A stretch of DNA of 64,000 nucleotides from an uncultured Nitrososphaeraceae archaeon (GTDB lineage Archaea; Thermoproteota; Nitrososphaeria; Nitrososphaerales; Nitrososphaeraceae). A model generated the notes under the pieces. The model saw nothing but the letters and a program-made list of their open reading frames with translations, did no database searches and was not told the DNA's origin. Both the position numbers and the translations under genes were made by a program. The stretch is taken from the NCBI GenBank assembly GCA_963825865.1, contig CAWGVG010000033.1:32001-96000 (forward strand), given 5' to 3'. This document shows, piece by piece, positions 1 to 64,000 of the stretch (its first letter is position 1; each line of letters opens with the position of its first letter).

Positions 1-762
1 ATGCTTGAGATATTATTATATCTAGTTTCAACTTCAGATTTATTTCTTCCTCTTGATACAATCTGCACACGCAACATTGGCTTATTATCGCTAGTATATC
101 CTCTGGGATGTGTTTTCAGATAAATCGAATCTGACTGATATGATTCAACTATCTTGGTTAGAATAGGCGCAAGCATTGCTTCGGTAATACTAATTATTTC
201 AAAACTAGATTCAGTAATGTGAAAATCACCAGTGTTTTTCTTTATTTCAGGAAGTGTGCTTTCTAAAAATATTGCTTCCATTTCTTTAGGGTACTCCTGG
301 AAGGCAAATAATCTTTGTTTTGGCAGTTTCTACTAGAACAGAGGGTGCGGAGCCGACAGGGTTCTGGATTGGAATTGATCCTATTGGAATCGTTGCCATC
401 TTTAATTGTATTTCGTTCAGTTCATCATAATTCACTAAATGGCGTGAATAACTTTTTCTTAACATTTCTACTGCTCTCTTGTCAAGTGCAAGTTCCACTC
501 CTAAACTTATTCCAACTCCTTGCAGAGTTTTATCATCATAAGTAGGTCCAAGGCCACCAGAAATAATCAACCAACTTGGTCTCCGTGCTAATGACTCCTT
601 TACTGCGAAAGCTATTTCATCAATATCGTCTCTGACGATTGTTATCCTTATTACACATCCACCAGCCTCGGTAATTTTTTGTGAAAGCCACTGAGCATTA
701 GTATTCACAGTTCTGCCGGAAAGCAATTCATTCCCTATGCATAATATTTCGAAGGTAAACAT
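1..762 (-). CDS. CinA-like molybdopterin-binding domain protein (frameshift near 287, continues to window start)
   Basis: IGNELLSG..NTNAQWL, SGGLGPTYDDKT and CLPGVP motifs; C-terminal part (..IYLKTHPRG..) continues in another frame below 286. Confidence 0.85.
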
Positions 763-1705
763 TGATATAAAATGTTCTTCTATTTCCTATATGACTGCTA
801 CGGAATTAGCAAGTGGGATTACTTTCATGGATATTCTAATTTGCAATCTATTTAAATTAGCCTCTCATAATCATCTCCCCACCTTTTCCATAATTTGATT
901 TTGTCATAACCGTATATGAATTCCAAGGACCTTCCATTTGTGTCCAAATCCATTAAGGGGCAACGCGCTTTTCCTCCCCTGTGAAGTCTTTTAAGACAAA
1001 ATTAAAGATATAATCAGGCCATCCGGCTTCACATAGTACACACTTTCAAATCGACTTACTTTCTACTTTATCGCTTTTTGACAGCGGATTCAATCCTTTT
1101 GCAGTTTCAATAGCTAAAAAACTTCCTATATATATAATCTAAAATGTTTAGACATATGTGCAATCTCTTCTGTAAGAGGGGTGATGGATCTGTTTGCTCG
1201 TCAAAAACAAATGAGGCAGGTTCTAGACTCAAAAAGAGTAAACTATTTTTAATAATGAATTCGATTCGATGTATCGTTTTATCTTCAATTTCAATGGTGT
1301 CTTCTGCAAGTTTCATAGGATTGCCCCTTGAATGACATAATGTTCTTTTTGAAGGAGAAATGAATGATCTTAATGCTTCAGTTGATTTCTTTTTCAACTT
1401 ATTAAAGTACACGTGTTATTAATGTATCATAAAGGTTCATACCTAAAAATATTAATATCGCTATTTAATCGATTTACTGCTAGTAATATAACGAACTTCT
1501 TACAATTAACAGTAATTCTGGTCTCATAAGAATTGTACTTGCGTAATCTATTATGAGTTATATAGTGTCCAATGAATACCCATATAATAACTAACAATAA
1601 AATCATGCAGTAGTATTTTACCCTATTTACAAACACAACTTGTGCGGCTAGGTGTATTGAGGAGGAAGAGGATAATAATATCTAGACAGCAACGCTATAA
1701 CAAAA

Positions 1706-1924
1706 TCATCCTTTAGTTATCCTATAGGTCACAAATGATATTGGTTGCTGTTCTCTTGGATGATGCAATTTTGTTACCTTCTCCTTCTCTTTTTCTATCC
1801 TCTCAATCTTCGGATGACATGAGTAACAGTAATTACATCCGATACAAATATGGGGAGTTCTTTTCATACACTCACAACATTGACCGTACTCAGGATCCGT
1901 GTATAATGTAATATATTCATGCAT
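1706..1924 (-). CDS. small Cys-rich putative zinc-binding protein
   Basis: MHEYITLYTDPEYGQCCECMKRTPHICIGCNYCYSCH; start at internal Met of ORF 1706..2074. Confidence 0.6.
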   Translation of the reverse strand: MHEYITLYTDPEYGQCCECMKRTPHICIGCNYCYSCHPKIERIEKEKEKVTKLHHPREQQPISFVTYRITKG

Positions 1925-2323
1925 ATTGCATGTATAGTTTACAATGTAAGTAAATAAAATGTATAATACTATAGTGGGAGGGAGGGGATTATACCAGATA
2001 ATAACGATTAAAAGATGTCCAATCTGAGTAAAAATATTCAAGGTTGAAGTTACTACAGAGGATATGAGGAGCACTCTAAGATATTATATATAAAATATGA
2101 GACTGTGGGATTGTGTTTAAGAATATGCTCTTTAACTTGGTTCCTTATTAAGAGTTATCAAATTGACATACATCGCTAATTGTCGCGATTACCTTTGTAA
2201 TGGCTTTTAATTGTTGGCACAATTATAATTCAGTTTGTATGTTTTCTAAAGTAATATGAAAAATTAATAATAAAACAAAAGGCAGTAGTAATATGTAAAA
2301 AAGCTCTTTTGTAGCCTTTATAT

Positions 2324-3082
2324 TCATTGTTTCTTTTTCAATTCCATGAATTCTTTATATCCTTCTCCAAATTCTTTTTCTACTAGTTGTAGCAACTCCA
2401 TGAATTTGTTATCATTTGAGAGAAGTGTCTTCATCGCATTCTCGAGTTCGTATAATACCACATTAGCATTATCCTTATCACTTTCGGGGTTAGTCATAAG
2501 CATATTTGATCCATTATACATTAAAGCTAGTTTAAATCCCAAAGCTTTAGCATGCCATTCCAAATCAAATCCCAATCTTTTAACATACTTCTTTCTATCT
2601 TCTTCTACATTTGAAGCTTTAATATCGCCAAGCGCATAAAGAGTAGTCTCACAGCACTCTCGTAGATGTTGAGTTATTGCAAAGTACAAACGAGCAGTAC
2701 AACGTCTTATGGTATCTATTTGGAGGTACGGATAAATTAAGGTTTTTAATATGATATTATCCTGATATTTTATTAACAATGTAGGTGGGTAGCTCAACAT
2801 CGTCGAAAAGATATAAAACAAACCACAAGTAGTGAACCTGTAATATATTGATCCGCGCAATAATTTTCCTTCTTGTTCAATTAAATTTAATTTTTGAAGT
2901 CTCTCTACTGTAGCATGCTCACTCTTGTAAACCATCGGTTGACGTCTAGATTTGATGTAAGATGTTATTTTGAACGATGAATCTTGACCGCTCATAATTT
3001 TGAAAAGAAATGATTTTTCTGCCTCTCCAAGTTCTATTCGTTCATACGTCGATACTTCTGACATATACATCGAATAGTCCAC
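2324..3082 (-). CDS. hypothetical protein, possible N-terminal winged helix
   Basis: 252-aa ORF; ..VERLQKLNLIE..YYRFTTCG resembles a wHTH wing. Confidence 0.6.
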   Translation of the reverse strand: MDYSMYMSEVSTYERIELGEAEKSFLFKIMSGQDSSFKITSYIKSRRQPMVYKSEHATVERLQKLNLIEQEGKLLRGSIYYRFTTCGLFYIFSTMLSYPPTLLIKYQDNIILKTLIYPYLQIDTIRRCTARLYFAITQHLRECCETTLYALGDIKASNVEEDRKKYVKRLGFDLEWHAKALGFKLALMYNGSNMLMTNPESDKDNANVVLYELENAMKTLLSNDNKFMELLQLVEKEFGEGYKEFMELKKKQ

Positions 3083-3233
3083 ATATGTAGATGTTATCGT
3101 ATACTCAATAAGTATTTCTTAATTGTTGCATTCAATGACTAAAGAGTAGTAGATGGTGTTGTTAAATTAAGGTTAAGAATTAGAAGAGCGGTACCAAAAT
3201 GATTTTATTAGCGAAGGCTAGAGAGGAATTCCA

Positions 3234-5799
3234 ATGATGCAGCGAGTAGGAGCATGTCTCCTTTTTGCGTCATTTATAATATTTACACTTTTGCTATTAT
3301 CCTCGATATTTATATCATCGTTATTATCATCACCAACATCACCAAATTCTAATGCTATTGCATACGGACAAGATGAAAAGAAAGGTGCATATGTTGATCA
3401 AATCAATTTTGTTCATTATCTTGATGAAAACGTGGCGCTTCAAGATCTAAAGGTTGGTAAAATTGATACGTATTTTTTTAATATACCTTTAGAAGTAGTC
3501 TCAGACACAAAGAATGATCCAAATCTTAACGTCTATGATACAACTGGTGGCTCAGAAGATCTCCTGTTAAATCCAGCTCCATCAAAAAACCCAGCTACCG
3601 GTGATTTTAATCCCTTCTCAATTAAGCAAGTAAGATTTGCTATGAACTATTTGTTAGATAGAGACTTTATAGTCAATGAAATTTTGAAAGGCTATGGGTC
3701 TCCAATGAATGATCCATTTGGATTGTATTCTCCAGAATACCTCAATATAATTGACACAGTACAGTCATTTGGATTTAGGCACAACCCAGAATTGGCCCAA
3801 AAGATAATTTCAGATGCTCTGAAGCAGGCTGGCGCGGTAAAAGATGTCCGCGGTGGTGATGGTGGTAAATGGACCTATAATGGTAAACCTATTACGATTA
3901 AAATCTTGATTCGGGCGATATTTCTAATAGGAAGTCAATTGGAGAGCTGGTAGCATCAAATTTGGAGACATTTGGATTTAATGTTGTAAGGGATTATGGC
4001 GACTTAAACAAGGCAAACTCTATAATATATGGCTCTGACCCACAAGACTTGAAGTGGAACATCTACGAAGAAGCAGTTCGCTTCATCTGGCTTTGCAAAA
4101 GTACGATCCAGGGAGTTGTAGCCCAGATGTACGCTCCTTGGAGATGCGAATATGCCTGGAACTCAAAATCCAGCATTTTGGAATTATAAAAACACTACAC
4201 TTGACACAATTACACAGAAAATCACTTTGGAAACTATACTTCTGAAAATGAACGAAACAATCTTTTAAGAAGCGCTATGAAAAACGGAATCCAAGAATCT
4301 GTTAGAATTTTTATAGCTAAAGACATAAACCCTTATGTTGCCACAAAAAATGTCAAAGGTTTGATAAATGATTTTGGCGCAGGAATTACAAGCAGATTTT
4401 CGTTAATTAACAGCAGATTGGACGACACTGGTACAAATAATATCAATGTTGGCATGAAGCAAATCAACGTGGGAGCATGGAACGGTGTTGCAGGATTCAA
4501 AGATGCATACAGCACACAAATGTAGAACAACTATATCAGATCCAGGAGTATACAGTGATCCATACACTGGAGAAGTAATACCAGTCCGCACGCCATGGAC
4601 TGATATTCAAACAAAGGGACCTCATGGTAAGGTTGCGGTATCCCCTGATGCGATCATATGGGATCCCGTAAACCAGCGTTGGAAGAAGGTTAGTGAAAAT
4701 AACAATAATAACAATAACAATGCTACTTCATCCATCAGTAAAGTCACTTATGATTTGAAATACAGCAAATGGCACAATGGAATAATGATGGATAAAAATG
4801 ACCTATTATACTCTGCCTATTTTGGACATGAATGGGGAACAAATACAGGGCAAAGCGACAAAACAGTGGATTCTGAATATACTAGCCAGGCTGGCACAGT
4901 CTATAAAATATGATAAAGGTATAAGGTTTCTCTCTGATAGCAAAGTAGAAGTCGTACCGTGATTTTTGGCACTTTGATAATAAGGAAATTGCGGGAGCTG
5001 CAGGTATATGGGCAGGTGAGCCTTGGGAAATCGGCCGCAGCGACAGAACGTCTGGTTACAGCCGGCAAGTTCGCCTTTTCAAAAACGGATTCCACTTCAA
5101 AAGGTGTGGATTGGCTTTCATCTAATAATCACCGATCTCATGCAACCGCAATAAAAGAAGAACTTCAAAAGATGAAAGACTGAAGGCTATGTACCTATCG
5201 CATTGAGGGATACGGTAATGTAGTTCAGGCAAAAAAAAGATATGATGCAAGCATCAACTGGATAACGCAACACAATAACGCTATAATAGGCAATGGTCCA
5301 TTTTACCTTGATAATTACAATCCTGCAGGAGGCATCATTACAATAAAGGCATTTCGTGACAATTCCTATCCATTTGAGGTAGGATACTGGAATAATAAAT
5401 ACGAACATCCGAAATTGGCCACAATTGAAAATGTAAATGATGTTCCAAGATTCATTCGTATAGGCCAACCGGTAAATATAGGAATACAAGTCCAATGTGG
5501 ATGGAAAACCTAGTAACAATGCTATAGTAAACTATTACCTATCAAATAGTAATGGAAGTGTTGTGTTAAGTGGGGTAGCAAAACCTTCTTCTTCTCTTCC
5601 TCCTACTAATAATAGCAATCCCACAACAGCAAATAATGCTGGTATATTCACAATTGATCTTAGCAGCAAGGATACTGCTAAATTATCTACGGGTCCTAGT
5701 ATTCTAAAGATATTTGCAAACAGTTTACAGGCGTACAAGCCCTATATACTCACAAAAACCATTATAGCTGTGAAAAGACAAACGATATCACAGGGGTAG
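3234..5799 (+). CDS. ABC transporter substrate-binding protein, family 5 (peptide/nickel type), several frameshifts
   Basis: N-terminal TM; LLLNPAP..NPFSIKQVRFAMNYLLDR, GNGPFYL motifs; consecutive + fragments 3234-3953, 3962-4189, 4277-4525, 4485-4913, 4959-5183, 5497-5799. Confidence 0.8.
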
Positions 5800-6276
5800 C
5801 ATTAATGTACAGAACCTAATAGGATTGATATGTATGCATAAATTAGTAAAACTATAAAAAATTGTGAACAACAAATGATTTGAATTCTCTTACCACCATA
5901 TAGGTGCTTGAATTTCTTGCATTGAGGTTTTTAAAACTAATATCATATTATCAAATCTGAACCCATACGTAGAACCAGAATTTGTTGTTATTATATGGTC
6001 TTTTGCTTGCCACAATTGGCACTTATGCTGCTACTACTACTGTTAACGTCAATGCTATCAGCATACTATGGCGTTCGCCTAGAATATCCGTCACCATTGC
6101 CCAATGACTGTACATCATAGACTATTATTTTCATCTAAATATGGCTCATCTATTTTTTGATTTATATTTATAAATGTAGCATGCAATACTCTTGCAAATC
6201 CGCCCGTTAACAGTTTACCAACAAAGAAATATCACAAATTAGATTAAAAGGCCTAACAATATGATTACTGTTATTT

Positions 6277-6625
6277 ATGGCCATCAGAGTTGATATATCG
6301 TTCCTTCCTGGAGATTTAAAATACACTATTCTTAATAGTATTGAGGTAAAATCTAATTTAGATAATCAAAGCAACAACGATGTTATTATCTTTACAGAAG
6401 AAAATAACATTCAAAAGATTAAACAAATGATGCAAAAAATTCTTAGACAAAACCGTATTAATGCCTACATCGTTGCAGAGAATTCTGAAGAAGAAAATGA
6501 GATTACGATTCTTAAACAAGGTGATATGGAACAATTTGGAATCTATATATGTACCTCACTGTGGAATGTCGTTTGAAAGCGAAATTCAACGAACTGTACA
6601 TCAGAGAATACACTATTTCACATAA
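6277..6625 (+). CDS. C-terminal C2H2 zinc-finger protein (frameshift near 6556)
   Basis: Removing one base gives YICTHCGMSFESEIQRTVHQRIHYFT*, a canonical C2H2 finger. Confidence 0.75.
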
Positions 6626-6681
6626 AAGAGATAAACAATAAGAGTCGCCTCAATTGCCAGCCATAGGCAACTGTGAGATAA

Positions 6682-7645
6682 TTATTGTCTAGTCTGGTTT
6701 TGTTGTTGCACTTGTGGTTGCTGCTGTCCTTGTAGTGGTAGCTGGAAAAATGGAAACGCACCAGTTCCTCCTAGAGAATAGGGCATTTGTCCATTCCATC
6801 TATTGATAGATTGCCATTGCAAATACTGTGGACTTTGTCTAAGCTGTTCGGTAATTATTTTGATAGCCTGTCCTTCACCCGATGCTCTGGCTACATTTGC
6901 TCTTGCTTGTGCCTGTGCTTGAACAACTGTCTGGTTTGCAATTACCTGTACTGACTTTAGATTATTTTGTTCAGTCAAGTATTTTTGAAATGCTACTACT
7001 TTTTGTTCAATTTGAGACGCAAATGCTTCTGAGAATTTAAAGTCAGTTATAAACACGTTCTCAACGTTTATGTCTCTTGCTGAGAGAGTGTTACGAATGG
7101 CAGTAGCTATTACCCCTTTCGCGGTTTCTCTTTTTGTTATGAGTTCTTCGGCGTTGAATTTTGCGACACTTGCTTTAACAGATTCTTGGATTGTAGGGGC
7201 AATTATTCTATCTGAATAGTCAGCACCTAGCTGTTGATATATCACGTTGGCATCACTTGGATTGATATGGTAGTTCAATGCTATCGTCGTTGCTACCTCT
7301 TGCAGGTCGTTTGAAGCAGCCGATGCATCAGCTTGGAATTTTAATGTACTGTACTTCTAACTGTATGACCTGTTCAGCAAATGGTACTATGAAATGTAGT
7401 CCTTCTCCTAATACCCTATTCTCAACTGCACCTACATACAGAACAACCCCTCTATGTCCTGCCTGTACAATGACTACTGATTCTGACATGACTATGATTA
7501 TTATGATAAATGTCACGATTCCTGCTAAAATTTTTAGTTTGTTAGACCCCAAGATGGATCCTGACTGTCCTGTATATTCAAGTGGCTCTCCGTCAGGGGT
7601 TCTTCTGTCATACGGTTTACCCGTTTTCTTAAAGGGATTCCTCAT
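6682..7645 (-). CDS. SPFH/prohibitin family protein (frameshift near 7335)
   Basis: TM then VQAGHRGVV..LGEGLHFIVPF; IQESVKASVAKFNAEELITKR; ORFs 7328..7645 and 6682..7278. Confidence 0.9.
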
Positions 7646-7750
7646 AAAATTAACTTTTCAATGGTACCTAGTATTGATTGTAATTTAAATTTGTTGGAGA
7701 TCAATGAGCTATCGCTCTAAGTATACTCATTTTGACCAGTTCATTGAACC

Positions 7751-8197
7751 TCATTCTCTAGTATCGGGAGCAACGCTTGCGGAACGAATCACAGATGAAA
7801 GAGAACGAAACAAAATCATTGGTGCTTTTCTGATTCCAGCACTTGTGGTTTTACCAATATACCTCATACTAGAGCTCCTGCTAACTAAGTCATTCACATA
7901 TCTTCTCCTTGCATAATTATATATCCGCTCGAAGTCTACAGAATAAGTCGATTTGCGTGGTCTCGGAGTGTAACTATACGATCGATGATAGTAAGTGTTG
8001 CTATCATAGTTTTTCCTTGACTGCTCGTCAGAAAGGACCTCATAAGCTTCAACGATCCGCATAAATTTTTGCTTTGATTCTTCGGAGTTTTTATTTCTAT
8101 CCGGATGATATTTTAACGCTAAATTACGAAATGACCTTCTAATTTCTGCTTCTGAAGCAGTGTCAGTAACCCCTAATACCTTGTAGTGATTCGTCAC
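7751..8197 (-). CDS. DnaJ (J-domain) protein
   Basis: [24 protein letters not shown] with HPD motif. Confidence 0.9.
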
Positions 8198-9006
8198 TTT
8201 TGGTATATACTATATCAAGTTAATACGTTATAAACTGTGAGTAAGTTTTTCTTACTATCTGGCACCATGGTTTATATCAATTACTGTGTTTTTGTGACAA
8301 AGGAAAGCATTCGTAAATCGAAGCTTAAATAACACATGTCCTATTTGCCATTTGTTTCTGTCATCATTCTGATTTAGTTTCTGTGTGCCAATCAGTAGGA
8401 GGAGGATTAAGGAGTGGAAATGTCCTTAGTTATATTATTTTGAATGATACCCAACCGAATTTGAATTTATTAATTCAATCTTTTGGTAAACGAAATCGTT
8501 GTCTGAGAAAAAGATGAGAAAGTGTCAAGGTATTCTTCCAACAATAAAATACAGAATAACCAAAGACATTAAAAATAATATGCCCTGAAAGGGGTTAAGT
8601 ATACTTTGTTTTGTATCTGAAACAATCAGGCCACCAGCACCATATTATCAGCCATCTGCAGGAGGAGGCGGGGAAGTAGCAGTATAGCTCAAGCAGTTCA
8701 TCATCAAGTTGTAGATAAACAAAAATATTTTTTAATCTATTCTTCTTTGTTATTTCGTTAACCAATATAATTTCATCTTTTTCTTCTATATATAAAAAGA
8801 ATCGTCTATCAAATTATATGTTATGCTATAATGCTGAGATTATATTTACACTGAAGTGTTCAAAAGTAAACAGATGTTCGTTTGTTGTAGGATATTATCG
8901 CTTTACTATGGAGGTGAGACGTTTAATCTTCTCGTTATTGATGCAATCAGACTGACATATATAATCTCTTTTGAATCATAGATAATTCCTAACTGCATTT
9001 CGCATG

Positions 9007-10275
9007 TTATGGAGGTATATTATTTTTTATGATATTAGAATATAATATATTATTTTTTTCTGCCCCACTTTCCACTGCTATAGCATTCGATGATGATGAT
9101 TGTGGATTTACTATGACAGTATTATCATGTACCCTGTTATTAAGAGATTCTTTATCTAAATCTATCCCACTAATGCTGTTTGAAACCGTATTGTTGAAAA
9201 TTTCGTTATCATGTGACTCGGAAATAGTTATAGCTTTTTCCTCGCCGCTTATCAGATTATCCCTTGCAGTAGAATCAAACATATTTCTGCTAAACATTAT
9301 ACCTCTATTGACATTATTGTAAACGGTGTTTTTTTCTATTGTTATACGATAGCAATTCAAAGAACAAATTATACCGATAGAGCCATTATCATGAACTGTA
9401 TTGTTGCGGATTACCATATCATGGGTTCCTGTATGAGGATCTAATCCATAGTGCCCGTTGTCATGTACGTCGTTATTTTCAATAAGGAAGTTGCCTACAC
9501 CATTTGAATAAAAGCCAAAGTAAAGATGATGTATATTATTATTCACTATTATGCTTCCATCTCCACCAGCGTATCTCAAACCAGAAGTTCCTCCACCAAT
9601 TCCTGACTCATATCCTAAATACGCAATTTCTGAATTTGTAATGTTTGTCGTTCCAGTAGCGCTGTTCCGCACTGTTATGTATGGCCTTGGTCCACCAGAT
9701 GACACCTCGTATTTATTTCCAACCAATATCCTTGTTCCGTTACTTATTGCATAATCGTTTGTCTGAGGATCCCATGAAGTTACTTTCACTGAATCAATCT
9801 TTAAACTACCTGATACATCTATAGGATATGCAGTTCTTCCATCTGCTATTATTTTTAACCATTTTACATTATCTTTTGAGTCAATATTAAGTACTGCTCC
9901 TTTATCAATCATAATGCCTGCATTTAACAGCCAGACTCCGTCGGCTTGTTTATTTAACACACTATCATCATTAAGCTGATTATGTATATCGGTTAGACTT
10001 GCCGATTGACATTTTATTGTAATTGTTCTATTAGGGGGATCATAGCTAACGCAGCTTTCACTAGGAGAAGGAGAAGGAGCAGTATCAGTTGCAGTTGTTA
10101 TCGATTTTATCGCCGCTCCTCCGTCTGGCATTTCAGAATCGATTAAAGCTATTAATGACATAATTGTAATTAGCAGATACCTTAGAGAGGAAAAATCAAC
10201 TTTTATTTTCAAGAGATATTGCTCTAATTTGCAATAGTGGTTATATATAAATTCTGTACAAAATGCTATAAACAT
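9007..10275 (-). CDS. right-handed parallel beta-helix protein (pectin-lyase/NosD/AlgG-like)
   Basis: Repeated IxNNxVxxN turns; YGLDPH motif; hydrophobic N-terminus; true start probably downstream of 10275. Confidence 0.8.
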   Translation of the reverse strand: MFIAFCTEFIYNHYCKLEQYLLKIKVDFSSLRYLLITIMSLIALIDSEMPDGGAAIKSITTATDTAPSPSPSESCVSYDPPNRTITIKCQSASLTDIHNQLNDDSVLNKQADGVWLLNAGIMIDKGAVLNIDSKDNVKWLKIIADGRTAYPIDVSGSLKIDSVKVTSWDPQTNDYAISNGTRILVGNKYEVSSGGPRPYITVRNSATGTTNITNSEIAYLGYESGIGGGTSGLRYAGGDGSIIVNNNIHHLYFGFYSNGVGNFLIENNDVHDNGHYGLDPHTGTHDMVIRNNTVHDNGSIGIICSLNCYRITIEKNTVYNNVNRGIMFSRNMFDSTARDNLISGEEKAITISESHDNEIFNNTVSNSISGIDLDKESLNNRVHDNTVIVNPQSSSSNAIAVESGAEKNNILYSNIIKNNIPP

Positions 10276-10424
10276 TTTGTATTGTACAGTACATGGTATT
10301 TTCTAATCACTACAACATAGGGTATATGATGTCATCTGAATGATGCTAGATATAATATAGATCTCCATCTTAAGAATGAGACAAGAGCTTTTTATATGAA
10401 TACACAAACAAACAACGCTACTTA

Positions 10425-10892
10425 TTATCTTAAATCTTCCAAATCCTCATCTAGAAAACCTTTCGGCGAAAGTGGTTTTCTTCCAATAAAACCTTCGTCT
10501 TTTGCATGCCAGAATTTGATTTCAGTTTCTCCAGATTTCCAACATAGCCATACTTCTTGGTCAAATCTCAATGAAGGAAAATCAAGTAGGCCTTCATCTA
10601 CGCTTTTTATCATGACTCCCATATCTTCAAGTTGCTCTATTGATTTGTAAAGATTCGTAACAGCTAAATTTAGCTCTTGTTTCTTTTTAATGAATCTTTC
10701 TAATGTAGAGCCTGATTCAATAATCATCTGTAATTCTCGTTGAATTGCAACAACATGATTCTTTTGAGACACAATAGTATTGAACCGACGTTTAACTTCT
10801 GGTAGGGCTCTATTCGCATCCTGAGGGGTATATGCTATAAACATCAGACAAACTTTTTTCAGGAGCAGATAATTTATGTATTCCCGTAGCAA
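10425..10892 (-). CDS. DUF2203-like protein
   Basis: YTPQDAN..LP; GLLDFPS..VWLCWKSGE..FWH..EGFIGRKPL. Confidence 0.8.
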   Translation of the reverse strand: MLREYINYLLLKKVCLMFIAYTPQDANRALPEVKRRFNTIVSQKNHVVAIQRELQMIIESGSTLERFIKKKQELNLAVTNLYKSIEQLEDMGVMIKSVDEGLLDFPSLRFDQEVWLCWKSGETEIKFWHAKDEGFIGRKPLSPKGFLDEDLEDLR

Positions 10893-10899
10893 AAAGTGA

Positions 10900-11301
10900 C
10901 TAATGTCGATATCGCTTCTTTTTTCTTTTGTTGCTAATATTCCGTGCGCTTTTATATGTCGCAGGCATGCTTTGGTTATTCTTATCGAAGTCTCCTAGTC
11001 CATGTGGATAATTTTCCCAGGTGTTTGATCTTCCGAATAGATTATCAAGTTTTGCTGATGTAATACATGAGAATTTATTTAACGCTAAATGTAAAGTTTC
11101 GTGACTTAATAATGAGCTTGCTATTTCGGCGATCCTTCCCTCATTATAATATTCTTGCCAAGACCTATAATTTGAAATAAAAGCACGAGATCTTCCGTAA
11201 TAGGGTACAAACATTAATCCACGTTTACCCGCCATTCCTTTAAGCCCAAGTTCTATCACCATTTTTTGCCACCTTAGACGTATATCTACTCTCATTAACA
11301 A
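10900..11301 (-). CDS. hypothetical protein with HExxH motif
   Basis: LLSHETLHLAL. Confidence 0.55.
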   Translation of the reverse strand: MLMRVDIRLRWQKMVIELGLKGMAGKRGLMFVPYYGRSRAFISNYRSWQEYYNEGRIAEIASSLLSHETLHLALNKFSCITSAKLDNLFGRSNTWENYPHGLGDFDKNNQSMPATYKSARNISNKRKKKRYRH

Positions 11302-11817
11302 AAGATTGATTAACCTTATCCTTAAAAGAGTAAATAATTTACCTCAAAATCATATTTGTTCTTTGTTTTTTTCCGATGTTTTATAAGTAAAAATAGAGCT
11401 ATTTACCCGATACGATAAATATTGACTGGCTCTGATAAGGTGATCAGGTAATTAGAATAGAGAAAATATATCTTTTAATAGCAAAAGTTAAATTTTATAA
11501 CTAGATTTAAGATTATGTTAAAAAAAATGCACATAAACCGTATAGATACGATTTTTTTTGATGTATAATGGAATATTTGGAGTTGAAAAATGGTCTTAGC
11601 AATAACTATAATTTTAACTGCTTAGGCTAAAGTCAATCATGTTTGATTACTCATAATGGTTTTCTTAAACCATGTATATTTATATAAGCTCTTAATCGTT
11701 TGCTCTAGACTGGGAGAAAGAGATGATAAGAAAATTGTAGAAGATTACTTGATTGATTGATTGACTTTTTACTAGACAATACTTTCTATAACCTATTATA
11801 TTAAGCAACAAATAATT

Positions 11818-13226
11818 TTGATATTGGGCATTATTATAAATCGCTCCATACTAGAAAGACATCACCAGAATTATCGTTCTTTAAACATTGCGCTTTCTGC
11901 TTTAGAATATTCAATTAAAAATGTAGATCCCAAAATTCTTGTTAATAAAACGGTGAAGTTAAAAGGTTCAAATTTAAGCTTGAATGATATTCAAGGTAAA
12001 ACGGTAGAACTAAATCTCGATGATTTCAATTCTGTGTACATAGTTGGCGCAGGAAAGGCAACAGCTAGAATGACAGCGGCTCTCTGTAATATTTTAAAAG
12101 GAAGAATTTCATATGGTGCAATCAATGTTCCCTATCATACCAAGGGACAAATTGATAGAATTTCGATAACAGAAGCTAATCATCCGTTACCTGATGAATC
12201 AGGAGTTAATGGGACAAAAAAAATTGTCAATATTTTGAAAAAAACTAAGAGCATAGACCTAGTTTTTGTTTTGATTTCAGGCGGGGGTTCTGCACTGCTG
12301 CTGCTTTCCTGCTGAAGGCATAACGGTATTAAACAAACAAGAAATTGCAAGCACTATCATGTCTCGTGGGGCGTCCATTCATGAAATCAATGTTGTACGG
12401 AAACACTTATCGATGATAAAAGGTGGCCAGCTCTTAAGATATGTCAATAGGGGTTGCACTGTAGTTTCTTTAATTTTGTCAGACGTTATAGGAGATAATA
12501 TAGAGATAATTGCATCTGGTCCTACAGGTACCTGACAGTTCGACATTTAAAGAAGCTGGGTTAGTTCTAAAAAAATATCATCTTTGGAATGATAAAAATG
12601 CACAGAATACTGCAGTCAAAGAAGTAATAATTAATGGAATGAAAGGTAATATCAATGATACCCCAAAACCTGGAGATCCAATTTTTAAGAATGTAAATAA
12701 TTTGCTGATAGGTAACAATACACTTGTCTGCGAAAATGCTGTTAAATATTTAAAAAAACATAGGTTGCAGGCTTTAAATTTAGGTTCATCATTTGATGGT
12801 GAAGCAAAGAATTTTGGAAGAACGCTTGCAAGGTTAGCCCATAATTTTGGGATATCCTTTTCACCATTCGGTTTCGTTTTAGGAGGAGAAACGACTGTTA
12901 AATTGAATAAAAAAAAAAATAATGGAGCCGGAGGAAGAAATCAAGAGGCTATACTAGCAGCTATATTAAATTTCAAGTTTCAATGTCGTGATGATATTAG
13001 TATTGTGTGTATGGGAACAGATGGGATAGATGGAAACACTGATGCCGCCGGGGGCCTTTTAACTCCCAAAACGATCTCTATAACCAATGAAAAGAAATTA
13101 GAACTGAAAAGGTACCTAAACAATCATGATAGCTACAATGCACTGAAAAAAGTAAACTCATTAATAATCACTGGAAGAACCGGAACTAACGTAAATGATA
13201 TCGCCATAATTTGCAGATTGAAGTAG
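11818..13226 (+). CDS. glycerate 2-kinase (MOFRL/DUF4147), frameshifts near 12310 and 12525
   Basis: VGAGKA, HPLPD, LISGGGSAL, GGETTV, GGRNQE, GTDGIDG, TGTNVND motifs. Confidence 0.9.
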
Positions 13227-13509
13227 CATAATTCTAACAATGTATTTAATTTAATTCCAACTGCAGAATCTGTTCAACCTGAATGACTGATGGACGAGTT
13301 TTATATAATTAATTACTCTGCACTAAACCAACCGCTACCATCTAAAGCTAGGCTGCCCCAATCTAGCCAATAGAAGTTATGTCTTAGGAGAGAATATAAC
13401 AACGCCTTATCTACTTTATTTCTTTTTCCTATAGCGTAGATATATAATAAGTCCCGCCATAGCTAATGTTCCAGGCGCGACATAGTAGAGCATTAATTGG
13501 CCAAATGGT

Positions 13510-14121
13510 TCAAGTCTTTTTATGCTCAATAGTTCTTCTACTGTTCTTTTTTCTTCTATTTACAAGGACTGTTCCCGCTACTATTACAGAAATAGCGACA
13601 CTGGCAATAGGGAGTAAAAGCGAAGACGAAAAATAGACAGCAAATGAATCCAATACATTAATTGGATATGTAAAGGTAATACTTTGACCAGAATAACCAT
13701 TGTCATTTATATCAATATTTAGTGTATAAATACCAGATTTTGAAAACACATACTCATGTGTAAAATGATTATATGGCACAAATATTGGATGTGTCTTTTC
13801 TAAATTAACTCCATCCTTGATTATTGTAATAACAATAGGAATATCCACTAGCTCGTCACCATTAACACTACTGATTCTCAATAAAATTTGTGTATTCTGA
13901 CCAGCTATAGGTATTTTTGGATCTGTTTTCATTTCTATATTATAATTGCCAATCCTCTGGAGGATAGAGTTTTTAAGAGGATCGGCAATTGCCAGTTGAG
14001 CAGATGATAATCCAATTATTAACAGTACCACAATAATGAGCAAAAAAACTATGTTGAACATCATATACTTAATTTTCTGCATTTTTCTTCTTGAAAAGCT
14101 CGCTAACCAAGTATACAACAA
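13510..14121 (-). CDS. hypothetical secreted protein with C-terminal membrane anchor
   Basis: Signal-like N-terminus, Ig-like core, C-terminal TM and basic tail. Confidence 0.65.
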   Translation of the reverse strand: MLYTWLASFSRRKMQKIKYMMFNIVFLLIIVVLLIIGLSSAQLAIADPLKNSILQRIGNYNIEMKTDPKIPIAGQNTQILLRISSVNGDELVDIPIVITIIKDGVNLEKTHPIFVPYNHFTHEYVFSKSGIYTLNIDINDNGYSGQSITFTYPINVLDSFAVYFSSSLLLPIASVAISVIVAGTVLVNRRKKNSRRTIEHKKT

Positions 14122-14303
14122 ACTTTAATTTCAATTTTTCTTTTTTGACTATAACTCATTGAGTTTCATTTGTTGTTTCTAACTCCATCAATCATTTCAG
14201 CGGCATATATCATTTACGACTTTTTCTAAAAAGCGTATAGTACCTGAGCAACTATATCTCCTTATTTAAAGAATTGACATTGTCACTTTATTACAGTGAC
14301 ACT

Positions 14304-14443
14304 GTAATAAAACGGTTGTTTGGCGAATAGATTGCATCAGGATTAGTAAGAACACAGAATAGAGAGTTATCATTCAAATGTATTGCTTACAACATGCATA
14401 GACTAACTAACCTTGTCATTATTGCGATGTTTTCTACATAGCC
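14304..14443 (+). mobile_element. IS5-like transposase 3' remnant with terminal repeat
   Basis: VIKRLFGE*IASGLVRTQNRELSFKCIAYNMHRL resembles an IS5-family C-terminus; ends TTCTACATAGCC, an IS5-type GGC-starting end on the other strand. Confidence 0.65.
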
Positions 14444-14544
14444 AAAGTAAAGTTCAGTTCAGGAACGAATGGATGTAGATACTAACAGTTATCAAACAAT
14501 TATTATATATAGACATTAAATTAAGCTATAAACTGGCTTATTAA

Positions 14545-15209
14545 TTGAGATATATCTTGGTATCTTTAGTCACTTTGACATTGTTTGTCATTTTAGCTAT
14601 ATTAGTTTCTCCCCGTCTAAATAGCAATGCTAACTCTATAATTATTAAACAAGATGCTCTAGCTTTTCTAAAGATTAACAACTCACACTACTACGCACTT
14701 AATGAATTGATGGTCTTGATGAGCAAATATGGAAGAGAAGTAGTTTGGTCTTTGACAATATTACTTTTGTTTATTTTTGGTGGTTGGAAAGGAAAGGAGA
14801 CAGCTGTAATTATGGCATTAGCAATGATTGTCATAATACCAATAGGTACTGCAGCAAAAGATATTATAGCAAGGCCCAGACCAGTAACTCCTAAAGCAGA
14901 TTATCTAGTTGCAGCAGATAGAGAATATGCTTTTCCTTCAGGTCATGCTATGATAGTGTCTGCTGGCGCTACTACGGTCTTAGCCTTATTCAGAGATTCA
15001 CCTAAGAAATTGGCAATATCTTTAGCCTTAGCTGTGGAAGCTGCTCTTTGTATCCTTTTCAAGAGTATATGTTGGTGGACACTATCCTTTGGATGTAGTC
15101 GGCGGTATATTGTTGGGAGTTGGAATATCATTTATTTTTATAGGGGAGGCAAGATATGTAGAACAATTACTTATGAAAATAAGGAAAGTAATAAAACCTC
15201 AAAGTAAAT
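14545..15209 (+). CDS. PAP2-family membrane phosphatase (frameshift near 15055)
   Basis: KDIIARPRP, AFPSGH; SRVYVGGHYPLDV in the shifted frame. Confidence 0.88.
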
Positions 15210-15386
15210 AATTGGCGTTGCTTGAAAACTTTTATTCCGACCGTATCTTCTTATTCTTTCTAATAAAGCAATTTCTACATTCACCATTGGAAATCTTAAT
15301 GCATCATAATACACTTATCGGACTGAAATAGATCCTAGATACCTTATTGTATATTTTCTTATCTCTATATAATTCAAAGCAATCAT

Positions 15387-16303
15387 TTAGGCGTTGAATG
15401 TCTGAGGGAAAACACCAGAATAAAAAAACGTTTTTCCTCTCGTTCTATATTTCTTTCTAGCATATGGCATTGTAGGTAATATATTGCTCAAAGCAGATAT
15501 TACTTCATTTAAATTCTTACCAGAACTTGTCAACACTAACATGACCTGATTCTTATCTCCTCCAGTTGTTGAGCCGCCCTCCACGCAAACTCATAAATGG
15601 ATATTGATTGTCAATCCCAAAGCCTTGACCTTTAACTTCTGAAACAATTTTATCAAGTAGTATTTGCTGGTACCATAAGTGTAGCTATAGTGTCAATATT
15701 ATTAGTTGCTGTTGCTGGCTGGGCAGAGGTAGTGTCAGTAGCATTACTGGTAGAATTAAAAGAAGTATTGAGTGATTGGTCTACAACTGTTACTGTTCCA
15801 TTCATTTTATAGTTTGGAACCGCTTTATCATCGCTTGGGCCAGAATAAACAAAAGTACCAGTATTATTAAACATAATTGGCTTTGAAGCGGCATAATTGT
15901 CGAATGGACCGCTATCATATACGGCGTTCTTTGAATTATTGTCTACTATACTTATAGTGTGGGGATGATGGCCAACATCTCCATTAAACCATGTTACCGT
16001 AGTACCAACATTTACTACTGCATTCTGAGGAAGGTATGGTTGATTGACAACTCTCAATTCCTTTGGCTGCGTGGGATCTTCGTGTCCTTCATTTGGAAGT
16101 AATATTACAAGGTTCTTGATATCCTTGCCAAGAACCATAGTATAATATTGGTAAATGTCAGATGCTTTTATGTCTGGTTGCCAAACTTGTTGAGTTTCTC
16201 CTACTGCAAATGCTGAATAGGATGATGGATTAGCAGCAAGCTGTATTAACGCTGCAAAAATTACATATACAACAATAGCAACTATTGTATTATTTATCTT
16301 CAT
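15387..16303 (-). CDS. secreted cupredoxin-fold protein lacking the canonical Cys ligand (frameshifts near 15585-15655)
   Basis: PQNAVVNVGTTVTWFNGD..HPHTI..GTFVY..MNGTVTV. Confidence 0.7.
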
Positions 16304-17042
16304 TAAAGACTATGCGATACGTTACGATTATTAAAACGTAATTGATTCTAAAAAATATAAAATGAATGCTTCGAAGCACTACCTTTTTCCATATTCGTTT
16401 TCATGTAAAATAAAATAAAACATAGAAGCTACTGTTTCAAAAACTCAATTCTGTTAAGTATAAATTGCTACTAGTAACGCGTTAGAAAAAAACAAATAAT
16501 ATATTAAAATAAGTTTATGTAGAAGTCACTTCGGAATTAACTCAGTTATTTGGAGAAGTGCTCTACACTTGATTTAAATGAATTATTGCATCTTTGCTGT
16601 TTCCTTTTTTTAGTGAATCTATCTCTGTTATTTATGTCGCTAGTTACTAATATAGCTGAGGCTGAATTTGCCCATGCTAAGTGTAAAACTAGCTGTTGAA
16701 TTCATAAACGAGACATTGCAACTTATGAACTGTTACCACTATGTATCGCCTTCATTGCTTCTTTAAATCATTTTTTGATGATTGGGAGAAGGAGAGATGA
16801 CTGACTAATGCTGAAGCCAGCAAAGTCACTTCAACTAATGTATTTAATGTTAATATTGCTGTAAGTATACCTGTAGAAGGAGCAACGTTTCCTAAATCTA
16901 TAGGATATTAGCTGGATCATTGAGAAGGTTCTTTTGAACGAACAATAATGGTTTCTTAAATTTAGATTCCCAGTTTTGAAAATAGGATATATCAATCTCT
17001 AATCTTGTAGAATTAAGCGCGATGAAAGTAATGTATTATCTT

Positions 17043-17417
17043 TTAAGGAGGTGGAGGATGTTTTTCCATGCATACATCATAAAGATAAAAGGAATACATC
17101 ATTGCTCCTGTTGCGATCAAAACTGGTTGCATGATCCTAAAATCTACTGGCTTCCCAATCGCAATTAGGTATGGGAATGGATAGAATCCAGCAACAAAAA
17201 ACCACATTGCAATAAAAAGCATTACAAAGTGTATATTACGTCTTAAAAAGTTATATGGCGGTTTTTTCAATGCACCACATTTTATACACTTGCTTCTATC
17301 CTGTATGATACATGATGAGCACACAGACTTGGTGCAGTAAACACATATACTATCTGCAAAACGCGACCCACATATATGACAGCTTGTCAAATGAACCTGT
17401 TGTATTAGAAACACCAC
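17043..17417 (-). CDS. Cys-rich zinc-finger membrane protein
   Basis: CHIC..CVYC..CSSC..CIKC followed by TM segments. Confidence 0.65.
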   Translation of the reverse strand: MVFLIQQVHLTSCHICGSRFADSICVYCTKSVCSSCIIQDRSKCIKCGALKKPPYNFLRRNIHFVMLFIAMWFFVAGFYPFPYLIAIGKPVDFRIMQPVLIATGAMMYSFYLYDVCMEKHPPPP

Positions 17418-17749
17418 AGTATTATTATATTTGCATTCGTTTGCATAGCTATTTTAAACGCCATAAGAATGTTAAAACAAAATAGCAACTTTTTGCTTTT
17501 GTCTCTTCTAATTCTTATTTTTTATGCCACAATAAGACCTTTAGCCAAAGGATTCACGGCCATCTCATATGGCAATGCATGTATATATATATAATAGAAA
17601 CACCTCTGCACAAATAGAAGAAGAGCAATAACTATAATTAAATTTTTAATAAACGTCACGTTATATTAGTATTGTAATGACAAGGTTAATTCAAACAATC
17701 ATCCATAAACATATATTTACTGGCTTAAAATGTTGCAAATTAATATCCA

Positions 17750-18223
17750 AAGATGGAATAACAACACAAGAGCTAATTATCGATAGACTTCAGGGCCTAT
17801 TTGAAGGCATAGATATAAATCTTAAACCCCAACGTATCAAATTTGCAAGTGTCGGCCGTGCTGCCAAGCATAGCAAAGAATTTGGACGAATATCAATTCA
17901 TTATCTGCTCTGAAATTTCCGATATGCCTGACAGCAACCCTATGAAATTGCAATTGCAAAAATATAGAATAGGAATATTTGGAGCATTTGCGAAATTAGT
18001 TCCTTTGCTGATATCTCTAAATTCCAACGAAGAATTGCAGAGCTGGAATTCTTTTGCAAATATCTTGCTAATGGAGGTCTCTGAATCTCTTGTCAAGGCT
18101 CGATCAAATCCGAAAGAATGGAAAAGGTCGTATAATATCAGACTAAAAGAGGCGTTAGACTTTTTTGAAATCCCAGAAAAAGAGGTCGAAGAAGAACTAA
18201 TCAGAATCTATCAGAATGAGTAG
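17750..18223 (+). CDS. hypothetical protein (probable frameshift near 17845)
   Basis: Overlapping ORFs 17677..17913 and 17843..18223 that read as one protein. Confidence 0.5.
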
Positions 18224-18368
18224 TTTTGCTTAATCTAAAGCGACATTTTACTCTTAAATTTGAATAATTCAAAATGTTCTTTTAATTTGAACTGTACAAT
18301 AAATTTCATATTTGAACGTTCAGAATATATAAAAGAGGAGATTTATTATACAGACAGGTCCAATTTTC

Positions 18369-18629
18369 ATGAGTGATCAAAATTCAGATCAGGAGAAAAC
18401 TAATTCTTTAGATAAATGCCAGGTATGTGATGGGAATAAAAGAACCTACAATATGGTTCCGTGTTTTTTTTGCAACGAAACAGGCCTAAGTAATAGGTTT
18501 GCAGAAGCCTTTATAAGGAATCATATTTGTTACTGTTCAACCACTTCTGATAGGAAAAGTTGTCCTATTTGTAAGAAAAAATGTCACCACGAATCTGCGT
18601 TAAGGCCACGCATATTGGTTGTTCCATGA
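18369..18629 (+). CDS. small Cys-rich putative zinc-binding protein
   Basis: CQVC..CFFC..CYC..CPIC..CHH. Confidence 0.65.
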   Translation: MSDQNSDQEKTNSLDKCQVCDGNKRTYNMVPCFFCNETGLSNRFAEAFIRNHICYCSTTSDRKSCPICKKKCHHESALRPRILVVP

Positions 18630-18998
18630 ATAAAGACGAAGAGGATTAAAGGAAGAATATAAACGACTATATGGGACTTAATAAACTGCCGTTTTGATGG
18701 TTATGGGAGAAATTTTAAACCTATGACCTGTTATACCTTATACCTTAATCTTTTGTATACATCAACATGCCTTGCATGATATTACCGCCCAGAATCAAGA
18801 CTACTGTATTAAATGGCTTCTAAGATATCATCTATCTGTGCAGCGGTAGGACTGTTACAAATAATAATCGATATGGATGAATTCACTATTGATATTTTTC
18901 AAACTGTGACATTATGCCACGATGAATTGGATATTTGTCTAGAAAAGCATAAAAACAATTTTATTCAAAATAAAATTATTAATTGATGTATATTATTC

Positions 18999-20001
18999 TT
19001 GAAAAGTATTAACTTAGTTGTACTTGGAGATCACCATCGAATTGCGACAGAATTAGGTGGAAAGAGAGGTACTACCAAGTGATATTGTCATTTATGACAG
19101 AAAAACTTTGGATACTCTTTATTCATGGATCGCACCCGTAACCTTTCCAGCTAAAATACAACCTCTGATGCAAGCTATAAACATTGCAGAGTACGCTATA
19201 TTAGATGTCACAAAAATAGATAAATATCTTGGAGAGCAGATACTCGCTTTGGATTGCCTTGATTTTAGACATGGTTTCATCCTTCATTCATATGACATTG
19301 ATGAAGCAAAACTGAATGTGTTGATTAAAAATACTTCTGTTTCACATTTTAAACTAATTGATAACATTGACCAATTAAAATATGAGGTGTCCAGACTCAA
19401 ACCAAAACCAAATGCTGAGGAGGCAGGAGAGGAGAAGGATAACCTAGAAAAAGGTGGAGGTAGTAATCATGATTCAGTAGTAATACCCATTGACCACGCC
19501 TTTGACGTTAAAGGCGTTGGAACCGTTATACTTGGCGTTATAAAACAAGGAATTGTCAAAGTACATGATCAGTTAAAAATTATGCTTGTCGGAAAGGATA
19601 TAATTGTAAAGTCAATTCAAATGCATGATGATGCAGTTCAAGAATCTAAATGTCCAGCAAGAGTAGGTCTTGCTGTTAAAGGAATTACTGCTGATGAGAT
19701 TTCAAGAGGAGACATACTATGTTATTCTCAAGATAATCATGTGAATGTATTATCAACCGATCGTACAATATCTGCAATCTTTCAAAAGAATCCTTACTAT
19801 AAAGAGGACTTGGTAGAAAATCAAACATATATGGTTTCAATAGGGTTGCAAATAAGACCGGTAAAAATCAAGAATCATCGAAGCAATACGATTGAAATTA
19901 CCGCTGAGAAACCGATCGTATATATGCCTTGTCAGAGGTATGTTCTATTAAAGCCAGATAGTCATGGAACGAGAATAATCGGACAGGGAATTATGCAATA
20001 A
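18999..20001 (+). CDS. SelB-like/EF-Tu-like translation factor with degenerate G domain (frameshift near 19060)
   Basis: IDHAFDVKGVGTVILG, VKSIQMHD, RVGLAVKGI, ISRGD of EF-Tu domain II; N-terminus KSINLVVLG in upstream frame. Confidence 0.85.
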
Positions 20002-20069
20002 AAACACTCTTTCCGTAGGATCTTCGTTAGCAATTGATTGTTCAAAACTGTCCTTTACCGCTAAATATT

Positions 20070-20370
20070 TTGTCATGTCTTTTGGTAATTAGTGGGACAG
20101 CGATAAAGGCTATCAAAAAATACAGAGTGACACCTGCGTACTCTATACTATCCTTATTGGGAGCCATGTTTCTTATTGCTGCCTTACATCACTAGTATTC
20201 TTCCACTATTGATGTCAATGCAAACAAGACCAGTAATATGGAGAGGAAGAACAATTGTATACAACGTAAAAAAAGAGAAGAATCAGCGATATCAATGTAT
20301 GACAAACAACTTTACTCTAATCACATGCAAAGTTATATTCTCATCTCATTCTGCCGTAATGGCTAACTAA
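20070..20370 (+). pseudogene. 3' fragment resembling a membrane GT2 glycosyltransferase tail
   Basis: Hydrophobic stretch followed by PVIWRGR; no upstream catalytic domain. Confidence 0.35.
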
Positions 20371-20454
20371 AGTTATGGCCATTTAATGCTAACTCAAGCT
20401 TTTTACTGTACCCACTTATTTAGAGTAAAAAAATGGATAGTGTTACCATTTATT

Positions 20455-20769
20455 TCACGTATCTTTTTCAACACAACGGTAGTAGGTTATTCCATTAATC
20501 GTAACATCTTCTATTTTAATTAGCTTTTGTGTTTTGTGAGAATTGTATTTTCTTGAAATTATACCACCAGTAAGATCACTGATCAAGTCAATTAAACCCA
20601 ATTTTACCATAGCGTGATTTACATCTTCTTCCCTTATGCCCACGGCTTGGGCAATCTCCTTTGCTGAAAAACCTCTTTCCTTATTTCTGCGAAGAAACAT
20701 GGATATTATTATCATCAGATCCTTGTGTGCGTCAAATTCTGCTGCATCTATGGGCGGAGGAGGGCTCAT
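20455..20769 (-). CDS. small wHTH-like protein
   Basis: FLRRNKERGFSAKEIAQAVGI..GITYY. Confidence 0.65.
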   Translation of the reverse strand: MSPPPPIDAAEFDAHKDLMIIISMFLRRNKERGFSAKEIAQAVGIREEDVNHAMVKLGLIDLISDLTGGIISRKYNSHKTQKLIKIEDVTINGITYYRCVEKDT

Positions 20770-20954
20770 ACTACGAATTCATCTCTGTCTACATATAATC
20801 TAAAAGCAACAGCAAGGTCTAATTAATAATGGAAATTCCTAAATGTTTGACATCTAAGGGTATCAAATGAGCCGCTGACGGAGTAGTATTCTAAAAAATT
20901 AGTATAGATTTTTTATTGAATAAAAGATTAAAAAGAAGAATGTAATCCTATAAG

Positions 20955-21872
20955 ATGGAACAGCAGTTTATTTATATGAGATTACAAGTGATAAAAAGCT
21001 GGTTTCGTGTAATTAGGACGAGATTTCTTTTGGCATCTGTTATCGCAGTCACTAATGGCTTAGCAATCGCTGTATGGAGATACAGGCAATTTGACCTTTT
21101 ATATGCTATTTTAACCTTTGTAGGAGTTATTTGCCTTCATGCTAGCGTAGACTTGCTGAATGATTATTGGGATTATAAAAGAGGTATAGATACTGTTTTT
21201 ACAAAAAGGACGAAGTTTAGCGGAGGAACAGGAGTATTACCGGGAAAATTATTGAAGCCAAACAGTGTTTATAGTGCGGGCGTAATTTTTCTTCTTCTAG
21301 GATCCTTAGTCGGCGCATATTTTGTTATAACTCGAGGAATAACAGTTGCGATAATACTGGGCTTCGCAATAGTTGCAATATATTTTTATTCAACAACTAT
21401 AGTTAACGTAGGACTAGGAGAAGTTTTCGTAGCGGCTAAAACGTACTATGATACAGTACTTGGAAGTTTTTATGTTCAAACTGGAGTTATTGAACTGTCT
21501 GCAGTTTATATCGGAATTATAGTTGGCATTTTATCAGCATCGGTTTTGTTTATTAATTCGTTCCCTGATTATGAGGCAGATCGTTCCAAGGGGCGACGAT
21601 CACTTGTTATATTACTAGGAAAACAAAAAGCCTCTCAAGTATTTCGTATACTGATTATATTTCCATACATTTTGGTCATAGCAGCTATATTTCTCGGTTA
21701 CGCAAAAATCTATTCGATAGTATGCTTTGTATCGATCCCGTTTGCTTTTAAAATAATTAAATACATACAGAAATATTCTGAGAGTATCGATAAATTTGTA
21801 CCAATAATGGCTGCTACTGTAATGTACGCTAGGATTACAGGGTTCACATTGGCAATTAGTTTGTTATTCTAA
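20955..21872 (+). CDS. menA: UbiA/MenA-family prenyltransferase
   Basis: NDYWDYKRGID, SGGTG, NSFPDYEADRSKGRRSL; multi-TM. Confidence 0.8.
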   Translation: MEQQFIYMRLQVIKSWFRVIRTRFLLASVIAVTNGLAIAVWRYRQFDLLYAILTFVGVICLHASVDLLNDYWDYKRGIDTVFTKRTKFSGGTGVLPGKLLKPNSVYSAGVIFLLLGSLVGAYFVITRGITVAIILGFAIVAIYFYSTTIVNVGLGEVFVAAKTYYDTVLGSFYVQTGVIELSAVYIGIIVGILSASVLFINSFPDYEADRSKGRRSLVILLGKQKASQVFRILIIFPYILVIAAIFLGYAKIYSIVCFVSIPFAFKIIKYIQKYSESIDKFVPIMAATVMYARITGFTLAISLLF

Positions 21873-22038
21873 ATAGCAGTTCCTAGCAAAAGCAAACTCT
21901 ACCTTCTGTCCACCATCAAACTGTGCATTCATTACCGTTGCAGTTTGGCCAGCTGTTCAGACACTTCTCTGTGTAGTCCTCTGAACAAAGCACAATTTCA
22001 CGTCTAAAGAGTCTTCTGACTCAATCAAATGTGGAATA

Positions 22039-22981
22039 TCAATTGTCCAGATGACTTAAATGCATTTTAGACAAATCTAGACGACTTTTTAGATCCTTGA
22101 ATCTGTTTCTTACGGTCACCTCAGTTACTCCGGCGGCATTTGAAATATCCAATTGAGTCCTGTGTTCTCCAGTATTGAGGCACGATAAATAGAGGATTGA
22201 CGCAGCAAGACCCATAGGATCTTTTCCAGCCGATAAGCCATTCTGCGTGACGTCTTTCATGATATTCATTGCCCGGTATTTTGTTTTCTCACTTATGTCA
22301 GCTTTGTTTGCAACTCTTACAATACACTTTACAAGATCAATCATTGGAACTTTAAGATCAAGTTCAAGCACCAGTATTCTATAAGTTCTTGAGAGCTCTG
22401 TGCGTCTTATATTACTGGCTATAGCAACATCATTTAAAGTTCTCGAGACTCCCATTTCTCTACATGCGATATAGACTACAGCAGCTGAGTACTGCAGGTA
22501 TAGACCGCCCACGAATAAACCCCCTATCCTGAGCTTTTCTGTATATGTATGCACTCTTTTCAATTATTGCATCAGATAGTCCGACCTTGCTTTTCAATAT
22601 ATCAAGTTGTTCAAAAGCCTTCTTAAGATTCCTATCCGTAGAACTGTGAGCCTGCGTTCTTAAGTCCCATACCCTTAGCCTTTCCATTGTCGAACGCATG
22701 GCTGCATCAATTTTGCGTCCACTAGCATCCTTATCTGTCCTTCCAATAATAGTAGCAAGACCCATGTCATGACGAGCCAAGGAAGTTGGAATTCCTGTTC
22801 TGCTTCTGTCATTTACCTCCTCAGTATTGAATGCGCGCCATTCGGGTCGAATTTCCTGAATCTTGTCAGAAATTACAAGTCCGCAGTTACTGCAAATAAG
22901 CTCACCAGATTCAAGATCTGTAATTGTCTGACTTTTATTACATATAGAACATGTTATTGTTGAAGCTTTGACTTTTAACAT
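22039..22981 (-). CDS. tfb: transcription initiation factor IIB (frameshift near 22480)
   Basis: Zn ribbon CSIC..GELICSNCG, PEWRAF, cyclin repeats, GKDPMGLAAS, AGVTEVTVRNR. Confidence 0.95.
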
Positions 22982-23080
22982 AATGTGTATACCAAATATA
23001 TTGTCGTTAATCAGACATTTAAACAATATTACATATGAAACTTTAGGAGAAGAAAGCATAGATATACAACCCTGCAATTA

Positions 23081-23395
23081 ATGGCTGGCAAGAAGATCGA
23101 TGAAGAGAAAGTAGAAGAAGAAATACTTTACTTCCTTCGTGTTAATGAAAGGCTAAGATATGCTGGTTTCTTATTGAATCAATGGGCTTCTAGCAACAAT
23201 CACAACGTATCGAAGATTGATAAAGCATTCCTTAATTCTATAGGTTTATTAAAAGGAGCAAATGCAAACTTTTTACCATTGATTTTTGGTGCGAGTGCTA
23301 TTGATTACAAATTATGTTTTCCAAGATGGAGTTTGAAGATATCCAAAGTGGCTTCTTTTGATGGTTCAAAACTAGACATTATTGAGAGAATCTGA
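23081..23395 (+). CDS. hypothetical protein
   Basis: 104-aa ATG ORF divergent from tfb; no motif recognised. Confidence 0.45.
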   Translation: MAGKKIDEEKVEEEILYFLRVNERLRYAGFLLNQWASSNNHNVSKIDKAFLNSIGLLKGANANFLPLIFGASAIDYKLCFPRWSLKISKVASFDGSKLDIIERI

Positions 23396-23478
23396 CAAGT
23401 CGGTCGTTTCTATAGAATTGTACATTTCGGTCTTGACAATCATGGTGTTGATAAATGTTATTGTAGAAAAAAGAGATT

Positions 23479-24814
23479 TTACTTTTGTTCTAATGACTCG
23501 ACCTTCTTATTCAGATAAGCAACAAGCTTGGCAATCTTTAGGTCCATTCCATGATGTTGGCTGGTCAAATGCTCTTCTAAGTCAAGTGTCATAACTAATG
23601 TCGTCATACCATCTTCCAAATCGTTTGTCCAAATATTCTGATACTGCAGCTTTCTGGTCTTCCATATGTTCATAGAATCTATTCGCACATACATCTGACT
23701 TTATTTGCTGGTTTACTTTCCTTTCATTCGGATTTAGGTATGGTGCTTTCTTTGGAAGGTGGATTATGGTCAGCCAGTCTTCTTTCTCTGTGCATTGATA
23801 TAATTCCGTACCATTAGGCTTACATGATATGAAGCGTTATCCCATATGAGTACCAGTCTTTTCCACCATATCATTTTTCATAATGTTTGTCTTGAGATTC
23901 TCTAGATGGTCGATAGTATTCGTAGAATCCATTTTATCATAGAAATCATACGTCATTAATTTCTCTTCAGGCCATACCATGGATATGTATGCAGAGAACT
24001 TCTTTCTACTACCAGTATGTTCTATCCTTTGTTGCTCACCTTCAAAACTCATGGATTTTCGAATACAAGGTTTCTGTGTTATAATATAGTCTCATCTTCA
24101 AATGCTACTACAACTCCCTTTTTTTTTGAGCTGAAGCTATCTGTTTGTAGTTTTGCACTTTCTCTTTTCCCTCTTCATAATCCTTTCCTCCATGTAGCAG
24201 TTCCAGTTTTGGTCTTTTGCACCTAACTCCTAAATCTTTTGTTTATTCTCTGCAGGTGCTTGAAACTGATTGGAATTCCTAGCTCATTTGTCAGACAGTT
24301 TGCAAGTAATCTCAGACTCCATGTATTTCTAAGATAACCAAAGATGTGCGGGTCGTTAAATAATGCTGATAGAATAATCTCTCTTTGTTTTCATCTGTTA
24401 TGCCAGATTTTGTTCCGCCAGGTTTCTTCATCTTTATTCTATCTATCCCACTTTGGATATAGGCAATAACCCATCTCTGTACAGCCTGCTGCTGACTCCG
24501 TGTTCATTTGCTATGTCTTCGTAAGTTCTACCTTCAGCTTTTTGGAGTATAGCCAGTAGCCTGCGGTATTCTTTTTTGTTACCCGTATTCTTCATAAATG
24601 ACTTTAATTTGTTCCTCTGTCCTATGGTAAGTTTGAGTTTGAAAGGATGATTCACAGAATGAAAATATCTCATTTACTAAGCTTTAACTATTTCCAAATC
24701 TAGGTTATGTAATGAACAAATAACGACATAAATTCAGACACTTCACTTACATGATACACAGTTATGCTTTTTTTTCCTTACCCGCAGTACAAATATGATA
24801 CTCTATTTAGCCAT
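23479..24814 (-). pseudogene. small His-rich protein gene interrupted by IS630
   Basis: Removing the IS and one TA joins ..ITVYHV to EEHLTSQHHGMDLKIAKLVAYLNKKVESLEQK* in frame. Confidence 0.65.
23580..24747 (-). mobile_element. IS630-family insertion sequence, transposase frameshifted
   Basis: HTH N-terminus; FEDET, WDNASYH, LPKKAPYLNPNE DDE motifs; ends AGTCAAGTGTC / GACACTTCACT (10/11 IR); TA at 23578-79 and 24748-49. Confidence 0.92.
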
Positions 24815-24955
24815 CTAGTAACTAGTGAAACAATTTGAAAGGAAATTCATATACGGCTATCAGTCCTTGCTTAAAACTCATAGACGATTTGTACATTCTT
24901 GGCCCTACGAGTTAAATGACACTATATGATAAGAACTGGTAAGTGCTAATTAACT

Positions 24956-25169
24956 GAGGCTGGGACATAATTGCCTGCTTATATTTTTACCAATATCTAT
25001 TGATGGTTTTGAATAAAGCTATCTTCAGATGTTTGGTGTTTTGGTGAAATACAGTAAAACAATCCCAAAGACTAGCCTCAGGATATGTATCAGAATCTAT
25101 CCACCGTTAGGAAGATAATCAACCAGAAAACTGCTTGAAAATTGCGTGATCAAATTATGCCCCAGTCTC
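24956..25169. mobile_element. 214-bp MITE
   Basis: TIRs GAGGCTGGGACATAATT and AATTATGCCCCAGTCTC (15/17); direct repeat AATTAACT at 24948-55 and 25170-77; no ORF. Confidence 0.85.
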
Positions 25170-25263
25170 AATTAACTAACTAACTTTTTCTGCATACAGA
25201 TTGGCTATAACAGAAAACGCCATAACCTAAATGGATAAATTTAGTATGAACTAAACAAAACCT

Positions 25264-25929
25264 GTGAAGATAAATCATTGTACATTTCCAGAAGGACTGT
25301 TTTATGATATCGAGAACTTTGTATGGATAAATATCGATACTGATAAACTAGTAACTGTTGGAATTACTTCTGTATTAGCGTCTATTGCTGGAAAGCTATC
25401 TACCATCAAATTGAAACAAATTGGCACAAAAATGGAAAAAGGAAGAAGCATCGGGACAATAGAAAGTATCAAGTATTTTGGGGTAGTGCGAACTCCTGTA
25501 AGCGGTAGGCTTGTAGAAATCAATGAGTCCATAATTAATCGACCCAAGATAGCAAATGATTTTCCATACACAGAAGGTTGGTTTGCCAAGATAGAGTGTT
25601 CTAACCTCCCAGAAGATCTTAAAACTCTGGAAACCATTGAGAATTCTCAAAAGAAAATAAATTCTCTAATTGAAAAACTACATATCAGATGCTTTATAGC
25701 ATTCCCAGACTATCAGATGTTTGAGATAGGAGTTGAATGCGCTGCTACTCTTACAAAGCTGGACGAACTAGTGAAAGAAATAGCCATCGGCGAAGTAGTA
25801 CACCTAGTGTCCGACAATCCAACAGCAGATCTGGAAATCATAAGATGGTCAGAACAAAACAAACAGTCTCTCTTAGAGATGAGAAGTGAGGCAAACCTTT
25901 TTCATTTTATACTAAAGAAGATAAAATAA
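25264..25929 (+). CDS. GcvH/LbpA-like lipoyl-domain protein fused to TusA/SirA-like domain
   Basis: GTIESIKY lipoyl Lys, PVSG..EINE, PYTEGWF; C-terminal GVECAATL..LVSDNPTA..IIRW. Confidence 0.85.
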   Translation: MKINHCTFPEGLFYDIENFVWINIDTDKLVTVGITSVLASIAGKLSTIKLKQIGTKMEKGRSIGTIESIKYFGVVRTPVSGRLVEINESIINRPKIANDFPYTEGWFAKIECSNLPEDLKTLETIENSQKKINSLIEKLHIRCFIAFPDYQMFEIGVECAATLTKLDELVKEIAIGEVVHLVSDNPTADLEIIRWSEQNKQSLLEMRSEANLFHFILKKIK

Positions 25930-26184
25930 AAATTGCGCAGCTATTCTTGATGTATTGCACTTTTCTATCGAATTAGCAACCATATTTCTTCATTCAGTCC
26001 ATGACCAGTCATAATTCTTCACATTAGGATAGCCTAGCAAATATTTCAGAACGAACTATGTATAGGACACCATTCTCCTATCCTGGTAACTATTTATTGT
26101 TATAAACAACCTAAATCTAAGTGCATGTTATTATAGATAAGCAAAAAAAAGATATTGTTGAGTTGCCTAATTTGATTGTAGTCT

Positions 26185-27051
26185 TTATTCATTCAAAAGA
26201 TCTCTAGATCCTACCTCATTTTTCAAACCATAATAGCCAGCCAACCTATCCATATCTTTATTACTTATCTTACACTTATCATGTGCCAATTTCAAACAGT
26301 AAGGATACCCCGAAATACTATGAAAAGATAACCTATCTAATATTGTTTCAATTTCAGACTCACTGATGTTACCAATTGCAGTACCTGATATTTCAACCTT
26401 GATTATAGGTGTACATTCTTTTAACCTCGCGTATATTTCAATAACTTCGCAGTGTTGGATATACTGTTTATTTTCGAATGGAATACTAAACCCTGCAGAT
26501 TTCCCTATCTGATTAAAGTAGTAAATATCGGCAGCCTTCGCACCTAATGATCCAAACTGTGTTCTTGTATCTGAATTCTTTGATATGAATAGCACTTTCG
26601 GATACTTCTTAAGGATATCACTAATTTCCGATACATCACAAGGCTTATTTCTAACGAATCTCGAGATAAGAGACCCGTCAATAGAAATAATATCCACCTT
26701 TTCATTTTCGTCTTCTATTACGCGTTTTGCTACATTTAATTCCATTAAATTGGCTTTGGATTCTAAGGATTCACTTCTAACCGTATCTAGTCCATAATCC
26801 CATTCCCCATATTGAATTTCGCTTTTAGAATCGGCTGCAATTGCATCAACAATATAAAAATCAAGACCCTGAAAAGCCCTCTTGTTCCAACTGCTATCTA
26901 TTCCAACAGAAGTACAATGTTTTTGGTTTGGTTCATATTTAATCCAGCATGACGAGGCCGCATATATAACGTTCTGATAATTAACATCCTTGATTTGCGA
27001 TAATTTGATTTCTTTGCTACGTATGGCATCAATATATACGTCATGAAGCAT
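26185..27051 (-). CDS. nurA: NurA-family nuclease
   Basis: GIDSS, IDGSL, ISKNS, GYPYCLKLAHDKCKIS motifs. Confidence 0.88.
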   Translation of the reverse strand: MLHDVYIDAIRSKEIKLSQIKDVNYQNVIYAASSCWIKYEPNQKHCTSVGIDSSWNKRAFQGLDFYIVDAIAADSKSEIQYGEWDYGLDTVRSESLESKANLMELNVAKRVIEDENEKVDIISIDGSLISRFVRNKPCDVSEISDILKKYPKVLFISKNSDTRTQFGSLGAKAADIYYFNQIGKSAGFSIPFENKQYIQHCEVIEIYARLKECTPIIKVEISGTAIGNISESEIETILDRLSFHSISGYPYCLKLAHDKCKISNKDMDRLAGYYGLKNEVGSRDLLNE

Positions 27052-27301
27052 TCATCTCGTAAATAGATACTGACTAAAAAGAGTAATCATGCTTTCTTAG
27101 TATCTAAAAATTAAGTTATAGAATCCCTTCTTTAACCTATGCTGTCTACAGCAAAAGACGGTATTTCTGAAATTACACAGATAACCTATTGTCGATGTAG
27201 AGACGCGCATCTACAGGCATTTGCTGATCATCCTCATGCCTACTGCTCACCTTCAGATATGGGTGATGATGCGAACATTATTCACAATGGCATAAACTGC
27301 A

Positions 27302-28256
27302 TCACCGCTCCTTACTATTCGCCGATCCTGCACCTTTCGTGTCTATTTCTAAATGGTATATTCCCATTATTTGTCTGATTGCTTTAACATATTTACTTGG
27401 ATGGTAGTAGACATCCATTACCATATCCTTTAGCATTTGTGAGTTTATTGTTCGAATTAAATTACTATTACTGCCAATACTAGAACCAAGATCTCTGTTG
27501 GCATCAACTAACTCGCTTTCAGTAACTATCCATGTGCTTTGTTCTTCTTTTCGCTTCCAAAATTTCTCACGTTCTAGATCATCTTTTTCCTTTTTTAATT
27601 TTTCTAATTCCTCTTTTAGTTGCAGGTTTTTATCGAACAATGGCCTGCTATTTTTAAATTCTTGCAGTAAATTTAGCGTTGCATCATAATTTTTCAACGC
27701 ATTTTGCTTGTCAACCTTTATCTGGTTTATTTCGCTTAGCAGATTATGTGCATTCTCTTCTAATTGTTTAATATAACTAGGCAACTCGTCAAGAGTAACA
27801 TCCAGTTTTTCCGCTGCCGCAATATATTTCCCTAACATGGTCGAAAAAATCCTTTACTGATAGGTTCTGTTTGAAACAAAAAACCTCCAGGCTTATTATT
27901 AGAGATTCGATTATTCTTTCTGTTTTATCATCGAATCCTTCGACTTCTTCTCCTTTTCTAATATCTAGCAACCATTCTTTTTCTTCAAGTACTTTTCTTA
28001 GTCTAACCAAAGGTGCAAATGTTTCTATATTCAACGCATTCTTTTTGAGGTTTACGGCGACTTCTCTCAATAGATCAATTTCAGGATCTTTTTTCCTACT
28101 TTCCTTAATTATATTACTTACAGTACCGGCCCCTATATGTGATTCACTTGCAACTTGATCTCTGGATTTGCCTTGAAGCCATTTTTTAATAACCTCAACT
28201 TTTATAGGGCTTGGTATTCTGGCACCCCTTTCGATGGGTATTAGCATAATTGCCAA
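27302..28256 (-). CDS. HTH plus coiled-coil hypothetical protein (frameshift near 27815)
   Basis: WLQGKSRDQVASESHIGAGTVSNII HTH; long coiled-coil downstream. Confidence 0.7.
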
Positions 28257-28451
28257 TAAAAAACAATATACGAGTTACAAAATTCATTCATTCAGCAAGA
28301 TGGTAAGATTGCTATACTGAGCCTAAAACGCATTTGACGGGCATTTGACGATATGAGTTGCAAGTTTCAGTCGTTATGGTTTCATCCTTGTTTCGTTGAT
28401 TGTACAACAATTTGGAATAGTCGGGCTTCATCTCGATTCGAAATTACAAAT

Positions 28452-29669
28452 TTACAAGACACTTGTAAGGGAAGGCATAACTCTACGGATAAGTCTATCG
28501 CCGACTACAATTCCCAGTATCCCCATTGTCATGGCTGGGATAACTACTAAAGGATATACGTATTTAATCATTCCAAAATAAATAGACACAGTAAGACTCG
28601 GCCAAACGGGCTGCTTTGTAAGCAACTCATTATAGGTATAAGTTATTAAGGGATACTGGAGCATGAAGAATGGTGCCCCTAAGAGTGCACCTGCAATAAA
28701 GACGTAGTATAATTTCTTAGTCGAAATTGACAGAATAACATCAGCTACTATCATTGGGATTATGTTAATTATGTAAAAGGGAAGAGTTGGCAGTAATGAT
28801 TCGTTTGGCATTATGACGGTCAATACGTTGATTATAAGGTACACCCCACCTGTTATCGAGACAATGCCAAATCTTCTTGTTAATCCAAACGACGAAAACA
28901 GAATAATGGATATCACAAACGGATAGCCCATAGTAGCAAAAATCACAGCTAAAGATGGCTCTGGATTAAAGGCGAAATATTTAGTATTCGAAAATGGCAA
29001 CGTAAACATGCCTACTATTCCAGAAGCTACTAACCATATTGGAAGCATTCCAATGATAGTTAAAAGCGTAGATCTAGAGTAATAATTGGACTTATTCAGT
29101 CCGGTCATAACAGAGGGAGGCTTATCTTTAATATTACTAATGTTATTTTTGTCATTATTCCTGCATTTTATTGTTCCCAGCATGGCACCAACGCTGCTCA
29201 TCGTCATTCCCATTAGCAAAACAAAGTGAGGAGGACTCAATAAGCCATCCAGACCAAATGCAGAGTGCCATGCAAAATCTACAGGTCCAGCGACTAACAG
29301 CGTCAAAATTCCAGCGAACACTAACTCGACAGGTCTATGTAGTTCTGGGTAATAATTAGCAGAACAGCGCCAACCATGGAACATAATTGCAGACCCCAGT
29401 AGCGCCAAAGCTATTCCTGTATACAATACAGCGTGTGGAGGTGCAAAAAAGGTTTCTGGTTTATTTAATAGGTGATTTGTAACGTCCCAACTACCTCCGC
29501 TAGCAGATAATAAGATTCCCAAACTTACTAAGACGCAACCCATGACAAATCTTGATTTGTAATCTGCCTGTAAGTAAGATGGTGCCAGTATAACATCGAC
29601 AGTATCATCTTCTTTGTTTTTGCTATTGGTGATTTCCACTAGTCTTTTAATAAAGTTCAATGCAATCAT
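28452..29669 (-). CDS. multi-pass membrane protein with two D-xxx-H..PPH motifs
   Basis: WDVTNH..FFAPPH and VDFAWH..LLSPPH; about 9-10 TM segments. Confidence 0.8.
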   Translation of the reverse strand: MIALNFIKRLVEITNSKNKEDDTVDVILAPSYLQADYKSRFVMGCVLVSLGILLSASGGSWDVTNHLLNKPETFFAPPHAVLYTGIALALLGSAIMFHGWRCSANYYPELHRPVELVFAGILTLLVAGPVDFAWHSAFGLDGLLSPPHFVLLMGMTMSSVGAMLGTIKCRNNDKNNISNIKDKPPSVMTGLNKSNYYSRSTLLTIIGMLPIWLVASGIVGMFTLPFSNTKYFAFNPEPSLAVIFATMGYPFVISIILFSSFGLTRRFGIVSITGGVYLIINVLTVIMPNESLLPTLPFYIINIIPMIVADVILSISTKKLYYVFIAGALLGAPFFMLQYPLITYTYNELLTKQPVWPSLTVSIYFGMIKYVYPLVVIPAMTMGILGIVVGDRLIRRVMPSLTSVL

Positions 29670-30102
29670 CAGCCTTATCTGCTGTCTTAGGTATCATATC
29701 TACAATAATAATGACGTCTTTTTTAATCTTATCATTAAATCTTTGAATAGGTTAACATTGCCACTAATGCAAGCAAATTATAGTGATTAATAGATGATTT
29801 CCTTATTTTGTTGAATAGGGAAAAGAGGCAAATAGAAGTTTAAGAACAATAGACAACCTTAAGAGAAAGATGGATTCTTTACATCAATCATCATAACACG
29901 GGCGCTAAACTTAATAGATAAACATTAACAGTTGCAACTTCATATCGCATTTAAATTATAGTGAAAATTGTCTTGTCTACGAGGATTTGACTGATAGCCG
30001 TTGGCAAGATGAATAATAGTCATAATTTATTTCTACGTTAATTAAAAGTTATGGTGAGCAAGGTAACAAAAAATGGAAGATATAGTTTGAACGAAGCTTA
30101 TT

Positions 30103-30795
30103 CTACAGGATTATCACTTCGAATGGTCGTTTCTCTTTTAAGTATATTGACTGTCGTAAATAAGCATCGGTTACATTGATAGAATAAACATTCACAAATT
30201 CTCCTTGCTGATCTTTAATGCCTTCGCGTGGATAGTGCGATAATTGATTAGAGTAGGGCAAGGCAATAGTCTTTACAAATATGACGAATCTTCCTATCGT
30301 GTATGGTCTTACCTGGATCACGATATGATGAGTATCATGAGAATGCCAAGGTCTGTTATATGCCTCAATCAAAGGATATTTCGATCTAATAGGAATTTCA
30401 TTTTCCAAATATCCTGATCCTGATTCATCACCTTTTTTCACAATTATGGGCCTTTGATTAAAGTCAGATTCTTTTACCTGTGCAAAGCTATCTGTACTGG
30501 TAAGGTTTGGAAAAGCCACAGAGATAATCTGGAGGTCTGCAGAATTACCTTGATTGGATCCGATTAAAGATATTTCGAAGGGATTGCCAACTGGAACTTG
30601 TAATGGGGATATGTGGACGTTGGTTAGAATAGGTAGTGGTTTTGATCTGGACATTGAAAGATAAATCCTTGGAAGTACATGAATCGACAATGAAAAATAA
30701 ATTGCCAGAGAAGTAGCAATGGCTCCAACCAAGATAATATTTCCTGTACGGCCACTAAAAAAACGGAGGTTATGTTTTATGTTCACATCTGTCAA
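30103..30795 (-). CDS. membrane-anchored hypothetical protein
   Basis: N-terminal TM, beta-rich extracellular domain. Confidence 0.65.
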   Translation of the reverse strand: MTDVNIKHNLRFFSGRTGNIILVGAIATSLAIYFSLSIHVLPRIYLSMSRSKPLPILTNVHISPLQVPVGNPFEISLIGSNQGNSADLQIISVAFPNLTSTDSFAQVKESDFNQRPIIVKKGDESGSGYLENEIPIRSKYPLIEAYNRPWHSHDTHHIVIQVRPYTIGRFVIFVKTIALPYSNQLSHYPREGIKDQQGEFVNVYSINVTDAYLRQSIYLKEKRPFEVIIL

Positions 30796-31437
30796 TATGT
30801 CTCATCTTTCAACTTATATTTGTTGGAGTAAGTGATGGTCAAGACTTGGTATGTGAATTGATATGATATCAAGTCTACTTCCGTTTGAACGATTTGATAA
30901 GATGGGTAGATTAACAATACTAAATGCAGTAGTTTGCAAGCCCAATTAACAATGAACGAAACATATCCTGATCTAGTTTTTTTATATCCATTCATTGTTA
31001 TAATGATCGTATCCATTGTTAGGTAAAAATCAAATGACCATTATCACGATTAGGGATCACGCGCTCCCTATACAACAATGGCAATAATTAACAGGTATAA
31101 ATATTATGATAACATTGACCATCAATAACTTGGCTATTTCGCTTGTAGGTGGCAGCTATACTAAATTCTACTACCAAATTTTGATTAAAATGTGGTCGTC
31201 TACATCAGGAATCTATATTTAATTAGATCACTTGTAATGGATGTCCGGAACGATATATCCACAGAGATGAAAATTTCCCGTCCTTCATAAAACCAAATAA
31301 GAGATCGTTATTCCTGTAGCAATCTAATTATATAAAAAAAATTAATAATAATTAAATAGATGATTTTAGACTAAGTATTATGAAAAACCTATTTAATTTG
31401 ATATATTGTGAGAATGTGACGGTGGTAATTTACTAGA

Positions 31438-31620
31438 ATGGCTGACGGTCATTGTGACTGTATGGACTGCAAAGAGCCGATAGTAGGATGGATTCCTTTA
31501 CAAGCAGACAACAACATGATATCCGGAAGGTTTGACCTCTGTGCAATGCATAAGGAGAAGTTTATACAGGAAGAATGGAGCAAGGGCGGTATGAGGGATA
31601 GTAGGATAGGTACAGAATAA
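31438..31620 (+). CDS. small Cys/His putative zinc-binding protein
   Basis: CDCMDC..LCAMH; AT-rich TATA-like sequence upstream. Confidence 0.5.
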   Translation: MADGHCDCMDCKEPIVGWIPLQADNNMISGRFDLCAMHKEKFIQEEWSKGGMRDSRIGTE

Positions 31621-31810
31621 CTAACAAATTTTTCAAAGTATATCAATGTGAAAAAGTATATCTGATTATGTATATAGCTGGTTCTACTTGGGATCAGATA
31701 AGAATATGTGTGTTAGATTTACCAGATTTCAGATTATGACAATAGGAAGATCTGCCTTCGTATTCACCAAACAATACGAATTTAACACCATTACGTTTTA
31801 GTAAGTAGTA

Positions 31811-32191
31811 TTGATAAATAATATTATCGCCATTGTCGCAATCTCATTTATAACCGTTGGCAGCATCTGGGCCATCGGTAATTTTATGATCCCGCATAAA
31901 GGATCAATGTTAAAGAATATCAAAGGAATTTTATTAGTTGCACAAAATAATGCTTTCAATGGAACTAATCCTGATATCTATGCAACGGTAAATATTCCAA
32001 AGAAGCTCGTCTTAGTCAATAACGATTTTGTAAGACACGATCTGATTGTGGATAAATTGAATATTAATACAGCTTACTTATCTACAGGACAGGACTTTAC
32101 AACCGCAATTGCTTCAAAAAGTCCTGGCACATTTGAATACTATTGCTCTTTACATCCAATAACAATGCGTGGTAAAATAATAGTCAAATAA
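31811..32191 (+). CDS. cupredoxin (type 1 copper) protein
   Basis: RHDL..PGTFEYYCSLHPITMRGKI: complete His, Cys, His, Met ligand set. Confidence 0.9.
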   Translation: MINNIIAIVAISFITVGSIWAIGNFMIPHKGSMLKNIKGILLVAQNNAFNGTNPDIYATVNIPKKLVLVNNDFVRHDLIVDKLNINTAYLSTGQDFTTAIASKSPGTFEYYCSLHPITMRGKIIVK

Positions 32192-32276
32192 CAGTGAAAC
32201 CATTTCACAACGCATTTATGATTATGATTATACCAAAATATCTATATGCACTTTAGCGACCAACGTTATTAGAATA

Positions 32277-33741
32277 TTGAAAAAAGAATTAACCTCTTTG
32301 CCTTCAGTTAAACAATTATCACATAAAATAAGGGCTGGGGTCATGTCCCCCGTAGATTTAGTCGAGGTCTGCTTAGAAAGAATCAAGAGATTTAATCCAT
32401 CATTAAATGCATTTATCACTGTCCTTGAAGAATCCTCATATAAGGATGCAGAAGCAGCAGAACAGCAGATCAAGCAAGGACTTGATCTAGGTCCGTTACA
32501 CGGCATCCCATTTTCAATTAAAGATATTTTCTATGTAAAAGGCGTTAGATGTACTGCAGGCTCAAAAATATTATCCGACTATACTCCTAACTTTGATGCA
32601 ACTGTTGTTAAAAAAATGAAGGCAGGTGGTGCTATTCTGATTGGTACAAACAATCTCAATGAATTCGCGTCTGGTATAACAGGCATAAACCCTTTTTATG
32701 GTTAATCTAAGAATCCGTGGAATACTTCCAGAATATCAGGAGGCTCAAGCGGCGGGTCGGCTGTAGCAGTTGCTACAGGTATGACTCCAATTTCTTTAGG
32801 CTCTGATACTGGAGGTTCGATTCGAGTGCCAGCATCGCTCTGCGGGCTGGTAGGCCTAAAACCCACCTATGGTAGAATTAGCAGACATGGTATGGTGCCT
32901 TTGGCACCATCTCTTGATCATATTGGATGCATTACAAGGAGTGCATGGGATGCAGCAGGCGGTATTAGAATATATTTCACTTCAGGATCCCATAGATGTA
33001 ATCTCAGAATACAAAAAAAAAGTGCCTCCTTATACAAAGCTTATTGGAGAATCGACGGTTGAGAAAATATCTGTAGGTATACCCAAGAGGTACTTTTTCG
33101 ATTATTTAGAACCAGAAGTAGAGCACGTGTTCTATAATTTTATAGATACTATAAAATTAATGGACATTCCTGTTTATGAAGAGATAAACCTTCACGATAC
33201 TGAAAAATACTATGTGTCTTGGAGAGACATTAGACTTGCAGAAGCAGCAGAAATTCATCTGGATTGGTTAAAGACTAGGCCAGAGGATTATGGTGAAGAC
33301 GTAAGAAAAATGCTCATACAAGGAACAGAAGTGCCTGCAGTCAACTACATAAATGCTCTAAAAAATATAAAGGAAATAAGAAATGAATTTCTGAAAATCT
33401 TAAAGAGGGTTGATGTTATTATTATACCAACAACCACTCTTACTGCTCCTTTATTTGATGAATCAATCGCTAGTAACACTACAGCCACTATATCCCAATC
33501 TACCAGCATCAATGACAAAGTTCTAGAAATCCGTGAAGCTTTACTTAGAAATAATATTGTATTTAATATTACAGGCCTACCTGCAGTTACCATTCCATCT
33601 GGATTAACTAGAAATCACATGCCAGTAGGAGTACAAATAGTGGGAAATTCATTTGAAGAAGAAAAGATTCTGTCAATAGCATATAATTATGAGTGCCTAA
33701 ACGATAGCCTGAGCAAATTTATACCTCCTATATGCCAATAA
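32277..33741 (+). CDS. amidase signature family protein (stop at 32703, frameshift near 32960)
   Basis: [47 protein letters not shown]. Confidence 0.9.
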
Positions 33742-34081
33742 TAGAAGGTATAATGATGAATACTTAACTGCCAAACCTTTGTAATGCGGTCTGTATTGGT
33801 TTGGAAATCTCTACTTTGGAAGAAAGCATTTAAAAATAATTGTTTAGTAAGGCTTAGAAACTGCTTCTGTTAGGCGTTGAAAATATTGTCAATAATTGCT
33901 TGCTCAATGCTTCGATTTTTTAGATATATCAATATGCACATGTGAAAAACTACAATTCTTACCTTGATTAACAATAATCATACTCTCAGTAACATATTGT
34001 ACAAAGGCTTATTGGTATCGGTGATTTAATGATATTAGCAATTTCGGGATCTTTTTTTTCTAGAATGTTTTTCTGAGCAGC

Positions 34082-34615
34082 ATGGATAATATAGCATGCC
34101 ACGTCATTAATTGTAAGATGGATATTGTCGATGCTCTGATCATATGGTTGCATCTGATTTGCGCTTCAATATGGGTCGGGGGATCAATTTTCCTTGGTTT
34201 AGTTCTTTCACCCATGCTCAAATCTGTTGCAAAAACAGCAGAAGAACGCCTTGCGCTTATGATCAAAATCGGTAGGAAATTTAATAGCATTGCAATGCCA
34301 TCTTTTGGAATATTAATTATAACAGGAATCTACAACTCACGTGCGTTCTTTGGAGAACCAAGTGCCCTTATTGGAACTAAATATGGTATAATCCTCCTAT
34401 TCAAAATCATCCTAGTGGTTGCAACCATTACAACTTATGCAATACACATTCGAGTCATCAATAGAGAAACAGAAAGGAAACTTGCAGTAGGTAATGCCGG
34501 GACTGTCTATATTCAATCCATTCGTTCCAAGATAATTTATCTTGGCAGGATTACGGTTATTCTTTCAGTAATAATACTGTTGCTTGCAGCATTACTTCAC
34601 AACGGTGGCTTATAA
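34082..34615 (+). CDS. CopD-like membrane protein
   Basis: WLHLICASIWVGG, ITGIYN, YGIILLFKI. Confidence 0.75.
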   Translation: MDNIACHVINCKMDIVDALIIWLHLICASIWVGGSIFLGLVLSPMLKSVAKTAEERLALMIKIGRKFNSIAMPSFGILIITGIYNSRAFFGEPSALIGTKYGIILLFKIILVVATITTYAIHIRVINRETERKLAVGNAGTVYIQSIRSKIIYLGRITVILSVIILLLAALLHNGGL

Positions 34616-34656
34616 CTAACATAATTTTAAATATGGTTTTTAACAGATTTCTGTAC

Positions 34657-34725
34657 TAGGTGATGAAACTAACCTGCGCCGATCGCTTATTCAGCGAGAT
34701 GAGGATATGCACCTCGTCTGAAAGA
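34657..34725 (+). ncRNA. probable box C/D guide sRNA
   Basis: C box GTGATGA 34660-66, D' CCGA 34679-82, C' GAGATGA 34696-702, D CTGA 34718-21; TATA-like TTTTAAATA about 25 bp upstream. Confidence 0.75.
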
Positions 34726-34786
34726 CATACATTCACACATACACACACATACATACAAATGTACAAATGTACAAATGTATACACAT
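34724..34786. repeat. CA-rich microsatellite and (TACAAATG)x3
   Basis: ACATACATTCACACATACACACACATACATACAAATGTACAAATGTACAAATGTATACAC. Confidence 0.8.
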
Positions 34787-34832
34787 AATTCATTCAGCGT
34801 GTTGTGAATGTACGTGCATACCAAAAAAGGCT

Positions 34833-35501
34833 TCACTGCTTCATTATAGACGATATGGCTTTAGAAATTTCAGAATTTCCCAGTAGTAACACTACAGAAT
34901 GGTCTTTCGTTTTCCTAGACGGATTTAATGCAATAATATTTAGTTGACCGTCAATCAAAAATTCTAATTGTGTTGAATGCCTTGTAACATTTACATTTCT
35001 GATTCCAAATTTTTTTTTAATTAGACTTTCGGGATTTCTTTGATCGAGCAGTGTTAGTTTATGCACTGCATCTATGAATGAATTGAGTAATATGAAGAGA
35101 GGCTCCGCATGTGGATATTTTTCTGTGACTACGCCCCATTTAACTCTATTTTCTGGTAATGAAGTCAAATTATCAAAACTTTTTACAAATTCTGCGAATA
35201 CAGATTCAACAGTAACATCAATTGCATGCTCGTTGAATCTAACAAATTGCGAGCTGACCTTTTGCTCTGTAAATTCTATTCCTCTGTATTTGATATACAT
35301 CATAGGTTGGCCGTATTTTACAATATATACTTCACAACCTGCTATTTGTTTAGCCAAACCTACAAAATAGTTTCTCGACAGTTTGCTCTTAAACGGAGAA
35401 TTCATCTTTGAAATTATCATGAATTTGATTAAATCATGGATAAATTCGTCTGCATATTTACGAAATTCTTTGAAATCATAACGTATCTCTTCTATTACCA
35501 A
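34833..35501 (-). CDS. hypothetical protein
   Basis: 222-aa ORF with normal composition. Confidence 0.65.
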   Translation of the reverse strand: MVIEEIRYDFKEFRKYADEFIHDLIKFMIISKMNSPFKSKLSRNYFVGLAKQIAGCEVYIVKYGQPMMYIKYRGIEFTEQKVSSQFVRFNEHAIDVTVESVFAEFVKSFDNLTSLPENRVKWGVVTEKYPHAEPLFILLNSFIDAVHKLTLLDQRNPESLIKKKFGIRNVNVTRHSTQLEFLIDGQLNIIALNPSRKTKDHSVVLLLGNSEISKAISSIMKQ

Positions 35502-35898
35502 ATGATTGTACTGTCCAATACATCCAACACATATATGAAAGACGTTCTATATTTTTGTCTGCTTAGTAAATATTAATTTAGCACAACGCATGGTTATTCG
35601 TTAAAAAGATAAACATCCTAGGTTTTCTGCCTATCGTCTTGAGATTTTACTAAATCTAATATACGATGTATGTCTTATATGAGCCTATCCTATCATCATT
35701 GAATGTTTTTCCTTCATTCCTTAGTTGAGGTTTTATTCCCTCAAAAGGCGTAAAGGAAAATGCAGTTTATTATAAATGAGAAGATATAAAAGTTCACTGA
35801 AAAGATGCGTGGCTGCAATTATTAATTTCGAACGTGAGGATCATTAGTTAAAATGAGTCAAAAATAAAATTATGCGATAAGAACGAAAAATTAACGTT

Positions 35899-36696
35899 CT
35901 ACTCCTTGATAAAATTTGTCACAGTTTTATTAAATAATAACGGTTTACTGATAAAAGGCACATGGCCACAATTCTCAATTAGAATTATTCTACAGTTTTT
36001 CATCCTTACGAAGAGCCCGATGTATTTTACAGGAATAATTTGATCATCCTTCCCCCAAATTAAGAGTGTATTTGCTTTGATTCTATCTAAACGCCTACTT
36101 AACCTTGGCGCATTAGCACTGCCTTTAAACGCAGAAATAAATGCCTCTTTGGCTCCAGGCATGGACAATCTATGATAAAATTCTTGTGCATAGGCATCTT
36201 TAACAATATTATTATTATCTATAGAAGAGAGGACCTTTTTCACCTCTTGTACAGATTTCGCTTTTATAATACCAATATATTTACGCAGATCATTTGTTCC
36301 TTTATATGATACAGACGGTGCACCTGCTGGGCTTATGAGAACAAGTTTAAAAACTAACACAGGATGGTTTATTGCAACTTCTGCTGCAATATGACCACCG
36401 AGAGAGCAGCCAACGATAGACAGCGAAGAACCTATTTTCAAACTCCTGATGAAATTTGCAATGAATTTTGTATAAAAATTGATAGTGTAATTTATTTTTG
36501 GCTTGTCGCTAAGACCAAAGCCAGGGAGGTCAACTACAATTACTCTAAGTTCTTCAGCTGAAATTGCACTTATATTATTAATCCAGCTTTCTATCGAACC
36601 CCCTAAACCATGAAGTAACAATACAGGGCTGCCTTTGGATTGAGTATCATGATAACGAACGCGAAGGTTATCTATATCCAAGTATTGGAAATCCAA
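35899..36696 (-). CDS. alpha/beta hydrolase
   Basis: LLHGLGG, DLPGFGLS, GCSLGG nucleophile, WGKDD, CGH. Confidence 0.92.
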   Translation of the reverse strand: MDFQYLDIDNLRVRYHDTQSKGSPVLLLHGLGGSIESWINNISAISAEELRVIVVDLPGFGLSDKPKINYTINFYTKFIANFIRSLKIGSSLSIVGCSLGGHIAAEVAINHPVLVFKLVLISPAGAPSVSYKGTNDLRKYIGIIKAKSVQEVKKVLSSIDNNNIVKDAYAQEFYHRLSMPGAKEAFISAFKGSANAPRLSRRLDRIKANTLLIWGKDDQIIPVKYIGLFVRMKNCRIILIENCGHVPFISKPLLFNKTVTNFIKE

Positions 36697-37251
36697 TTTT
36701 GTTGTTTGACTTTAATATTTTTATGCATATAAAATAGTTTTCTCTTCTATAATAATTGGTCTTGGACATTTGTATTATTGTACGATATAACTAAGGTTTA
36801 CTAGGAATAATCAGTCTGTATTTTTGATTGATATTAGAATCTCTTCTGACGTTTAAAACACGCGAGCGATTGCTCCGTGCTGATGCTTCTGTTTATGGTT
36901 GTCATCTTAAGCTTATATCATAATGAAAACAACAAAAGAAATCTCTGCAATAGCAACCGAAACCACACTCTTGACATAAAGGTCACAACACTTTATATGC
37001 TCATATATTAATTTGAAAATTTTTTTTAAGAAATATGATAACAGTAATTTGTTGTTAATCTGATATAGATTGTATTGAATAAAGGCAAAGCCATGTGATA
37101 TCTATTTGTGGTTTTGGGGCGAAAGCTGATGAACTGGTAATTCATTAATTAAAAATGATAGTCGAAAACCAATATCAACTTAGTAAAAGAATCAAATAGC
37201 CGAACAGGCGAAATCCTATTTATTTATTCTCATTGTTAATTTTAGTATCTT

Positions 37252-38298
37252 TTATTTTCTTGCTTTCACAAGTACAAATACCGCTACTGCACCCATCATT
37301 CCGCCCAATACCAGTAACACTTGCAATGGAAATGATCCTGTTGCAGTGGCGGTTCCTTCAGGAGCCTGTGTAGAAACAAATGCAAGCTCGCTGTTACCGG
37401 ATTTCTGTATCTTTGAGAATCCAGCAATTTGCAACTGGGCACTAGGTGGAGGAGTTGAAGAATGGACTTGAATTTGGGAATTATCTACTGTTGCTGTTGC
37501 ATCTGATGTCTTTTCCGTAAAAGTGCCTTCCCTGAAACTGCTTTCCCCTATTGAATAAACGGAAACTGCCCTGGCTCCTCCTTGTTCTATATAGCCTGAA
37601 CCTGCTGAACCAGCTACACTACCTGTTGGATCAAATAGGAAGTGCCACCTATCCATTGGTATTCCGATATCTTGGAAGTTAAATAATGGATCTTTCATTA
37701 TTGCCGAAGCTTGAGAATTTAAAAATGCTTGCGCTAAATCTGGATGTATAGATTGAATCAAGCCAATTGGGTAATTGACACTTATCTTGCCATACTTTGG
37801 CGCATCTACTACCAACGGATCATTAATCACTATACTCCTCCAATCTATATCTACAACTGTTAGACCTTGTTGCGCATTTTTCTGAAGTACAAACTTGGAA
37901 ATCGTTGGCTTAAAATCTACTTTGTAAGAAAGTATAGCATTATCTGGTTGGCCTAAGATATCAGCCGAGTATGATAAGCTTGCGTTATTAATTGGTCCTG
38001 GGCTTTGCTTTTGGGTCGCAATCGCTTTATTGAAAGCAGATATGACCTCAGACATTCCCCCTGCTGTTCCATTCACGGTAAATGTCACATGTTCACTTTT
38101 CCCATTAAATAATTTAGATATTGGGCTTCCGGGATTGTACTTTAATGAAATGAATCTGACACCACTAAACTCCGGTTGGGAAACATCAGCAGAAGGTATT
38201 AGAACTGCGGTCATTTGCACAGCAAAAGCCTGAGAAACAAAACTCGAAAATAAAATTATAGTTAGAATAGCAGAGAAAAGGGCTCTCCTAGCTTCCAC
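37252..38298 (-). CDS. secreted protein with C-terminal membrane anchor
   Basis: Signal peptide ending AFA, C-terminal TM and KARK. Confidence 0.75.
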   Translation of the reverse strand: MEARRALFSAILTIILFSSFVSQAFAVQMTAVLIPSADVSQPEFSGVRFISLKYNPGSPISKLFNGKSEHVTFTVNGTAGGMSEVISAFNKAIATQKQSPGPINNASLSYSADILGQPDNAILSYKVDFKPTISKFVLQKNAQQGLTVVDIDWRSIVINDPLVVDAPKYGKISVNYPIGLIQSIHPDLAQAFLNSQASAIMKDPLFNFQDIGIPMDRWHFLFDPTGSVAGSAGSGYIEQGGARAVSVYSIGESSFREGTFTEKTSDATATVDNSQIQVHSSTPPPSAQLQIAGFSKIQKSGNSELAFVSTQAPEGTATATGSFPLQVLLVLGGMMGAVAVFVLVKARK

Positions 38299-38565
38299 AT
38301 AAAAGCTCTCCTATAACCTGTTTATAATCTTTTTTGAATGAGCTCCCGACAAGTGTTAAGATTAGAGTTAATATAAATGACTTTCGACAGATTTTAGAAT
38401 TTTCATTCATTTGTTTGTATCTTCTAGAGATTATGACGAATCTCACACCCGCGATCAGAAAGCGATTTAGGAATCAAGTGAAAATGATGCAAAGATTGTT
38501 GGAACATTTATGTATACTATAATTCCGAAAATTATATACATTGTAGCACTGTATAAATTTTAACT

Positions 38566-39489
38566 TTGATTACGGTTTTAGCAGGTGGAACTGGTTCAGT
38601 AAAGTTAATTCGCGGGCTCGCGTCACAGAGTAGAGAGCTCACAGTTATTTCCAATATAGGTGATAATATCTGGCTTCATGGGTTGTATGTTTGTCCTGAT
38701 ATTGATACATTACTCTACGGTTTGGCGGACCTACTTGACAACGTGCAGGGATGGGGTATTAAAAATGATTCATTTGGTTTCCTTCGTCAAATGGAGATGC
38801 TAGGAGAACAAACGTGGTTTAGGCTTGGTGACAGAGATTTAGCCACTCATTTATTGCGAACTAATATGCTAAAGAACGGTAAAAGTCTATCAGAAATTAC
38901 CGAGTGGCTAAGAAATAAGTATACAATTTCAACAAAAGTCATACCTGCAACAGATAATGCTATTGAAACGAAAATCATAACAGATCAAGGAGAAATGCAT
39001 ATCCAAGAATTCTGGGTTAAACATAGGGGTGAACCTAAAGTTATGGATATCATTTACGATGGTGCAAACAGATCAAGGATTAACCCTGAAGCAATTCATG
39101 CTCTAAAACGTTCGAAGATAATTATAATCGCACCAGCAAATCCAATTACTAGCATAGGTCCAATGCTTGCGATAAAAGGGTTTAAAAAAGACCTAATTAC
39201 TGAAAGGAAAAAAATCGTTGCAATTTCCCCTCTAATCGGAGACAAGGCTGTAAGTGGACCAGCAGTCAAGTACATGCAGGCTTTGAAGATACAAAATTCT
39301 CCGCTTGGAGTTGCAGAATATTATTCTGACTTCATAAGTACATTTGTTATATCAAGGAGTGACAGTAATTTATCATTAAAGATACAGGATATGGAAATTA
39401 AAGTATATGAAACTGATATCCTAATGAAAGACAGTGCAGATGAAAACCGTTTGGCATCATATCTAATAAAGCAACTCAAAAGTTTCTGA
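38566..39489 (+). CDS. cofD: 2-phospho-L-lactate transferase (F420 biosynthesis)
   Basis: LAGGTG, GLYVCPDIDT, WFRLGDRDLATH, HIQEFWV, NPITSIGP, VSGPA. Confidence 0.95.
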   Translation: MITVLAGGTGSVKLIRGLASQSRELTVISNIGDNIWLHGLYVCPDIDTLLYGLADLLDNVQGWGIKNDSFGFLRQMEMLGEQTWFRLGDRDLATHLLRTNMLKNGKSLSEITEWLRNKYTISTKVIPATDNAIETKIITDQGEMHIQEFWVKHRGEPKVMDIIYDGANRSRINPEAIHALKRSKIIIIAPANPITSIGPMLAIKGFKKDLITERKKIVAISPLIGDKAVSGPAVKYMQALKIQNSPLGVAEYYSDFISTFVISRSDSNLSLKIQDMEIKVYETDILMKDSADENRLASYLIKQLKSF

Positions 39490-39491
39490 TA

Positions 39492-40148
39492 TTGGAAATA
39501 TTTGCTATTGTACCTGTAAAACGGTTTGAAAACGGGAAATCAAGGCTGGCAACATTACTAACTATAGCCGAACGCATTAAACTATGTGAATTATTACTTT
39601 GCGATACGCTAGGTACCTTGAAAAAAACATCCATGATATCCGAAGTCATAGTAGTTTCAAGTGATATGCATGCCGAGAAAATTGCAGAAATGTATGACGC
39701 AAAATTTTTGAAACAGAATAAAGATAGCGGAGTTAATGAGGCAGTTGCTTTCGCTGATGATTACTGTTCTGAAGCTAGAGCAGCTGCTACAATTGTGATT
39801 CCACAGGATCTACCTCTGCTTCTACCTGAAGATATAGATATTATGTGTAGATCCTCAGAAGATTATAAAAAATGTCTGGTTATATGTCCATCACTCAGAT
39901 ATGATGGCTCCAATGCGCTATTACGAAAGCCCGCGCTACTGCTGCAGACACAGTATGATAATAATAGCTATCAGACTCACCTCAAATTGGCTAATGAACT
40001 AGGAGTGAATGTTATGATAGTTCTGTCACAAAGAATAATGATGGATCTCGACACGGCTGAAGATGTACAAAACTTGATAAAAGAATCAAGTACACACAAA
40101 TCTGTTATGTATTTAAAGTCTAAGAGTACAATAGGCTGGTTTAACTAA
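39492..40148 (+). CDS. cofC: 2-phospho-L-lactate/PEP guanylyltransferase
   Basis: IVPVK..KSRL, DLPLL, GSNAL, DLDTAED; directly follows cofD. Confidence 0.92.
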   Translation: MEIFAIVPVKRFENGKSRLATLLTIAERIKLCELLLCDTLGTLKKTSMISEVIVVSSDMHAEKIAEMYDAKFLKQNKDSGVNEAVAFADDYCSEARAAATIVIPQDLPLLLPEDIDIMCRSSEDYKKCLVICPSLRYDGSNALLRKPALLLQTQYDNNSYQTHLKLANELGVNVMIVLSQRIMMDLDTAEDVQNLIKESSTHKSVMYLKSKSTIGWFN

Positions 40149-40228
40149 TATTGATAGACTGTTGATCTTGACTTAGGAGCAAGAGTTATATGAATTAATT
40201 AAAATATCAGAGAATTTCAGTTTCTTTA

Positions 40229-40870
40229 ATGCATGCTGAGCTGTTGGCAAGGGCTATATCAGGAATATCGCCAAATACTACGTTTGATGAATTCCGCTCC
40301 AGCTCGGGAATTGTTAGCGAGTCTGTTGCAAAGGATGTTCTACAATTTTTAAATATTCATAGTATAGGCTCAGTTTCGCCAAGTGTAATACTATTTTCAA
40401 AATCCGATCGGCTGAAAACAGCAATTGTAGCTTTGAGTATGGGATATGACATAGAAAGAATATCAAAGAAATTAAACTGGAAAGATTTTGAAACATTGGC
40501 TTCAGACGTATTACATTTGCTAGGTTATGTAACTGAAACTAATGTACGTTTCACAAAACCACGAACTGAAATTGATGTAATTGGAGTTAATTCAAAGTTT
40601 GCCATTGTAGCCGATTGTAAGCATTGGAAGAGAACTAATATATCATTGATGAGAAGCTATGTTAAAAAACAAGTGAAAAGAACAGAGCTGTTGCTCAATT
40701 ATAGAAAAAATAATAATATAACTTCTGCAGTTCCTATTTTATTGACTCTACACTGCGAAAGAGTTCAAATGATAGACAAAACTCCTATTGTGCCGATCAG
40801 CAAGTTTAAATCTTTCGTACAGGACGTTCAAAATCATCTGCCAGACATTCATGTAATCCCAACTTTATAA
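40229..40870 (+). CDS. Mrr-like PD-(D/E)xK restriction endonuclease fold protein
   Basis: WKDFE..EIDVIG..ADCKHW. Confidence 0.8.
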   Translation: MHAELLARAISGISPNTTFDEFRSSSGIVSESVAKDVLQFLNIHSIGSVSPSVILFSKSDRLKTAIVALSMGYDIERISKKLNWKDFETLASDVLHLLGYVTETNVRFTKPRTEIDVIGVNSKFAIVADCKHWKRTNISLMRSYVKKQVKRTELLLNYRKNNNITSAVPILLTLHCERVQMIDKTPIVPISKFKSFVQDVQNHLPDIHVIPTL

Positions 40871-41000
40871 TCGAAAAAAGCGTTATGTGATTTTATGGTT
40901 AATTGAAAGGGGATGAATAGTTGACAATATGCTGATTATTATGATGTTTTTCTAATACATGATTAAAATTTATAAAATCCAACTTTTGTAGCAAATAGAT

Positions 41001-41031
41001 TGTACATGACAAAATTAAATTGTCATGTACA
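41001..41031. promoter_or_regulatory. perfect 12-bp inverted repeat, possible operator
   Basis: TGTACATGACAA-N7-TTGTCATGTACA in an intergenic region. Confidence 0.45.
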
Positions 41032-41813
41032 TCAAGATTAAATGCTGCTCCGACGGCAAACAGCGTAAATAAGTAAAATAAGCTCAGGTACTATCTGCCT
41101 TCTTCGTTAATTAAAGTCACAATAAACATAATCATCCTTGGGAACATACATCATATTCCAACCGTATACGTAAATCTCTGTGTATTTCAATTACCAATAA
41201 CGAAGAAATCTTTAGATCTAAAAGCAAGTCATTATTAGGTGGTTGTGGGCTATGATTGACTACACTTAACTATTATTCAAATATAACGTAAATGCGACTT
41301 ACAATCACGCTGAAGATACTAAATATCATGAGAATTGAAAATGCTTCCATAATCATGCTTATGTGGGAAATTACTTCCAATCTGTAGTCAAATAGGCTTC
41401 GGTTAATATAACTGAATCACCAATCTATCATATCTTCGCTATATTTGATAAAACACTCTGTGTTATGGTTGAAGAAGCAAAGGAGAACAGAAAGATCCTA
41501 TACAAAAAGTTGCTCTGATTTTTAAAAATTGAATTGGGTGATAACAATAATACTCGCTCAATCTGAAGGTTTGCGCACTAAATTCCGAAAAATATAAAGC
41601 CTGAAGGTATAGAGGATGCTTTACCTTCAACCGGAATCTCACTAGTATGTGCTTAGAAGTCAAAAGGGCCTGCTACAAAAAAGGATACGTGATACAATAA
41701 TAACTCGTAAATTACAGCTCAAAGGTGCTTTGAGTATTACTATTATTTGATCATTAACTTAAAAGAATTGTCTAGCCCTTTTATATCATAAATAAATATC
41801 AAAGCCAATACAA

Positions 41814-42167
41814 ATGCAAAAACAAAGACCTTTAGGCGTTACAATTATTGCAATACTCACCATAATTGGCGGAATTGGCTTTATTACTAGTGGAGTCGGA
41901 GCAATAACAATTGCACATCTTTTTGGAGCAGGTATCGGTGGGGCACTAGTAGCAATTGGGATAGCATATTTTGTTATGGCTTATGGTTTATGGAAGGGGA
42001 AAAGATGGGCCTGGACAATAACATTGATACTTTCAGCGATAGGAATTATACTGGGTATCGGTTCAATTGCCAGCGGAAATGTCGGAGCAATATTTCATAT
42101 AATTATAAACGCAATAGTTATCTATTACCTGTACAGGCCAAATGTTAAAGCATTCTTCGGTAGGTAA
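41814..42167 (+). CDS. small 4-TM membrane protein
   Basis: RPLGVTIIA..GLWKGKRWAW..YYLYRPNVKAFF. Confidence 0.8.
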   Translation: MQKQRPLGVTIIAILTIIGGIGFITSGVGAITIAHLFGAGIGGALVAIGIAYFVMAYGLWKGKRWAWTITLILSAIGIILGIGSIASGNVGAIFHIIINAIVIYYLYRPNVKAFFGR

Positions 42168-42596
42168 AACCCTATATGTACGCACTTATGACTTGGCTTC
42201 ATGATTTGATTCTATCGTCCAATATTGGAAACATCATAAAACAGTTACGGTATGAAATATGTGTACCAAAATCAAGTTAGATTTAGATTCTACAACAACT
42301 GGCTATTGCATGGCTTCTTAATTCGGATTCTAACACAATAAAAGGTGATTAACATTTAGATTAAAAAATATAATACTGTTATAATCACATCAGATACATA
42401 TACTTTCATTTCACTCTATTTTTCAATTTTTTCGTCAACTGGACTGGACTGACGGTTGTATCAGCAGTCCAAATTAGTCAGTATTACGTGACGTTCTGGC
42501 TATCCATTATCACACATAGTATTTGAAATAACAAGGAATATAGAGAATTAAAGTTTTCTTTATAAATTATAAGGAGTATCTCCAGTAATATTCTCG

Positions 42597-43631
42597 TTGT
42601 CATTGTTAATGATTCGTAAGTCTTGGGTGGTTTTTGTTTATGCTATTGCCATATCAATGGAATCTATCATTATTGAATATTTAACAACCTCCTCTGTTCA
42701 CTTTTCTCCAATAATGCTTTCAGCCATAAGCATAACATCTGCGGGAATAATGTTGTTGCTTGTGGCTGCTTTTATCTTTAAAAAGAAGAAAGAAATACTA
42801 ATCCTTTTCATTAAATCGTGGAAAATTCTCATTCTTGCAACTTTGTCGCTTTCGTTAGGAGTATTTACATGGTATGATTCCATTAACAAAATAGGTGCAT
42901 CAAAAGAGGTTCTTATTGCTGGACCGCTTGAAATAGTCTTCATAGTTGTTTTAGCACGAGTATTCTTGAACGAGAGATTGAATGGATTTCATTTTATTGG
43001 CATCACTATGGCGCTAATAGGATTCTTTATGGCTGTTGCAAGTGGTGCTAATATCGGTGATGTTGCTGATAATATTGGCACAATCAATACAAAATCAGCA
43101 CCTTCGTTATCAGCAATAATTAGCTTTGGGGATATAGAGGCAATTCTTTCTGCGTCTGGTTTTGCAATTGGAGTCCTTTTTCTTAGTAAACTCGTCTTAA
43201 AGCATTCATCGATAGAGGTGGCAGGGGCATCTATGTTTACTTCGGGTTTAATTCTGGTTGGTTTTATGATTCTTGGATTATTCTGTGGTTCCTTTCATGT
43301 AGGGTTATCTTCAAATGAAGAATCCTTATTGCGACAACCATCAATAGTTACTGTTATTAGCATCTTGTTCTTGTTTTCATTAATTCCATTTATCGGCTCT
43401 TTGTCTTATTCTACTGGCTTAAGTAAAATCGGAGCATCCCTTACAGCAACCATAGGGTCTTCCAGTATTTTAATCACAATCACCATTCAAATAATTTTAA
43501 AAGAATTAGGATTTACCAGTCGATTACCTGAAAACATGTTTCTTGCGATTTTAGGAGGTATAGTAGGATTTTTTGGTATATATTTAATTCATATGCCTGG
43601 CTTTCTTATTCCTATAACTAAGAGAATATAG
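42597..43631 (+). CDS. DMT/EamA-family transporter
   Basis: About 10 TM in two halves; FLNERL, IGAS repeated. Confidence 0.8.
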   Translation: MSLLMIRKSWVVFVYAIAISMESIIIEYLTTSSVHFSPIMLSAISITSAGIMLLLVAAFIFKKKKEILILFIKSWKILILATLSLSLGVFTWYDSINKIGASKEVLIAGPLEIVFIVVLARVFLNERLNGFHFIGITMALIGFFMAVASGANIGDVADNIGTINTKSAPSLSAIISFGDIEAILSASGFAIGVLFLSKLVLKHSSIEVAGASMFTSGLILVGFMILGLFCGSFHVGLSSNEESLLRQPSIVTVISILFLFSLIPFIGSLSYSTGLSKIGASLTATIGSSSILITITIQIILKELGFTSRLPENMFLAILGGIVGFFGIYLIHMPGFLIPITKRI

Positions 43632-44005
43632 CTGACTTAAGAGACATCTTTATTTTTGTTTAGTTTACTGAATTAAATAAGGATCTCAAATTTGATTCAC
43701 ATCCTAAGAGAAGTTGTGTTATAATAGACTCTTCAGCAGCAAATAATATGCTGTTTATGGTATCGCTTACTGTACAAAAATACAGTGGAGAATTTGTAGC
43801 CAAATTTAGTCAGGAAAAGTTCGCTAGCTCTACTGAAAAAACAGTTTTAGAAATTATAGCTGAGATCTGGCAAAAAAATAAAAAATAACGAGCTGATAAC
43901 TTAATTATTTGTTAGTAAGATGTTGATAATCAGCCATCTCATAATTACACGCATATATTGCATAGAGATGAAGTGACCATACTGTCTTGAGGCAGCATAG
44001 ATTCT

Positions 44006-45386
44006 GTGGTTGACAATCATATGGACGATGTTATCATGGATCTTCAAACCTTAATCAGACAGCCAAGCGTTTCTGCAAAACAGGAAGGTCTGTTTGACTG
44101 TGCTGAGCTTGTTTCACATATAATACAAAGAGCTGGAATTAAGACAGAATTGCTTCATCTTACGGATCTTAAAGCTATGGATGTTCCTGTTCATATTGCC
44201 CCACCTATAGTTTATGGCGAAGTCAAATCCAAGTCAAATCCAAATGCAAAGACCATATTATTTTATAATCATTACGATGTTCAACCAGTAGAGCCAATAG
44301 AATTATGGAACGTAGACCCTTTCAGTGGTAAAGTCGAAGGTAACCACATTTTTGGACGTGGAGCTGCAGATGATAAAGGCGAGTTAATTACTAGAGTTAA
44401 GGCAGTAGAATATTGTCTTAAGGAGTTTGGAGACGTGCCATGTAACATTAAATTTATTGTAGAAGGTGAGGAAGAAATAGGAAGCACACACCTAATGGAA
44501 TATCTCAATTTATATTCGAATAAATTCAAGTGCGATGGAATCATATGGGAAAGCGGGTTTGTTGATACCAAAAATCGACCTATTATTTCTCTAGGTCAAA
44601 AAGGCATTCTATCTGTTGAGATTGGTGTAAATGGTCCATGTAGAGATGCTCATTCTAGCTTGGCAGTTCTAATCGAAAATCCCGCTTGGAAGCTCGTCAG
44701 GGTATTGAATGGTTTAAGAGATAATAGTGGAAAAATCTCGATAAATGGATGGTATAAAGAAGTAAAGGATTTTACGGATGAAGAAGTTTCTCTGATGAAT
44801 AAAGAATCATTTGATGAGGAAGCATTGAAGGAGGAATATGGCATAACAAGTTTTATCAATGACGCTAAAGGTATAGATGTGAAGAAGGCTTTTGCTGGAA
44901 ATCCAACATGCAATATTTCTGGATTACTATCAGGATATATCGAAGGTTCAAAAACCGTTATTCCAGCAAAAGCTTTAGGAAAACTCGACTTTCGCCTTGT
45001 TCCTGACATGGTTCCTGAACTACAATTTAACCGTCTCAAAGAACATGGATTTGTGGAAAAGAAGGATGACAGTGATACTGATGATTGTAAGGTAGAAATA
45101 AGATTTCTAGAGGGAGAACCAGCATCTCGAACTCCAGTAACTCATCCATTTGTAAATGTTGTTAGAGAGGCGAGCAATAAAAGTATACGGTGATGCAATT
45201 ATTAATATATCATCAGCTGGTACAGGACCAATGTATTATTTTGATAAAATGCTACATGTACCTTCTGTTTGTATAGGAGGCACAGATCTGTCTAATAGAT
45301 CTCATTCACCAAATGAATATATGAGAATTGATAGGTTGAATAAAACCATAAAATGTATTGCAGTTATTTTAGAAACCTTCGCATGA
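44006..45386 (+). CDS. M20-family metallopeptidase (frameshift near 45185)
   Basis: HYDVQP, GRGAADDKG, EGEEEIGS, HSPNE. Confidence 0.92.
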
Positions 45387-45575
45387 TATACAATAAGATC
45401 TTAAAGCAACTGCAAATAAAGGAGAAGAATGATAGGCAAGTCGCAAGTATTTTTCCCTTAATCATACCTTTAAAGACAAGGGTTTCAGCATATCGCTTAT
45501 CAATAGTATGTTAGTATCATCTTCACTAACATACAATATGACGACAAGACACTGTTATTATATCTGGGTATATAC

Positions 45576-45914
45576 ATGGTCAGTAGAGTGATTGATTGTA
45601 GTTTCCCAACTAAAGAAGAACTTGATAGAATTGGGATGAAAAAAAGGTTGAATTTGTTTAGACGTTATTTTGCTGCCAGCCGTTACAATAGATTGTTAAT
45701 CCAACTATGCTTGATTAGGTCTGCTTACGATGAATCAGTTATTTCTAGGGCGAAAGAGATTGAGAGGTTGCATAACCTAGATTTTATTAATAAGGTGAAA
45801 ACTGTGAAGGAATATGGGTTTCTAGATGAATTTGTGGATGGAGTAAAGGAAGAGGAACAGGCGTTACAAAAGATAATCGAAGCATATGACAAACGAATGG
45901 ACCATTCTTCTTAA
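45576..45914 (+). CDS. hypothetical protein
   Basis: 112-aa helical ORF with TTATTATA upstream. Confidence 0.65.
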   Translation: MVSRVIDCSFPTKEELDRIGMKKRLNLFRRYFAASRYNRLLIQLCLIRSAYDESVISRAKEIERLHNLDFINKVKTVKEYGFLDEFVDGVKEEEQALQKIIEAYDKRMDHSS

Positions 45915-46151
45915 TCAAATTATTCGTTCTTCTTTCCCTGCTAATCGGTATGCTACTTCTGCATCATAAGTACTATATATTCAACTCCCATCACTCAAAG
46001 AAGGTTCTCATACAGCAACATTATAGTTTATGCTAATCTTCTCACATGTGAAATATACATAAAACAATTTGAACTTTCCATTTCGCAATAAACATTTTGC
46101 TGGAGCAAAAGAGATGAACATTTCATTCTATGAGGAAGATACCCATCAGTC

Positions 46152-46670
46152 TTATCTTATCAAATTACAAATTATCGTACCCTTAAAACTACCCTTCTTG
46201 CCATCAAGAGCAGTAAATGATATTACTGTATCATTTGTATTGCATTGTCCTGTTATGCTGATATAATTAACTTTTACAATACTACCGATTCTGTTTCCAC
46301 TTTGACAAATGTTGTCTTGATTCTCTGAACCATCAATGGAGATGTCATTTAGCCTAGATGACAAATCGATGCCGTTAATAGAGCCGGAATTAGGATGTGC
46401 CATGTGCGGTTGCAGATTTAGCGCGCCAATACTCCAAATACCAGATGTTACTGTTTTTCCTGTCACCTCAAATTGAATTTGCTCATTATTGAAAGTCAAA
46501 CCGTTAGGACAGGAAAGCGTGCCCATTCCAAATCCGCTAACGACCTTGGTTGGAGCTTTAACTCCACTGAGGACGGTCGGAGAGAGCGTTAGAATTATAG
46601 CTAGTATGGCTATGCTTGCTAGACTGCTAAGTGCTTTACTGATATTCTTCATACACACAAAGACTTGCAA
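46152..46670 (-). CDS. secreted Cys-containing hypothetical protein
   Basis: Signal peptide, beta-rich domain with 4 Cys. Confidence 0.65.
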   Translation of the reverse strand: MQVFVCMKNISKALSSLASIAILAIILTLSPTVLSGVKAPTKVVSGFGMGTLSCPNGLTFNNEQIQFEVTGKTVTSGIWSIGALNLQPHMAHPNSGSINGIDLSSRLNDISIDGSENQDNICQSGNRIGSIVKVNYISITGQCNTNDTVISFTALDGKKGSFKGTIICNLIR

Positions 46671-47102
46671 ACCGTGGCTTTTAATGCCCGTGGTTAATAT
46701 CTATGAAATTTGTCTATAGGAAATATTTACTTGAAAAAAATGGACTATTCTATTCAATATACCCATAAGCTTCGGCATTCCTTTTACCCACATATCCTTC
46801 TGCTATTTTAGTAGCCCTCTTTTTCATAATCATGTATTTTTGCAGTACCATATATTGTTACAAATGAAAATGGTGGTGTTTGTGTCGTATAAAATGAGAC
46901 CAATTGTCATGGGTGTGCTTCTTCAAATACTATTCTGAAAGCTTTCTTGTACCTGCAAAAAATAGATTCTGAAGGCAGGTAAAAATACTTATACCTTAAG
47001 TATTTTTATTACATTCCAAAGCCTCGCAGCAGATTTCATGGACATTCCTTGCAGCTACATTGTATCTCTGAACTTAAGTCGCGATATATATTAGTTAACT
47101 AG

Positions 47103-48767
47103 TCAATTAGATGGAAAAATGCGAAAGTTAAACCCAAATTCAGTGCTGCCTCCACCTGTACGTGCTAATGCAGCAGCGTTTTTATTATCACTTTCTATAG
47201 GAAATAAAGCATCTATAGTTGTATTATTGCCCATCGTTATTGTGGAGCTTTGCTGCATAGGACCATCAGATCCAGAACCTCCAATGTAGCTTCTGCTGGT
47301 AGGGCTTTGATATACACCTCTTGGAGATTTTGCCTTATGAGGATGGTTTGTGCTGATGCTACTGTCGTCTGATCCGGGACCCACATTGTCGCGACTGCTG
47401 CCGCTTTCTCTTCCACCTGTAGCCACAGGATTATAGTTACTGCTGCCACTACTGTGACCGGGATAGCCCAGGTATTCCATACCTGATACCTTGCCAGTGC
47501 CGCTGTTCCCTAGACTAGTTACTTGATTGGCATTAGCTGCGTCAGGGTAGCCCAGGTATGAATCCTTACCTGATACCTTGCCAGTGCCGCTGTTCCCTAG
47601 ACTAGTTACTTGATTGGCATTAGCTGCGTCAGGGTAGCCCAGGTATGAATCCTTACCTGATACCTTGCCAGTGCCGCCGTTCCCTAGACTAGTTACTTGA
47701 TTGGCATTAGCTGCGTCAGGGTAGCCCAGGTATGAATCCTTACCTGATACCTTGCCAGTGCCGCCGTTCCCTAGACTAGTTACTTGATTGGCATTAGCTG
47801 CGTCAGGGTAGCCCAGGTATGAATCCTTACCTGATACCTTGCCAGTGCCGCCGTTCCCTAGACTAGTTACTTGATTGGCATTAGCTGCGTCAGGGTAGCC
47901 CAGGTATGAATCCTTACCTGATACCTTGCCAGTGCCGCCGTTCCCTAGACTAGTTACTTGATTGGCATTAGCTGCGTCAGGGTAGCCCAGGTATGAATCC
48001 TTACCTGATACCTTGCCAGTGCCGCCGTTCCCTAGAAACGTGGTAGTAATTACTTGACTGGCATTAGCTGCGTCAGGGTAGCCCAGGTATTCCATACCTG
48101 ATAGGTTGCCAGTGCCGCCGTTCCCTAGAAACTTTGTACTAGTTACTTGACTGGCATTCTTGGAAATCAGGTACGGTAGTATTGCACTTCTGGTATTATT
48201 AGATACTACATGAGTGGTCTGCTGGATCGGAATGGTATTCTTATAAGTTGTATTTGATACATTTTGCTGCCCCTGTTGTTGTTTAGCAGTAGTCGCCACT
48301 CCAGTAATATTTACACTATTAAAAGATGTTAAACCAGGATTATTACTGCATGTATATTTAGCTGTAATTTTATTATTTGGTCCTTGTTTTATTGTAGTGT
48401 AATTAGAACTAAGTACAAAATTCCATTTAGAAAAATCTGCTCCTCCGCCAGGGCCAATTCCAGTAGCCGGTTGATATGGTTTTACACCATTTGCAATAAC
48501 AGATACTTGGCAATGAGTTGTTGTTATTGTTGCATTACCAGGAGTATAGACTCCAGACACTGTAAGTTCTTTATCTATTGGTAATTCTTGGCCTTTAGTA
48601 GGAGATGTTATTTTAATAGAATGTAATTTCGGGACTGATGGTGATGGCGTCTGCTGTGTATTTATGGCTACCTTTTGGGCATAAATTACAGTGGTATTGG
48701 TCAAAACAGCAAAAATAAGTAAGCTGACCACCAACAATACTGTGAAAACTCGAGTACCGTAATTCAT
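47103..48767 (-). CDS. secreted protein with Ig-like domain and 29-aa tandem repeats
   Basis: Signal peptide, IKITSP Ig-like domain, eight YLGYP-containing repeats, Ser-rich tail. Confidence 0.8.
   Translation of the reverse strand: MNYGTRVFTVLLVVSLLIFAVLTNTTVIYAQKVAINTQQTPSPSVPKLHSIKITSPTKGQELPIDKELTVSGVYTPGNATITTTHCQVSVIANGVKPYQPATGIGPGGGADFSKWNFVLSSNYTTIKQGPNNKITAKYTCSNNPGLTSFNSVNITGVATTAKQQQGQQNVSNTTYKNTIPIQQTTHVVSNNTRSAILPYLISKNASQVTSTKFLGNGGTGNLSGMEYLGYPDAANASQVITTTFLGNGGTGKVSGKDSYLGYPDAANANQVTSLGNGGTGKVSGKDSYLGYPDAANANQVTSLGNGGTGKVSGKDSYLGYPDAANANQVTSLGNGGTGKVSGKDSYLGYPDAANANQVTSLGNGGTGKVSGKDSYLGYPDAANANQVTSLGNSGTGKVSGKDSYLGYPDAANANQVTSLGNSGTGKVSGMEYLGYPGHSSGSSNYNPVATGGRESGSSRDNVGPGSDDSSISTNHPHKAKSPRGVYQSPTSRSYIGGSGSDGPMQQSSTITMGNNTTIDALFPIESDNKNAAALARTGGGSTEFGFNFRIFPSN
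47464..48157. repeat. 87-bp tandem repeat, six near-identical plus two degenerate units
   Basis: Unit encodes KVSGKDSYLGYPDAANANQVTSLGNGGTG; e.g. GGTAGCCCAGGTATG recurs at 47546 and 47633. Confidence 0.95.
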
Positions 48768-49011
48768 ATAATTATCAAATATTGTTAACGTACTTTATAT
48801 GGAGATGGTTTCACAATAGTATAACCAAGCTTAAAGTGATTCTAGACCTATTTTTTTATGAATGATTGTATTATTACATAGTGAGAGTGAGATGTCTCAT
48901 GAGATGTATCACAAATGGTAACGATCCATTTGTTGATAGATAATAGTTAGTAATAGATTATGCAAATAAAATAGCTATTGAATTGTTAACGTGTCTACAA
49001 CCTTTGAATCG

Positions 49012-49251
49012 CTAACTTTTCCTTTTTCTAATTTTTGATATTGCATATTGAAGAAGATATTTTTGATCTTTCAATCCTGTAGATCTCCAATAGTATTTGT
49101 TAACAATGTAAGATATGACCCACCAAATAACACTATTCACTACGATCGTAAATGGAAAACCATAATAATATGTCATTATTGTGCCAGTTATAGTACCGCC
49201 TATAAGAAATGGTATTTGGCGCTTCATTATTGACTTTAGAATTTTGTCCAC
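49012..49251 (-). CDS. small membrane protein
   Basis: Two TM segments, basic tail. Confidence 0.6.
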   Translation of the reverse strand: MDKILKSIMKRQIPFLIGGTITGTIMTYYYGFPFTIVVNSVIWWVISYIVNKYYWRSTGLKDQKYLLQYAISKIRKRKS

Positions 49252-49670
49252 GTCGACGTGTGCTCTCTATATCCCATATAGATCGCTTGGTTTATTAATA
49301 TTATAAAAATAGGTATCAGTTTCAGTTGACTATACATGATTTTCACTTCCTCCTCCCAAAATAATTTACGTATTTCTAATACTTGATTATACTCCTAACA
49401 ATTGTGTAAATCGTCTGTTGTATACAATTATAATTATGCATTTTGGAAACGGCTTATTATTATCTTTACCATTCACCAATCTTGGGTACATAGTTATAAT
49501 ACGTTAAGGCGATGACGCTGCATATTCCACACATAATAGTTCAAACATAATATGACAGAGAACGGGAAGGAAAATTTTACACTGAAAAAAGGTCACTTCA
49601 AAAAAGTCGTTCAGTACATCAGTAGTAGAAAGAAAAAGGTCTTTCTTTTGTTCCTTTTTTTACATTTAGT

Positions 49671-50096
49671 TCAAGCGGTTCCTTGCTCAGATTCGTCTTC
49701 GGTTTCGGTTTCGGTTGCACCCGCTGTTCCTTTTGTCATTCCGCTTCTTCTAGCTCTTTCTGTCGCCTCTTGAGTGTTTTGTCCTGCTTGTCCTGGTTCT
49801 GTAATCACTTCACTCATTTCTCTCTTTACAGCCGTTGGTTCATGTTCCTTTATTTTTGCAGGTGTCATCGGCTCTTTCTCTTTGTACTGAGTTAGAGGAT
49901 CTTCTTTTCCTCCGTATTCATGGTCTGTGCCTGATCCACCTTCTTCAAATCGTCTGTCTTCAGCGTTACTAGTAGAACTACCTGTAGTGGAAGATATACC
50001 TTCTTTAGTTGTGTTAGTTGCCTTCTCTGTAACACCCTTTACTTTGTCTTTAGCATCCGTTACTTTTTCTTTAACCTTATCCTTAATCTTACTCAT
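49671..50096 (-). CDS. hydrophilic disordered protein (LEA/stress-like)
   Basis: KDKVKEKVTDAKDKVK repeats, very low hydrophobicity. Confidence 0.7.
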   Translation of the reverse strand: MSKIKDKVKEKVTDAKDKVKGVTEKATNTTKEGISSTTGSSTSNAEDRRFEEGGSGTDHEYGGKEDPLTQYKEKEPMTPAKIKEHEPTAVKREMSEVITEPGQAGQNTQEATERARRSGMTKGTAGATETETEDESEQGTA

Positions 50097-50523
50097 TGTT
50101 ATTGAACTATTCTACAATGTATTAATGAATCCTCTACAATTATTATATAAGAAAAATTAGTACATTTATCTATAAATCCTATGCACTTTTTGGCATATTA
50201 GTTCTATGACAGTATAATATATTTGTTATTTGCAGATAAGTAAACAAAAATATTATATGTTGATGCAATCTATTATGAAAAAGTTAGCGCATACAGCCAA
50301 TGATTCATTCCTGCTACTGAAACAAACATTCAGATGTCAATCTCTTCCCCCGATAGGGGGCATGAATCTCTACCGTTTATCTTTGTCAGAGTAATGTGGT
50401 TACAAAATACCTTCCTTTGAAAAAGTTTTCTCTCTTCAACTCTATCGAAGATTAACGTACTTTGGTTTAAGGCCAGCTTGTTTTCTGTTTCAGCAAACAC
50501 TATCGGTTCATCATCTGTCTTAG

Positions 50524-50673
50524 TTATACAGATTTTAATGTAGTGTGAACCTTCTCCATGCTGTCTGAAGCGGATTGTAAAACATGTTTAGCCGTTACAA
50601 AGTGCGCTGCATGAAGGTCAGATTGTGATTGAATGCCTACAAAAAAACCTGTTCCGAGAGGGATAACTCCATT
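50524..50673 (-). pseudogene. trypsin-like serine protease N-terminal fragment
   Basis: PLGTGFFVG..HFVTAKHVL read on the minus strand; no Asp or Ser motif follows. Confidence 0.55.
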
Positions 50674-50936
50674 GATTTTTTCTTCAAAAATTCGTATTGT
50701 TCAATGTAAGCAAATGTAGCTTCTCGTACTTACAAACCAATATGTGCAGATTCAAGAATCTTTTTTGGTTGACCTGTTTGAGGATCTATCACATACTGTC
50801 CTGTTCTTGGGTCTAAAAGATATTCCTGGCTTAACTCAAGTGCTTTTGCTTGAAGAAAATCATAAACTTCGTCATTAACTCTGAAACCAACTGGTGTCAG
50901 TTTGTTTTTCTTAGGCTTAGTGTTAGGTGTTGACAT
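50637..50936 (-). CDS. ribbon-helix-helix-like DNA-binding protein (in-frame TAA at 50730-32)
   Basis: Basic tail, strand PVGFRV, helix DEVYDFLQAKALEL; after the stop the same frame continues VREATFAYIEQYEFLKK..VFL*. Confidence 0.6.
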
Positions 50937-51425
50937 TTATCACTTTATCACTTATCACGCAAGGTAAATCCGGATTCTTTTTAAGGCTGAGCATAAAATG
51001 CCCTAAAGTGCGAACCAAATGGACCTCAATCAGGTTTAATTGGTTCTTACAACTTTTTTCTACAACAGAAATTATTCCAGCTAAGCCTTTATACACTATC
51101 ATATAATTTTTGAATTTATAACAGTTAGCATAAAACTGGGGAAAACTGGCAAAAAACAAACTTTTTGTGATTGACTTTTTCCGGAAAATTTTGTTATCAC
51201 TTTATAGAATGTTATCACTAACCAAGGTTCTTATCACAAACACCGGGACTTATCACGCAAACCATGCCTTATCACGAAAACATGTCTTACCACCTAGGGT
51301 ATGAGTTATCACTCTGAAAATTTTTATCACTCTTATCACTCTTATCACGTCCGTTAACTTTATCACAGAAAAATCTTATGTGATAATGTAAATCTTATCA
51401 CGTATCTCATCTTTTTTTGTGATAT
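50937..51425. repeat. TTATCAC heptamer (iteron-like) array
   Basis: Copies at 50937, 50945, 50952, 51194, 51212, 51231, 51250, 51269, 51287 (TTACCAC), 51306, 51324, 51333, 51342, 51360, 51395; inverted at 51380 and 51419. Confidence 0.92.
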
Positions 51426-51534
51426 AAGGCATAAGCAATGATTCAAAGTGCGGTAAATGAGTATTGGAAACTAATAGCAATTGATTCACTTGAAAGTTCT
51501 ATCAATGCAGAAAGACTGTCAGATGCAGAACAGC

Positions 51535-51860
51535 CTATATTAGCATAGCTATGTAATGCTCAGTAAAGTAATCTTGTGATGATATGTACTTGTTGTTGTT
51601 GTCCTCCATACATAAATTATTGTCTATTAAAATACCATTTACAACAATATCAATATAGTCATTGGGAATATTAGTATAATTTTTGAGTTTACTGCGTAAA
51701 TCACCTTCCCAATTCGTTGCAATAACATTTTGGTTAATTTGTGGCGCAATTATTCTAAATCCATTAAAGAAGGGAGACGTAAAAGTAACAAAGAAGCCGT
51801 ATGTTAATGAAGTAATAGCCATAAAGAAGAAGCCAGTAAATGAAGATGTAACAAGCCCCT
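51535..51860 (-). CDS. small membrane-associated hypothetical protein (start uncertain)
   Basis: Hydrophobic repeated GFF/TS segments then soluble domain. Confidence 0.4.
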
Positions 51861-52019
51861 TTTTTACTACCCTACGAAGTTCCTAATTCGTTTTTAAATT
51901 TGCAAAACATTATACGGTTTATGGTAATAGTGGCGCTAATCAGGATTCGACTAAACAGGTCTTGCAGTAAGGTTATAGTTTATTACCTAGTTTAATAAAG
52001 ATATTTTACTGTTTGTTGT

Positions 52020-52220
52020 ATGGCGTCTAGAGATGAACATACTATCAAGTGTAGTATTTGTGGACGAATGTTGATAGTTAGTGATATCGTTAATAATGGA
52101 GTAGCTTTTCTAAGCCATTTGAAATTAGACCATGGTATTACATATACTCCTCAACGTATGACTGAAGTACGGACCAAGAGTAAAAGTGTAGAAAATCAAA
52201 CATACAAACTACTTGAATAA
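52020..52220 (+). CDS. small C2H2-type zinc-finger protein
   Basis: CSICG..FLSHLKLDHG. Confidence 0.65.
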   Translation: MASRDEHTIKCSICGRMLIVSDIVNNGVAFLSHLKLDHGITYTPQRMTEVRTKSKSVENQTYKLLE

Positions 52221-52794
52221 GTATATAATTATAAGACTAAAACTCGTTGTTATCATATCTACCATTAGATCTTGAAGAAACAAGTATGTATTCCAACAAC
52301 AAATAAAATCTTGGAAAGCATTTCTATATAATAATAGAGTGTAAAAATAACACCTTTTCTTAACACCTTAAGTAAGCTTCATAACACTAATCTCAAGAGC
52401 CCTCACTGGCAATACTATATCGTTAAATAATTTAGGGTACTGCTGTTTGATCCTAAATGAATATGTTATCATCCGATTCCTAGTAATCATTATTAGAGGT
52501 GATCACCTTATCTACTGGATGAGGGATCTCGCCTTTTTCCGCATGCTCTGCCATATGTTTGGAAGCATTTTCATTATCTATGTTTTTGTTGCATATCCTA
52601 CAGGAAACCATAGAGGTTTTTGTTTACTCTATTTTTAACTCTTCTGGTTATTGGCCACTATAAACGAAAGGGGTTAATATGAACATGTAACGGGTTCATT
52701 GTTTTATTGATCAACTCTTAGATTCAACCTACAATATCGTATGGCATTTTTGTATATTGGTTATTCCTTGGTTTAGCTATTTTTATCATTATTA

Positions 52795-54150
52795 TTATCG
52801 ATGACCCCATGTAAAAAACATAATTACAACTGACGCACCCATTGCGAGAAATGTCGACCAGCCCACAATATTAGGCATTTTTCCATTAGTATTTTCTTTG
52901 AGGATTTTCTTATCATTTGATATCTTCATAATTGCAAAGAGAATGGGAACAGCGGTAATCCCGTTTATAATAGCTGTGTATAATAACGCTTTAATTGGGT
53001 CTATATTTACAAAATTCATTAGCAATCCTATTGATGTCGAAGCAGCTATTACTAAATAAAACGCCTTTGCCTGTCTGAATCTTTTATTCAGACCTTGTTT
53101 CCATCCAAATGTATCGGCTAATGCGTAGCCTGATGAACCAGCTAAAACGGGTACCGCCAATAGTCCAGTTCCAATTATACCAAATGCAAATATGGTTTTA
53201 GATATCTCACCTGAATGCGGAAATGACTTTACTAAAGGTTCTAACGCCTTTGCAGCTTGTTCTGCAGTTTTTATATCAGTTATGCCATGAGAGTGAAGAC
53301 TTCCTGCCGTTGTTATCATTATAGTCCATGCAATTAATTCTGCAAATGCAATTCCTGCTGCAATATCTATTTTCATAAACTTTATTTCCTTTTTTGACAC
53401 TCTAGGATTGCCTTTTCCAATTTCTTTTATCTTTTGTTTGGCAACATCTTCTTCAGCTTCTTCGGATGTTTGCCAGAAAAATAAGTAAGGCGATATTGAA
53501 GTACCAAATATAGCAACAAATATCATTGCAAATGCCGGTGTGAGCTCTATATGTGGAATTATGCTTGATACTAATATCTGGCTCCAGTTACCTCCAACAA
53601 TAGTGGCAGTGATAACATACGCAAAAAGAGAGAGTGCAATATATTTTAGAATCATTACATATTTTTTATACGGTATGATAATCTCAGAACCAATGATTAA
53701 TAATGCAAAAGAAATTGTAGTCATAAAAACTGGTAGCTCAGGAACCAAAAGTCTTACAGATGCTCCCATCGCGGCAATATCAGCCCCTATGTTTATCGTA
53801 TTTGCAATAATGAGCAGGCCTGCGAGTGGAAATACAACCTTCTTTGAGTACCTCTTCTTTATAACAGAAGATAACCCGTTACCTGTCACCAATCCTATCC
53901 TTGCGCAAATTTCCTGAATAACGGTCATCATGGGATATTGAAATAATGCCATCCATAACAATCCAAAGCCGAACTGTGCTCCTGCTTGGGAAAACGTTGC
54001 TATACCTGATGGGTCATCGTCAGATGCTCCTGTTATCACCCCGGGACCAAAAGACTTGAGCGTTTGTTTGACAGAGGATAACTCGGTTGCTTCTTTTTTT
54101 CCTTTTTGGTGCTCTTCGTCTGCTATTTTTTCACCATCGTCATCTTCCAT
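52795..54150 (-). CDS. NRAMP-family divalent metal transporter
   Basis: GPGVITGASDDDPSGIAT, QEICARIG, GTSISPYLFFWQ. Confidence 0.92.
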   Translation of the reverse strand: MEDDDGEKIADEEHQKGKKEATELSSVKQTLKSFGPGVITGASDDDPSGIATFSQAGAQFGFGLLWMALFQYPMMTVIQEICARIGLVTGNGLSSVIKKRYSKKVVFPLAGLLIIANTINIGADIAAMGASVRLLVPELPVFMTTISFALLIIGSEIIIPYKKYVMILKYIALSLFAYVITATIVGGNWSQILVSSIIPHIELTPAFAMIFVAIFGTSISPYLFFWQTSEEAEEDVAKQKIKEIGKGNPRVSKKEIKFMKIDIAAGIAFAELIAWTIMITTAGSLHSHGITDIKTAEQAAKALEPLVKSFPHSGEISKTIFAFGIIGTGLLAVPVLAGSSGYALADTFGWKQGLNKRFRQAKAFYLVIAASTSIGLLMNFVNIDPIKALLYTAIINGITAVPILFAIMKISNDKKILKENTNGKMPNIVGWSTFLAMGASVVIMFFTWGHR

Positions 54151-54733
54151 CCAATGATTCCTCTAGCTTTTATTTTATATGGATATATATCAAACAACCA
54201 GGTTTTTCTTTTTATCCATTTGGATAATTATTAATTAGCAGCTTTAAAACATATAATGATGTTATCATATATACATTGTTCAGACGCAATAATACTGTCA
54301 TGAATTACCTCGAATACTATCGTTTTTTTAATTTTCTTATTAAATCCTGTCTATTTACAATCATGTGCTAGTACTTTTTGTACGACTTTCTTTAAGCAGT
54401 CATATTTATAAATTCTATCTCAGAAAGCGCGCTAATCGTTAATTACAATATTTGTACTTATTTCAAAACAAATTTAATCGATTATTACTTCATATGGCCT
54501 TGGCCGTTGTTCGCAGTTCGTCTTCGAAATAAAGTGACCTAACACACGATTGATTACATCATGCTTTAAAGTGCTTTGAATAATAGTTATAAACCTTTGA
54601 AGTTAAAGATCTTTAAGAATAGGAATAGAGAAAAAGGATTGTATAACATTATTTTGTTAAAGTCAGTAGGTTTGGAATATCATTTACAATCGCTAACGTG
54701 TTGTTGTTTGAGAAAAAAAAGGAAGAAGATGGT

Positions 54734-55563
54734 ATGAACTGACAATAACGATACGAAAAAATCCAGAGTTCACTGACTTACTTCAGAAAAACCTCAAGTC
54801 CAGATACGAGGAAAAAAAAAGGCTAGACAATGTAGTACATGTGTCTGATATTATTCCTAGCACTTGTATTAGGAAGCAATATTATTCTAGGAAGTTTCCC
54901 GAGATGGATCCTATCTCCAATAAATCAGTACACCATTTTGTTAGAGGTGAATCAAGCGAATTTGTTATCACACAGCTTGCCAAGATGGGAGTAGCACAAG
55001 TAGATATAGAAATGGACGGAATAGTCGCTCATCCAGACATTATGACTAAAAATGGGGATGTAATAGTTGAATTAAAAGATACGGTTAGTGGCAAGCGTCT
55101 AGTATTTTCTGATAATATTTTTCGATCATATCTTAGACAGTTATTATATTATTTGGTTATGACTGGTATAGAAAAAGGAATTATTTCTATTAGATATAAT
55201 ATTAAAGAATTAAAGTGGATGAAAGGCGATTCACAAGGAAATAGTTATTTCTTAAGACCAGTAGATGCCAAAGACGTAGGTATAGAAAGTTGGGAAATAT
55301 TTCTGCCATCAAGCGATGTCGCAAGAGAAATATTGAGGAATGAAATGGTTAGGAGAAAGAATCTGTTTTTAAAAGCCTTACAAGAAAATGATGTGTCGGT
55401 ATTACCAAGACTTCCAGAAAATACAAAAAAGAGTAAATGTCCTTATTGTCCATTTTACGACAAGTGTATGAATCATGATCAAGAGACAGGAGAGGCTAAA
55501 GAAATGGCAAATGAAATAGATTTGCTTGATATAAATGGTGTTGTGGATGTTAATCCTTTATAG
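54734..55563 (+). CDS. solo Cas4-like PD-(D/E)xK nuclease with Fe-S cysteines (start region probably frameshifted)
   Basis: HVSD..CIRK, HPD..VELKD, QLLYY, CPYCPFYDKC. Confidence 0.8.
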
Positions 55564-55776
55564 ACTCTAGTTTCATTTAGAAGAAATAAATATATTTGCA
55601 ACTTCTGAAATGCATTTTTCGACATTTAAGCAAACTTGTTGTTGTTGTTATACATTTTAATTTTGCTACATGCTCATATTAAAACATTCAAAGATGTGTT
55701 TAAAAAATAGGCTGTAATTAACTTGACTTCGTTGGTTTTATGGAAGGACAGAAACTTGATAATGTCAAGCTATCCG

Positions 55777-56392
55777 CTAACCAATTGAATTAAATTTTGA
55801 TATGAATTTCCACAAATACCATGTGGCTACACTTCTATAAGGTTTCCATGGTTGAGATATAGCTAGCATTGTAGATGAAGTAGGAAGTTCAGGAAGCGAA
55901 TATACTTTCTGCATAGCCTTTCTGATTCCCAGATCTCCAACAGGTAGAACATCAGGTCGTCCAAGGCAAAATATTAAGAACATCTCTGCTGTCCATCTTC
56001 CAATTCCCTTTACCTCAGTTAATTGGTCGATGATATCCTCATCTGTCATTGTAGGCAATACCTTCAAATCTAATCTATGGTCTGCAACTCGTGCAGACAG
56101 AATCCTTCAAGTACTGTATTTTTTTGCTTGATAATCCAACCTTGCATTTTAGCATTGCATCAGGAGTTGACAAAATTTGTGAAGGTATAGGTACAGAATT
56201 GTTATAATATTTGATAAACCTTCCATAAATAATACTGGCAGCCGCTCCAGCAAGTTGTTGATAAATTATGGACTCAAGTAAGGATTGGAATGGATCGTGG
56301 CGAATTTTAATAGAATATTTTCCGACAGCATCAATTACTTTGTTAAGAACGGGATCTACTTCAGAAAGATACTTGACAGGATCTATGTTCAC
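55777..56392 (-). CDS. alkA: DNA-3-methyladenine glycosylase II (HhH-GPD), frameshift near 56095
   Basis: SIIYQQLAG, VKGIGRWTAEMFL, LPVGDLG, WKPYRS. Confidence 0.9.
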
Positions 56393-56551
56393 AGGTTATT
56401 ACTTGCACCTAAACTCTTAAAGTCCCCGATGGTAAGAGGGTTAGTACGTTACTATTATTATGAAATACTAACGTGTTGTGTTTGTGATGGTGCATGTCTG
56501 GTGTTCACCTGCACTTATGATACAAGTCGCAAATTGTGAATTAAGTTCAGT

Positions 56552-56779
56552 TTGCGTGCAATCACCTGCGAAAGGCTAGTGGAGCATACATTCTCTAAAG
56601 AAGCAAACTTTACTCAGGCTACATTCTGCAATCAAGAATACTTTGGCGAGGCTACATTCTCCAATAAAGGAGTTAAACTCTCTGAAACAGCCAGCCCGGG
56701 AATCAGATCCGATTTAAAGGAGAGGTTGATACTGCCAACAGCAGTACGAGGAACAAAGGAGGAACTCTGGCTGTGGTAG
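56552..56779 (+). pseudogene. pentapeptide-repeat fragment
   Basis: TFSKEANFTQATF..YFGEATFS repeats in a short ORF. Confidence 0.4.
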
Positions 56780-57062
56780 TGACTCAATATAGGTTTTAAT
56801 CTGTCGACCTCGTGTCAGACGGTTTTCGTAGGCCCTTAAAAACCCTGAAATTGCTGTCGGTGTTATCATTATTCAGATACCATTGTAAAAACCATAAACA
56901 GTAAAATTTATCGCCAACTAATGACAGAAAGCCGAAAAAAAGGTCGGTTGCAAAACCAAAAAAAGGATAACATCCACAATCAGCACATTTTATTTGAAAC
57001 ATAGTTCATGGACTCACTAGGACAATAAATTTAAATAAAAAGATCATAAGTAAACTGGATAC

Positions 57063-57299
57063 ATGCCTAAATTCCTTGATGTTCATCCCTTGAAAGGATT
57101 GGACGAAGAAACGTTAAGAAAGTTACAACATTCGCCAGTTGATGAGTTCGGAATTAAACCTCTTAACTTAATGTATAACAAAGAGGAAGACAGATTTTAC
57201 TGCCTTCTTGATGCACCAGATAAAAAAGCGGTGGAAAATCATCATAATAAATATGGCTTCAAATGTGAATGGATTACAGAAGTAAAAACGACCGCTTAG
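57063..57299 (+). CDS. DUF4242-like small protein
   Basis: MPKFLDVH..FYCLLDAPDKKAVENHH..CEWITEV. Confidence 0.8.
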   Translation: MPKFLDVHPLKGLDEETLRKLQHSPVDEFGIKPLNLMYNKEEDRFYCLLDAPDKKAVENHHNKYGFKCEWITEVKTTA

Positions 57300-58034
57300 T
57301 TATAGAGACATATTTGTTTAATCGATTTCTTTCATTCATTCATTCATTGATGCTACAGAAACTAAAATGAAAATTAGAAGCGCTTAAAAGATTAAGTCCC
57401 TGGAGCAAAGGTAAAAAAGTAGGAAATTCTGCTGCCTTCAAAGCATTGGAAACAAAGCGTAGGAAAAGATATAGCAATATGCTATATTACATGAGATATA
57501 GCAATAAGTTGTTAAAAAGGCACTTGTCAGTTTGTTATGCTACTATGAATTAGAGGAGCATTTCCTATTACAAATTTGGGTTCCTAACTTTTCTGAATAG
57601 TCCAAGAGGAATGGAGTAAATTAAGTCCACCATAAAGTTGCATTCCTTACACAGTCGTAATATATCCTAATGGAAAGGCTGTAAAAACAACTACAACAAA
57701 AAACATATGCTATTTTTCTAGCATGTTGAAACTATTTTGACCGTCTAGTAGTTTTCTATTATTCAATACAATAATACTAAAAATTTTAGCATATGTCTAT
57801 ATATCAATAAGTTTTTCAAATATATGTTATTGTATATGTGATTTAACATACGATAACCTAATAGGCATAAACTGTATATATATATAATCGTACATCTCTG
57901 CGGTAATCTTCTGATGAAATGACATCAAAAACATTAAAAGTGAACGTCTGACACTTGACACAACTTGCAGTCAGAGGATTATACTACATAGGTGTACTAA
58001 AAGCAATAAACAAACAAAGAGAGAAATGAGAGAT

Positions 58035-58323
58035 ATGGTTTGCAAAGGTATATGCGTACAGTCACAAGGCACATAAGCCAGTCGGCGAAGGTCGTTATGC
58101 TACTGGACAGAAACGCTGTCAGGTATGTGAGATATTTGTTAATTGGAACGGATTATGGTGTCCGTGCTGCGGATATAGATTAAGATCAAAGCCCCGAAAT
58201 TTAAAATTTAAGACAAAATTGCGCGAAAACAAGAACCCAGATGACGAAAGACAGGAGGAATCTCCAACAAAGGCACAGAGTCAACAACTGGCAGCTATTA
58301 GATTAACACATAAAAGACTATAA
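58035..58323 (+). CDS. small Cys-rich zinc-binding protein (frameshift near 58060), missing from the ORF track
   Basis: MVCKGIC..RYATGQKRCQVCEIF..WCPCCGYRLRSKPR. Confidence 0.8.
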
Positions 58324-58849
58324 TAAAACATCTAATAGATTCTCTTGATACAATAAGATAAACAAGATAGAATTCTTTTTGAAAAGATGAAATAACTATG
58401 ATTATTTTTATTTCTAGCTTATATTGCTTCTTTAGTTTACATTCATAAATAATAATAGCGTCTTATCGTCCCTTGTTTATACTAATTTTGAAATAAGCGG
58501 GATGACTAATAACAAATCCTTTTTCTATTAGTTATTTATTATTAATTGCGGGATACAATTGGCCTTCAAATGCAAAATGTGCGGCCAACAATTTGAAGAG
58601 AAGAGGCGTTTAGAAATCCACAGGCAAGTACATGGTCGGAAATCTAAAGTAACAGAATATGGTAGTCCAGAATTTAGTCAAGATAGGTTAAGAGGCTAAT
58701 CCTTTAAAATAACGATTAACAAAGACAATAAAACCCGCAACGGAAGCATTACTAGATGAACACCATCTCGTAAAAGTAAACGAATCAACAGAAAAAGGTC
58801 AGGACTTAAGTTATATTAGATATAATATAGATTAATGGAATAGCTAGTT

Positions 58850-61072
58850 TTGAGTTTAAGCAGAATTGCCAAACTAGAATATGTCCTAGTGATTTGTGAA
58901 AAACCTGATGCTGCGAGAAGGATAGCTCAAGCTCTGGGAACCTCGAGTTTCGAAAATATATCAAGTTGGGATAGAAAAGGAAGAAGAGGACTGCTGCCAC
59001 TGGTTTTTTCTGCAACTGCCCAAAATGGTCTACACTTTGTTGTATGTTCTGCAGTAGGTCATTTATACGAATTAGTCGATGTAAAAGGGAACCGAAGTAA
59101 CTACCCAGTGTTTGATGTTAAATGGACGCCAATTTTAAGAAGGAGAAATTCGATAGGTCCAAAGACAGCTGCAAAATCAGAACAAATCATAAAGGCGATA
59201 TCCTTGCTTTCGCAAAAAGCTACAAGCTTTGTTCATGCTTGTGATTATGATCAGGAAGGTGAAGTAATTGGTTACAATATTCTCGAATATGCCTGTAATA
59301 ACAAATATGATAACTCACTAAGGGCTAAATTTTCAACTCTAACCGATGAGGAAATAAGAAATTCATTTGATAACCTGTTAAAACCTAGCAAAGGATTAGC
59401 TGAGGCAGGAAGATCCCGCCATGTGATTGATTTTATTTATGGAGTTAACCTATCCAGAGCGCTTACACAATCTTTTAAGGCAAGTAACGACGGCAAAAGG
59501 TATTGTAACTTAACAATGGGCAGGGTACAAGGCCCAGCTCTTGCTTTTGTAGTGGACAAAGAGACAGATATCAGAAAACATATTCCAATGCCTTATTGGA
59601 CCATAGCCGCGGAATTCGAGAAAAATGGAAATATAATTAATGCACACTATTACCAGCAAAAAGTTACCACAATATCTAAAGCAACCTCAATTGTTGATGC
59701 TTGTACAAACAAAGATGGTAAGATTACTGGGATCAACCATCAAAGGGTCACACTCACAGCTCCAAATCCTTTTAACCTAGGCGATCTGCAAAAGGAAGCA
59801 TATAGAGTATTCAAATTTTCTCCAAGCTACACTCTAACCGTTGCTGAGAAACTGTATGTCAATGCACTAATATCTTATCCAAGGACCTCAAGCCAAAAGC
59901 TTCCAGCCTCAATAAACTACAAGAAAATTATTTCAGGCCTCTCCAAGATTGATTCTTCTGTTGTAGACAACAATGCTTGTGCTTATACAAAGCTGACTGT
60001 AATCCTGCTCTCTAAAGATTATCTTTCTCCAAATGAAGGAAGCAAAACTGATTCAGCGCATCCAGCAATTTACCCAACAGGAGAGAAGCCAAAAGGTAAT
60101 CTTGAGAGTGCTGAACGCAAATTATTTGATCTGGTAATCAGAAGGTTTTTGGCAACTTTTGGTGAACCAGCGATAATTCAGCTCATAACAGTGACAATTC
60201 TAGTCAAGGACGACCACATTTTCAAGGTTGACGGAAAGAAAATGATAGATGAAGGATGGATGAATTTTTACAAACCATATACTAATAGAACCGGACTAGG
60301 AACTCAAGCTCATTTACCGAACATGAATAATGGTGACATATTGAAGAATGTTGTTATAACCATGGATGAGAAGTTCACTCAGCCTCCATTTCGATACAAT
60401 CAAGCTAGCTTGTTAGAAAAAATGGAGAAAGAAAAGATCGGCACTAAAGCCACAAGATCAAATATTATCAGCACACTCTTTAAGAGAAATTATATCACTA
60501 GCACTACTATCTCTCGAAAAGAAAATAATATAGGAGGATTGGGAGCAATTGAGGCTACAGATATTGGATTTGAAATAACACAATTAATGCGTAAGTACAT
60601 ACCAAACATAGTATCTACAAATCTAACTAGGACTATGGAAGAACAACTAGAAGAAATTGAATCATACAAAGCGAGAAGTGGATTGGTAATAGAATATGCA
60701 ATAGGTAAATTAAAAGAAGCAATCGTTCCTTTCAAGGAAAACGAAATTGAGGTAGGTCATCAGATATCTGATGCAGCAATAATTACTAAGAATAAACAAC
60801 AGATGGTACTAGGCGCTTGTCCTGTTTGTGGCAAGGGAGATTTGAAAATTTTAAGATCAAATATAACAAAAAGAAGGTTTGTAGGATGTTCTAATTACGC
60901 ATTCGGTACATGTAAGGCGGCTGCTCCACTACCACAGAAAGGACCAATAAAAACTACGGGTAAGACCTGTTCAGTATGCCGATGGCCTGTAATCAACGCT
61001 GTCTATAGCCGTGAAACAAAACGTCACTGGAAATTCTGTATTAATGTGCAATGTCCGTCAAAAACGCAGTAG
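58850..61072 (+). CDS. topA: DNA topoisomerase IA with C-terminal zinc ribbons
   Basis: ICEKP, ACDYDQEGE Toprim, GRVQ, ISYPRT catalytic Tyr, AHPAIYPT, GTKATR. Confidence 0.95.
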   Translation: MSLSRIAKLEYVLVICEKPDAARRIAQALGTSSFENISSWDRKGRRGLLPLVFSATAQNGLHFVVCSAVGHLYELVDVKGNRSNYPVFDVKWTPILRRRNSIGPKTAAKSEQIIKAISLLSQKATSFVHACDYDQEGEVIGYNILEYACNNKYDNSLRAKFSTLTDEEIRNSFDNLLKPSKGLAEAGRSRHVIDFIYGVNLSRALTQSFKASNDGKRYCNLTMGRVQGPALAFVVDKETDIRKHIPMPYWTIAAEFEKNGNIINAHYYQQKVTTISKATSIVDACTNKDGKITGINHQRVTLTAPNPFNLGDLQKEAYRVFKFSPSYTLTVAEKLYVNALISYPRTSSQKLPASINYKKIISGLSKIDSSVVDNNACAYTKLTVILLSKDYLSPNEGSKTDSAHPAIYPTGEKPKGNLESAERKLFDLVIRRFLATFGEPAIIQLITVTILVKDDHIFKVDGKKMIDEGWMNFYKPYTNRTGLGTQAHLPNMNNGDILKNVVITMDEKFTQPPFRYNQASLLEKMEKEKIGTKATRSNIISTLFKRNYITSTTISRKENNIGGLGAIEATDIGFEITQLMRKYIPNIVSTNLTRTMEEQLEEIESYKARSGLVIEYAIGKLKEAIVPFKENEIEVGHQISDAAIITKNKQQMVLGACPVCGKGDLKILRSNITKRRFVGCSNYAFGTCKAAAPLPQKGPIKTTGKTCSVCRWPVINAVYSRETKRHWKFCINVQCPSKTQ

Positions 61073-61148
61073 CAACCACTCCTGCAACGATAGTTTCTAG
61101 AATTGGAGATTTCAGCGTCTAGTATGATATATGTATTTCGTGCTGGTA

Positions 61149-62561
61149 CTATCTTCTTCTTTCTAATTTCATACGCATCCCATATTTAGGGCGTAATGTA
61201 ATAAGCGGCTTCAATTCAACTTTATGATCTGGATCATGATGCATCTTCCACTGATGGCATATTGTAGCTACTAACAGGATTCCTTCCATCCATGCAAATG
61301 GTTCGCCTAGACACCCTCTGATACCTCCTCCAAATGGGAAATAACTAAATCTGGGAAGTTGAGACTTCGCCTCCTTGGTCCAGCGATCTGGATAAAAAAG
61401 GTCAGGCTCAGGAAAGTAACGTGGATTTCGATGCATCACATATTGACTCATCAAAACAATAGAGCCGGCAGGTATTACATATTTGGCAATCTTGTAATCA
61501 TTAATAGCTTGACGACCTGTCGTCCAAGCTGGCGGATAAAGCCGCATAGATTCTCGAAAGATCTTTTCAGTATATTCCAGTTTTGAAACGTCTTTAATGG
61601 TTGGAATTCTTTTTTTACTTCTAGTGCTGCCACTGGTACTATCTTTACTATTATCAAGTACGGAACAAAGCTCCTCATACAGCTTAACCTCTACAGTTGG
61701 ATTTTGTGATAATAGATAAAATGTCCATGTAAGTGCATTGGCTGTTGTTTCATGTCCTGCCAAAAAAATTGTCATTACTTCATCTCTTAATTGTGAGTCT
61801 GTCATTCGTCCAATTCCAGCTTCTGCATCTTGGGCTTGTAGCAGCGTATATAGCAAGTCTTCTTTAGGTTCACCTTTATTCTCGTTAGCTCTATGTTCTT
61901 TAATCATATTGTATACGATAGTGTCTAATTTCTTTTTTGCTTGTTGAAAGCCCTTATTAATAGGTAGTATTGGTATTTTTTCAATCAGCTCACCAAATGG
62001 CATTAGGAGACGGTTAAAGTATTCCGCACTAGTCAAGAGTGCATCCCCAACTTGGTCGCCTTCTTCTGATTTAATATCTGAACCCAAGACAGCCTTACTA
62101 ATGATTGCCGATGTTACATGTATCATTTCGTTATGGATATCTAACGTAATTCCATCCTGCCATCGCTGACTCATATTTGCAGCATAAGCAGTCATTACAT
62201 CTCCGTATTTCTTTATAAGATTAGGATGAAATGCAGGTTGTATTATTCGTCTTTGGCGATCATGGTATTCTCCCTCACTGGTCACTAGTCCTTCTCCTAA
62301 CAAGCGCTTGGAAACTTGTAGACCTCTACTTTTAATAAAATTTTTATGGTTTCTAATTAATACATCCTCTATATAATGCGGATTATTAAGTAGGTAGACA
62401 TGCTGTCTTCCAAACTTAAAATGAGCAATATCGCCATAGGTATGCGCAATATCCATCAAAGTTTTGATTGGATTGTGTATAAATTCACGTAATAATTTAT
62501 TAGGTAAAATAGAGTGAGGTCCTGGCGGATATTCAATTGAAGAAGAGGAAGATGCTTTCAA
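61149..62561 (-). CDS. cytochrome P450
   Basis: AGHETT I-helix, ESMR (ExxR), PDRW, FGGGIRGCLG heme Cys. Confidence 0.96.
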   Translation of the reverse strand: MKASSSSSIEYPPGPHSILPNKLLREFIHNPIKTLMDIAHTYGDIAHFKFGRQHVYLLNNPHYIEDVLIRNHKNFIKSRGLQVSKRLLGEGLVTSEGEYHDRQRRIIQPAFHPNLIKKYGDVMTAYAANMSQRWQDGITLDIHNEMIHVTSAIISKAVLGSDIKSEEGDQVGDALLTSAEYFNRLLMPFGELIEKIPILPINKGFQQAKKKLDTIVYNMIKEHRANENKGEPKEDLLYTLLQAQDAEAGIGRMTDSQLRDEVMTIFLAGHETTANALTWTFYLLSQNPTVEVKLYEELCSVLDNSKDSTSGSTRSKKRIPTIKDVSKLEYTEKIFRESMRLYPPAWTTGRQAINDYKIAKYVIPAGSIVLMSQYVMHRNPRYFPEPDLFYPDRWTKEAKSQLPRFSYFPFGGGIRGCLGEPFAWMEGILLVATICHQWKMHHDPDHKVELKPLITLRPKYGMRMKLERRR

Positions 62562-62848
62562 TTTTGTCTTTCAATGGTGGTACTTCGGTAATATATATAT
62601 AAATAAGAGTTCGGATTAAGGTATTAAATTTGGTTAGGATAAAAAATAACCTGTTGTATGCCAGAAGGATCACCGGGTAGGTACTCATTAGTAACAGGAA
62701 TGGTGGGAGATAGAATGTCAAAACTAAAAGATATTGTAAAATAAAATTTATTGATTTGGAACGTACTAATAAAGAAAAAATCAATTTGGACAGGTTTGGA
62801 CGCATCTGAGGATATAAAATTATAATCGTTTTATCATCGAATATTTTT

Positions 62849-63160
62849 ATGAATAAACTATATCAACTAAGCGATCTTCTTTCTGAACTCGAAGACCATG
62901 TCGGCTACTTCATAGATTTTATATCTACAAGTGGTATTCAGGCTGGCATCATACGATTACACCCTGGTGAGAATGATACACAGGATCCACATTCAGTAGA
63001 CGAGGTTTACTATGTTATTGAAGGTACTGGCTTTATTAAACTAAATAGCAAAAATCATGCTATCGAAAGAGGAACATTTATTTTTGTTCATGCGGGAACT
63101 GAGCACAAATTCCACGGCAATAATCAAGACCTTGTCATCTTTTATGCATTAGGTAGATAG
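62849..63160 (+). CDS. cupin domain protein
   Basis: QDPH..DEVYYVIEG..GTEHKF. Confidence 0.88.
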   Translation: MNKLYQLSDLLSELEDHVGYFIDFISTSGIQAGIIRLHPGENDTQDPHSVDEVYYVIEGTGFIKLNSKNHAIERGTFIFVHAGTEHKFHGNNQDLVIFYALGR

Positions 63161-63238
63161 ATAGACGTTAAAACAGTCATAGTGCTAAGGACGTGCCATA
63201 TTGATAATATATATAAATCATAATCTTTCCCATAATTT

Positions 63239-63453
63239 ATGGTTTACAAATATATTGATATTGTAGGAACTTCAGATACAGACATTAGTGCTGCAGTGGA
63301 TAATGCCTTTAAAGAGGCGTCGTCCATGTAAAGAATATAAAATGGGGAGAATTGGGCCGTGTGACATTTAGAGTTGAAGAAGGAAAAAAAATAGAATATC
63401 AAGCAGAGGTTAGAATTGGTTTTGAAGTTTTAAGAGTTAATCAACATCAATGA
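63239..63453 (+). CDS. dodecin (frameshift near 63327), missing from the ORF track
   Basis: MVYKYIDIVGTS..AVDNAF..A..VKNIKW..EYQAEVRIGF. Confidence 0.85.
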
Positions 63454-64000
63454 TCATAATATTAAGTAATGATTTATTTCCTCTAATCATGACTATTATA
63501 TGATTTATTTTTTAGGACTTTTAATTTCTATCAGCACTGTGTACACATACTGTTTGTTCTGTATGAGGAGCTTTATTTTTTATTGCATCTGAACTGGTCT
63601 TATATATCTTCAAGGATGAACAAGTCTGCTGTAATGTCATTGTTTGATCTTGTAAATACTAAGAATACTGACAATCCCTTTTCAACATAATGTCCAGATA
63701 TGGGAGGGTTTTCCCGCCAATATAGCTACGTCAAATGGGTTATCCAAATTCTGTTTCATTGCCTTTTAAATCAACTTTAAGATTTTCAACATTTTCCCTC
63801 ATCGACATATCTAACGCCTGCTTTTTGCTCCGGAGCAACAGAACTGTAGAACTTGTTTTTTGTATCCTCCAAGAAGCAGAGAGAGGAACTCGCAAGTAAG
63901 AGGTTGACCAATATTAAAAATGATTATAAAATGCCTAATATATTATAGATATGCTTATGCCTAATCAAAAGAACAACAACAACAATGAAGCCATTGGTGA

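Follow-up and report, generated by a model that had tools for sequence, protein, structure and literature searches.

A decayed cassette of a predicted RHH gene and a phased heptamer array in a soil ammonia-oxidising archaeon

Within the window, the whole stretch of 64,000 nucleotides analysed here from an uncultured Nitrososphaeraceae archaeon, positions 50637-51425 hold an interrupted gene, a short row of heptamers abutting its start codon and, further upstream, a long array built of the same heptamer, as the first-pass annotation of this DNA had recognised. We tentatively read this locus, at a probability slightly short of even, as a dead copy of a self-contained cassette in which an RHH protein would repress its own gene through the heptamers, the array being an auxiliary bank of sites. 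The genome (4.98 Mb) bears amoA and is that of a soil ammonia-oxidising archaeon.

The interrupted gene and the predicted fold of its product

The gene lies on the minus strand (50637..50936) and consists of 99 codons with an in-frame TAA (50730..50732, minus strand; TTA on the plus strand). The part left open (50733-50936, minus strand) encodes 68 aa, and helix 2 is lost through the stop, which falls between SAHIGL and LVREATFAYIEQYEFL. The stop-corrected protein of 99 aa postulated in the first-pass annotation turned out to be real, in that intact homologues of 99 aa (P0004), 105 aa (P0002) and 96 aa (P0003) have Leu at the position of the stop codon. The same holds for contigs from soil runs X1 and X2, which belong to two other studies and have an A at 50731 that makes the codon TTA (Leu) on the gene strand. 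The C62 copy, 96% identical to that of the window, shares the TAA and has a frameshift in addition, and the C14 copy is a deletion fusion. By its sequence, then, the window gene is a pseudogene, decayed as had been supposed, and the locus a relic, since the window protein is without helix 2. One RNA run (X20) gave a single contig of 215 nt on 50452-50666, leaving the gene core and the array uncovered, which argues neither way.

Intact homologues range from 96 to 121 aa. Their N-terminal tail is rich in Lys, with K9, K10 and K12 invariant, and at L007 and L008 the RHH protein also has a disordered Q-rich C-tail; the window-type C-terminus derives from a rearrangement. The AF2 monomer (pLDDT 76.7) shows two helices (residues 22-36 and 66-98) around a hairpin-like insert of about 25 residues (LLDPRTGQYVIDPQTGQPKKIL), which is atypical for RHH proteins. 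The homodimer model scored 0.67 against 0.00 for the best control, a mark that 20 of 30 solved homodimers attain, as does one of 23 proteins solved as single chains; contact agreement among the runs was at least 96% and partner pLDDT at least 78. At the interface, residues 14-20 pair in antiparallel fashion (17:17, 19:15, 20:16) and helix 2 packs on helix 2 (70:70, 73:74, 74:74), which in the model is the RHH arrangement of N-terminal strand pairing and intertwined second helices. This result may reflect likeness to known structures, because RHH dimers have already been solved.

The best rows of the VIA-wide structure search were MatP (Z 5.2, rmsd 1.9, 56 residues aligned) and MazE-mt9 (Z 5.1, rmsd 2.3, 54 aligned); rows on RHH proteins spanned Z 3.2-5.2, two of them at Z >= 5, values that lie in the range (Z under 8) that the tool calls common. 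Of the 50 rows, some 30 belong to proteins that we take to be RHH binders, among them PutA-RHH, ParD, FitA, TraM, pCXC100 ParB, NikR, ORF56, AmrZ and Arc. Foldseek returned nothing from the PDB at E <= 0.001, and the best match of a PDB profile search was an unrelated protein (E 0.43). Among the 12 members of A2, Pfam gave weak rows alone, the best (E 0.019) being an unrelated family and a NikA-like row appearing for one member (E 0.096). PHROGs had no family for the protein, and a single MetJ cluster (score 0.90) out of 30 Atlas matches provides a lead only. An RHH fold with a basic N-terminal tail, as first proposed from the open reading frame, is supported by the homodimer model and by weak structural matches, the tail being indeed Lys-rich, and by no sequence profile; on our best reading the cassette belongs to a new and narrow family.

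Heptamers at the start codon and in the upstream array

The putative operator (50937..50958, minus strand) consists of three abutting heptamers, those noted at first sight next to the start codon, placed between a TATA-like box and the ATG. They start at 50937, 50945 and 50952, read GTGATAA in the gene sense with spacings of 7 and 8 bp, and end one base from the ATG (50936-50934). We found two to three heptamers directly before the ATG in all ten metagenome loci having upstream sequence, and in all four genome copies retaining the promoter. The neighbouring block at 50963..50998 (minus strand; gene sense TTTTATGCTCAGCCTTAAAAAGAATCCGGATTTACC) contains the TATA-like TTAAAAAG and the palindrome ATCCGGAT, and we infer a promoter role for it. 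In the eight rows of alignment A3, 29 of its 36 columns are invariant, and L007 is identical to the window at 36/36 bases. Alignment A3 also reveals a conserved AT-rich block (51097..51124, unstranded; gene sense TTATAAATTCAAAAATTATATGATAG), a candidate for a second TATA-like element or for a site where the duplex melts readily. Beyond it, a perfect palindrome, TTTTCCGGAAAA (51177..51188, unstranded), adjoins the innermost array heptamer and recurs in array-bearing copies of the cassette, either unchanged or altered at one or two positions.

The phased array (51194..51366, minus strand) is made of 11 direct heptamers, ten of them exact, in the orientation of the operator. On the plus strand, exact TTATCAC starts at 51194, 51212, 51231, 51250, 51269, 51306, 51324, 51333, 51342 and 51360, and a heptamer with a single mismatch, TTACCAC, starts at 51287, giving spacings of 18, 19, 19, 19, 18, 19, 18, 9, 9 and 18 bp. 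In the outer part (51380..51425, unstranded) the heptamers are of mixed orientation, with an inverted copy at 51380-51386, a direct one at 51395-51401 and an inverted one-mismatch copy, ATATCAC, at 51419-51425. All these positions and spacings agree with the layout first described, and so do the spacers, which have no mutual likeness; TRF detected only partial periods of 18 and 9 in the array. The heptamer is essentially the sole sequence that operator and array both repeat. Adjacency is limited, as at most three sites abut, in the operator (spacing of 7-8 bp) and at 51324-51348 (9 bp), the rest being 18-19 bp apart. A spacing of 18-19 bp is off the DNA helical repeat.

The window contains 29 exact heptamers against 12.8 expected, a count reached by 0 of 100 shuffles, and 15 of these 29 fall inside 50937-51401. 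With 953 heptamers genome-wide, 0.04 would be expected per 208 bp (Poisson P of 12 or more, 3e-26), and the enrichment at the locus exceeds chance. On the outer side of the array, a stretch of 188 bp (51403..51590, unstranded) is absent from one soil-run contig each of X1 and X3, where 51402 is joined to 51591, and is a variable insertion or deletion bordering the array.

The first operator heptamer and the innermost array copy are 242 bp apart in the window. Across seven copies the array-to-operator distance measures 242, 243, 242, 244, 238, 244 and, in one, 218 bp; this steadiness may mean no more than that a conserved stretch has escaped indels. Window-type and L007-type genes differ at a Ks of about 1, near saturation at synonymous sites, and nevertheless the heptamers of the operator, the promoter block of 36 nt and the innermost units of the array have been retained. 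Over 52 codons, Ka/Ks is 0.10-0.20 for the window gene against four loci, and 0.075 between L007 and L008, both of them intact.

Copies, neighbouring genes and candidate roles

The same cassette occurs elsewhere in the genome as at least eight further copies or fragments, which brings it to at least nine places, and 11 further loci were found on soil metagenome contigs. All copies are short and many are broken, their flanks look like housekeeping genes, and their arrays range from 0 to 14 heptamers. Tandem heptamer pairs are confined in the genome to cassette copies (14 places) and three scattered pairs, and the search revealed no heptamer regulon outside the cassette. Arrays independent of the gene would have spoken against a cognate pair, as the first-pass annotation recognised; such arrays are indeed present at other places of the genome, and each of them, a small cluster (C42) apart, belongs to a copy of the cassette. 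The annotation also named homologues without arrays as a refuting condition, and L012 and L015 are two such loci, where the operator is kept and the array is absent. Both also have broken genes, so that they say little on whether the array is dispensable.

Protein and DNA-pattern scans of viral contigs and of species-representative genomes, a set from which the source genome itself may be left out, detected no relative, and the single match to the protein among 60 related genomes was weak (G015, 34 residues, E 0.002). The double heptamer is present at 40 places in 237 genomes of the same family, against about 50 for a reversed-pattern control; 19 of the 40 were looked at and the three best read, and none was the cassette.

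On the reading we favour, which infers DNA binding, autorepression and a function for the array, the modelled dimer of the intact 96-121 aa protein would most likely recognise the non-palindromic GTGATAA. Occupying the two or three abutting sites that separate the TATA-like box from the ATG, it would silence the promoter of its own gene, and the upstream row would serve as an auxiliary site bank that loads many dimers beside that promoter. The array might reinforce repression through looping or a wrapped filament, a role that would require no partner gene. Against a simple autorepressor stand the 11-14 extra sites, far above what such a regulator needs. A cis-acting maintenance site would account at least equally well for the variation in copy number, the invariant Lys of the tail and the selfish spread without a regulon.

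The first-pass annotation had gone further and placed here a partition or replication locus of a decayed integrated plasmid or virus. This is not sustained by the surroundings: no motor, Rep or capsid gene shows at any of the nine genome places or among the ORFs read at the 11 metagenome loci, flanks are housekeeping-like (Nramp, topoisomerase I and M20 peptidase in the window), and viral contigs gave no match. We nonetheless considered a centromere with its adaptor, in which a protein of the omega/ParG/ParR type would bind the array as partition site of a plasmid or virus, the operator would provide autoregulation, and the motor would have been lost or would act in trans. We hold this to be unlikely, though it accounts for several features. 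The heptads are non-palindromic, overlap the protein's own promoter and have the ATCAC core of omega's WATCACW, a likeness at motif level that the first-pass annotation had rightly pointed out. The disordered N-tail with its invariant lysines resembles the K10-containing peptide of the omega tail used in PMC9499535. Moreover, array copy number differs among cassette copies, pCXC100 ParB and TraM are among the structural rows, and there is no regulon beyond the cassette. However, PF01656/PF13614 (ParA/CbiA/AAA_31) had no match within 20 kb of any of the nine genome places, in line with the lack of a nearby ParA or Rep gene reported at the outset, and no ParA-like gene is among the ORFs read at the metagenome loci (7 loci listed, of 11). 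The ParM profile (PF06406) had no match in the genome and none in 14 control genomes either, and so weighs neither way. All flanks look chromosomal, and viral contigs are negative by protein as well as by DNA pattern. Finally, PMC9499535 has omega requiring at least four contiguous heptads to activate ParA delta, with gapped arrays failing, whereas here at most three abut.

A broader version of this idea, which we consider doubtful, is that the cassette is the maintenance core, an adaptor plus a centromere-like or iteron-like array, of an unseen plasmid or virus of soil ammonia-oxidising archaea, whose motor or replicase would act in trans and whose chromosomal copies would be fossils of repeated capture. 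Improbable in our view is an iteron-type origin or copy control, with the direct repeats as iterons, the protein as a CopG/ORF56-like repressor and a downstream rep gene lost. Iteron plasmids do have the same architecture of direct repeats, an AT-rich conserved spacer and a gene with repeat copies in its promoter, and ORF56 of pRN1 is one of the structural rows (Z 3.5). Yet Rep_3 (PF01051) has no match in the genome, the six Prim-Pol (PF09250) matches all lie more than 60 kb from any copy, and the 18-19 bp spacing does not follow the helical repeat. In the two intact loci L007 and L008 the next gene is ORF2, an acidic ORF of 68-96 aa, followed in L008 by a housekeeping-looking gene within 0.8 kb.

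This second ORF, which starts 14-17 bp after the RHH gene in L007 and L008 and measures 68 to about 150 aa overall, suggests another role, that of partner in an addiction cassette of type II toxin-antitoxin kind, with the RHH protein as antitoxin and autorepressor. The order of the two genes with RHH first, the many scattered and decaying copies amid housekeeping-looking genes, the predominance of RHH antitoxins among the best structural rows and the disordered Q-rich C-tail of L007 and L008 would all suit it. Nevertheless we judge it to have a slim chance. ORF2 is strongly acidic, and neither Pfam nor PHROGs gave a toxin family for the ORF2 of L007 and L008 or for the C14 ORFs. The window type is without ORF2, its C-terminus coming from the rearrangement, and in its place stand broken ORF pieces with no Pfam match (50340..50636, minus strand), downstream of the RHH gene. 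Nor are type II modules known to have a long upstream array.

The weakest of these explanations, and a very improbable one, sees in the array a cluster of binding sites at the end of an integrating or transposon-like element, for which the RHH protein would be an accessory factor. It draws on L013 and L015, which share one site: in L013 five bases separate the array from the chromosomal flank, and in L015 precisely the array is missing. It draws also on the 188-bp indel between populations at the outer edge of the window array. The boundaries of the C33/C62 pair, however, show neither inverted terminal repeats nor target duplications, and the pair is a segmental duplication that carried along unrelated gene fragments. 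The duplicated segment, of 1278 bp, has the broken ORF pieces in its left part and is marked at its right end by the last 27 codons (51535..51616, minus strand) of a multi-copy coiled-coil gene family, unrelated and outside the cassette, in which a putative HTH was read. Also, no transposase adjoins any copy. Integrase-like PF00589 matches lie within 10 kb of the C15 fragment only (4.5 kb, weak and below the curated cut-off), the next being 10.6 kb from the C10 fragment, and the nearest on the window's own contig is 43 kb away. The window contains no tRNA.

Two other candidates were rejected: a CRISPR-like array, its 7-nt repeats and 11-12 nt spacers being far too short, and a chromosomal origin, given nine copies and no orc1/cdc6 context. 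A structured RNA found no support, with no Rfam match in 49500-52500 and fold z-scores of -1.26 (array strand) and -1.80 (spacer). A suspected trypsin-like protease fragment at 50527-50700, a motif seen by eye, has no Pfam support.

Significance and comparison with known systems

Among bacteria and hyperthermophilic archaea, RHH proteins that read rows of short repeats govern the partition and copy control of plasmids and the switches of viruses. We know of no such case in ammonia-oxidising archaea, a group with little-known mobile elements and without genetic tools. Literature searches on thaumarchaeal RHH elements, iterons of archaeal plasmids, Nitrososphaera plasmids and the bare heptamer retrieved no description of the cassette, the heptamer query being swamped by primers, and a 2019 survey states that no plasmid or virus had been characterised for soil ammonia-oxidising archaea (PMC6563490). 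The cassette offers a compact and testable pair, a protein of 99-121 aa and a 7-bp site; the spacing of its array and the insert in the protein fold are both unusual. Should the array turn out to be a maintenance site, it would point to an unseen replicon, and a true maintenance core would offer a first cis/trans pair on which to build a stable vector for soil ammonia-oxidising archaea. Were its role only regulatory, the cassette would still plainly exemplify a selfish mini-cassette that regulates itself while it spreads and decays within the large genome of a soil archaeon.

Several known systems share part of this organisation. Rep_3 iteron origins likewise have direct repeats with a period near 20 bp upstream of a gene with further repeats in its promoter, but the iteron binder is a winged-helix initiator, in contrast to the predicted RHH protein here, and no Rep_3 is found in the genome. 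RHH antitoxins (ParD, MazE-mt9, TacA, FitA) provide the best structural rows (Z 4-5) and also belong to two-gene, multi-copy and often decayed cassettes, whereas the upstream array is without counterpart in their modules and no toxin is recognisable here. CopG of pMV158 and ORF56 of the Sulfolobus plasmid pRN1 are small RHH autorepressors acting before their own gene, as predicted here. Their binding site is an inverted repeat and their genes share a transcript with a rep gene, while the present cassette has direct repeats, a distal array and no rep gene. In type II partition of the ParR/parC kind (R1, pSK41), the protein has an N-terminal RHH domain, and direct repeats arranged in tandem, upstream of its operon's promoter or around it, double as operator and centromere. 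The units of parC, 11 or 20 bp long, are contiguous, unlike the 7-bp core with unrelated spacers seen here.

Omega, the ParB of pSM19035 (inc18), also differs in several respects. It has no detectable sequence relation to the protein described here, and its arrays are of 7-10 contiguous heptads, as opposed to sites spaced by 18-19 bp with no linked ParA. Further differences are the roughly 25 residues inserted between helix 1 and helix 2, the archaeal host and the chromosomal location of the multiple, decaying copies. What the two have in common is a small RHH dimer, predicted in our case, with a flexible basic N-tail, and non-palindromic 7-bp sites with the core ATCAC, present in direct and inverted orientation and abutting in the protein's own promoter.

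Heptamers and conserved non-coding blocks

The cassette consists of a small ribbon-helix-helix (RHH) gene, TTATCAC/GTGATAA heptamers at its ATG (the putative operator) and an upstream array. The array is made of exact TTATCAC units on the plus strand, starting at 51194, 51212, 51231, 51250, 51269, 51306, 51324, 51333, 51342 and 51360, plus a one-mismatch unit, TTACCAC, at 51287, with unit-to-unit spacings of 18, 19, 19, 19, 18, 19, 18, 9, 9 and 18 bp; beyond it lie an inverted heptamer (51380), a direct one (51395) and an inverted one-mismatch copy (51419). Three abutting heptamers (50937, 50945 and 50952) stop one base away from the start codon, ATG, of ORF 50936..50733 on the minus strand. 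On re-reading, the array layout and start-codon copies match the first-pass annotation to the base. The window contains 29 exact heptamers against 12.8 expected, a count reached in none of 100 shuffles, and 15 of them fall within 50937-51401. From the 953 heptamers of the whole genome, 0.04 would be expected per 208 bp (Poisson P for at least 12 = 3e-26). The array locus is polymorphic in field populations. At its outer edge, two soil runs of separate studies each have one contig that lacks 188 bp (51403-51590).

Read in gene sense, the array units are followed by a palindrome (TTTTCCGGAAAA), a block poor in GC (AAAAGTTTGTTTTTTGCCA), an AT-rich block of TATA-like character, ATTGAGGTC, a promoter block, the operator and the ATG, in this conserved order. 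The 36-nt promoter block contains TTAAAAAG and ATCCGGAT, is invariant at 29/36 columns of an eight-row alignment, and is identical (36/36) between the window and L007, a metagenome locus. Since synonymous sites are near saturation between the same copies, the non-coding blocks are constrained. The first operator heptamer follows the TATA-like box at ~25 bp, and the operator would therefore overlie the expected start site. Of seven copies, five have array and operator 242-244 bp apart; in the other two the distance is 238 and 218 bp.

Decay and predicted fold of the RHH gene

The ORF encodes 68 aa, for which a Pfam search gave no family, and ends at a TAA (50732-50730). The first-pass annotation considered the locus part of a decayed element and this stop worth checking; decay of the gene is borne out. 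Three homologous proteins, P0004 (99 aa), P0002 (105 aa) and P0003 (96 aa), have Leu at this codon, followed by ...HIGLLVREATFAYIEQYEFL; contigs from soil runs X1 and X2 (one each, two other studies) carry A at 50731 and also read Leu, and on contig C62 the TAA of the window recurs in a copy 96% identical to it. The stop is therefore a real nonsense mutation of the window's lineage, predating the duplication that links C62 to C33, the contig of the window. Over a conserved 52-codon core, comparison of the window type with the L007/L008 type gives a Ka/Ks of 0.13-0.18 at a Ks of about 1 or higher, and the intact genes of L007 and L008 give 0.075 against each other, so the protein had been under purifying selection.

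In the AF2 model of P0004, the intact homologue used for modelling (12-row alignment, pLDDT 76.7), helices 22-36 and 66-98 flank a hairpin-like insert; the window's TAA would take away helix 2. Foldseek against the PDB gave no match. In an exhaustive VIA structure search RHH proteins rank top with modest Z values, the best being MatP (Z 5.2, rmsd 1.9, 56 aligned), with MazE-mt9 also present (Z 5.1, rmsd 2.3, 54 aligned), and about 30 of the 50 matches listed are RHH binders. The homodimer model scores 0.67 against 0.00 for the best control, a mark attained by 20 of 30 solved one-chain pairs and one of 23 single chains, although this pass may reflect likeness, since many RHH dimers are already solved; contact agreement is at least 96% and pLDDT at least 78 across runs. 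The modelled interface pairs residues 14-20 antiparallel and sets helix 2 against helix 2, as RHH dimers do, and would place the invariant R19 and N21 on the ribbon's outward face. The dimer model and, weakly, the top VIA rows agree with the RHH protein first proposed: an RHH fold is likely, in a divergent form where an insert of ~25 residues replaces the usual tight turn.

Relatives number 20 among 5.8 billion proteins, all small and from soil-type sources. Among 1.84 billion representatives searched in full with HMMER there were no fused forms and only about nine small relatives, hence a narrow RHH family; the remaining matches are giant proteins with a short DPxTGxxxxDPxTG motif of the insert. 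The insert motif LLDPRTGQYVIDPQTGQP (P0004 residues 38-60, window 50757-50825) resembles such units, repeated in giants of 800-5000 aa; this likeness may reflect a common hairpin module or a mere compositional echo.

Copies in the genome and in metagenome contigs

Hexamer-core clusters (at least five within 300 bp) occur at five genome places: the window, C62, C14, C42 and C29. The last is a coding repeat, irrelevant here. C42 (5326-5437) has five direct GTGATAA spaced 43, 31, 19 and 18, with no RHH gene remnant seen nearby, and is either a strongly decayed copy or an independent cluster. BLAST and sequence reading added decayed fragments: C10 keeps the promoter with two operator heptamers but no array; C15, C30 and C33 (at 28.8 kb) keep 3-4 array units with the TTTTCCGGAAAA palindrome but lack the gene; C59 has a piece of RHH gene containing stops. 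The first-pass annotation had weighed similar arrays spread across the genome against its own reading: array clusters do lie elsewhere, but tandem heptamer pairs are confined to cassette copies, three scattered pairs excepted. There is no regulon outside these copies.

C33 and C62 share a segmental duplication of 1278 bp (window 50340-51616, 96% identity). In the C14 copy (7580-8710), a deletion lying between two similar EAYDY-coding stretches has joined the N-terminal part of the RHH gene to the last part of ORF2, a small gene found downstream in L007 and L008; a 38-bp duplication is present, and two further downstream ORFs (102 and 89 aa) may represent the original content after the RHH gene. 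Between the C15 fragment (within 7000-12650; 3 array units and spacer) and a split tyrosine-recombinase-like gene 4.5 kb away are a 295-aa ORF and a gene for a Big_5 membrane protein; this stretch is possibly a cryptic integrated element of small size. The genome (4.98 Mb, 62 contigs, estimated completeness 82%, contamination 2.8%) carries archaeal amoA, is large for an ammonia-oxidising archaeon, and contains many gene families that are repeated and broken, with 28 integrase-like matches.

One scan of metagenome contigs gave 11 cassette loci. Two or three heptamers abut the ATG in all ten with sequence before the start, and the six with at least 150 bp upstream have 4, 4, 2, 2, 0 and 0 array units. 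What sets locus L013 apart from L015, on a common chromosomal flank, is precisely the array. Of the 11 contigs, four start within the promoter block, which would be expected of assemblies broken at a repeat. Flanking ORFs resemble housekeeping genes (labels assigned by eye).

Neighbourhood and readings of the cassette

The window's RHH locus neighbours Nramp, M20 peptidase and topoisomerase I genes; no tRNA occurs in the window. A 554-aa minus-strand ORF (47103-48767) without a Pfam family has a signal-like N-terminus and about eight tandem 29-residue repeats (LGNGGTGKVSGKDSYLGYPDAANANQVTS; 87-bp period, self-matches 81-95% identical). At 51535-51616 (minus) lie the last 27 codons of a multi-copy coiled-coil family with a putative HTH by eye (N-terminus MSIIRQDRQKLVLDLYYNQ...; C7:64990-65430, C12:61322-62426, C54:48057-49009, C60:226083-226415, C37 and C13, several frameshifted), fused into a probably spurious 95-aa ORF (51535-51822). 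A Cas4-like PD-(D/E)XK nuclease (54841-55563, plus), apparently lone in that no CRISPR or cas genes were noticed around it, carries a Cys cluster at its C-terminus; it matches PHROG 1706 (E 2.9e-11), and Pfam Cas_Cas4 over the Cys cluster only (E 0.59). An HhH-GPD-type DNA glycosylase (55777-56392, minus) is seemingly split into ORFs of 105 and 96 aa, and may be frameshifted or a pseudogene.

The cassettes form a new and narrow family. Scans of viral contigs and species-representative genomes gave no relative, and a protein search of 60 related genomes gave a single weak match. Double heptamers stay at control level in the 237 family genomes scanned (40 places, control about 50), and none of the 19 places inspected holds a cassette.

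An RHH protein with its cognate heptamers, now decayed, is the part of the first-pass reading that stands. We tentatively favour an autorepressing cassette, a minimal account requiring no absent partner, at somewhat less than even chances. The heptamers at the ATG would serve as operator and the array as an auxiliary bank of sites; dimers 18.5 bp apart would each be turned by about a quarter helical turn, so that dimers filling the array would follow a helical path around the DNA.

An array acting as centromere is unlikely, and one acting as iteron or copy-control region improbable. Such maintenance roles would suit a large array whose unit number varies between copies, the invariant lysines of the protein tail, and selfish spread with no regulon, but motor, replicase and mobile-element context are absent in 20 loci, and the proposed partition or replication locus is not upheld. 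As the first-pass annotation had noted, no ParA or Rep gene is near: ParA-like families are lacking within 20 kb of any of nine genome places and Rep_3 from the whole genome. Every Prim-Pol match lies more than 60 kb from the copies; the nearest integrase-like matches are 4.5 kb from the C15 fragment (below cut-off) and 10.6 kb from the C10 fragment. A toxin-antitoxin-like cassette is more doubtful still. In L007 and L008 the small acidic ORF2 begins 14-17 bp after an intact RHH gene (121-122 aa), and its relatives have several different C-termini. That the array is a transposon end is highly improbable; the C33/C62 duplication has unrelated broken pieces at both ends and no terminal repeats. 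High interest would follow only from finding an extrachromosomal carrier.

The WATCACW heptads of omega, from plasmid pSM19035, are bound in either orientation by a pseudo-symmetric dimer (PMC9499535, PMC5016525). The putative operator heptamers share the ATCAC core of the heptads described there.
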